From: Nitrospinota bacterium | Lineage (GTDB): Bacteria; UBA8248 | Length of the DNA: 32,613 nucleotides | Reading direction: 5' to 3' | Assembly: GCA_030754595.1 (NCBI GenBank) | Contig: JASLZZ010000043.1 | Coordinates: 1 to 32,613 of the forward strand | Shown here: positions 1 to 32,613 of the stretch, piece after piece | Position numbering within the stretch: position 1 is the stretch's first letter | Layout of the letters: the number at the start of each line of letters is the position of its first letter | Translations under genes and position numbers: made by a program | Notes under the pieces: model-generated | The model's database searches: none | The model's input: only the letters and a program-made list of their open reading frames with translations | Told to the model about the DNA's origin: nothing

Positions 1-84
1 ACCAGGATCGGAATGATGAACCTGGTCTACAACATGCGCCGCCTTGTCTGGTTGGCCAGAGACGGGATACCTGCGCGCGCATGA
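1..84 (+). CDS. IS5-family transposase, C-terminal end (gene starts before the window)
   Basis: Frame 1 reads TRIGMMNLVYNMRRLVWLARDGIPARA* (TGA 82-84), matching the typical IS5-family C-terminus 'IGMMNLVYNMRRL'. Not in the ORF track because it is 5'-partial. Confidence 0.8.
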   Translation, partial: TRIGMMNLVYNMRRLVWLARDGIPARA

Positions 85-216
85 GAAAAACCGGCCATCG
101 GGAGGCTCTTCGGAGTTCCGATGGCAGAAGATAAAATGGAAAATGGATATGAATTGTGGCTAAAATGCTGCGATAACACAGAATCGGGGGAAGTTAGGCG
201 GTTTTTAGAGGTTCCC
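1..216 (+). mobile_element. Right end of an IS5-family insertion sequence
   Basis: The transposase tail is followed by ...GGCGGTTTTTAGAGGTTCCC ending at 216, which resembles IS5-group terminal inverted repeats, then TTTA (possible target site). The left end is outside the window, so the IR pair cannot be confirmed. Confidence 0.65.
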
Positions 217-281
217 TTTATTCGCCGCCGGCGGCCAGACAGCCCAGCAGCGCATGCGCCATCCATCAGGGGATAATCTTC

Positions 282-677
282 ATGGCCCATATCAAACTGC
301 TCCAGCACTTCAGCATCTACTGCCGCGACCTTGAGCCGATGCACGATTTCTACGTCAACACTCTTGGGTTGCCCGAGCTGCCCCGGCCCGAGTTTCCCTT
401 CCCGGGCTACTGGCTCGAGACCGGCGCGGGCCACCATATCCACCTCTCGAAGCTCCGCGACGGCCACGTCACAAAATCCATCAGCGAAAACGAGGACACC
501 TACATGGACCACCACTTCGGCCTTCTCACCGACAACCTCCAGGGGATGAAGGAACGTCTTCGCGAGCGGGGGATTCCCTTCCACGACGAGCCCTATGGAT
601 ATCCGCAGATATTTTTCCGCGATCCCGAAAACAACCTTATCGAAATCGCATCGGCGGAAATGTTCGAGAAAAAATAG
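282..677 (+). CDS. VOC (glyoxalase/bleomycin resistance) family protein
   Basis: LQHFSIYCRDLEPMHDFY...HIHL...DHHFG...QIFFRDPENNLIEI motifs; 131 aa. Confidence 0.9.
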   Translation: MAHIKLLQHFSIYCRDLEPMHDFYVNTLGLPELPRPEFPFPGYWLETGAGHHIHLSKLRDGHVTKSISENEDTYMDHHFGLLTDNLQGMKERLRERGIPFHDEPYGYPQIFFRDPENNLIEIASAEMFEKK

Positions 678-704
678 GAAGATTTACCGAAAGGAGCGCT
701 CATC

Positions 705-1094
705 ATGACCGATCAGAGAATACGCGCCACCAATGCGACGAACGCACCGGGCCGCTACTCGCGAGCCGTCATCGCCGGCGGAGTCGTTTATATGGCGGGG
801 CAAACCGGTTTCGGGCTCGACGGCGAGCCGATTGCGCCCGGCGACCCTGCGGTCCAGGCGCGACAGGCTTGCGAGAACATCAAAAAACTCATCGCGGAGG
901 CCGGCGGCGATCTCTCCCACGTCGTCAAGCTCACGACCTATGTCACCGACCGCGCCCACCGAGAGCCCGTCTACGCTGTCATCGCCGAATACTTCGGCGA
1001 GCATGCCCCCGCATCGACCGGCCTCATCATCGACGGCATGGCCCATCCTCAAATGCTCATCGAAATCGACGCCACCGCCGTCCTTCCGGGATGA
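705..1094 (+). CDS. RidA/YjgF/YER057c/UK114 family protein
   Basis: YSRAV...VYMAGQ...VVKLTTYVTD...PASTG...LIEIDATAV motifs; AAGGAG RBS upstream. Confidence 0.9.
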   Translation: MTDQRIRATNATNAPGRYSRAVIAGGVVYMAGQTGFGLDGEPIAPGDPAVQARQACENIKKLIAEAGGDLSHVVKLTTYVTDRAHREPVYAVIAEYFGEHAPASTGLIIDGMAHPQMLIEIDATAVLPG

Positions 1095-1097
1095 GGG

Positions 1098-1550
1098 GTG
1101 AAAATCGGACCAGAATTCGATACGCCTAAAAACCTTCCCGCCTCGGGGATCTATCATCTCGTTCTTCATTTAAACAAAGATCGAAATATTTCGATCGGAG
1201 CACTCGGGCGGTTTTGGTTTCCGGCGGGCTACTACACCTATACGGGCCGAGCCATGAGAGGACTCCCGGCCCGTGTGGTCCGACACACCTGCCGCGACAA
1301 GCCGCTCCGGTGGCATATCGATTATTTTCGGCGGCACGCCAGATTCATCGGCGTCTGGGGGATTCCCTCCACGGACCCCGAAACCGAGGAACGACAGGCC
1401 CGGGCGCTTCTGTCGCTGGCGAGGGAGGCCGCGGGACCCTCCGCCCTCCCAGCCCCCGGTTTCGGGGCCTCGGACAGCCGCTGCCCGGCACATCTATTCT
1501 ATTGGGGGGACTCAGCTCCTCAGTTAAGGCCAATATCTTCAGACCATTAA
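1098..1550 (+). CDS. DUF123 / GIY-YIG-like nuclease superfamily protein
   Basis: GIYHLVL...IGALG...GYYTYTGRA...RWHIDY...GFGASDSRCPAHLF signature. Confidence 0.8.
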   Translation: MKIGPEFDTPKNLPASGIYHLVLHLNKDRNISIGALGRFWFPAGYYTYTGRAMRGLPARVVRHTCRDKPLRWHIDYFRRHARFIGVWGIPSTDPETEERQARALLSLAREAAGPSALPAPGFGASDSRCPAHLFYWGDSAPQLRPISSDH

Positions 1551-1636
1551 ACGCTATAATATCAGCGATAACAACTAGATATTCGAACATGCTCAAAAAA
1601 AGAAGATTAATTTTTCGGCAAAAGGCACACTGCCAC

Positions 1637-1667
1637 TTGAAAAATTTTTAGATGTGACTAATATTAT
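1637..1667 (+). promoter_or_regulatory. Putative sigma70 promoter overlapped by a DtxR/MntR-type operator (TTAG-N6-CTAA)
   Basis: TTGAAA (1637-1642) and an AT-rich -10 region (TAATAT/TATTAT, 1659-1667) flank the imperfect palindrome atttTTAG-atgtga-CTAAtatt, directly upstream of a DtxR-family gene. Confidence 0.5.
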
Positions 1668-1735
1668 TATTTGAGTGCTGACATTAGTGACACTTTCCAG
1701 AACCGAACCCCAGGGGGACTTAAGGGGATGCTCCA

Positions 1736-2770
1736 ATGGTCGATCCGTTCTATGCATTGCTCATCGCATGCGCCATTGCGTTTTTGGCCGTAGTTTTGTT
1801 CTGGCCAGTCCGGGGAATTATTTGGCCCTGGATAAGGGCGTTCCAAGCCTCCGAGCGAATCCGGATTGAAGACGCCCTGAAACATGCCTACGACTGCGAA
1901 TACCGGAAGATCCCCTGCACCCTGCAAAGTCTTTCGGGCGCCTTGAACATTTCGGGAAACCGCGCCGCCCATCTCCTGACCCGGCTCGAGCAAATGGAGT
2001 TGGTGAAATCGGCCGGCGGCGGCTACGAGGTCACATCCGAGGGGCGCAGCTATGCCCTTCGCGTCATCCGAATTCACCGCCTCCTCGAGCGCTACCTCTC
2101 GGACGAAACCAATATCGACCCGGCCGAGTGGCACGAAAAGGCGGAAGACCGCGAACACAACACCTCCCGGGAGGAGTCAGAGACGCTGGCCGCCCAGATG
2201 GGCCATCCGCGCTTCGACCCGCACGGAGACCCCATCCCAACGGCGCACGGCGATCTCCCCCCGCTCGAGGGAACGCCCCTGAACGAGCTTCTCGCCGGAA
2301 GACTGGCCGCCATCGTCCATGTGGAGGACGAACCCAAAGCTGTACACGCCCAACTCGTCGCCGAGGATTTGCATCCGGGCATGCGGGTGCGAGTGCTGGA
2401 GAGCGGACCTGATCGGGTGCGATTCGAGGCCGACGCTCAGGAATTTGTGCTCGCCCCGGTCGTCGCCGCCAACCTTTCGGTGCTCCCGCTTCCCGAGGGA
2501 CAGGAAATGGTGGGTCCTTTCGAAAATCTCTCCGGCCTCAAACCGGGAGAGCGGGCCGAAATCGCCGGCATCTCGTCCAACTGCCGGGGCACCCAGCGAC
2601 GGCGCATGCTCGACCTCGGAATTATTCCGGGCACCACGGTGGAGTGCGAGATGAATAGCCCCATTGGCGATCCCGTCGCCTACCGCATCAGGGGCGCCGT
2701 AATCGCCTTGAGGCGGGAGCAGGCCGAGATGATCCAGATTGCGGAACCTCAGGCAGGAGGCGTCTCATGA
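1736..2770 (+). CDS. DtxR/MntR-family metal-dependent regulator with an N-terminal TM helix and two FeoA (SH3-like) domains
   Basis: Hydrophobic N-terminus, IEDALK wHTH start, RIHRLLERYL, AEDREH, DPHGDPIP, then two FeoA-like repeats (LHPGMRVRVL; RRRMLDLGIIPGTTV...SPIGDPVAYRIRGAVIALRREQA). Confidence 0.88.
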   Translation: MVDPFYALLIACAIAFLAVVLFWPVRGIIWPWIRAFQASERIRIEDALKHAYDCEYRKIPCTLQSLSGALNISGNRAAHLLTRLEQMELVKSAGGGYEVTSEGRSYALRVIRIHRLLERYLSDETNIDPAEWHEKAEDREHNTSREESETLAAQMGHPRFDPHGDPIPTAHGDLPPLEGTPLNELLAGRLAAIVHVEDEPKAVHAQLVAEDLHPGMRVRVLESGPDRVRFEADAQEFVLAPVVAANLSVLPLPEGQEMVGPFENLSGLKPGERAEIAGISSNCRGTQRRRMLDLGIIPGTTVECEMNSPIGDPVAYRIRGAVIALRREQAEMIQIAEPQAGGVS

Positions 2771-5037
2771 CCAGTACCCTCCCGGCCGCCTGCGAGGTGT
2801 GCCCGGTTCACAACGCCGAGAATCTCATCAAGCTCGGTGTCGACATGGAGAGTTGGGACTTCGTCGTGGCGCTGGCCGGAAATCCGAATACAGGCAAAAG
2901 CACGGTTTTCAACGCCCTGACCGGCCTCCGCCAACATACCGGGAACTGGCCCGGAAAAACCGTGGCACGGGCGGAGGGCGGATACTCCTTCGGCGGCAAC
3001 CGTTTTAAGCTGGTGGACCTGCCGGGCACGTATTCTCTCCTCTCGACCAGCTTCGACGAGGAGATTGCCCGCGACTTCATACTCTTCGGCCAGCCGGACG
3101 TTACCGTCATCGTCGTGGACGCCAACCGGCTCGAGCGAAATCTCAATCTCGTCCTCCAGGTGCTCGAGATCACGGATCGCGCCGTTGTCTGCCTGAATCT
3201 GATGGACGAGGCGAAACGCCACGGGTTATCGGTGGACGAGCGCCGCCTGGCGAGGGACCTGGGGGTCCCGGTGGTGGCGACATCGGCCCGCTACGGCGAT
3301 GGACTCGACCGCCTCAATCAGACCATCGCCGAAGTGGCCACCGGCCAGACGATCTGCAAGCCAAGGCGGGTGGGAGGTCCTTCTTCTCCCCTGAAGGGTG
3401 CGGTGGACCGTCTCGCCGCGATGCTGAAAAACATCTTCCCCGATCTGCCCAACGAGCAATGGGTCGCCCTCCGCCTGCTGGACGGGGACGACCGGATAAC
3501 CGAAGCGATTCAAAGCGGCGAACTCGGGAACCTTCAAAGCCCGGCGGAAGTGATCGGCGGCGAAGCGGCTCCGCAAGCAGCCGCCCCTGCCCGGACAAAG
3601 AAATGGAGTAGCGCCGGGAGCAGAGAAATACTCTCCGAGGCCTCGACACTTCGGTGGCAGGTGGGCGCCGAGTTCCACCAATCGCTCATGGAAACCATTT
3701 ATGCCGAGTCCGCCCGCTTGGCCGACCGGGCCGCGACACGGGACGACCGGAAACCCCGTTTCGACTTGGACCGGACCATCGACCAGTTGGTGACCAGCCG
3801 TGCATTCGGGTTTCCGCTCATGGTTCTCGTGTTGACCGTGGTCCTTTGGCTCACCATCATCGGGGCCAATACACCCTCGGCCATGCTTGCCACCCTGCTC
3901 CTTGAAAACATTCATCCCATGCTCAAGAGCGGAGCAGCGGCCCTGGGCGTTCCCTGGTGGCTCGACGGGCTTCTGATCGACGGAATGTACCTGGGGACAG
4001 CCTGGGTGATAGCCGTCATGCTTCCGCCGATGGCAATCTTTTTTCCGCTCTTCACCCTTCTCGAGGATTTCGGTTATCTACCGCGCGTGGCCTTCAACCT
4101 CGACAGCTTATTCATGCGGGCGGGGGCCCACGGCAAGCAGTCGCTGACGATGGCGATGGGCTTTGGCTGCAACGCCGCCGGAGTCATCGCGACGCGAATT
4201 ATCGAAAGCCCCCGGGAGCGGCTGATCGCCATCATCACAAACAACTTCGCCCTGTGTAACGGACGTTGGCCGACACAGATCATGATCGCGTCGATCTTCG
4301 TCGGCGGCCTGGTGCCGGCCCATCTGGCCGGGTTGATCTCGGCGCTGACGGTGGTGGCGGTGGCCCTGCTGGGCGTATTTTTCACCTTCACCGTATCGTG
4401 GCTACTCTCAAGAACCGTGCTGCGCGGTGAGGTTTCGACCTTCAGCCTCGAGCTTCCGCCCTACCGGCCGCCGCGCGTCCTTCGGACGATTTACACCTCG
4501 CTCATCGACCGCACGATTCTCGTTTTGTGGCGGGCGGTGATATTCGCCCTTCCGGCCGGAGCTGTCCTCTGGCTCATCTCGAATATCCCAATAGGAAGTT
4601 TAAGCATCGCCGAGCACCTGATCGCATGGCTCGATCCCTTCGGAATGCTGATTGGACTCAGCGGTTTGATTCTACTGGCCTATATCGTCGCTATTCCGGC
4701 CAACGAAATCGTCGTTCCCACAATCCTGATGTTGACCGTGTTGGCGGGAGGTATGACGGGCTTGGGAGAGGGGTCCGGCGTGATGTTCGAGCTCGATTCC
4801 GAGTCGGCCACCTCGCAGCTTTTGAGGGCAGGCGGATGGAATTTACTGATCGCGGTTAATGTCCTGCTTTTCAGCCTCGTCCATAACCCCTGCTCGACGA
4901 CCATATACACGATTTGGAAAGAGACGCGGAGCGGAAAATGGACGGCTGTCGCCTCTCTCTTTCCGGTGGTGATGGGCTTTTTACTTTGCTTCCTGGTGGC
5001 CCAGGTTTGGCGCATTGCCGCCGGAGGCGCCTACTAA
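2767..5037 (+). CDS. feoB: Ferrous iron / manganese transporter FeoB
   Basis: GNPNTGKS (G1), GNWPGKTV (G2), DLPGTYS (G3), NLMDEA (G4), LEDFGYLPR, MGFGCNA, ELPPYRPP; ATGA overlap with the upstream regulator. Confidence 0.95.
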   Translation: MTSTLPAACEVCPVHNAENLIKLGVDMESWDFVVALAGNPNTGKSTVFNALTGLRQHTGNWPGKTVARAEGGYSFGGNRFKLVDLPGTYSLLSTSFDEEIARDFILFGQPDVTVIVVDANRLERNLNLVLQVLEITDRAVVCLNLMDEAKRHGLSVDERRLARDLGVPVVATSARYGDGLDRLNQTIAEVATGQTICKPRRVGGPSSPLKGAVDRLAAMLKNIFPDLPNEQWVALRLLDGDDRITEAIQSGELGNLQSPAEVIGGEAAPQAAAPARTKKWSSAGSREILSEASTLRWQVGAEFHQSLMETIYAESARLADRAATRDDRKPRFDLDRTIDQLVTSRAFGFPLMVLVLTVVLWLTIIGANTPSAMLATLLLENIHPMLKSGAAALGVPWWLDGLLIDGMYLGTAWVIAVMLPPMAIFFPLFTLLEDFGYLPRVAFNLDSLFMRAGAHGKQSLTMAMGFGCNAAGVIATRIIESPRERLIAIITNNFALCNGRWPTQIMIASIFVGGLVPAHLAGLISALTVVAVALLGVFFTFTVSWLLSRTVLRGEVSTFSLELPPYRPPRVLRTIYTSLIDRTILVLWRAVIFALPAGAVLWLISNIPIGSLSIAEHLIAWLDPFGMLIGLSGLILLAYIVAIPANEIVVPTILMLTVLAGGMTGLGEGSGVMFELDSESATSQLLRAGGWNLLIAVNVLLFSLVHNPCSTTIYTIWKETRSGKWTAVASLFPVVMGFLLCFLVAQVWRIAAGGAY

Positions 5038-5145
5038 CCTTCTCTTCGCCTGTATTAGACAAAGGTGTGACGCGCTCCTGAGTTCCAAGGAATATTCCTT
5101 CATCCCAAAAATCCTGGCTACCTCCGCGATGGCGCTGCTCCGCGA

Positions 5146-5940
5146 TTAGGCCTCTGCCGGATTCCTGCAGACGAACAGATAGCGGTTCAGGCTGAAAAAG
5201 TATTTTCCCTCGCGGCCGAGTTCCTCGAGCTCACCCGCCCAGGCCTTCACCTCCTGCTTGGGGAGGTCTCCGTAGCGGATTACGAAGGGAACGATGATAT
5301 TCAGCATGCGGCAGCTATAACACTCCGGATCGTACTCGGCGTTTAAAAACGGAAAAACGTCGCGGCGCTCGACCTCGAAACCCGCCCCGCGAAGCCGGGC
5401 CGACAGCGTTCGCGGCAGGTGGGGGTCGGCGAGGTGTGAGTCCCATGCCTTGAGGATACGCGCCGCCCGCTCCCCGTCCCTGGCACTCCAGACGAGCGAG
5501 TCCCAGTCCGTGTCGAGGATGACGGCGCGCCCTCCGGGCCGAAGGACGCGGCGAAGCTCCGAGAGGGCGGCGGCGATGTCGGCGACGTATTCATAGACCT
5601 GGGTGATGACGGCAGCGTCGAACTCGCCCTCGTCCGCCGGAAGCGCCAGCGCATCACCCTCACTAAGGGCGACCTGCTTAAGGCCGGCGCATCGCTTACG
5701 TGCAAGGTCGATCATCGCCTCGCTCGGGTCCACCCCCACCGCCCTCCCCGCGGGTCCCACGGCCCCGGCGATGTCGCGAAGGACATAGCCGGGCCCCGAA
5801 CCGATGTCTATTATCCGCTCTCCGGGACTAGCGCCGAGTGCATTCATGACAAAATTTCGCTGGTCCTCCTCGTCGACTGAGGAGTAAACATCCTCGACGC
5901 GGCGGGCTGTTTTTTCATCGAATTTCGGAGGCTGGTTCAA
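5146..5940 (-). CDS. Class I SAM-dependent methyltransferase (UbiE/type 11-like)
   Basis: IIDIGSGPG motif I, VGVDPS, EGDALALP, FDAAV, RRVLRPGG; TTG start with a purine-rich RBS. Confidence 0.88.
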   Translation of the reverse strand: MNQPPKFDEKTARRVEDVYSSVDEEDQRNFVMNALGASPGERIIDIGSGPGYVLRDIAGAVGPAGRAVGVDPSEAMIDLARKRCAGLKQVALSEGDALALPADEGEFDAAVITQVYEYVADIAAALSELRRVLRPGGRAVILDTDWDSLVWSARDGERAARILKAWDSHLADPHLPRTLSARLRGAGFEVERRDVFPFLNAEYDPECYSCRMLNIIVPFVIRYGDLPKQEVKAWAGELEELGREGKYFFSLNRYLFVCRNPAEA

Positions 5941-5972
5941 AATTCCTCTTCCCCCGGGGTTTGGGAGGTTCG

Positions 5973-6001
5973 TTGAGCTTTACACTCTCTAGGCGTATAA
6001 G
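5973..6001 (+). promoter_or_regulatory. Putative sigma70 promoter for the MFS pair
   Basis: TTGAGC-N17-TATAAG, about 48 nt before ATG 6049. Confidence 0.4.
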
Positions 6002-6048
6002 GTCGTTTCCGCATCGCGGCACTTTTCCCTCCGAAAGGATCATCTTGG

Positions 6049-7248
6049 ATGGATTCAGCAAAAAAAATCAACATCGCCACCATTGCCGCGAGCCACGGCG
6101 TCAACTCGTTCTATATTTTTTTCCTTATCCCGATCCTGCCCATCATCGCCGAGGATTTCGGCCTGAACTACGTAGAGGTCGGTCTGATCGCCTCGGTCTA
6201 TGCTTTCGCCAACGGCGTGTTCCAGCTTCCCATCTCCTTCCTGGGCGATTATTTCGGGCGGTGGCGAACGGTCCTGGTGATATCGCTCCTGGTGCAGGCC
6301 GTCCCGGTCTTTCTCTACGGACTGGCGCCGAGCTATGGGGTGTTTCTGGCCTTCGTCTTCTTTAGCGGGCTGGGCTGCTCGGCCTATCATCCCCCATCGA
6401 TCTCTCTCATCACGCGCGAGATGCCCGACCGCCGCGGGTTCATCATGGGAATTTTCGCCGGAGGCGGCGACGTCGGCAGCATACTCACCCCCGTCATCGT
6501 CGGGTGGATTACCGTCTACCTCGCGAGCTGGCGACTGGCCGCCCACTGGGCGCTGCTTCCGGGCGTCATCATGGCGCTTCTCGTCTGGCGCCGCTTCGAG
6601 GACATCTCACGCGACGACCGCCCCATGAAACAGGCCGCCCGCGCGACCCTCAGCGCCCTGGCGCGAAACCGGTCTCTGATGCTTCTGGTCCTTCTCTCCA
6701 CTTTTCGAATTACGGGTTTTCGGGGCTTGATGGTATTTCTCCCCCTCCTTCTCGCCCAAAATTTCGGATTCGGCACCCAGAGCGTCGGATGGGCGCTGTC
6801 CTCCTACTTCATCGTGGGCACAGTAATGACGGTCATCATCGGCCGCTGGTCGGACAAGGGAAGCAAAACCATGTACATCACCGTCATGACTTTTCTCTGC
6901 GGCCTGGCACTGGCCTCCATCTCGGCGGCGACGACAACCGCAGGAGTGTTGGCTGCCATTCTCGCCGTCGGGGTCCTCCTCACGCCGGTGCCCAGCCTAG
7001 TCCTAGCGGTAGGGACTGAACTCGTAGAAGAGAGGCAGCGTGCGAGCGCCATCGGTCTCGTCTATGCCGTCAACGAGGGAGCGAGCACCATTTCGCCGCT
7101 TATCGGGGGATTAGTGGCCGAGGCCGTCAGCCTCCAGTTCTCTTTTCTTTTCTATGCTTTCCTTTTCGGAGCATCGACTTTAATCGCCATTGTTCTTCAC
7201 CGGGTGGCCAAGAGCCACACCCCGCCCGCCGCGGAGGGCTCCACATGA
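6049..7248 (+). CDS. MFS transporter (Fsr-like)
   Basis: About 12 hydrophobic segments, motif A-like LGDYFGRWR, SAYHPP; 399 aa. Confidence 0.9.
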   Translation: MDSAKKINIATIAASHGVNSFYIFFLIPILPIIAEDFGLNYVEVGLIASVYAFANGVFQLPISFLGDYFGRWRTVLVISLLVQAVPVFLYGLAPSYGVFLAFVFFSGLGCSAYHPPSISLITREMPDRRGFIMGIFAGGGDVGSILTPVIVGWITVYLASWRLAAHWALLPGVIMALLVWRRFEDISRDDRPMKQAARATLSALARNRSLMLLVLLSTFRITGFRGLMVFLPLLLAQNFGFGTQSVGWALSSYFIVGTVMTVIIGRWSDKGSKTMYITVMTFLCGLALASISAATTTAGVLAAILAVGVLLTPVPSLVLAVGTELVEERQRASAIGLVYAVNEGASTISPLIGGLVAEAVSLQFSFLFYAFLFGASTLIAIVLHRVAKSHTPPAAEGST

Positions 7249-8423
7249 GCGGGGCGATGGCCGGCGCCGCCCGGCACGCACCCTGGGGCTCCATCGGACT
7301 TTTGTTCCTTGCCCACTTCGTCGTGGACAGCCAGGTAAGCTTTCTCGCTCCCCTGCTTCCCCTTTTGAGCCAGAAATTCAGCCTCTCCCTCGGGACGGCG
7401 GGAGTCCTGGTCAGCCTCCTCTCCTTCTTCGTCGCGGGAAGCCAGCCGCTGACAGCCATCGTGACCGACCGGTGGCCCCAGCTTCCCTGGCTCGCCATCG
7501 GCCTCATCGGCAGTTCGCTCTTTCTGACGGCCGTGGGATGGCTCCCCACCTATGCCGCTGTGGCGACCGCGATCCCCATCGGAGGGGTTCTCGCAGGGCT
7601 CGCTCATCCCGACATGGCATCGCGGGCGGGCGCCCTTAGCAACCAGCACCGCAGTCTCTCCGTCAGCTTTTTCGTTGCGGGGGGAAGACTCGGCTTCGCA
7701 TTTGGCCCCCTCATCGCACTCTTTATCGTGAAATGGTGGGGCATGGAGTGGCTCTGGATATACATCCTGGTCAACGTGGTCGCCGTTACGGGAATTCTCC
7801 GAGGTCTCCCGAAACCCAAGGCGGCCAGCGGCGAAAGCAAATCCATTTTCCGCGGACTCGGCGCGGCGCTCATGGCGGCCCGGTATCCCTTGTCGATTCT
7901 CTTGGGCGTCACGGTGTCGCGGGCGATTGTGACCGTCAATATGCAGGGCCTCTTGCCCACGCTTTACGTCGAAAGGGGCCTGGGCCTCTGGCAGGGTGGA
8001 ATCGCGAATTCAGTTTTGCTGGTTTTCGGGATGGCGGGGGTGATGGCCGGTGGAGCGCTCGCCGACAGGTTCGGCAAAAAGAGGCTGATTGCGTGGGGAG
8101 TTGTCATTAGCTTCATTAGCCTAATCGGTTTTCTCTGGTCAATATCCGCCCTGGCCATAGTTTTCATCGCCCTTCTAGGCTTCGGCCTATACCTGCCCAT
8201 GGGGGTCGGTATGGCTCTTGCCCAGGAGTTCTTGCCCGATCATCGTGGTTTCGCCAGCTCTCTCACCTTGGGCGTTTCGTGGGGGCTGGCGAGTTTTTCC
8301 GTCATTCCTATCTCATGGATGGCCGAGAAAATTAGCCTCCTGCAGACTTTCAAGGTGCTACCGGTCGCCTTGGTCGCCGGTCTGGTGTTCGCCTATTTCC
8401 TTCCGGAGGAGGAGAAAAAATAA
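7245..8423 (+). CDS. MFS transporter (Fsr-like)
   Basis: AHFVVD, AHPD, GGRLGFAFGPL, ALADRFGKKR; ATGA overlap with the preceding MFS gene. Confidence 0.9.
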   Translation: MSGAMAGAARHAPWGSIGLLFLAHFVVDSQVSFLAPLLPLLSQKFSLSLGTAGVLVSLLSFFVAGSQPLTAIVTDRWPQLPWLAIGLIGSSLFLTAVGWLPTYAAVATAIPIGGVLAGLAHPDMASRAGALSNQHRSLSVSFFVAGGRLGFAFGPLIALFIVKWWGMEWLWIYILVNVVAVTGILRGLPKPKAASGESKSIFRGLGAALMAARYPLSILLGVTVSRAIVTVNMQGLLPTLYVERGLGLWQGGIANSVLLVFGMAGVMAGGALADRFGKKRLIAWGVVISFISLIGFLWSISALAIVFIALLGFGLYLPMGVGMALAQEFLPDHRGFASSLTLGVSWGLASFSVIPISWMAEKISLLQTFKVLPVALVAGLVFAYFLPEEEKK

Positions 8424-8465
8424 GTGCGGGCCTCCCATGGGGCTTTAGGGACCGCCTCCGAGCAA

Positions 8466-8503
8466 AAGAAACCGCGGCCCACCGAAAGGGGACCGCGATT
8501 TTT
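8466..8503. terminator. Probable bidirectional intrinsic terminator between convergent genes
   Basis: Hairpin cgcgg-cccaccgaaagggga-ccgcg with an A-tract upstream and ATTTTT downstream. Confidence 0.55.
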
Positions 8504-8515
8504 AACATTTAGAAT

Positions 8516-9160
8516 CTAGGCGCCCACACCCGCCCCCTGCTCGGCGAGCAACTCGGCGAGCAATAAATCGATCCGAGGCTTCTCGGTCCAATCCGCCTTA
8601 TAAGCGATCTTTCCCTCTTTATCGATGATGAACACCATGTTCGGCATCCGGCCATAGGCCTCTACCGTCGTCTCCTCCAAATCATCCACCAGAACGGGAA
8701 CCTTCATCCCGAACGATTCGACGAGCTCCGTCGCATAGCCGAGCTTGTGTTCGTAGGAGGTGTGCTGCATGTACTTCTTGAAATACCTCCGCTCGCCCGC
8801 ATGAGGCTCCTTCGAGTAGATGACGAAAAACTCAACATCCTTGTCCTTGTATTTCTTGTGGAGCTCTTCCATGCCCGGCACCTGCCGGCGGAAGGGAGGT
8901 CACGTGATGGCGCCGAATTCGATGACGACGTTCTTCTTCCCGACAAAATCGGCGGAATTCACCTCGGAGCCTTCGGTGGTCTTGAGGATGAACGAGGGAG
9001 CGTCGTCGCCGGGCTGGAGCAGCTCCTGAAACGCCTTGTGGCGAACTTTCCTAAAACCGCCAAGTTCGCGTTTGATTACCCGGATGGGATCGAGGTACCA
9101 GATACTCCACAGCCCTCCAAGAGGGCCGGGCGGCCTGCCGAAATGTTCCTTTTTCTGCAT
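8516..9160 (-). CDS. Iodothyronine-deiodinase-like thioredoxin-fold selenoprotein (Sec at UGA 8902-8900)
   Basis: ORF-track pieces 8900..9241 and 8516..8881 are in one frame: PGDDAPSF...VVIEFGAIT-UGA-PPFRRQV...FFVIYSKEPH...YGRMPNMVFIIDKEGKIAY, matching the deiodinase motif FGSxT-U-PPF...IYxxEAH. ATG 9160 has an AAGGAG RBS; 214 aa. Confidence 0.88.
8866..8899 (-). promoter_or_regulatory. Candidate bacterial SECIS hairpin
   Basis: After the UGA: cctcc-CTTCC-g-CCGGC-aggt-GCCGG-gcat-GGAAG; the loop starts 16 nt after the UGA. Confidence 0.7.
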
Positions 9161-9308
9161 GAAGTGTCTCCTTCCGCACTTTCGAGAAAAGCCCTTTGAA
9201 TTCAAACCAAAGGCCGTTTGGGTAGGCGAAAGACTATTCATTTCGGCAAAATTTGTCGAGAAGGAGGCGAAAATATCGATCTCGCCGGCTCCCCTCCCTT
9301 CCCGCCGG

Positions 9309-9337
9309 TTGAGCCCTCCCCTCTAAACGCATATGAT
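9309..9337 (+). promoter_or_regulatory. Putative sigma70 promoter
   Basis: TTGAGC-N17-TATGAT; supports ATG 9378 (GGAGG RBS) rather than 9333. Confidence 0.45.
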
Positions 9338-9377
9338 ACAAGGTGTTGACCACTGTCGGCTATTTGGAGGATTTCTC

Positions 9378-9860
9378 ATGCACCCGCTTAAGATAGCTCT
9401 AATCGGTATCGTCGTTGCCGCCTCGCAACTTTCGCCGAACGATTTTCCCGGAACCGTTTACTCCCAGGACAAGGGCAGCGGCGAGCAAAGCGGAGAAGGG
9501 ACAACGAAAAAAATCGACCCGAAAGTCGCCGAGAAACTTCGCCAGGCGCGGATTAAGGAAACCCGAAAGAAAATATCCAACATCGGCACCCTCATCGAGA
9601 GCATCAACGAAAAGCTCGATCTCAGAACATCGCAACAGGGGGATTTCGATCAAAAGCGATCCCTCGAAAACCAACTTCGAGACCTGACCACTCTTTTCGC
9701 GCTGACCAATCAGGCGCTCACCGAGGTCGAACGCCTCTCCCGCGAGGTCGGCGTTATCAAGCGAAACTCCCGGAAGGGCCTGCGCGACTCCCGCCGTCTC
9801 CAGCTCGCCAACTTCCTCGAGGCCCGGCGGCAGGAGTACATCTTCTTCGCCACCAGATAG
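9378..9860 (+). CDS. Hypothetical exported/anchored coiled-coil protein
   Basis: GGAGG RBS, hydrophobic N-terminus (KIALIGIVVAA), low-complexity linker, heptad-like helical body; no family recognised. Confidence 0.65.
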   Translation: MHPLKIALIGIVVAASQLSPNDFPGTVYSQDKGSGEQSGEGTTKKIDPKVAEKLRQARIKETRKKISNIGTLIESINEKLDLRTSQQGDFDQKRSLENQLRDLTTLFALTNQALTEVERLSREVGVIKRNSRKGLRDSRRLQLANFLEARRQEYIFFATR

Positions 9861-9879
9861 TGGAGACCGGAGGCGTTCC

Positions 9880-10695
9880 TTAGTCCGCCCTCCGTTCGTA
9901 TACGACCCACGACACATCCGCCGCGCGCCGGAAACCAAGGCTGGTGAAAACGCGCGCCGAGGGCGCGTTTCCATCCACGATGTAGCAGTATACCGGCCGG
10001 CCTCGTTCTAACTGAATCCGCGCCAGCGCCGACGCCACCCGGCGGCCCAGCTTTCGGTTCCGAAATTTTTCAAGGGTATGAAGCATCCCGATCGATCCGT
10101 TGTCGTGAACAATCATGTAGGCAGCGAGCTCGCCCCCGACGCGAACGGCGGCGTGAGGCGCCCGGGCAATGCGTTCCGACACATAACTCTCGATTTCACC
10201 GTAATCGGCAAACTTCGAAACAATGGGGATTTCATCCTCCCGGATGCGACCGACAGGGGGGCCCTCCTCGAAAGGAGTAAATTCCTCCTCGGACAGCGTG
10301 AAGAGTCCGCAACCGTTCTCCCGGACCAGGGACCGCTCGCGGGCGAGAATGTCGCGCATTTCCGGAGGAGCGGCGTTCAGTCTCAGAACGCAATTCTCCC
10401 CCTCCGGAGGCAGGTGCCTCGGCTTCTCTCCCGCCGCATCCATTTCAGCAGCCATTTTTTCAAGATTGCCCAGGTGCTCGACAGCCGCTTCGGGGGACCC
10501 GAGAAGACCGAGCCGGCCCATGGTTCGGTGGACGAGGAGCGAGGGGCTCTCCTCATCATCCACCCACAGCCGCTCCACTCCCCCGGATTCCGCTAAGGTG
10601 CCCTCGATCCGGAGACTGAAAGGGCGGTTCTCTTCAAGAAACCGCCCAAATGCCGGCGCATCGAATCTTTCAAGCTTCCGAAGAGTCACATACAT
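9880..10695 (-). CDS. GNAT-family acetyltransferase (FR47/GLYAT-like C-terminal domain)
   Basis: GSIGMLHTLEKFRNRKLGRRV motif A and YCYIVDGNAPSARVFTSLGF motif B. Start is uncertain (ATG 10695 or TTG 10731). Confidence 0.82.
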   Translation of the reverse strand: MYVTLRKLERFDAPAFGRFLEENRPFSLRIEGTLAESGGVERLWVDDEESPSLLVHRTMGRLGLLGSPEAAVEHLGNLEKMAAEMDAAGEKPRHLPPEGENCVLRLNAAPPEMRDILARERSLVRENGCGLFTLSEEEFTPFEEGPPVGRIREDEIPIVSKFADYGEIESYVSERIARAPHAAVRVGGELAAYMIVHDNGSIGMLHTLEKFRNRKLGRRVASALARIQLERGRPVYCYIVDGNAPSARVFTSLGFRRAADVSWVVYERRAD

Positions 10696-10792
10696 CTCCC
10701 CAAGGGTCGGTGTAGCCGGGATTCTATACAAATTCGAGGACCAATGGTGTATGAATTGTGTTCAATCTTTTCAATCACCGCGAGGAGCGTTC

Positions 10793-11860
10793 ATGAAAAA
10801 CTACCGCATCGCCGTCATTCCGGGGGACAATATCGGCCCCGAACTCATGAAAGCGGCCCTCGCCGTCCTAGAGGCCACGCAAAAGGTGGACGGGGGCTTC
10901 ACACTCGAATTCGAGACCTGCCTCGCGGGAGCGGCCCACTACACTGAACACGGAACCGCCATGAGCGATGAGGCCATAGCGGCCTGCCGCGCGGCCGCCA
11001 GTGTTTTCAAGGCCCCGGTGGGCGACCCCGCCGTCCGGACACCGGAGGGGATCGAGGCCGGCCTTCTCGGCGGGGTGCTCAGGACCGGCCTTGACCTTTA
11101 CGCCAACGTGCGGCCCGTCAAGCTTTATCCGGGCACTCCCACCCCGCTGCACGGATATCAACCGGGCGGTATCGACTATGTGATCATCCGGGAAAACACT
11201 GAGGGTCTTTATGCCTCGCGCGGCAAGGGAGTCGGCGGTCCTAACGCTATGGCCGATACGATGATCGTCACCCGGGCGGGCACCGAACGCGTTGTCCGCT
11301 TCGCATTCGAGGCGGCGAAAAAACGCAACGGCGCACCGGCGGACGGTGTTCGCCGGGTGACCTGCGTCGAGAAAAGCAATGTACTTCGCTCTTTCGCCCT
11401 TTTCCGCGAGATTTTCCTCGAGATCGCCGGGGAATACCCCGGGGTCGAGGCCGAGACCATTTACCCGGACGCCGCCGCCCAAGCCCTTGTCATGAATCCC
11501 GCCCACTACGACGTTCTCGTGATGGAAAATCTTCTCGGAGATATTCTGAGTGATTTGGGCGGCGGAACCATCGGCGGCCTCGGAATGTGCCCCGGGGGAA
11601 ATATCGGGGACCAATACGCCTACTTCGAACCCGTGCACGGCTCAGCCCCCGATATCGCGGGCCTAGATATCGCCAACCCGGCAAGCCAAATTCTCGCGGG
11701 AGCGATGATGCTCGATCACATCGGCGAGGAAAGCGCCGCCCGGCGAATCGAGAGCGCCCTGTGGCTGGCTCTCGAGGAGGGGGAACTCTCCATCGACGAG
11801 CGCGGGCGCGCCAACCGGGGCACCATGTCCGCGGCCGAGGCGGTCATCGCCCGGCTCTGA
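10793..11860 (+). CDS. Isocitrate/isopropylmalate/tartrate dehydrogenase family protein
   Basis: IAVIPGDNIGPE, LDLYANVRP, IIRENTEGLY, EKSNVL, ENLLGDILSD, FEPVHGSAPDIAG; GAGGAG RBS before ATG 10793. Confidence 0.92.
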   Translation: MKNYRIAVIPGDNIGPELMKAALAVLEATQKVDGGFTLEFETCLAGAAHYTEHGTAMSDEAIAACRAAASVFKAPVGDPAVRTPEGIEAGLLGGVLRTGLDLYANVRPVKLYPGTPTPLHGYQPGGIDYVIIRENTEGLYASRGKGVGGPNAMADTMIVTRAGTERVVRFAFEAAKKRNGAPADGVRRVTCVEKSNVLRSFALFREIFLEIAGEYPGVEAETIYPDAAAQALVMNPAHYDVLVMENLLGDILSDLGGGTIGGLGMCPGGNIGDQYAYFEPVHGSAPDIAGLDIANPASQILAGAMMLDHIGEESAARRIESALWLALEEGELSIDERGRANRGTMSAAEAVIARL

Positions 11861-11934
11861 GGATTGAGACTTTCAGACGGGAAGACACCAAATCTTACGG
11901 CCCATACGGGCACGGAGGCGGATAGGCTTTTCGA

Positions 11935-12642
11935 TCAGTCCCAGAAACGGTAGCGGATGAGCGTCCAGATAGCGGCGGCGCCGTCGCGCCAGGTGACTTT
12001 TTTCCCTTCCTCGTAGGAGCGGCCGTAGTAGGAAATCGGCATCTCATAGACACGCCACTTCTTGGCCCTGAGAATTTTGGCGGTGAGTTCGGGCTCGATG
12101 TCGAAGCGCCGGGATCGAATCTCCAGCCCCTCGATCACCTCCCTTCGGAACATTTTGTAGCAGGTTTCCATATCTGTCAGGGTGCAGTTGAACAAAACAT
12201 TGGTGATGAGCGTCAAAAGGTGGTTCCCCATCTTGTGCCAGAACATGTGCACGCGCTGGGGCTTTCCTCCGAACCGTGAGCCGTAGACAACATCCGCCAT
12301 ACCCCGTTCGATGGGTGCGATGAGTTCGGGAAACTCGGCCGGGTCGTATTCGAGATCGGCATCCTGAACAACGATGACGTCCCCCGCCGCCGAAGCGAAG
12401 CCGGTCGTCAGAGCGGCCCCCTTCCCACGGTTTTCGGGATGCCGAAACACCCGCACTCCTTCGCCCTCGATGCCGGCGAGGATCTCCCTCGACCCGTCCG
12501 TGCTCCCGTCGTCCACGATGATGATCTCGATATTCATCGGAACCGCAAGCACCCGCGTCACAATCTCGGCGATGGTGTCCCGCTCGTTGTAGCAAGGGAC
12601 GATGACGCTCAGAAAAAGGCCCTCATGGCCGGATTCGCTCAT
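11935..12642 (-). CDS. GT2 glycosyltransferase (polyprenol-phosphate mannosyltransferase-like)
   Basis: SVIVPCYNE, IVDDGSTDGS, NRGKGAAL, QDADLEYDP, VYGSRF, TDMETCYK, EPELTAK. Confidence 0.93.
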   Translation of the reverse strand: MSESGHEGLFLSVIVPCYNERDTIAEIVTRVLAVPMNIEIIIVDDGSTDGSREILAGIEGEGVRVFRHPENRGKGAALTTGFASAAGDVIVVQDADLEYDPAEFPELIAPIERGMADVVYGSRFGGKPQRVHMFWHKMGNHLLTLITNVLFNCTLTDMETCYKMFRREVIEGLEIRSRRFDIEPELTAKILRAKKWRVYEMPISYYGRSYEEGKKVTWRDGAAAIWTLIRYRFWD

Positions 12643-13223
12643 TCGATCTCCGTGTTTATCTCATCGAGGGCATCCAGGATCATTTCGGCGTCGGCGTGGC
12701 CCGAAGCGTCACGCCCCCGCCACGCCCAGAGCAACATAACGTCCGGGCCGATGATGAACGCCCCCGGCAAACGAAAGCGATCGCCGACGGGAAGCCCCTG
12801 GCGGTGCCCCCTGAAGAAAGCAAGGGCCCCCCTCCAGACGGAGCGGAAACTGTGCATCCTACCGATATTTCCCCGCTCGAGGCCATAGGCCTCATACGCT
12901 TCGCCCGAAGGGTCGCCCAGACAGGCGAACGGAAAATTGAACATTTCGCATACCGGCGCCGCCGACACGCCTTCAGCGGGGTTGACCGCCACGACCCCCG
13001 CGCCGCGCTCTTAGAACTCCGCCTTGTGCCGGCGCAACTGCGCCATCTGCTCGCGGCAGAAGATTCACCCCAGATGACGCAGGAAAACGAGAACAATAGG
13101 ACCCTCTTTCCACAAGTCCCGGAGGCGGATCGGCCGGCCTTCGGCGTCCTCAACCGTGGCTTCCGGCGCCGGAAGACCGGCCAGGAATTCTCCCGGCACG
13201 GCCGCTTTATTATTCACGTTCAT
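12639..13223 (-). pseudogene. PRXL2/AhpC-TSA-like (SelU-like) selenoprotein gene with UxxC, carrying an extra in-frame TAA (pseudogene or sequence error)
   Basis: One frame reads LRDLWKEGPIVLVFLRHLG-UGA(13067-13065)-IFCREQMAQLRRHKAEF-UAA(13013-13011)-ERGAGVVAV...FPFACLGDPSGEAYEAYGL...GDRFRLPGAFIIGPD...GHAD. Its stop overlaps the GT2 start (ATGA). Confidence 0.75.
13027..13064 (-). promoter_or_regulatory. Candidate bacterial SECIS hairpin
   Basis: After the UGA: atcttc-TGCC-gcgagcagat-GGCGC-agtt-GCGCC-GGCA; the loop starts 25 nt after the UGA. Confidence 0.6.
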
Positions 13224-13432
13224 TTTCGCCCCCGAGCCCTCGTGTTTATCAGCGAGGGCATCATACGGCAAGAAACAGGAGACCGCTAAAAGCGGAGCCT
13301 CAAAAGCAAGCCTTCAAAGGAAAACCGGGGGGAGCGGGCGCGGTTGGCAACAGGCGGCGGCGCATGCCAATATCGATCCGGCTGATATCGGCCCACTCGG
13401 GACGCCTTCCAAATCTCAAGGAGGAATTCGCC

Positions 13433-14104
13433 ATGCCTCGGTATATCGACATCAGTTGCGAGATCAGGAGCGAGGTGCCCATCCCTCCGGGAGTTCCGCA
13501 AAAAGTGAAGCACACCACCGGTTTCCGCGGTCCCGACAAGCATCACTGGCAGGCCACCTGGCTCGAGATGAGCGCCCATACGGGGTCGCACGTGGACAGC
13601 ACGCTTCACGTAAAAAAGAATGGCCCCGCCATCGGCGAGGCGGATTTTCACAGCTACATGGGCGAAGCGGTCATGCTCGACCTCACCGAGATGGGCGAGC
13701 CCAACGCCAGGATGACGCGGTCCCATTTCGAGGGGATGGAGGAGAAGTGCCGGCCCGGTGATATCATCGTCGTCCGGACCGACTGGGGCCATAAGATGTT
13801 CGGGACGCTTGAATACTATACCGAATCGCCCTATATCGACGTCTCGGCGGCCGAGTGGCTTGTCGAGCAACAACCCAAGGCCATCGCCTTCGATTTCTTC
13901 GAGGAATACGACGCCCGCCGAACCGATTTCGACTCGAGCGAATTCTATGTCCACCATGTCATGTTGGGCGCGGACGTGGTCCTCATCGAAGGGCTCGACA
14001 ATCTGGATCAGATCGGCCAAGACCGCTTTTTCATGATGGCGCTGCCGATCAAAATCATGGACGCCGAGGCATCGCCCGTCCGGGCCATCGCCATCGTCGA
14101 CTGA
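13433..14104 (+). CDS. Cyclase-family metal-dependent hydrolase (kynurenine formamidase-like)
   Basis: HTGSHVD metal motif, GDIIVVRTDW, LIEGLDNL, ALPIKI...EASPVRAIA; AAGGAGG RBS before ATG 13433. Confidence 0.92.
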   Translation: MPRYIDISCEIRSEVPIPPGVPQKVKHTTGFRGPDKHHWQATWLEMSAHTGSHVDSTLHVKKNGPAIGEADFHSYMGEAVMLDLTEMGEPNARMTRSHFEGMEEKCRPGDIIVVRTDWGHKMFGTLEYYTESPYIDVSAAEWLVEQQPKAIAFDFFEEYDARRTDFDSSEFYVHHVMLGADVVLIEGLDNLDQIGQDRFFMMALPIKIMDAEASPVRAIAIVD

Positions 14105-14114
14105 GGAGATCCAC

Positions 14115-15236
14115 ATGGCATCCCGGCTTCTCGATCACGTGCGCGAGCTTTGCGCCCTTCCCGGCCCGCCGGGCCGGGAGGGACTCGTCAGCGACCGGAT
14201 CGCCGGCATTCTCGCCCCGGCCGCCGACATTCTGCGCTCCGACGCCTTCGGCAACCTCATCGCCAGGCACTCCGCCGTGGACACGGTTCCGCACGTGCTG
14301 ATCGAATGCCACATGGACGAGGTGGGTCTCGTCGTCAACACCGTCGAGCCGGGCGGAGCGGTGCGATTCGATAAAGTAGGCCTCGTCGCGGACGCCGCGT
14401 TTCCGGGCCAGGCGTTCGACCTGCTTACCGGGGACGGCGCTCTCCACCGGGCGGTGGTCAACATCCTGGCCGGTCATCTGCAAGCCCTTGGCGGACAGGA
14501 ACACCCCACCACCCGGGATATGTGGCTCGACATGGGCGGGCTGGACGGCGAGGGCGTCCGCGCCCTGGGGATAGGCCCCGGGACGCCGGGCGTCTTTCAC
14601 AGCCCCTTCGAGGAGATGGCCGGCGGCGCATGGAAATCCAAGGCGGTGGACAACCGCGCGGGCTGCGCCCTGTGCATCGAAGCGTTTTTGAGCAGCCTGG
14701 CCCTCGCGGACCACCTCCGCCTCAGCGCGGCGTTTTGCGTCCAAGAGGAACTCGGCGCCCGGGGGGCGTCGGCCCTTTCGGCGAGTTTCACCGCCGGAGG
14801 CCAGGCTCCCGATCTGGCCGTCGTGATCGACACCGTGGGCGCCGAGGGCCCGGAGGGCGTCGCCGACGCTTTGGGCGTCCGCCTCGGCGGAGGGCCTGCT
14901 CTCAGGCGCTACGATTTTTCGCCCGGAAGCCGCCTCGGCCACGTCCCTCCGGACGAAATGGTCGATTGGGTCCGGCGCACGGCGGAGGGCGCCGGCGTTC
15001 CGCTTCAAGAAGACGCCTACGTGGGGACATTCACCGACGCCGCGACCCTGAGCCGCTCGCTGCCGGGCGGGCTCCCCACCGTGGTGCTGAACCTCCCCCG
15101 GCGAAACGCGCACAGCCCCTCGGAAATTTTCTCTGAATCCGACCTCGACGCGCTCGCCGCCCTCATCGGCGCCCTCCTCCGCACCGCCGCCGAGGGCGAT
15201 TGCCCGCGTCTCGGGAAAGACTACAAGGAATCCTGA
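14115..15236 (+). CDS. M42-family metallopeptidase
   Basis: GPPGRE, DAFGNL, HMDEVG, KAVDNRAGC, VQEELGARGA, TDA, RNAHSPSE. Confidence 0.9.
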   Translation: MASRLLDHVRELCALPGPPGREGLVSDRIAGILAPAADILRSDAFGNLIARHSAVDTVPHVLIECHMDEVGLVVNTVEPGGAVRFDKVGLVADAAFPGQAFDLLTGDGALHRAVVNILAGHLQALGGQEHPTTRDMWLDMGGLDGEGVRALGIGPGTPGVFHSPFEEMAGGAWKSKAVDNRAGCALCIEAFLSSLALADHLRLSAAFCVQEELGARGASALSASFTAGGQAPDLAVVIDTVGAEGPEGVADALGVRLGGGPALRRYDFSPGSRLGHVPPDEMVDWVRRTAEGAGVPLQEDAYVGTFTDAATLSRSLPGGLPTVVLNLPRRNAHSPSEIFSESDLDALAALIGALLRTAAEGDCPRLGKDYKES

Positions 15237-15266
15237 CGCTTTCTTTATTTGAAAGGACATTTTTCG

Positions 15267-16106
15267 GTGCCCCAAACCATACGCGTCGCGCACAGCCCCG
15301 ACTCCGACGACGCCTTCATGTTCCACGCCCTGGCGAACGACAAGATCGACACGGGCGGGTTTGAATTCGTCCACGAACTCCACGATATCGAGACCCTCAA
15401 CCAGGCGGCCTTCGAGGGCAAGTACGAGGTCAGCGCGGTGAGTTTTCACGGCTACTGCCACATCGCCGGCGGCTACGCCATATTGCCTCACGGAGCGAGC
15501 TTCGGGGACGGCTACGGGCCGGTCATCGTCACGCGCGAGCCGATGACCAAGGAGGCGCTTCGCGGAGTCGAAATCGCGGTGCCGGGCCTTTTGACAACGG
15601 CCTATCTGACGCTTCGCCTTTACATGGGAGGCGATGAGCCCAGCCGCCGGGTCGTTCATTTCGACCGCATCATGGAAGAAGTGAAGAGCGGGGCGGCCGC
15701 CGCCGGAGTGCTGATCCACGAGGGGCAGCTCACCTACGAGGCGGAAGGTTTTCACCTCGTCGAGGATCTCGGCATATGGTGGAAAAAAGAGACGGGAGGT
15801 CCCCTCCCCCTCGGGTGCAACGTCGTCCGGAAGGATTTGGGGGCCGAAACCGTGCGCGCGGTGAGCCGCGTCCTGAGCGAAAGCATCAACTACGCGCTCG
15901 ACCACAGGGAGGAGGCCCTCGATTACGCCATGACCTACGCCCGCGATCTCCCGCGCGCCAAGGCGGATACTTTCGTCGGAATGTATGTGAACGACTGGAC
16001 GCGCTCCTACGGCGACGCGGGCCGCGAAGCCGTCAGGACCCTCCTCTCCCGGGCGGGGAGCGCCGGGATCGTCCCGGAAATGACCGATCCGGAGTTCGTG
16101 GACTAG
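15267..16106 (+). CDS. mqnD: 1,4-dihydroxy-6-naphthoate synthase (futalosine menaquinone pathway, MqnA/MqnD family)
   Basis: AHSPDSDDAFMF, DIETLN, GDGYGP, PGLLTTA, LIHEGQLTY, PLPLG, FVGMYVN; GTG start with GAAAGGA RBS. Confidence 0.88.
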   Translation: MPQTIRVAHSPDSDDAFMFHALANDKIDTGGFEFVHELHDIETLNQAAFEGKYEVSAVSFHGYCHIAGGYAILPHGASFGDGYGPVIVTREPMTKEALRGVEIAVPGLLTTAYLTLRLYMGGDEPSRRVVHFDRIMEEVKSGAAAAGVLIHEGQLTYEAEGFHLVEDLGIWWKKETGGPLPLGCNVVRKDLGAETVRAVSRVLSESINYALDHREEALDYAMTYARDLPRAKADTFVGMYVNDWTRSYGDAGREAVRTLLSRAGSAGIVPEMTDPEFVD

Positions 16107-16168
16107 GGGCGGTTTCTCCGCGGGGCAAACCTCTCGGGCGGGCGTTTTTATTAAAAAGGAGTTTTCAA

Positions 16169-16549
16169 GTGTTCGAAGGAATTCACCATATTTCCATCGC
16201 CATGGACGATCTTGAGGAGGGGCGCGATTTTTACGCGGGCCTGCTCGAACTGGTCGAAATCGATAGGCCCCCGCTGCCTAATCCCGGTTACTGGTTCCAG
16301 GTCGGCGCGGTCCAGCTCCACTTGACGGAAAAATCTTCGTCCAATGGAACCGGCGATATCCCCGGAACCGGCGCGGGAAAGACCCATTTCGCTTTCATGG
16401 GCGGCGATCTCGAGGACGTGAAGCGGCGGCTCGAAACGGCGGGCATCTCCGTGAAGGACGGTGTCAATTCCGCCATCGGCATGCGCCAGCTCTTCTTCAA
16501 GGACCCGTCCGATAACCTCGTCGAGGTATTCGCTCCCCTGAACTCCTAA
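16169..16549 (+). CDS. VOC-family protein
   Basis: IHHISIAMDDLEEGRDFY...QLHL...HFAF...QLFFKDPSDNLVEV; GTG 16169 with AAGGAG RBS. The longer ORF-track start overlaps mqnD. Confidence 0.9.
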   Translation: MFEGIHHISIAMDDLEEGRDFYAGLLELVEIDRPPLPNPGYWFQVGAVQLHLTEKSSSNGTGDIPGTGAGKTHFAFMGGDLEDVKRRLETAGISVKDGVNSAIGMRQLFFKDPSDNLVEVFAPLNS

Positions 16550-16805
16550 CGCTCGCCGGAGCGACGCGCTGAAATTGAAAACCTCCGAATCGGAGGCGAA
16601 ATCCCGTTTTGGAATGGACCGTAGGCGTTGGCCAAAATCCAGAATATTTTGTCCCCCCTTGAGTATGATATATTCTTTTCGTTCCTGGAAAAACATTTTA
16701 ATGTCCATTATGGATTCATCCTTATCGAAGGAATGTTAATCCAAGGATACGGATATTTAGTCAAGAATAGGGGGGAGCGAAACCTTTTGAAGGAGCGGAA
16801 GACAA

Positions 16806-17306
16806 ATGGAGAATGCCGGAATGTGGAGACAATTAGCCTTGTTTATTCTGGCCATCGGTTTTGTCAGCGGTTGCGTCAGAATCAATGACGACCTAGGCCA
16901 AGTGTTCAGATACAAGCACCCGAAAATAGGAGCCCGGAAAAAGGTCATGCGCAGCATAGCCGGCAGTTTGAAGAACATCAAAATCGCCACCGAGGCCGGC
17001 GGCGGAGTCGGGCCCATGCGCAAGATCAAGTGGGCGGCCCAGGACATCGCCAAGAACGCGCGAAAAATCCGGGGCACCTTCAGGCACAGAACCATGGGCG
17101 GCGTCACCAGGTCGACGAGCAAGGTCTGGGATAACTAGAGCGGATTCACCCAAACCGCCGGCAACCTGGCCGCCTCGGCCGAGATTCTGGCGATGGCCGC
17201 CGACGGCGGAGACACGTCGGGCGTCAAGAACGGCATCAAGACCATTGGCGCCAACTGCGGGAAATGCCACAAATCCTTCCGGGTGAAGAAGAAGATGAAA
17301 AAATAG
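16806..17306 (+). pseudogene. Lipoprotein cytochrome c' (class II) interrupted by an in-frame TAG at 17136-17138
   Basis: Lipobox FVSG-C; RKKVMRSIAG; TRSTSKVWDN-UAG-SGFTQTAGNL...IGANCGKCHKSFRVKK. The C-terminal CxxCH (17256-17270) lies after the stop in the same frame, and a terminator follows 17306. Confidence 0.82.
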
Positions 17307-17328
17307 ATTTTTTGATCCCCGCACCAAG

Positions 17329-17366
17329 AAACTCCCCGGCTCTCCTCGAGCCGGGGAGTTTTTTTC
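17329..17366 (+). terminator. Rho-independent terminator
   Basis: aaactccccggctc-tcctc-gagccggggagttt followed by a T-run. Confidence 0.85.
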
Positions 17367-17530
17367 GGCCGAATTCCTTTTGTTTAGGGAGAAAACACAC
17401 AGCCCGCCTTTTTTCGGCTACCTCATTAATCTAACCGTTTACAAACCATTTATTTCTTGACTTCTACTCCAGCGGAGATACCATTCGTCGTTGCGGTTGC
17501 GGGTATCTTACTGAACTCAAAAAAAACAGG

Positions 17531-18082
17531 ATGGAGGATGAAAAGTTGAAGGAGAATTTTTCCACAGAATCCTTCAAGGACAAATACGAGAAGGAGGCGC
17601 GGGTCAACATCGATCTTCGCAAGGCGCTCGATTTGATGGAGGAAGCGGAGAAATCCCATGAAAATGGCGATATCGAACAGGCCATCGAACTCTACAAAGA
17701 ATCCATCGCCTACTGCCCGACGGCGGACGCACATACCTATCTCGGCTGGATGTACAGCATGCAGAGTCGCCTTGAGGAGGCAATAGAGGAGTGCCATCAG
17801 GCGATCGAGGTCGACCCCGACTTCGGCAACCCTTACAACGACATCGGCTGTTATCTCCTCGAAATTGACGAGATAGACGAGGCCGAGGAGTGGTTCAAGA
17901 AGGCAAAGCGGGCGCCGCGCTACGAACCCCGTCATTTCCCCTACATGAATCTTGCCCGTGTTTACATGGCCAAGGGCCAACACGGCAAAGCCTTGACGGA
18001 ACTTTACCGGGCCCTCCAGATTGAACCCGGCGAAGAGACGCTCCAGCGTCAGTTCGCCGATTTGCTTGCCTTGCTCAACTAA
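17531..18082 (+). CDS. Tetratricopeptide repeat protein
   Basis: PTADAHTYLGWMYS...AIEVDPDFGNPYNDIGCYL...PRYEPRHFPYMNLARVY TPR pattern. Confidence 0.9.
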   Translation: MEDEKLKENFSTESFKDKYEKEARVNIDLRKALDLMEEAEKSHENGDIEQAIELYKESIAYCPTADAHTYLGWMYSMQSRLEEAIEECHQAIEVDPDFGNPYNDIGCYLLEIDEIDEAEEWFKKAKRAPRYEPRHFPYMNLARVYMAKGQHGKALTELYRALQIEPGEETLQRQFADLLALLN

Positions 18083-18102
18083 CCAATTTCACAAAAAAAT
18101 GT

Positions 18103-18140
18103 GGCCGGTCCGGATTTATCCCGGACCGGCCGTTTATTTC
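18103..18140. terminator. Bidirectional terminator between convergent TPR and cupin genes
   Basis: GGCCGGTCCGG-atttatc-CCGGACCGGCC, 11-bp perfect stem, with an A-run upstream and T-rich sequence downstream. Confidence 0.75.
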
Positions 18141-18162
18141 TTAATGAAACAGTTCGCTGGCA

Positions 18163-18612
18163 CTAGCCGGGAATGCGATCCCGCTTGTCCTCTTCCTGCC
18201 AGGCTTCCTCGACGTAGATTGTGCGCGCGGCGTCGCGGTTCGCACAGTTGCCGTATGTGAAAATTAACTCGGCGTCCTCCGTCTCGCTCGGATTGTAGAG
18301 GCCGTGAATCTCGCCCGCCGCCGCGTAGACGAAATTCCCCGTCTCGACAGTGTGCTCCTCCTTTTCCTCCCCCATCCAAACGACAAGAGGACCCTTTGCG
18401 ATATAAAAAGTGGCGTCGCAGACATGGTAGTGGCGCTGGTTTCTTCCCTTGGGCGGGATAATGGTGCGGCCCATGGTGATCGTCTGGGTCCCCACCACAT
18501 GACTATCCACGCCCCAAGCGATGATCAGGGGCGGCTCGTATTTCTTGTCCACCCCGATGGCGGTGGAGTCAATGACGGCCCATCGTTGTTTTTCGGATGC
18601 CTTTACGTTCAT
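18163..18612 (-). CDS. Cupin-domain protein
   Basis: IIPPKGRNQRHYHVC...FYIAKG...GNFVYAAAGEIHGLYN; ATG 18612 with GGAGAAGGA RBS. Confidence 0.87.
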   Translation of the reverse strand: MNVKASEKQRWAVIDSTAIGVDKKYEPPLIIAWGVDSHVVGTQTITMGRTIIPPKGRNQRHYHVCDATFYIAKGPLVVWMGEEKEEHTVETGNFVYAAAGEIHGLYNPSETEDAELIFTYGNCANRDAARTIYVEEAWQEEDKRDRIPG

Positions 18613-18694
18613 TCCTTCTCCTTTAAAAAATCTGCCTTCAATAAAACGCAGCCAATCGCCGAACGGCGGTTTCGATGCGAGGATATTCGGTTCG

Positions 18695-19486
18695 TTATGC
18701 AATGCCCAGGAGGCCGCGCGATCCTGATTCGCCGGATGAGACGCCCGAGGACTTGATAATCTGGAGCGCCGACTGAGACGATTTTTTCGCCTGAACGAGA
18801 GCGGCCACGTTCACCTCGAGAAGTACCCGGTTCTTGACGAAATCAACTGTCGTCTCGGCGAAATCCGTATCGCGAATAGCGCTTTCGCTGGCCCGGAGGT
18901 TTTCGGCCTCGACACTCTCGCGCCGTATGTCCGCCTCGAGGGTATTCGTTTGATGCGAGCCCAGATTGCCGCGGAAAGTGGAAAGTTCCTCAATCGCCGA
19001 ATCGACGGTGTCGAGCGCCTGCTGCGCGCCGTCAGAGGTTGAGAGGTCGATATCCTCTAGGCTCCGGCCGATTTCGGCGAGGCCGGAGGAGTCCACGCCG
19101 CGAAGGGTACGGGAGACCGAATCTACCGAGGATCGGGCCGAGGTCTGGTTCGCCGTGCGAGCCGCCTGGTCGGTGGCGCCCGTGTTAAGCGCTTCTAGGG
19201 CCCGATCGCGGATGGCGTGAAGCTGATTGAACGTCTCGCCGAGTTTGGCGTCCTCTGTCCTGAGTTGGTTCACCTTGTTTTGATTGCTCTGAATGTTCCT
19301 GTCGAGGCTGTCGGTTTGAGCCCTGAGGTTTTCGCTGATGACCAGGCCGGCCGGATCGTCGGCCCCGCTGTTGACCCGCTGTCCCGTCGAGAGCTTTTCG
19401 ACGGAATTCGCCAGCGCCTTCTGTTTCGCCTGAAGGGCGCGCGCGGCGACCAGCGCGGCAATATTCTGATTGATTCGAAGACCCAT
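18695..19486 (-). CDS. Minimal, divergent flagellin-like protein (D0/D1 only) with a C-terminal extension
   Basis: MGLRINQNIAAL...EKLSTGQRVNSGADDPAGLVISENLRAQ at the N-terminus; AIEELSTFRGNLGS...ENLRASESAIRDTDFA at the C-terminus; AAGGAGG RBS; 263 aa. Confidence 0.9.
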   Translation of the reverse strand: MGLRINQNIAALVAARALQAKQKALANSVEKLSTGQRVNSGADDPAGLVISENLRAQTDSLDRNIQSNQNKVNQLRTEDAKLGETFNQLHAIRDRALEALNTGATDQAARTANQTSARSSVDSVSRTLRGVDSSGLAEIGRSLEDIDLSTSDGAQQALDTVDSAIEELSTFRGNLGSHQTNTLEADIRRESVEAENLRASESAIRDTDFAETTVDFVKNRVLLEVNVAALVQAKKSSQSALQIIKSSGVSSGESGSRGLLGIA

Positions 19487-19884
19487 TCAGGAACCTCCTT
19501 TATAAATCCTTTCCGGTTTCAGGCCGCCGACATCGAACCCTTTTCGATAAAGCGAGCCGCCATCTTCGGGTCCATCCCCCCTGGTGGGCCGGGCGAAACG
19601 CTCGCCTACAGGGGGCGGATCTTAACACCTTTCGCCGCGCGAAACCAAAAGCGAATAAATCAAAAAGCAACGATCGAAACCTCCATAAATCATTGAAATA
19701 AGGCCCTGATCAAGCCCGGTCAGTAAGAAATCCACAACGGCCGATGAGGAACGCTATACCACTCCTTTTTCGCCGAAAAAAATCTCCCGGACTCGCCCAT
19801 GGACATCCACCATTCATTCCGGGGCCCCAAGAGGACTCCCCGCGGAAGTTTCGGGCGCTCCTTCTTAATCCCGTTTACGGACTT

Positions 19885-19893
19885 TGCTATACT
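19885..19893 (+). promoter_or_regulatory. Extended -10 promoter element upstream of the DsbA-like gene
   Basis: TGcTATACT about 48 nt before TTG 19941. Confidence 0.4.
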
Positions 19894-19940
19894 GACTCGG
19901 CAAGAGCCGCTAATCGTTTCAACGGGAAAGGTGGGCGAAA

Positions 19941-20579
19941 TTGGCGAGAAAGAAAGAGCAAGCGAGAAAATCACAGACCTCTTCCAATAAAAATTCCCGG
20001 AAAACCCTGGCCGTGGCCATTGCACTCATTGCGGCGTTGGGCATCGGGTTGGGCTCACTCTGGGTCGGAGACGGCGGCGAAGCTCCGCCGACCATAACCT
20101 CCGACGGCCGCGTCGTCGTTCTCGAGTTTTTTGATTTCGGTTGACCCCACTGCAAGGACGCGCAGGGTGCGCTGAGTAAGCTCAAAAAGGAATTCAAGAA
20201 CCAAATCGATTTTCGCCACAAGGATTTTCCGCTCCGCCCCTTAACGGCCATGGCCGCCGAGGCGGTGAGGTGCGTCGAGGATGCCGCCAAACAAGACCAA
20301 ATGCGTGCCTTGGTGTTCGGAGGGCAGCGGAGGTGGAGCCTGAGCAAAGCGCCCCAGAACATCTGGGCCACCTACGCGGCGGCGACCGGAACGGCCATGA
20401 AAAAATGGCGCTCTTGCACATACTCTCGGACGCACAAAAAGGCCATCGAGGCCGACCGGACCCTCGGGTTCAATATGGGAGTGAACGTGACGCCAACGAT
20501 TTTCGTCGGAAACCGCAAACTCGTGGGCGCGGTCCCCTACAGGGACCTGGCCGCCGCCGTCCGCACTCAATTGAAATGA
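19941..20579 (+). CDS. Membrane-anchored DsbA-family selenoprotein (U-P-H-C; Sec at UGA 20142-20144)
   Basis: ORF pieces 19941..20144 and 20250..20579 are one frame: TM anchor...VVVLEFFDFG-UGA-PHCKDAQ...FRHKDFPL...AAEAVRC...RSC...GVNVTPTIFVG (cis-Pro loop); 212 aa. Confidence 0.88.
20145..20177 (+). promoter_or_regulatory. Candidate bacterial SECIS hairpin
   Basis: After the UGA: cccc-ACT-gcaaggac-GCGC-agggt-GCGC-tg-AGT; the loop starts 19 nt after the UGA. Confidence 0.6.
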
Positions 20580-20607
20580 TGAAATCGGCGATGCGGCGGA
20601 AGGCATA

Positions 20608-21069
20608 GTGCGCATTCTCATCTGGCTCCGACATCCCGGCGCCGCCCTGGCCTCCCGGGTGATTGTCGGTGGCTTTTTCATCGTCACGGGAGCGGCGAAA
20701 CTCTACCAGCCCGCCGGGTTGTTCGCGAATCAAATAAAATCCTTCGGAATCCTGCCCGGGGGCTGGGAGCCGCCGCTCGCCGCAATTCTCCCCTGGCTCG
20801 AACTGGTTGCAGGCGTTTTCCTGTTCGCCGGATTAATGTCGAGGCGGGCGGCCGTCCTCATCGGACTCCAGCTTGCCCTTTTCGCGGCGGCCCTTTCGGC
20901 GGCGATGCTCCTCGGGACGGCGCCGGAGGATTGCGGTTGCCTGCCAGGAGTCTCCGAGACACCGGCCCAGGCCCTCGTCCGGGACGCCGTCATGATCGCC
21001 TGGCTGATCGGCTCCTATCGCGGATTGCCCGGATACTTCTCGTTGGATCGGTGGCTCGAGACGGACTGA
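20608..21069 (+). CDS. MauE/DoxX-family redox-associated membrane protein
   Basis: RVIVGGFFIVTGAAKL...LPWLELVAG...EDCGCL...ALVRD; the CGC motif is typical of MauE. Confidence 0.88.
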   Translation: MRILIWLRHPGAALASRVIVGGFFIVTGAAKLYQPAGLFANQIKSFGILPGGWEPPLAAILPWLELVAGVFLFAGLMSRRAAVLIGLQLALFAAALSAAMLLGTAPEDCGCLPGVSETPAQALVRDAVMIAWLIGSYRGLPGYFSLDRWLETD

Positions 21070-21136
21070 TGCCCGGTGAGTTGGAGCCCTGAAGACTGGG
21101 CCGTTGGCGAAAGGGGGGGGAGGGGGCTGAACGCCC

Positions 21137-21925
21137 CTAGGGCTTGTAGTACTTGAGCGCCTCGGGCATCCACTTTCGAATCTGGCTGATCCGGGTTGCC
21201 CCCGCGGGGTGGGTCGACAGGAACTCGGGCGGCCCGCCCTTGCCGCTTTTGCCGGCCTTCGCCGCCATCCGCCGCCAGAAATCGACGGCCCGCCTCGGGT
21301 CGTATCCCGCCTTGGCCATGAAGATGAGCCCGAGCCGGTCGGCCTCGGACTCGTGAAGGCGCGAGAAAGGAAGCAGTATCCCCACCGAGACCCCGGCGCC
21401 CAGCGCGGCGGTCACCTGCCTTGAGGTGCGCGAGCCCTCCTTCGCCATCCCGATTTGCACGGCGGCAAGCCCTGCATGAACAAGGAGGGTCTGACTCACC
21501 CGCTCCCCGCCGTGGCGGGCGATGGCGTGGGCCACCTCGTGGCCCAGGACCGTCGCCAACCCGTGTTCGTTCAGCGTGATCGGAAGGATGCCCGTATAAA
21601 CAAAAACCTTGCCGCCCGGAAGGACAAAAGCGTTGGGAGTCTTGTCGTCCTTGATGACGACGAAATCCCACTTGTAGTTTTTTCCGGAAGCGCGTGCGAT
21701 GCGCCGGCCCACCCTCTTGACGTGATCGTTAATCGCCGGGTCGCGGCTGATCTTCTGCCGGTTCTTTTTCATCAACTGGCGAAACGACTGCGCCCCCATG
21801 CTCAGCTCCGCCCCCTCGGAGAGAAGGAGAAGGCGGTCGCGGCCGGTGTAGGGCGCCTTCGAGCACGCCGGGAGGGCGAGAAGAAGGAGAGCAAAAAAAC
21901 CAGGGAGCATCCGGCGAAGCGTCAT
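21137..21925 (-). CDS. M48-family zinc metalloprotease lipoprotein (LoiP/Oma1-like)
   Basis: Lipobox LPA-C, NAFVLPGG, GHEVAH (HExxH), FSRLHESEAD, FLSTHP. Start is ATG 21925 or TTG 21949. Confidence 0.92.
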   Translation of the reverse strand: MTLRRMLPGFFALLLLALPACSKAPYTGRDRLLLLSEGAELSMGAQSFRQLMKKNRQKISRDPAINDHVKRVGRRIARASGKNYKWDFVVIKDDKTPNAFVLPGGKVFVYTGILPITLNEHGLATVLGHEVAHAIARHGGERVSQTLLVHAGLAAVQIGMAKEGSRTSRQVTAALGAGVSVGILLPFSRLHESEADRLGLIFMAKAGYDPRRAVDFWRRMAAKAGKSGKGGPPEFLSTHPAGATRISQIRKWMPEALKYYKP

Positions 21926-21983
21926 GGGCCATACTTTCTCGGTATCCAACGGCCGCCATCATCCAAAAAATTTATTTTCCCCG

Positions 21984-23321
21984 TCAAGGCAACCGCGCGC
22001 CCTCGTAGAATCCCCCGGCACGATAGGCCTCGTCCAGCAAGACAAGCGGATGCACCACGCGGAGGTCCATCTCCCGCTCCCGGGCGCCAAAGCCGATCTG
22101 GATCTGGCAACCCGTATTCCCGGTGCACAAAACCGGGGCGGCGGCGTCCCGAACATGGCCCATCTTCCGGTCGAGGAGTTTCATCGAGAGTTCGGTCTGG
22201 GTGAGGTTGTAGCTGCCCGCCGAGCCGCAGCACCAATCGCTCTCGCGGAGCGGGACGATCTCGGCGTTCTCCACCGCCCGGAGAATGTCGAACGGCTCCT
22301 CGCGCACCTTGAGGGCGTGCGCCAGATGGCAGGGATGATGATAGGCGACCCGCTGGGGCGAGGGGTGGACAGCGCGGCGGACCCCGAGGCGCGAGAGGAA
22401 TACGGTCACATCCATCACCTTTTCGCTGAAGCGGCGGGCACGCCCGGCCCAGGCGGGATCGTCCTCCAATAGCTCCGCGTACTCGTGGAGCATGGCCCCG
22501 CACCCCGCCACCGTCAGGACGATGGCGTCGAAGGCATCCGGATCGATCGCCCCGATATTCCGCCGGGCGAGCTCGCGCGCAGTCTCCCGGGCGCCCGCGT
22601 GGGCCTGAAGCGCGCCGCAGCAGGTCTGTCCACGCGGAAAGATCACCCGGACCCCGTTGGCGGCAAGGGTGCGCACGGCGGCGCGGTTCACCTCCCCGAA
22701 CAGGACGGACTGGAGACAGCCCCCGAGGAAGGCAACGCGGCGGCGCTCCTCGCTCACGGCGGGCACCTCGGCCAGAAGCGGGAACATCTGCGTAAACCCG
22801 GGCGCATCGGGCATCATCGGCTCGAGGCGTACCAGTTTTCGGGGAACCAGCCCTATTGCGCGGACGATGGGCCCGAGAAGGGTTCTCTGATACAGCCGGG
22901 TGAGCGCCCCGGCCAGGGTGAGCAGTGGACGGCTCGGCAGCAGCCACCTGAAAAGAAACCGGCGGAGCAGGCGCTCACCGAGCGGGCGGCGGCGCACCTT
23001 CTCGAGTCCCTCCCTGGCTGCGCCGATGAGCCTTCCGTAGGAAACCCCCGAGGGGCAGGCTGTCTCGCAGGCCCGGCAGTCCAGGCAGCGATCCAGGTGC
23101 TTGATGACCGTGTCGGTCGCCTCCATCTCCCCGTCCACCATGAGGCGCATGAGATAGATCCGCCCCCGGGGGGAGTCCATCTCGCTGCCGAGGAGGCTGT
23201 AGGTCGGGCAACTCGTGATGCAAAAACCGCAGTGGATGCACCGCTGGATGATTTCGCGGTCCACCCCCCCCGGGCCGAGGAAGGGATTCGCGCCATCGGG
23301 CAATGCGGTTTCGGTGGTCAT
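21984..23321 (-). CDS. glcF: Glycolate oxidase iron-sulfur subunit
   Basis: Two CxxCxxCxxxCP ferredoxin motifs plus CCG domains (TCCGAL, WCCGSAGSY); third gene of a glcDEF-type operon. Confidence 0.9.
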   Translation of the reverse strand: MTTETALPDGANPFLGPGGVDREIIQRCIHCGFCITSCPTYSLLGSEMDSPRGRIYLMRLMVDGEMEATDTVIKHLDRCLDCRACETACPSGVSYGRLIGAAREGLEKVRRRPLGERLLRRFLFRWLLPSRPLLTLAGALTRLYQRTLLGPIVRAIGLVPRKLVRLEPMMPDAPGFTQMFPLLAEVPAVSEERRRVAFLGGCLQSVLFGEVNRAAVRTLAANGVRVIFPRGQTCCGALQAHAGARETARELARRNIGAIDPDAFDAIVLTVAGCGAMLHEYAELLEDDPAWAGRARRFSEKVMDVTVFLSRLGVRRAVHPSPQRVAYHHPCHLAHALKVREEPFDILRAVENAEIVPLRESDWCCGSAGSYNLTQTELSMKLLDRKMGHVRDAAAPVLCTGNTGCQIQIGFGAREREMDLRVVHPLVLLDEAYRAGGFYEGARLP

Positions 23322-23355
23322 CCTCGCCGTTTCCTTTTTTCAAATCCGAACTTTT

Positions 23356-24756
23356 TCATATCCGGGCGATGAAGCGCCCCGGACTGAAAATCCCCGCCGG
23401 ATCGTACTCGGCCTTGATGCGGCGCATGAGATCGACCGCCGGGGGATCGAGGGCGTCCTCACCCCAAATATCGGCTCCGGGGTGCACCCCTCCGTCTGAC
23501 GCCGCGCCCGCCGTCAGACACACGTGCACCGCCCTTCCCCACTCCGGGTACGCTCCGGCCCGGCAACCCTCTCGGAATGTATCCCACGCCGCTCCCGGCG
23601 AGGTTTGCCCTTCGTCTGGGGCGAGCCAACAGCGGTAAATTCCGCTCGCCGCATGGGCCGCCGAGGCAATCCGGTAGCCGCCCGCGCGGGCGGCCATCTC
23701 TCCGGCAACTGCGAACCGGGGAAGCTGATCCAACCGCGCCGAGGCGCGAAACTCGAGAGCGTCTTCTCCCGCGAACTCCCCGCCCGGCGGATCGGCCAAC
23801 GCCTTCCCGAGGCGAGTGGTATTCTCCGCGTCCAACCGAAGGAGATTTACACCTCCCGCATCAATGATTGTCTTCTCGGCACGGGTGAGCTGCTCCGCGA
23901 GGCCTTCCTCGAAATCGCCGTAGGCGGCGGAGAGGCACCAGGGGCCCGGAAGATCGAACCGGCCTTCCGCTCCTTCGATCTCGGCGAGCGCGGCGATGCG
24001 GCCCGCGTCGAGCGCCTCGACCCACATCGGCGAGAGTGAAATCGCCGAGAGTTTCCGAGCGGCGGCGAAAGCCGCCTCCGCCGAGGGGAAGCCCGCCGCG
24101 AGAGCGCCAGTTCGCTCGGGCATCTTGTAGAGGCGAATCGCCAACTCGGTCACCAGCGCCAGCGTCCCCCAGCTACCGGCCAGAAGGCGGTTCATGTCGT
24201 AGCCTGTGACGTTTTTGACGACGAGGGCGCCGTAAGTCTGAGTCGAGCCGTCGGCCAGGGCGATCCGCATCCGCATGACGCGGTCCCGCGCCCGCCCATA
24301 GCGCACCCGCATGGGCCCCGAGCGCCCGGCGACGATGGCGCCGCCTACGGTAGCGCGATCCGGGTGAGGAGGGTCGATCCCCGCCGTCTGTCCATCTACC
24401 GTGGTGAGGTCGTTCAGCGCGGAGATGGTCATCCCGGCGCCCACCACCGCCGTCAGATCGTCGCGCATGAAATCCACCGCCCCGGAGAGCCGCCCGGTCG
24501 TGAGCGCCACGTCGTACCGCTCGGGGGGATAGCCCGTCCGGCGGCCCGTCCCCCCGCCCCAAGGCACGACCGCGAGCCCCGCCTCACTGGCGCGGGCGAG
24601 CACCCGCGCGGCGTCCTCGTGGGACCCCGGCCGGGCGACGAGAGCGGGTGCCTTTCCTCCGATTGCGAAACCGGAGGCGCCTTCGCCGGTGAGCAGACCG
24701 GCATCGCCCGTGTCGGCGAGGACGGCGCTCGAAAAAGAATCGATGGGCAGTGTCAT
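23356..24756 (-). CDS. glcE: FAD-binding subunit, GlcE-like
   Basis: PWGGGT, ATVGG, VVKNVTGYDMNRLLAGSWGTL, IKAEYDPAGIFSPGRF. Confidence 0.85.
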   Translation of the reverse strand: MTLPIDSFSSAVLADTGDAGLLTGEGASGFAIGGKAPALVARPGSHEDAARVLARASEAGLAVVPWGGGTGRRTGYPPERYDVALTTGRLSGAVDFMRDDLTAVVGAGMTISALNDLTTVDGQTAGIDPPHPDRATVGGAIVAGRSGPMRVRYGRARDRVMRMRIALADGSTQTYGALVVKNVTGYDMNRLLAGSWGTLALVTELAIRLYKMPERTGALAAGFPSAEAAFAAARKLSAISLSPMWVEALDAGRIAALAEIEGAEGRFDLPGPWCLSAAYGDFEEGLAEQLTRAEKTIIDAGGVNLLRLDAENTTRLGKALADPPGGEFAGEDALEFRASARLDQLPRFAVAGEMAARAGGYRIASAAHAASGIYRCWLAPDEGQTSPGAAWDTFREGCRAGAYPEWGRAVHVCLTAGAASDGGVHPGADIWGEDALDPPAVDLMRRIKAEYDPAGIFSPGRFIARI

Positions 24757-24762
24757 GGTAAT

Positions 24763-26208
24763 TTACTTTGACATTCCAGGAGCGGCGCGCATGGCGGCCC
24801 CGCTCTGGGCGATGGGGAAGAGTACGTCCTCGCCCGGAAAGATTTTCCCGGGGTTGAGGAGGCCGGTCGGCTCGATGGCGTCCCTCATGCGCTCCATCAT
24901 CTTGAGGGTGGGCTCGTCGAACTGGTCCACCATCTCGCGCATCTTCTCGATGCCGATGCCGTGCTCGCCCGAGAGGACGCCCCCGGCCCGGATGCACACC
25001 CGGAGCACCTCGGAGCCGCAATCGACGGCGCGCTCGGTCTCGCCGGGCACCCGATCGTCGAAAAGAACGTTGGGATGCAGGCTGCCGTCTCCGGCGTGAA
25101 AAACGTTGGTGATGATGAACCCGAAGCGCTCTCCGATCTCGTCGAACGCGGCAAGCACCTCGGCGAGTTTCGAACGGGGGACGGTTCCGTCCAGGCAATA
25201 GTAGGCGGGCGCGATGGCCCCGAACGATCCGAAGGCCTTCTTCCGGCCCATCCAGAGCGATTCACGCTCGGCCTCGCTCTCGGCCAGCCGGAACGATGTG
25301 CACCGGTTGCGCTCGCATATCTCGCGAACGATCGACTCGAGGGGCCTCATCGAGGGGTCGAGACCGTCAAGCTCGATGAGCAGGACGGCCGCCGCGTCTT
25401 GTGGGTAACCCGCCTTCACCACCTTCTCGATGGCCTCGACCGTGTAGCGGTCCATCAACTCCATCGCGGCGGGCACGGCCCCGGAGGCGATCACATCGCT
25501 CACGGTGCGACAGGCGTCGCCCACCTCGGCGAACGTCGTCAGCATCGTCCGCACTCCCTCGGGATTGGGCGTCAGGCGGACGGTGAGTTCGGTCGTGAGG
25601 GCGAAGGTTCCCTCCGAGCCGATGAAAATCCCCCTGAGGTCGAACCCCGGCGCTTCCTCGCCGTCCGAACCCAGGCGCACGACCTCGCCCGAGGAGAGCA
25701 CCACCGTCATCCCGAGGATGTGGTTGGTCGTCATCCCGTATTTGAGGCAGTGGGCGCCGCCCGCGTTTTCGGCGGCGTTCCCGCCGATGGTGCAGGCCAT
25801 CTCACTGGAGGGGTCGGGGGCGTAGTGAAAACCCCGGGGCCGTGTCATCTCGGAGAGATGGATGTTGATCACACCCGGCTGGACCCTGGCGAGGAGATTT
25901 TCATAGTCCACCTCGAGGATTCGGTTCATCCGGGTGGTGACGAGCAAGACCCCCCCGGGAGCGGGCGTCGGGCCGCCGGATAGACAAGTGCCCGCTCCTC
26001 GCGCGATGACGGGGACCCGCTCCTCGTGGCAAATCTCCATCACCCGGCATATCTCCTCGGCGGATTCGGGGAGAACAACGGCCCCGGGCAGGCCCTTGTA
26101 AATCATCAAGGCGTCGTGGTCGTAGGCTCGCATCGCCTCGTGGGCGGTGTGAACGTAGTCCTCGCCCACAGCCGCCCTGAGCTTTTCGATGAGTGCGGAA
26201 TGAACCAT
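24763..26208 (-). CDS. glcD: FAD-linked oxidase, GlcD-like
   Basis: ARGAGTCLSGG, YAPDPSS, GGNAAENAGGAHCLKYG, GSEGT, FHAGDG, GEHGIGIEK, LLNPGK. Confidence 0.9.
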   Translation of the reverse strand: MVHSALIEKLRAAVGEDYVHTAHEAMRAYDHDALMIYKGLPGAVVLPESAEEICRVMEICHEERVPVIARGAGTCLSGGPTPAPGGVLLVTTRMNRILEVDYENLLARVQPGVINIHLSEMTRPRGFHYAPDPSSEMACTIGGNAAENAGGAHCLKYGMTTNHILGMTVVLSSGEVVRLGSDGEEAPGFDLRGIFIGSEGTFALTTELTVRLTPNPEGVRTMLTTFAEVGDACRTVSDVIASGAVPAAMELMDRYTVEAIEKVVKAGYPQDAAAVLLIELDGLDPSMRPLESIVREICERNRCTSFRLAESEAERESLWMGRKKAFGSFGAIAPAYYCLDGTVPRSKLAEVLAAFDEIGERFGFIITNVFHAGDGSLHPNVLFDDRVPGETERAVDCGSEVLRVCIRAGGVLSGEHGIGIEKMREMVDQFDEPTLKMMERMRDAIEPTGLLNPGKIFPGEDVLFPIAQSGAAMRAAPGMSK

Positions 26209-26360
26209 GAGCGCCGCCTTGTCCGAGTGTATTCGGGAAAAATCGAGTTGAGGGGGGATTGTACCACTCCCGGCCCCGGAAGAACATCAGCCAGGTGAGA
26301 CACTGGCCCGGCGGGACACCGGCCGGCGAAGCGCGTATAATCCGGCTTTCGTATACATTC

Positions 26361-27668
26361 ATGCTAGAGGGCTTCTTGAACGATCCCCGCTCACCGGGGG
26401 CCCGCACGGGCCCGCGCTTTTACTACGGCTGGCTCATCGTTGGCGTATCCTTTCTCGCCATGGGGTTCCACAACTCCGCGCGCTTCTCGTTCGCGATCTT
26501 TCAGGTCCCGCTCATCGAGGAGTTCGGATGGGGGCGCGGCGCCCTGGGCAGCGGGTACGCGCTCATGCTGGGCGTCTATGCCCTTTCGGGCCCCATCGCG
26601 GGCTCGCTCTTCGATAAAAAAGGCCCGCGCGCGATCATGCCCTGGGGCTCGGTCGTCATCGGCCTCGCCCTCGCCGGGGGCTACTACATCACCTCGCTTT
26701 GGCACGTCTATATCATCTACGGCATATTCATCGGCTCGGCCATGTCACTGAGCGGCTTCGCGCTGCACGGCGCCATGATGCCCCGGTGGTTTCAGCGCAA
26801 GCGCGGCCTCGCCACCGGCATCACCCTATCGGGCGGGGGGGTGGGATTCCTCCTGCTGTTTCCGCTCATCGAGCGCCTCATCGCCCACGCCGGCTGGCGG
26901 CTGACCTACCTTCTCTTCGGATTGACGATCCTCATCGTCATGGTTCCGCTGAAACTTCTAATTTTACGTGACGGGCCCGATGATGTCGGTCAGGCGATCG
27001 ACGGCGCCCCCCCCCGTGAAAGCGGGAGGCCGACGGAGGCTGCCGGGCACGAAGCAAAGCCCGGCATGCGCGAGGTATTCGCCCTCGTCCGGCGGGACCG
27101 CCGGTTCTGGTTGCTCGCCTTCATCGTCTTCTTCCTCGGACTGAACAACAACACCATCATGAGCCAGCTCCAGCTTTTTCTCGTGGATGCGAAATACGCG
27201 ACCTCCACCGCCGCTCTTTTACTGGGCGGGGTCGGACTCATCCGGATGGCGGGAAGCTGGGGGCTGGGCTGGTTGAGCGACCGGTTCGGCCGGCCCCGGA
27301 CCCAAGCCCTCTCGTCCCTCATATCGGCCTTCGGGGTTGCGCTCCTCCTTCTCCTTCCGGCAGCGGGAGCGTCGATCCCGATGGGGATTTTATTCGTCCT
27401 CGTTTACGGCTTCGGAATGGGGGGAATGTCGGTCTGTCACTCAGCGATGTCGGCGGACGCTTTCGGCGGACGAAATTTCGGGGCGATCATGGGTTTTCTC
27501 GAAATCTGCTTCGGGGCGGGCGGGGTCCTCGGGCCGCCGGTGGCCGGCTTCGCTTTCGACCTGGTGGGAAGCTACACCTTGCCGTTTCTGGCCATAATCG
27601 CGGGGCTCCTTTCAATCTGTTTTGTCTGTTTGTTCATCTTCCCGAAAGAAGCCGCGCGGACGGAATAA
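26361..27668 (+). CDS. MFS transporter (OFA/MCT-like)
   Basis: FYYGWLIV, RWFQRKRGLATG, GWLSDRFGR, FGGRNFGAIMG. Start is ATG 26361 (or TTG 26376), downstream of TATAAT at 26336. Confidence 0.9.
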   Translation: MLEGFLNDPRSPGARTGPRFYYGWLIVGVSFLAMGFHNSARFSFAIFQVPLIEEFGWGRGALGSGYALMLGVYALSGPIAGSLFDKKGPRAIMPWGSVVIGLALAGGYYITSLWHVYIIYGIFIGSAMSLSGFALHGAMMPRWFQRKRGLATGITLSGGGVGFLLLFPLIERLIAHAGWRLTYLLFGLTILIVMVPLKLLILRDGPDDVGQAIDGAPPRESGRPTEAAGHEAKPGMREVFALVRRDRRFWLLAFIVFFLGLNNNTIMSQLQLFLVDAKYATSTAALLLGGVGLIRMAGSWGLGWLSDRFGRPRTQALSSLISAFGVALLLLLPAAGASIPMGILFVLVYGFGMGGMSVCHSAMSADAFGGRNFGAIMGFLEICFGAGGVLGPPVAGFAFDLVGSYTLPFLAIIAGLLSICFVCLFIFPKEAARTE

Positions 27669-27801
27669 CCCCGTGAATCGGGCGAATTCCCCCGCCCGGG
27701 GATCGAGAGACAATTTTGCCCCGCGAATTTGCTATCCTGCCTTCCGTTCTATCCGATAAAATCGTTAGGCACGTTTTCCTCGAATCGGAGGCATTTGCGA
27801 A

Positions 27802-28128
27802 ATGGTGGAAGAAAAGCGCAAAGACACGCGGCACTACCTTCCGGTCGTGATTCTCGCGCCCACGCTCTCCGAGATGCCCCTCGTTCCAGAGGACATCAGC
27901 GAAGGCGGCTTCCGGGTGCTGACGAACGATGAACCTCCCCACGAGGAGAATTTCGATTGCTCGGTACAGATCGGTGGCCAGATGTTCGACGGCTGCCTGG
28001 CCTCGGTCGCCTGGAGCTACAACAACGGCAACGGGACCTGGTATGCCGGAATCGCCATTGAGGAATTGCATGAAGAAAAGGACGTTTTCTCCCTGACCAT
28101 GGAGGAGGCCCAGAAAAAATCACCGTAG
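27802..28128 (+). CDS. Stand-alone PilZ-domain protein (c-di-GMP receptor candidate)
   Basis: EKRKDTR (RxxxR) and DISEGG (DxSxxG) motifs, VAW, YAGIAI; GGAGG RBS. Confidence 0.8.
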   Translation: MVEEKRKDTRHYLPVVILAPTLSEMPLVPEDISEGGFRVLTNDEPPHEENFDCSVQIGGQMFDGCLASVAWSYNNGNGTWYAGIAIEELHEEKDVFSLTMEEAQKKSP

Positions 28129-28229
28129 CCTTGGCGCGATCCCTTTCCCGTCTGTCTCGAAATACTCCCCCCCGCTTCCCGCGAGAAACTCTCTCTAATC
28201 GACACCCACGAATTCCCGAGGGGAACGCC

Positions 28230-29501
28230 TCATCCCGTGTACTCGAGGATATAGAGGCCCAGCCCCCATCGGTCGCCGAGATAGATCAGCCCGGTCTGGG
28301 TGTCCACGAATACATCGTTGGCCTGGATGAGCCAGCGCTCCTCGTTTCCGGCGGGAATATAGTGACCCACCTCCCTGGGCTGGAACGGGTTCGACCAGTC
28401 CACGATGCGGAGTCCGGCCCCGTACCAGCAGATGTACATCGGATCGTCGGCTGTCATGTCGAGCCAGACGTTGTGCGCCCCGTAGCGCGAGCCGAGCTGG
28501 GACCAGTACGGGTCCCTGGGCCGCATCGAATCCGGATCTATCTCGTAGGGATGAAACGTCGAGATCGGAAGCGGGGCCTCGTGGTACCGCATGTCGTAGA
28601 AAGTGACAAAGGCGGGCGGATGGGCGCAGTTCATGGTGACGCACTCGGTGGTGACGATGGCGAACTCCGAGCCCGGGGGAACGAGAAAAGTGTGGTAGCA
28701 ACCCGGCCAGCCGTGGGTTTCATGGGGGTTGTGGCGCCACATGAACTCGGGCTCGCGCGGGTCGGTCATGTCGAACATGGCGATCCCCCCGTTCCAGAAG
28801 CCGCAGGTGGCGTAGTTTCCAAAAGGGTTCGCCTCGTGGAGCCAGACCCCCCAGCCAAGTTGTTCGAAATCCCACGACGGCGTTTCGCCCGCACCCTCGT
28901 TTTGCCCCTCGATCCAGCACTGCGACAACAGCTCGGGAGCCGAGGGGTTCTTCACATCGTAGGTCCAGAGCACCTTCCCCCGGCAACCGTCCTTGAAACC
29001 CGAACAATAGAGCAGATCGCGATTGCGGTCGTGAATCGGCCGATGAATCCCGCGGCCCTCGGTCTCGATATAGTTGATGAGTCGCGGATTGGCGGGGTCG
29101 CTCAGATCGAACATGCGCATCCCGCCGATGAGCTCGGGATCGTCCGACTCGGGCCGCTTCTCGCTGTTGGTGTAGAGAACGTCTCCGACGAGGAGAATCT
29201 TGTGGGTCCGGGCGCCGGGCGGGTCCGAAATCTGGTTGACGACCTTGGGTTTCGATGGATTCGACACGTCGAGAATCGTGAGCCCGTTGTGGCCGTTCGC
29301 TCCCGAAGCGGCGACATAGGCGAGGCCGTCCCGGACCTGTATTTGGAAGGTGTCGCCCCATCCGTTCAGATCGGAGTGCCCGACGACGCGGACGTTTTTT
29401 TTGTCCTCGGCGACCGGGCCAGTGAGTATGCTGGGCTCCTGATCGTAGGGAACCATGGTGTCGAGCGCGCGTGGCGGAAGTCTGTATTCGGGCTTCGGCA
29501 T
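28230..29501 (-). CDS. LVIVD-repeat beta-propeller protein
   Basis: KNVRVVGHSDLNG, GLTILDVSNP, GMRMFDLSDP, GIAMFDMTDP, GLRIVDWSNP, GLYILEY repeats. Confidence 0.87.
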   Translation of the reverse strand: MPKPEYRLPPRALDTMVPYDQEPSILTGPVAEDKKNVRVVGHSDLNGWGDTFQIQVRDGLAYVAASGANGHNGLTILDVSNPSKPKVVNQISDPPGARTHKILLVGDVLYTNSEKRPESDDPELIGGMRMFDLSDPANPRLINYIETEGRGIHRPIHDRNRDLLYCSGFKDGCRGKVLWTYDVKNPSAPELLSQCWIEGQNEGAGETPSWDFEQLGWGVWLHEANPFGNYATCGFWNGGIAMFDMTDPREPEFMWRHNPHETHGWPGCYHTFLVPPGSEFAIVTTECVTMNCAHPPAFVTFYDMRYHEAPLPISTFHPYEIDPDSMRPRDPYWSQLGSRYGAHNVWLDMTADDPMYICWYGAGLRIVDWSNPFQPREVGHYIPAGNEERWLIQANDVFVDTQTGLIYLGDRWGLGLYILEYTG

Positions 29502-29527
29502 TGGATGAATTCTCCTGAAGATGGCGG

Positions 29528-29553
29528 AAAAAAGCCCCGGCGGCTAACCGGGG
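29528..29553 (-). terminator. Probable intrinsic terminator after the Ldh_2 gene
   Basis: Minus strand: ccccgg-ttagccg-ccgggg-cTTTTTT. Confidence 0.55.
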
Positions 29554-29572
29554 AATAAAATCCGAATCGCTT

Positions 29573-30628
29573 CTACTCCGGCACGGCGACGCCGAGTTCC
29601 CCGGCCAGAGCCGCCGCCGCCTCCCAAACGCCCTCCTCGGTGGGCACACACTCTTCAAGGCGGCGGGCACGCTCGCGAAAAATCCTTTCACCAGGTATCC
29701 GAATTTCCGAAAACCCCGGAGCCAGGGGCGAAGACTTCACTTCGAGGAGATGAGCCCGGACGGCCTCTCCGAAAGCCACGGGATCGCCGAAGCTAGCAGG
29801 GTCGATGGCGATCAGGAGGTCTCCCTTGTCGTAGTGATTCTTCTCGGCGATGGAGCGGGCCAGATCCGCGCCAACCTTCGCCCCCAACAGGGGGCCGGCA
29901 AGAAGGCCCATCACCAGGCTCAGACCATAGCCTTTGTGAGCGGCCAGCGGGGTAAGCGCCCCTCGGGCCGCTTGCGAGGCGTCGGTAGTGGGCTCGCCAT
30001 CGGGCCCGAGCGCCACCCCTTCGGGAATGGCCTCCCCGCGAGCCTGCGATTTCAGCACCGTACCGAAAGAGATGGCCGTCGTGGCAAAATCGACGAGAAT
30101 CGGGTCGTCTCCGCCCGAAGGTACGGCAATGGCCAGTGGATTCGTCCCGAGGAGGCGCTCCTTCCCGCCCAGCACATGGGCGAGCGGAGTCGTCACCGTG
30201 GTAATCATCCCCACGCAACCCGCGCGCGCGATTTTTTCCGCGTAAAAACCCGCCATCGAAATATGGTTGCCGTTGAGCACCCCGACGGCGCAGCAACCCG
30301 CCCTCTTCGCCTTGCGGATCGCAAGGTCGGCGCCGAACAGCGCACCCACCGCCCCCAGCGTCCGGTCGGCGTCCACGAGGGCCGAGCCTTCCCGCTCCAT
30401 GGCGACTCGGACCTTCGCTCGGGCGTTGATCATGCCGCTGCGAACCCGCTGAACCATGCTGGGGAGGCGGAGAAGACCGTGGGTGCCATAACCGCGAAGC
30501 TCCGCTTCATACAGGCTTTCCGCGCCGGCGGCGGCGGCCTCTTCCGTGCACCCCGCCGTCGCCAGAAGGCGGACCATGAAGCCGCGCAGGATGTCCGGGT
30601 CGACAATGCGCTGCGTAGGTTCACTCAT
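29573..30628 (-). CDS. Ldh_2-family (malate/L-lactate/sulfolactate-type) NAD(P)-dependent oxidoreductase
   Basis: AELRGYGTHG, NHIS, GTNPLAIA, DFATT, HKGYGL, IAIDP, RIPGE. Confidence 0.92.
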   Translation of the reverse strand: MSEPTQRIVDPDILRGFMVRLLATAGCTEEAAAAGAESLYEAELRGYGTHGLLRLPSMVQRVRSGMINARAKVRVAMEREGSALVDADRTLGAVGALFGADLAIRKAKRAGCCAVGVLNGNHISMAGFYAEKIARAGCVGMITTVTTPLAHVLGGKERLLGTNPLAIAVPSGGDDPILVDFATTAISFGTVLKSQARGEAIPEGVALGPDGEPTTDASQAARGALTPLAAHKGYGLSLVMGLLAGPLLGAKVGADLARSIAEKNHYDKGDLLIAIDPASFGDPVAFGEAVRAHLLEVKSSPLAPGFSEIRIPGERIFRERARRLEECVPTEEGVWEAAAALAGELGVAVPE

Positions 30629-30684
30629 GAAGCGGCCCTTCAATTGCCGACCTCTTTATTCCTGAAATCGGAACGAGGCGCTTT

Positions 30685-31197
30685 CTAAAGATCGGGGTCG
30701 GGCGCGGCGGCGCTCGGCTTCGAGACGTCCATCATCCATGTATAAATTTCGATGCGGTTCCCGTCCGGATCGAGGAAGTAGAAGGCGTGGCTGCCGCTTC
30801 CGCCGATAAATCCTTTTTCGTCCTGGGCCTCGTGCCCATGAACGTAAGGTCCCGAGACGAGTTCGACGCCGCACGAGCGCACATGACCGAGGGCGGCGAG
30901 CCAATCCTCCCGCCGGTCCACCTGAAAGGCCACATGGTTGAGGCCCACATCCTTGCGTTTGGTTGTATCTATCCCCACCGAAGGGGGGGTGGAGTCCGTT
31001 CCCTCGGGCAAACCGAAAAGAACGAAATTATGATGCAACTGATCGACACGCATGAAACAGACTTGGCCGGGGAAGTCGGGGGGACCCCACCTTCCGGTGA
31101 GCTTGAGACCGACGACCTCGCGATAGAACTTGAGCGAACGGTCCATGTCGCTAACCTGAATTCCGATGTGTCCGAGAGAATTTACGTTGCAGCCCAT
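30685..31197 (-). CDS. VOC-family protein (extradiol dioxygenase-like half)
   Basis: LGHIGIQVSDMDRSLKFY, HHNFVL, GLNHVAF, FYFLDPDGNRIEIY; AGGAGG RBS. Confidence 0.9.
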   Translation of the reverse strand: MGCNVNSLGHIGIQVSDMDRSLKFYREVVGLKLTGRWGPPDFPGQVCFMRVDQLHHNFVLFGLPEGTDSTPPSVGIDTTKRKDVGLNHVAFQVDRREDWLAALGHVRSCGVELVSGPYVHGHEAQDEKGFIGGSGSHAFYFLDPDGNRIEIYTWMMDVSKPSAAAPDPDL

Positions 31198-31378
31198 CAA
31201 CGAATTCCTCCCTGGAGAACCGCGGCGGGGAACCGCCGCCAGAAAATAGCCAAGTTTGTTATCGAAGAGGGCATGCTATCATGCCCGGTTCTAATTTCGA
31301 GCACCAGAGCGCGCGGCGGCGAAATTCCCGGGCCGGGACCATATTCATAACAAGGGGACGCCGCCGGGAGGATTCGCC

Positions 31379-31636
31379 GTGAAACTCGACGCACCGAGAT
31401 TTGCCCTCGCCTTGGGAATCGTTTGGGCCTTTGGAGTGGTCATGCTGGCCTGCATGGCGCGCTTGTTCGGCTGGGGAGGGCCCGTTGTCGGGGTTATCGC
31501 CAGCGTATATATCGGCTATTCGCCCACCTGGGCCGGGTTGTTCATTGGCGCGATTTGGGGGTTCGTCGACGGATTTGTGGGTGGATTTTTGCTTGGGTGG
31601 CTCTACAACCGCTTGCTCCCGGCGAAGGTCGAATAA
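31379..31636 (+). CDS. Small two-TM membrane protein of the family often auto-annotated 'bacteriophage holin'
   Basis: KLDAPRFALALGIVW...YIGYSPTWAGLFIGAIWGFVDGFVGGFLLGWLYN pattern; no phage context. Confidence 0.7.
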   Translation: MKLDAPRFALALGIVWAFGVVMLACMARLFGWGGPVVGVIASVYIGYSPTWAGLFIGAIWGFVDGFVGGFLLGWLYNRLLPAKVE

Positions 31637-31728
31637 TTACTGGTGAATTCAGGGAAGAATCCTAATATTTCACCCAAGGAGAAATTTATTGGAGCTTCGG
31701 GGGAAATTTCTTGGAAAGGAGGTGCGTC

Positions 31729-32001
31729 ATGGCAGAGAAGTTTTTCGGGAAGGTCACCCACTTTTTCTCCAAGATAGGCGTCGCGGGCATTGAACTCGAA
31801 TATCCGCTCGCAAAGGGCAACCGGATCCACATCAACGGCCATACCACCGATCTGGATCAGATTGTCCGCTCCATGGAGATCGGCCACAAGAAAATCGAGT
31901 GCGCCCACCCCGGCGATACCGTGGCTATCCTCGTGGAGGATAAGGTCCGGGAGAACGACTCGATTTATCTGGTCACCGAAGAGGAACTGACCGCGGCCTG
32001 A
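31729..32001 (+). CDS. Translation elongation factor-like small beta-barrel protein (U32 peptidase C-terminal-like)
   Basis: GKVTHFFSKIGVA...GHTTD..Q.V.SMEI.HK.IE.A.PG...VREND; AAGGAGG RBS before ATG 31729. Confidence 0.8.
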   Translation: MAEKFFGKVTHFFSKIGVAGIELEYPLAKGNRIHINGHTTDLDQIVRSMEIGHKKIECAHPGDTVAILVEDKVRENDSIYLVTEEELTAA

Positions 32002-32111
32002 TTGACGGGGGAGACGCCCCCACAAGATTTCGCTCTATGCCGCTGCGCCCGTCGCGGTGGAGGAGGATGCGGCTTCCTGTCCGGGTCGAGCCGTATAGGG
32101 CTCCTCCGACC

Positions 32112-32613
32112 AAGTCCGGTTCGCTGGACTACCACCTGGGAATCGGAACGAGCATCCAGAACGTCCAGGGCAAGGACGTCTCTGGCACCATCAACGGCGT
32201 CAAGGCGGACGGAGCGGGGCAGTTCCTCACCCTGACCTCGGCGGGCGACAACGCCGACGGCATCAGGGTGAAGTTCACGGGCACGACGGCCCCGGCGGAC
32301 GGCACCCTCAAGGCCACCGTCACCCAGGACTCGCTCCTCTTCCAGGTCGGCGCCAACTCGGGCCAGACCGTCAAGCAGGCGATCGACGACGTGCGCTCGA
32401 ACAAGCTCGGGCGGCTGGCGGTGGGACTTGCCACCTCGGCCAAGAGCGTCGCCGACATCGATGTCAACACCTCGGACGGCGCCAACGACGCGCTCAAGCT
32501 AGTGGACGACGCGATCAACTCGATCACGACGCTCAGGGGAAACCTCGGTGCGTTCCAGGCGAACGTCCTGGAGTCGAACATCAACAGCCTGGGCGTGGCG
32601 AAAGAGAACCTGG
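32112..32613 (+). pseudogene. 5'-truncated flagellin (variable-domain end plus C-terminal D1), running off the window end
   Basis: Open frame GKDVSGTINGVKADGAGQFLTL...SLLFQVGANSGQTV...SVADIDVNTSDGANDALKLVDDAINSITTLRGNLGAFQANVLESNINSLGVAKENL. No N-terminal flagellin domain upstream; in-frame ATGs at 32037 and 32067. Confidence 0.8.

Follow-up and report, generated by a model that had tools for sequence, protein, structure and literature searches.

The families to which the three genes described here belong have all been known since 2005 (PMC1088965), and for the bacterial deiodinase-like proteins a function other than iodothyronine deiodination is expected (PMC1088965). The lineage UBA8248 has already been published as Sec-rich: BSepDB (2026; PMC13326102, Table 2) lists three of its genomes, with 54, 50 and 48 genes, the top entry having 63. 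The membrane protein MauE was described as a substitute for DsbB in E. coli that acts via its CXC motif (bioRxiv 10.64898/2026.03.05.709764). We analyzed a stretch of 32,613 nucleotides from a Nitrospinota bacterium (contig JASLZZ010000043.1 of assembly GCA_030754595.1; the window), for which the initial annotation had reported in-frame TGAs at the catalytic Cys/Sec column of three thioredoxin-fold genes. The comparison with relatives confirmed all three positions, and the features are collected in Table 1.

Table 1. Recoded genes, recoding signals and the MauE gene, with positions in the window.
Feature	Position	Strand	Remarks
Gene 1, deiodinase-like selenoprotein	8516..9160	-	214 aa from ATG 9160; Sec87 in GAIT-U-PPF
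Sec codon of gene 1	8900..8902	-	TGA in 32/32 spanning matches; same in X13/X15 contigs
SECIS-like hairpin of gene 1	8875..8888	-	5-bp stem; AGGU loop 16 nt past UGA
Gene 2, SelL-related Prx-like redox gene (UxxC)	12639..13223	-	An in-frame TAA interrupts it in this species
Sec codon of gene 2	13065..13067	-	RHLG-U-IFC; TGA in 14/14 distinct loci
SECIS-like hairpin of gene 2	13030..13045	-	AGUU loop 25 nt past UGA
Premature TAA of gene 2	13011..13013	-	18 codons past TGA; missed in the initial annotation
Gene 3, DsbA/ScsC/BdbD-class selenoprotein with predicted membrane anchor	19941..20579	+	U68-P-H-C71
Sec codon of gene 3	20142..20144	+	FDFG-U-PHC; TGA in 16/16 close matches; unchanged in X7 contigs
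SECIS-like hairpin of gene 3	20160..20172	+	5-bp stem; GGG loop
MauE membrane protein	20608..21069	+	PF07291; invariant C-G-C, Lys31, Glu65; putative redox partner of the gene 3 product

The Sec machinery, for which the initial annotation had proposed to search, was found in the genome: selA, selB (over the cut-off), selD (over the cut-off and with a TGA of its own) and tRNA-Sec. The codon aligned to the TGA was itself a TGA in all spanning matches of gene 1 (30 loci), in all distinct loci of gene 2 and in all matches of gene 3 at 15 close loci, with TGC and TGT at two distant loci (the codon alignment of gene 3 covers 17 of the 30 loci examined); each of these counts includes the window's own genome. 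The TGAs are common to 29, 14 and 13 other genomes, down to an identity of about 30-45%. The expectation that homologues carry Cys or UGA at the site thus held for gene 1, where 108/127 spanning distant relatives have Cys, and for the distant loci of gene 3; the Cys equivalence for gene 2 derives from family models and PDB matches only. Two database entries (P0003, P0005) have Gly or Trp at the Sec site of gene 1, of which one probably reflects a read error and the other gene calling with code 4. Other sequence data, where TGC or TGT might have appeared instead, left the TGAs of genes 1 and 3 unchanged. The Pfam matches that span or flank the TGA are PF00837/PF08534/PF00578 (gene 1), PF00578 and PF13911 (gene 2) and PF13462/PF01323 (gene 3). 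Because the machinery is present, the TGA is conserved and distant relatives of gene 1 have Cys, Sec recoding is supported; judged from these comparisons the three TGAs are real Sec codons in known enzyme families, and we infer their translation. SelD would supply selenophosphate and SelA would charge tRNA-Sec; Sec would then be brought to the UGA by SelB sitting on the hairpin that lies 16-25 nt past it.

The region behind the codon carries signs of constraint. Synonymous identity over codons +4 to +11 exceeded that of either flank in gene 1 (0.74 vs 0.54/0.52), gene 2 (0.81 vs 0.51/0.51) and gene 3 (0.64 vs 0.43/0.40). In the hairpin of gene 1, 3/6 pairs vary on both sides (13 cells), which was matched by 0/500 shuffles, with a pairing slid by +1 scoring almost equally. 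The mean energy z-score against synonymous recoding was -2.1 for gene 2 and a weak -0.5 for gene 3 (z < -1 in 6/16). A small apical loop with a G, 16-37 nt past the UGA, was present in all three genes, least clearly in gene 3. Genome-wide, a strict hairpin follows 40/145 coding-flanked TGAs, versus 2/92 TAAs and 7/173 TAGs; a loose SECIS model did not discriminate, recovering 54/57 candidates but also 93/150 random TGAs and 7/13 nonsense controls. The sole RNA sign is a 173-base contig over the UGA of gene 1 (run X20, depth 3.9), which may be DNA. The frame, said to continue past each TGA, is open to the domain end in genes 1 and 3; in gene 2 it is not. We have considerable confidence in the explanation as a whole, in which recoding is ordinary, gene 1 would encode a redox enzyme, gene 2 would be a pseudogene and gene 3 would form a relay with MauE.

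Gene 1 scored 66.8 bits against PF00837 (cut-off 27), and its likely start, from the alignment and an upstream AGGAG, is ATG 9160 and not 9241. No Cys besides the Sec site and no transmembrane helix were found in it. Residues T86, U87, Y115, E118, H120 and H133 are invariant among 27 sequences, and the sequence aligns with FGSATCPPF and YIDEAHP of mouse Dio2 (9H48). The structure model (pLDDT 87) matches the ResA/TlpA and Dio2/Dio3 folds; in the fold search ResA-type chains came first by E-value, and by query TM-score Dio2 (0.62) and Dio3 (0.60) were at the top or tied for it. The product would be a soluble, single-selenol redox enzyme of the deiodinase family that retains Thr-Sec-Pro-Pro and the Tyr/Glu/His relay and, being devoid of a resolving Cys, would therefore need an outside thiol. 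It may reduce a halogenated aromatic, or a peroxide or disulfide.

The invariant-residue alignment of gene 3 contains the U68-P-H-C71 site, a second Cys pair (C111/C159) and a T-P-T loop. One hydrophobic helix (residues 24-42) is predicted as an anchor from hydropathy alone, and together with C/U-x-x-C, a helical insertion and the T-P loop this gives the features of the DsbA class. The PDB relatives are ScsC-like and BdbD, the best sequence matches being copper-resistance ScsC-like proteins. The adjoining MauE is the only one in the genome and has the PF07291 domain, the CXC loop and the conserved Lys and Glu; the residue after CGC is Leu, versus Phe in the published consensus (bioRxiv 10.64898/2026.03.05.709764). 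Among 25 family genomes compared, which as kin are not independent, the two genes are adjacent in 11/11 that have a close gene 3 orthologue, and neither such an orthologue nor MauE was found in the other 14. Since MauE and DsbB are both lacking in these 14, which include single-contig assemblies, the module is accessory; in three of them a distant Sec-DsbA persists although MauE is missing. The pair was seen again in G039, which belongs to another family and shares only the domain, and in a metagenome locus (L286); in metagenome DsbA loci MauE adjoins 2/4 Sec forms vs 1/64 Cys forms. DsbB was not found in the 41 genomes searched, nor VKOR in the window's genome or five relatives searched, and fused (longer) MauE proteins were absent from 8000 candidates, which is weak evidence.

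Conservation shows that gene 3 is paired with MauE, and because of the adjacency, the joint absence and the DsbB and VKOR that were not found, the comparison points to a putative selenium-containing periplasmic disulfide relay. The gene 3 product would be a periplasm-facing DsbA-class enzyme whose Sec68-Cys71 exchanges with exported proteins. As for the direction of electron flow, we infer from the MauE preprint (bioRxiv 10.64898/2026.03.05.709764) that the neighbouring MauE would re-oxidise it through the C-G-C loop and pass the electrons to quinone. The fuller proposal has about an even chance of being right: a dedicated disulfide-forming relay, with Sec-Pro-His-Cys as a selenenyl-sulfide carrier, that has spread to distant lineages, with a possible MauE-DsbA(Sec) fusion in G039, in a host whose selenoproteome, once the unlisted families are included, comes close to the published maximum (57 candidates vs 63). 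If true, a Sec-DsbA tied to MauE would place selenium in periplasmic oxidative folding, although its chemistry should not favour oxidation there. Such a protein would offer a direct test of the benefit of Sec in DsbA and would give the recently described MauE pathway a cognate partner.

That same chemistry feeds another reading, in which gene 3 encodes a periplasmic Sec reductase or isomerase (ScsC/DsbG-like) or a single-substrate enzyme, and MauE drives it the opposite way or acts on a different DsbA. Compared with an S-S bond, a Se-S bond usually has the greater stability, which is a poor fit to an oxidase, and Sec favours a reducing site. The copper-resistance ScsC-like proteins at the top of the PDB sequence matches and the lack of the module in 14/25 family genomes also agree with it, as does a Cys-containing, ScsC-like DsbA gene on contig C71 of the same genome, a possible alternative client of MauE. 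The P-H-C active-site spacing, which is of the DsbA type, and the strict adjacency and co-presence with MauE speak against it. MauE, moreover, was tested as an oxidising DsbB substitute (bioRxiv 10.64898/2026.03.05.709764), and we consider this reading unlikely, if worth keeping in mind.

Three such genes within 12 kb had been put forward as a special feature. The genome contains five triplets of Sec genes within 11.3 kb, versus a mean of 0.6 by random placement, which itself gives at least one such triplet in 47% of the trials. The excess of triplets, and the occurrence of genes 1 and 2 within 4 kb in G001, G003, G008 and G009, would fit a single functional selenium/redox cluster; yet the genes lie on opposite strands with unrelated genes in between, gene 3 is on a different contig in G003, G004, G008, G012 and G014, and in the single-contig G010 a distance of 550 kb separates genes 1 and 2, all of which makes such a cluster improbable. 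The genes are separate units and not a cluster. A promoter/terminator scan stayed at chance level (5 vs 3.7; 25 vs 17.5). The three would be unrelated, separately transcribed genes with ordinary bacterial recoding in a Sec-rich marine host of the UBA8248 type.

The claim of three functional selenoproteins was overstated with respect to gene 2. Its intact orthologues score 130.7-136.7 bits against NCBIfam NF040769 (cut-off 120), the two halves in the window 62 and 56 bits. Thirteen orthologues have a sense codon at the TAA position, and among the 13 genomes with the gene only that of the window has one TGA and one TAA. An assembly slip was rejected, the TAA being present also in the X13 and X15 contigs, whose 16 and 13 differences all lie elsewhere; these runs look like a single data set, from a strain about 0.35% different from that of the window. 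We weighed whether all three genes are functional, with the TAA an assembly error or read through. Gene 2 retains its UGA, its hairpin, the frame on both sides and 90% identity to the intact G001 gene, and one of the nine differences of X7 is unlisted, so that a sense allele is possible there; but the recurrence of the TAA in that other strain, the splitting of the gene in G014 and G022, its absence from 29/42 family genomes searched and the many other in-frame stops across the genome make this quite improbable. Gene 2, once a UxxC Prx-like oxidoreductase, is by these comparisons now a pseudogene in this species, and with its second in-frame stop only two of the three genes can be intact.

The suggestion of a selenoprotein-rich organism was well founded: the genome-wide scan gave about 59 candidate Sec genes (57 after removal of two broken genes), of which 52 are in known families. 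A total of 86 candidates had been scored against NCBIfam and 29 were dropped: 27 because they were normal gene termini, lay in antisense frames or had the stop at a column other than Cys, and two as nonsense alleles. This richness is not novel, given the published UBA8248 genomes (PMC13326102), and the three-gene observation is ordinary for the lineage. Four Sec families that are conserved in kin (CoA-transferase alpha, YccU, DUF427 and FGE) do not occur in the 119-entry table of PMC13188914; other recent compilations may list some, or may already note the link to MauE. Literature searches gave nothing for selenoprotein with CoA-transferase and, with DUF427, a match that concerns DUF4277 instead. 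Sec formate dehydrogenase was not found (0/13 molybdopterin matches with an internal stop). A 90-base tRNA-Gly(TCC) call on contig C94 was spurious, its acceptor stem being mismatched.

A TGA at a Cys column proved an insufficient test in this genome, as 2/6 such candidates, when compared with relatives, turned out to be nonsense alleles private to it. These two, a cytochrome c with U-x-x-C-H (contig C65) and a VOC gene (contig C131), had each looked like a new selenoprotein, but have the TGA only in this genome (1/26 and 1/20 aligned rows) and no strict hairpin. That the three TGAs in the window are likewise nonsense mutations of Cys codons, i.e. pseudogenes, is hardly credible and already refuted by conservation, for although premature stops are frequent here (47 paralogue-supported in-frame stops, 18 TGA, 17 TAG and 12 TAA, including some gene boundaries and antisense matches) and private TGC to TGA changes are known at those two genes, the TGAs recur in the other genomes, where the frame past them is intact and the hairpin conserved. 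Both kinds of annotation error occur in this genome, the truncation of about 59 Sec genes at UGA and true nonsense alleles at Cys columns that mimic Sec, and each candidate therefore needs a conservation check in kin. The routine mis-annotation as fragments that had been proposed was indeed seen: 42/45 database matches of gene 1 are halves of 117-132 residues, and both matches of gene 3 begin past the UGA.

Compared with the Sec-rich UBA8248 genomes of BSepDB (PMC13326102), the present one is of the same lineage by its close named relatives and has a similar count; BSepDB covered known families only, whereas the four additional conserved families are counted here. Gene 1 shares with the bacterial deiodinase-like selenoproteins (PF00837; Zhang et al. 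2005, PMC1088965; Table 1 of PMC13188914) Sec at the deiodinase site, T-U-P-P-F/Y and Y-x-x-E-x-H, and likewise a bacterial SECIS and splitting by gene callers. It differs in being a soluble protein of 214 aa that lacks a second Cys and has a helical extension at the N-terminus, in scoring 104 bits where NCBIfam NF038285 requires 250, and in having Ala three residues before Sec where Dio2 has Ser. Gene 2 has the UxxC motif and over-cut-off orthologues in common with the SelL-related/Prx-like family (NF040769; 'Prx-like protein', PMC1088965), and its allele differs by the premature TAA, which makes the full protein impossible. Gene 3 shares UxxC in a DsbA-class fold with the DsbA-like form 1/DsbG-like selenoproteins (PMC1088965; PMC13188914), but is of a ScsC/BdbD type with a predicted membrane anchor, is tied to MauE and scores 44 bits where NF041057 requires 190. 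Literature searches for selenoproteins together with MauE, and for MauE with DoxX, thioredoxin and disulfide, gave no related paper and nothing, respectively. With MauE-centred disulfide formation (bioRxiv 10.64898/2026.03.05.709764) the locus has in common C-G-C, the conserved Lys and Glu, and that no DsbB/VKOR was found; while the main text of that preprint contains neither 'selenocysteine' nor 'Nitrospin', the putative cognate DsbA carries Sec here.

The three in-frame TGA codons of the window lie exactly where the initial annotation had placed them (see the table), and the genes that contain them are two intact selenocysteine (Sec) genes and one Sec pseudogene, every family known and the lineage published as Sec-rich. 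The Pfam domains found were deiodinase/redoxin (gene 1), AhpC-TSA and AhpC-TSA_2 (gene 2) and Thioredoxin_4/DSBA (gene 3). The genome contains selA, selB and selD scoring over the TIGRFAM cut-offs, as well as a 97-base tRNA-Sec, and its selD itself bears an in-frame TGA. The TGA was conserved (host genome included) in 32/32 spanning hits for gene 1 (30 loci, identity down to 38%), in 14/14 distinct loci for gene 2 and in 16/16 hits for gene 3 (15 loci); in two more distant loci the gene 3 site reads TGC or TGT (17 of 30 loci examined). Among the best 150 representatives of the distant relatives of gene 1, 108 of the 127 that span the site have Cys; Gly or Trp stands there in two database entries, probably reflecting a read error in one case and a code-4 gene call in the other. 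The predicted mis-annotation as fragments was also borne out: public entries for gene 1 are halves of 117-132 residues in 42/45 hits, and both database hits of gene 3 start past the UGA.

Positions of the genes and loci discussed (window coordinates, or locus and contig)
Feature	Position	Strand	In-frame codon or content
Gene 1, deiodinase-like	8516..9160	-	TGA 8902-8900, GAIT-U-PPF
Gene 2, SelL-related Prx-like	12639..13223	-	TGA 13067-13065, RHLG-U-IFC; TAA 13013-13011
Flagellin-like gene	18695-19486	-	
Gene 3, DsbA/ScsC-class	19941..20579	+	TGA 20142-20144, FDFG-U-PHC
MauE gene	20608..21069	+	
LVIVD-repeat protein	28230-29501	-	
CoA-transferase string	L103:1201-4107 (C122)		Sec alpha, beta subunit, Cys alpha paralogue, YccU (Sec), one gene string
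Tandem DUF427 protein	L121:1201-1986 (C50)		UGA in first domain
FGE-domain gene	L147:1201-1875 (C119)		UGA five codons ahead of stop
mer-like locus	L124:1070-4133 (C94)		Five candidate Sec genes
Frame upstream of yhaM	L134:1201-2010 (C62)		C-L-U-I-E-U-G-R
Protein without family match	L129:1201-1722 (C114)		S-P-T-U-G-L-C
DsbA-MauE-DsbA row	L053:427-2190 (genome G039)		DsbA(Sec), MauE, second DsbA(Sec) domain

A hairpin is found 16 to 25 bases 3' of each of the three UGA codons, with a G within the first two loop positions, which agrees with the SECIS consensus of PMC13188914. Over codons +4 to +11, synonymous codon identity was 0.74 (gene 1), 0.81 (gene 2) and 0.64 (gene 3), compared with 0.40-0.54 for the flanks; Gln at the loop is encoded by CAG without exception. 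In the gene 1 hairpin, 3/6 pairs changed on both sides (13 cells; 0/500 shuffles), with a score of 0.252 versus 0.221 for a one-column slide. The energy z-score fell below -1 in 12/14 sequences for gene 2 (good), 16/31 for gene 1 (moderate) and 6/16 for gene 3 (weak). Genome-wide, a strict hairpin followed 40/145 coding-flanked TGAs, versus 2/92 TAA and 7/173 TAG; a looser SECIS model was dropped as evidence because 93/150 random TGAs pass it.

From the alignment and an AGGAG site, gene 1 probably starts at 9160 and encodes 214 residues with Sec87, without any other Cys and without a hydrophobic helix. It aligns to mouse Dio2 at FGSATCPPF and YIDEAHP, and across 27 sequences there is no variation at T86, U87, Y115, E118, H120 or H133. 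In searches with its model (pLDDT 87), ResA-type folds ranked top by E-value and Dio2/Dio3 were best or equal-best by query TM-score. A second Sec paralogue is located on another contig (C110). The close relatives of gene 1 come from entries titled Nitrospinota/Nitrospinae or Ca. Tectomicrobia, and the source of one of them, FO_M_Nitrospinota_01, is placed under UBA8248 by BSepDB (PMC13326102). Marine and seawater metagenome runs contain the window DNA. All three kinds of Sec protein, deiodinase-like, Prx-like and DsbA/DsbG-like, have been known since 2005 (PMC1088965).

The frame of gene 2, described initially as continuing past the TGA, is in fact closed by an overlooked TAA 18 codons further on. 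This column holds a sense codon in 13 orthologues (7 GAG, 2 CAG, 2 AAT, 1 AAA, 1 GCG), and intact orthologues pass NCBIfam NF040769 (SelL-related redox protein). Contigs from two sequencing runs (X13 and X15) span the TAA, and their 16 and 13 differences all fall elsewhere; these runs have common breakpoints and look like a single data set from another strain. In the comparison with a third run, X7, one of 9 differences has no listed position. The gene occurs in 13/42 family genomes and 0/23 of one genus, is split in two more genomes, and is a Sec pseudogene in the host genome. In that genome 47 in-frame stops had paralogue support, with gene boundaries and antisense hits accounting for some; TAA and TAG make up 29 of the 47, and several fall in columns of Glu or Gly. 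A search of the genome found mutY and no mutM. We infer a G-to-T bias behind these stops, and the premature ones possibly represent recent gene decay with this bias.

The suggestion of an unusually selenoprotein-rich organism held up. A pipeline that combined a coding model with a hairpin filter and a search for paralogues, followed by an NCBIfam and Pfam check, gave 59 candidate Sec genes in the genome (3.55 Mb; completeness 96.9%, contamination 6.4%), of which the window is contig C43. At least two of the candidates, gene 2 and one OsmC fragment, are broken. Independent family searches gave 10 CMD and 8 AhpC-TSA internal-TGA matches, all already in the census. Sec formate dehydrogenase, the commonest bacterial selenoprotein, was not found in the genome. 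Fifty-two candidates, with TGA conservation checked for a minority, belong to families for which Table 1 of PMC13188914, as far as available, or the NCBIfam name shows a Sec form, including 14 AhpD/CMD, 6 Grd/Prd, 4 OsmC, 4 Prx-like, 3 UGSC and 3 DsbA; the others comprise 4 in unlisted families and 3 more. The Sec richness of the lineage was already known, since BSepDB (PMC13326102) gives 54, 50 and 48 Sec genes for UBA8248 genomes, against 63 for its top entry.

Among the unlisted families, the CoA-transferase-like alpha subunit has TGA at a Cys column in 19 genomes and Cys in 5 paralogue rows; for the YccU CoA-binding protein the figures are 5 genomes, all from the genus, and 20 rows with Cys. 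The nearest solved relatives of their gene string are 5MZW-5N03, and the CoA-transferase Sec aligns to a Glu that is Ala-substituted in PDB 6COJ, presumably the catalytic Glu105 of IpdA. The DUF427 UGA, likewise at a Cys column, is found in 15 genomes, with His in four class-level relatives; neither SECIS model gave a hairpin, yet the downstream sequence is conserved. The FGE-domain protein has TGA at a Cys column in 6/20 loci, and its hairpin sits past the stop codon and varies in sequence across the six UGA genomes. Two look-alikes, one in a cytochrome c gene and one in a VOC gene, were rejected as private nonsense alleles. In the mer-like locus one candidate has two consecutive UGA codons and another U-P-F-T-U. 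The frame upstream of yhaM has a strong hairpin and lies outside the census, and for the S-P-T-U-G-L-C protein neither Pfam nor NCBIfam gave a match at the thresholds applied. In the window, the LVIVD-repeat protein gave a weak SBP56 (selenium-binding protein) match under the cut-off.

The three window genes, whose proximity had been stressed initially, are not a cluster: they lie on opposite strands with unrelated genes between them. Genes 1 and 2 are near each other in four relatives, and gene 3 is linked in one genome only (G001). Genome-wide, candidate Sec genes formed five triplets spanning no more than 11.3 kb, versus a random mean of 0.6, and random placement gave at least one in 47% of trials. 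Upstream of gene 3 lies a lone, short flagellin-like gene (263 aa) with N- and C-terminal helical domains only and a 21-base insertion in one strain.

The part that merits follow-up is the pair of gene 3 and MauE. The gene 3 product carries U-P-H-C and, invariantly, a second Cys pair; its N-terminus is basic, and it contains a single hydrophobic helix and a T-P-T loop. Its relatives among solved structures are ScsC-like proteins, DsbAs and BdbD. MauE, the sole one of the genome, follows after 28 bases and has invariant C-G-C, Lys31 and Glu65. A close gene 3 orthologue was found in 11 of the 25 family genomes searched, with MauE in the same 11 and adjacent every time; the remaining 14 have neither, three of them keeping a distant Sec-DsbA. 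DsbB was found in 0/41 genomes searched, and VKOR in neither the host genome nor five relatives searched. In G039, a genome that does not belong to the group, MauE shares its frame with the second Sec-DsbA domain and may be fused to it. In 80 metagenome loci (12 without a readable site), MauE lay within the fetched flank of 2/4 Sec-form versus 1/64 Cys-form DsbAs. These associations suggest a disulfide relay in which electrons would pass from a substrate dithiol to Sec68-Cys71 of gene 3, from there to the C-G-C of MauE and then to quinone, for which a PF02621 gene in the window points to menaquinone. Against this relay count the accessory nature of the module, the non-independence of kin genomes, a Cys DsbA-type gene elsewhere in the genome (C71) and the usually less oxidising character of the Se-S bond relative to S-S. 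A literature search of partial coverage found no paper joining selenoproteins with MauE; in E. coli, MauE substitutes for DsbB via its CXC motif, according to bioRxiv 10.64898/2026.03.05.709764.
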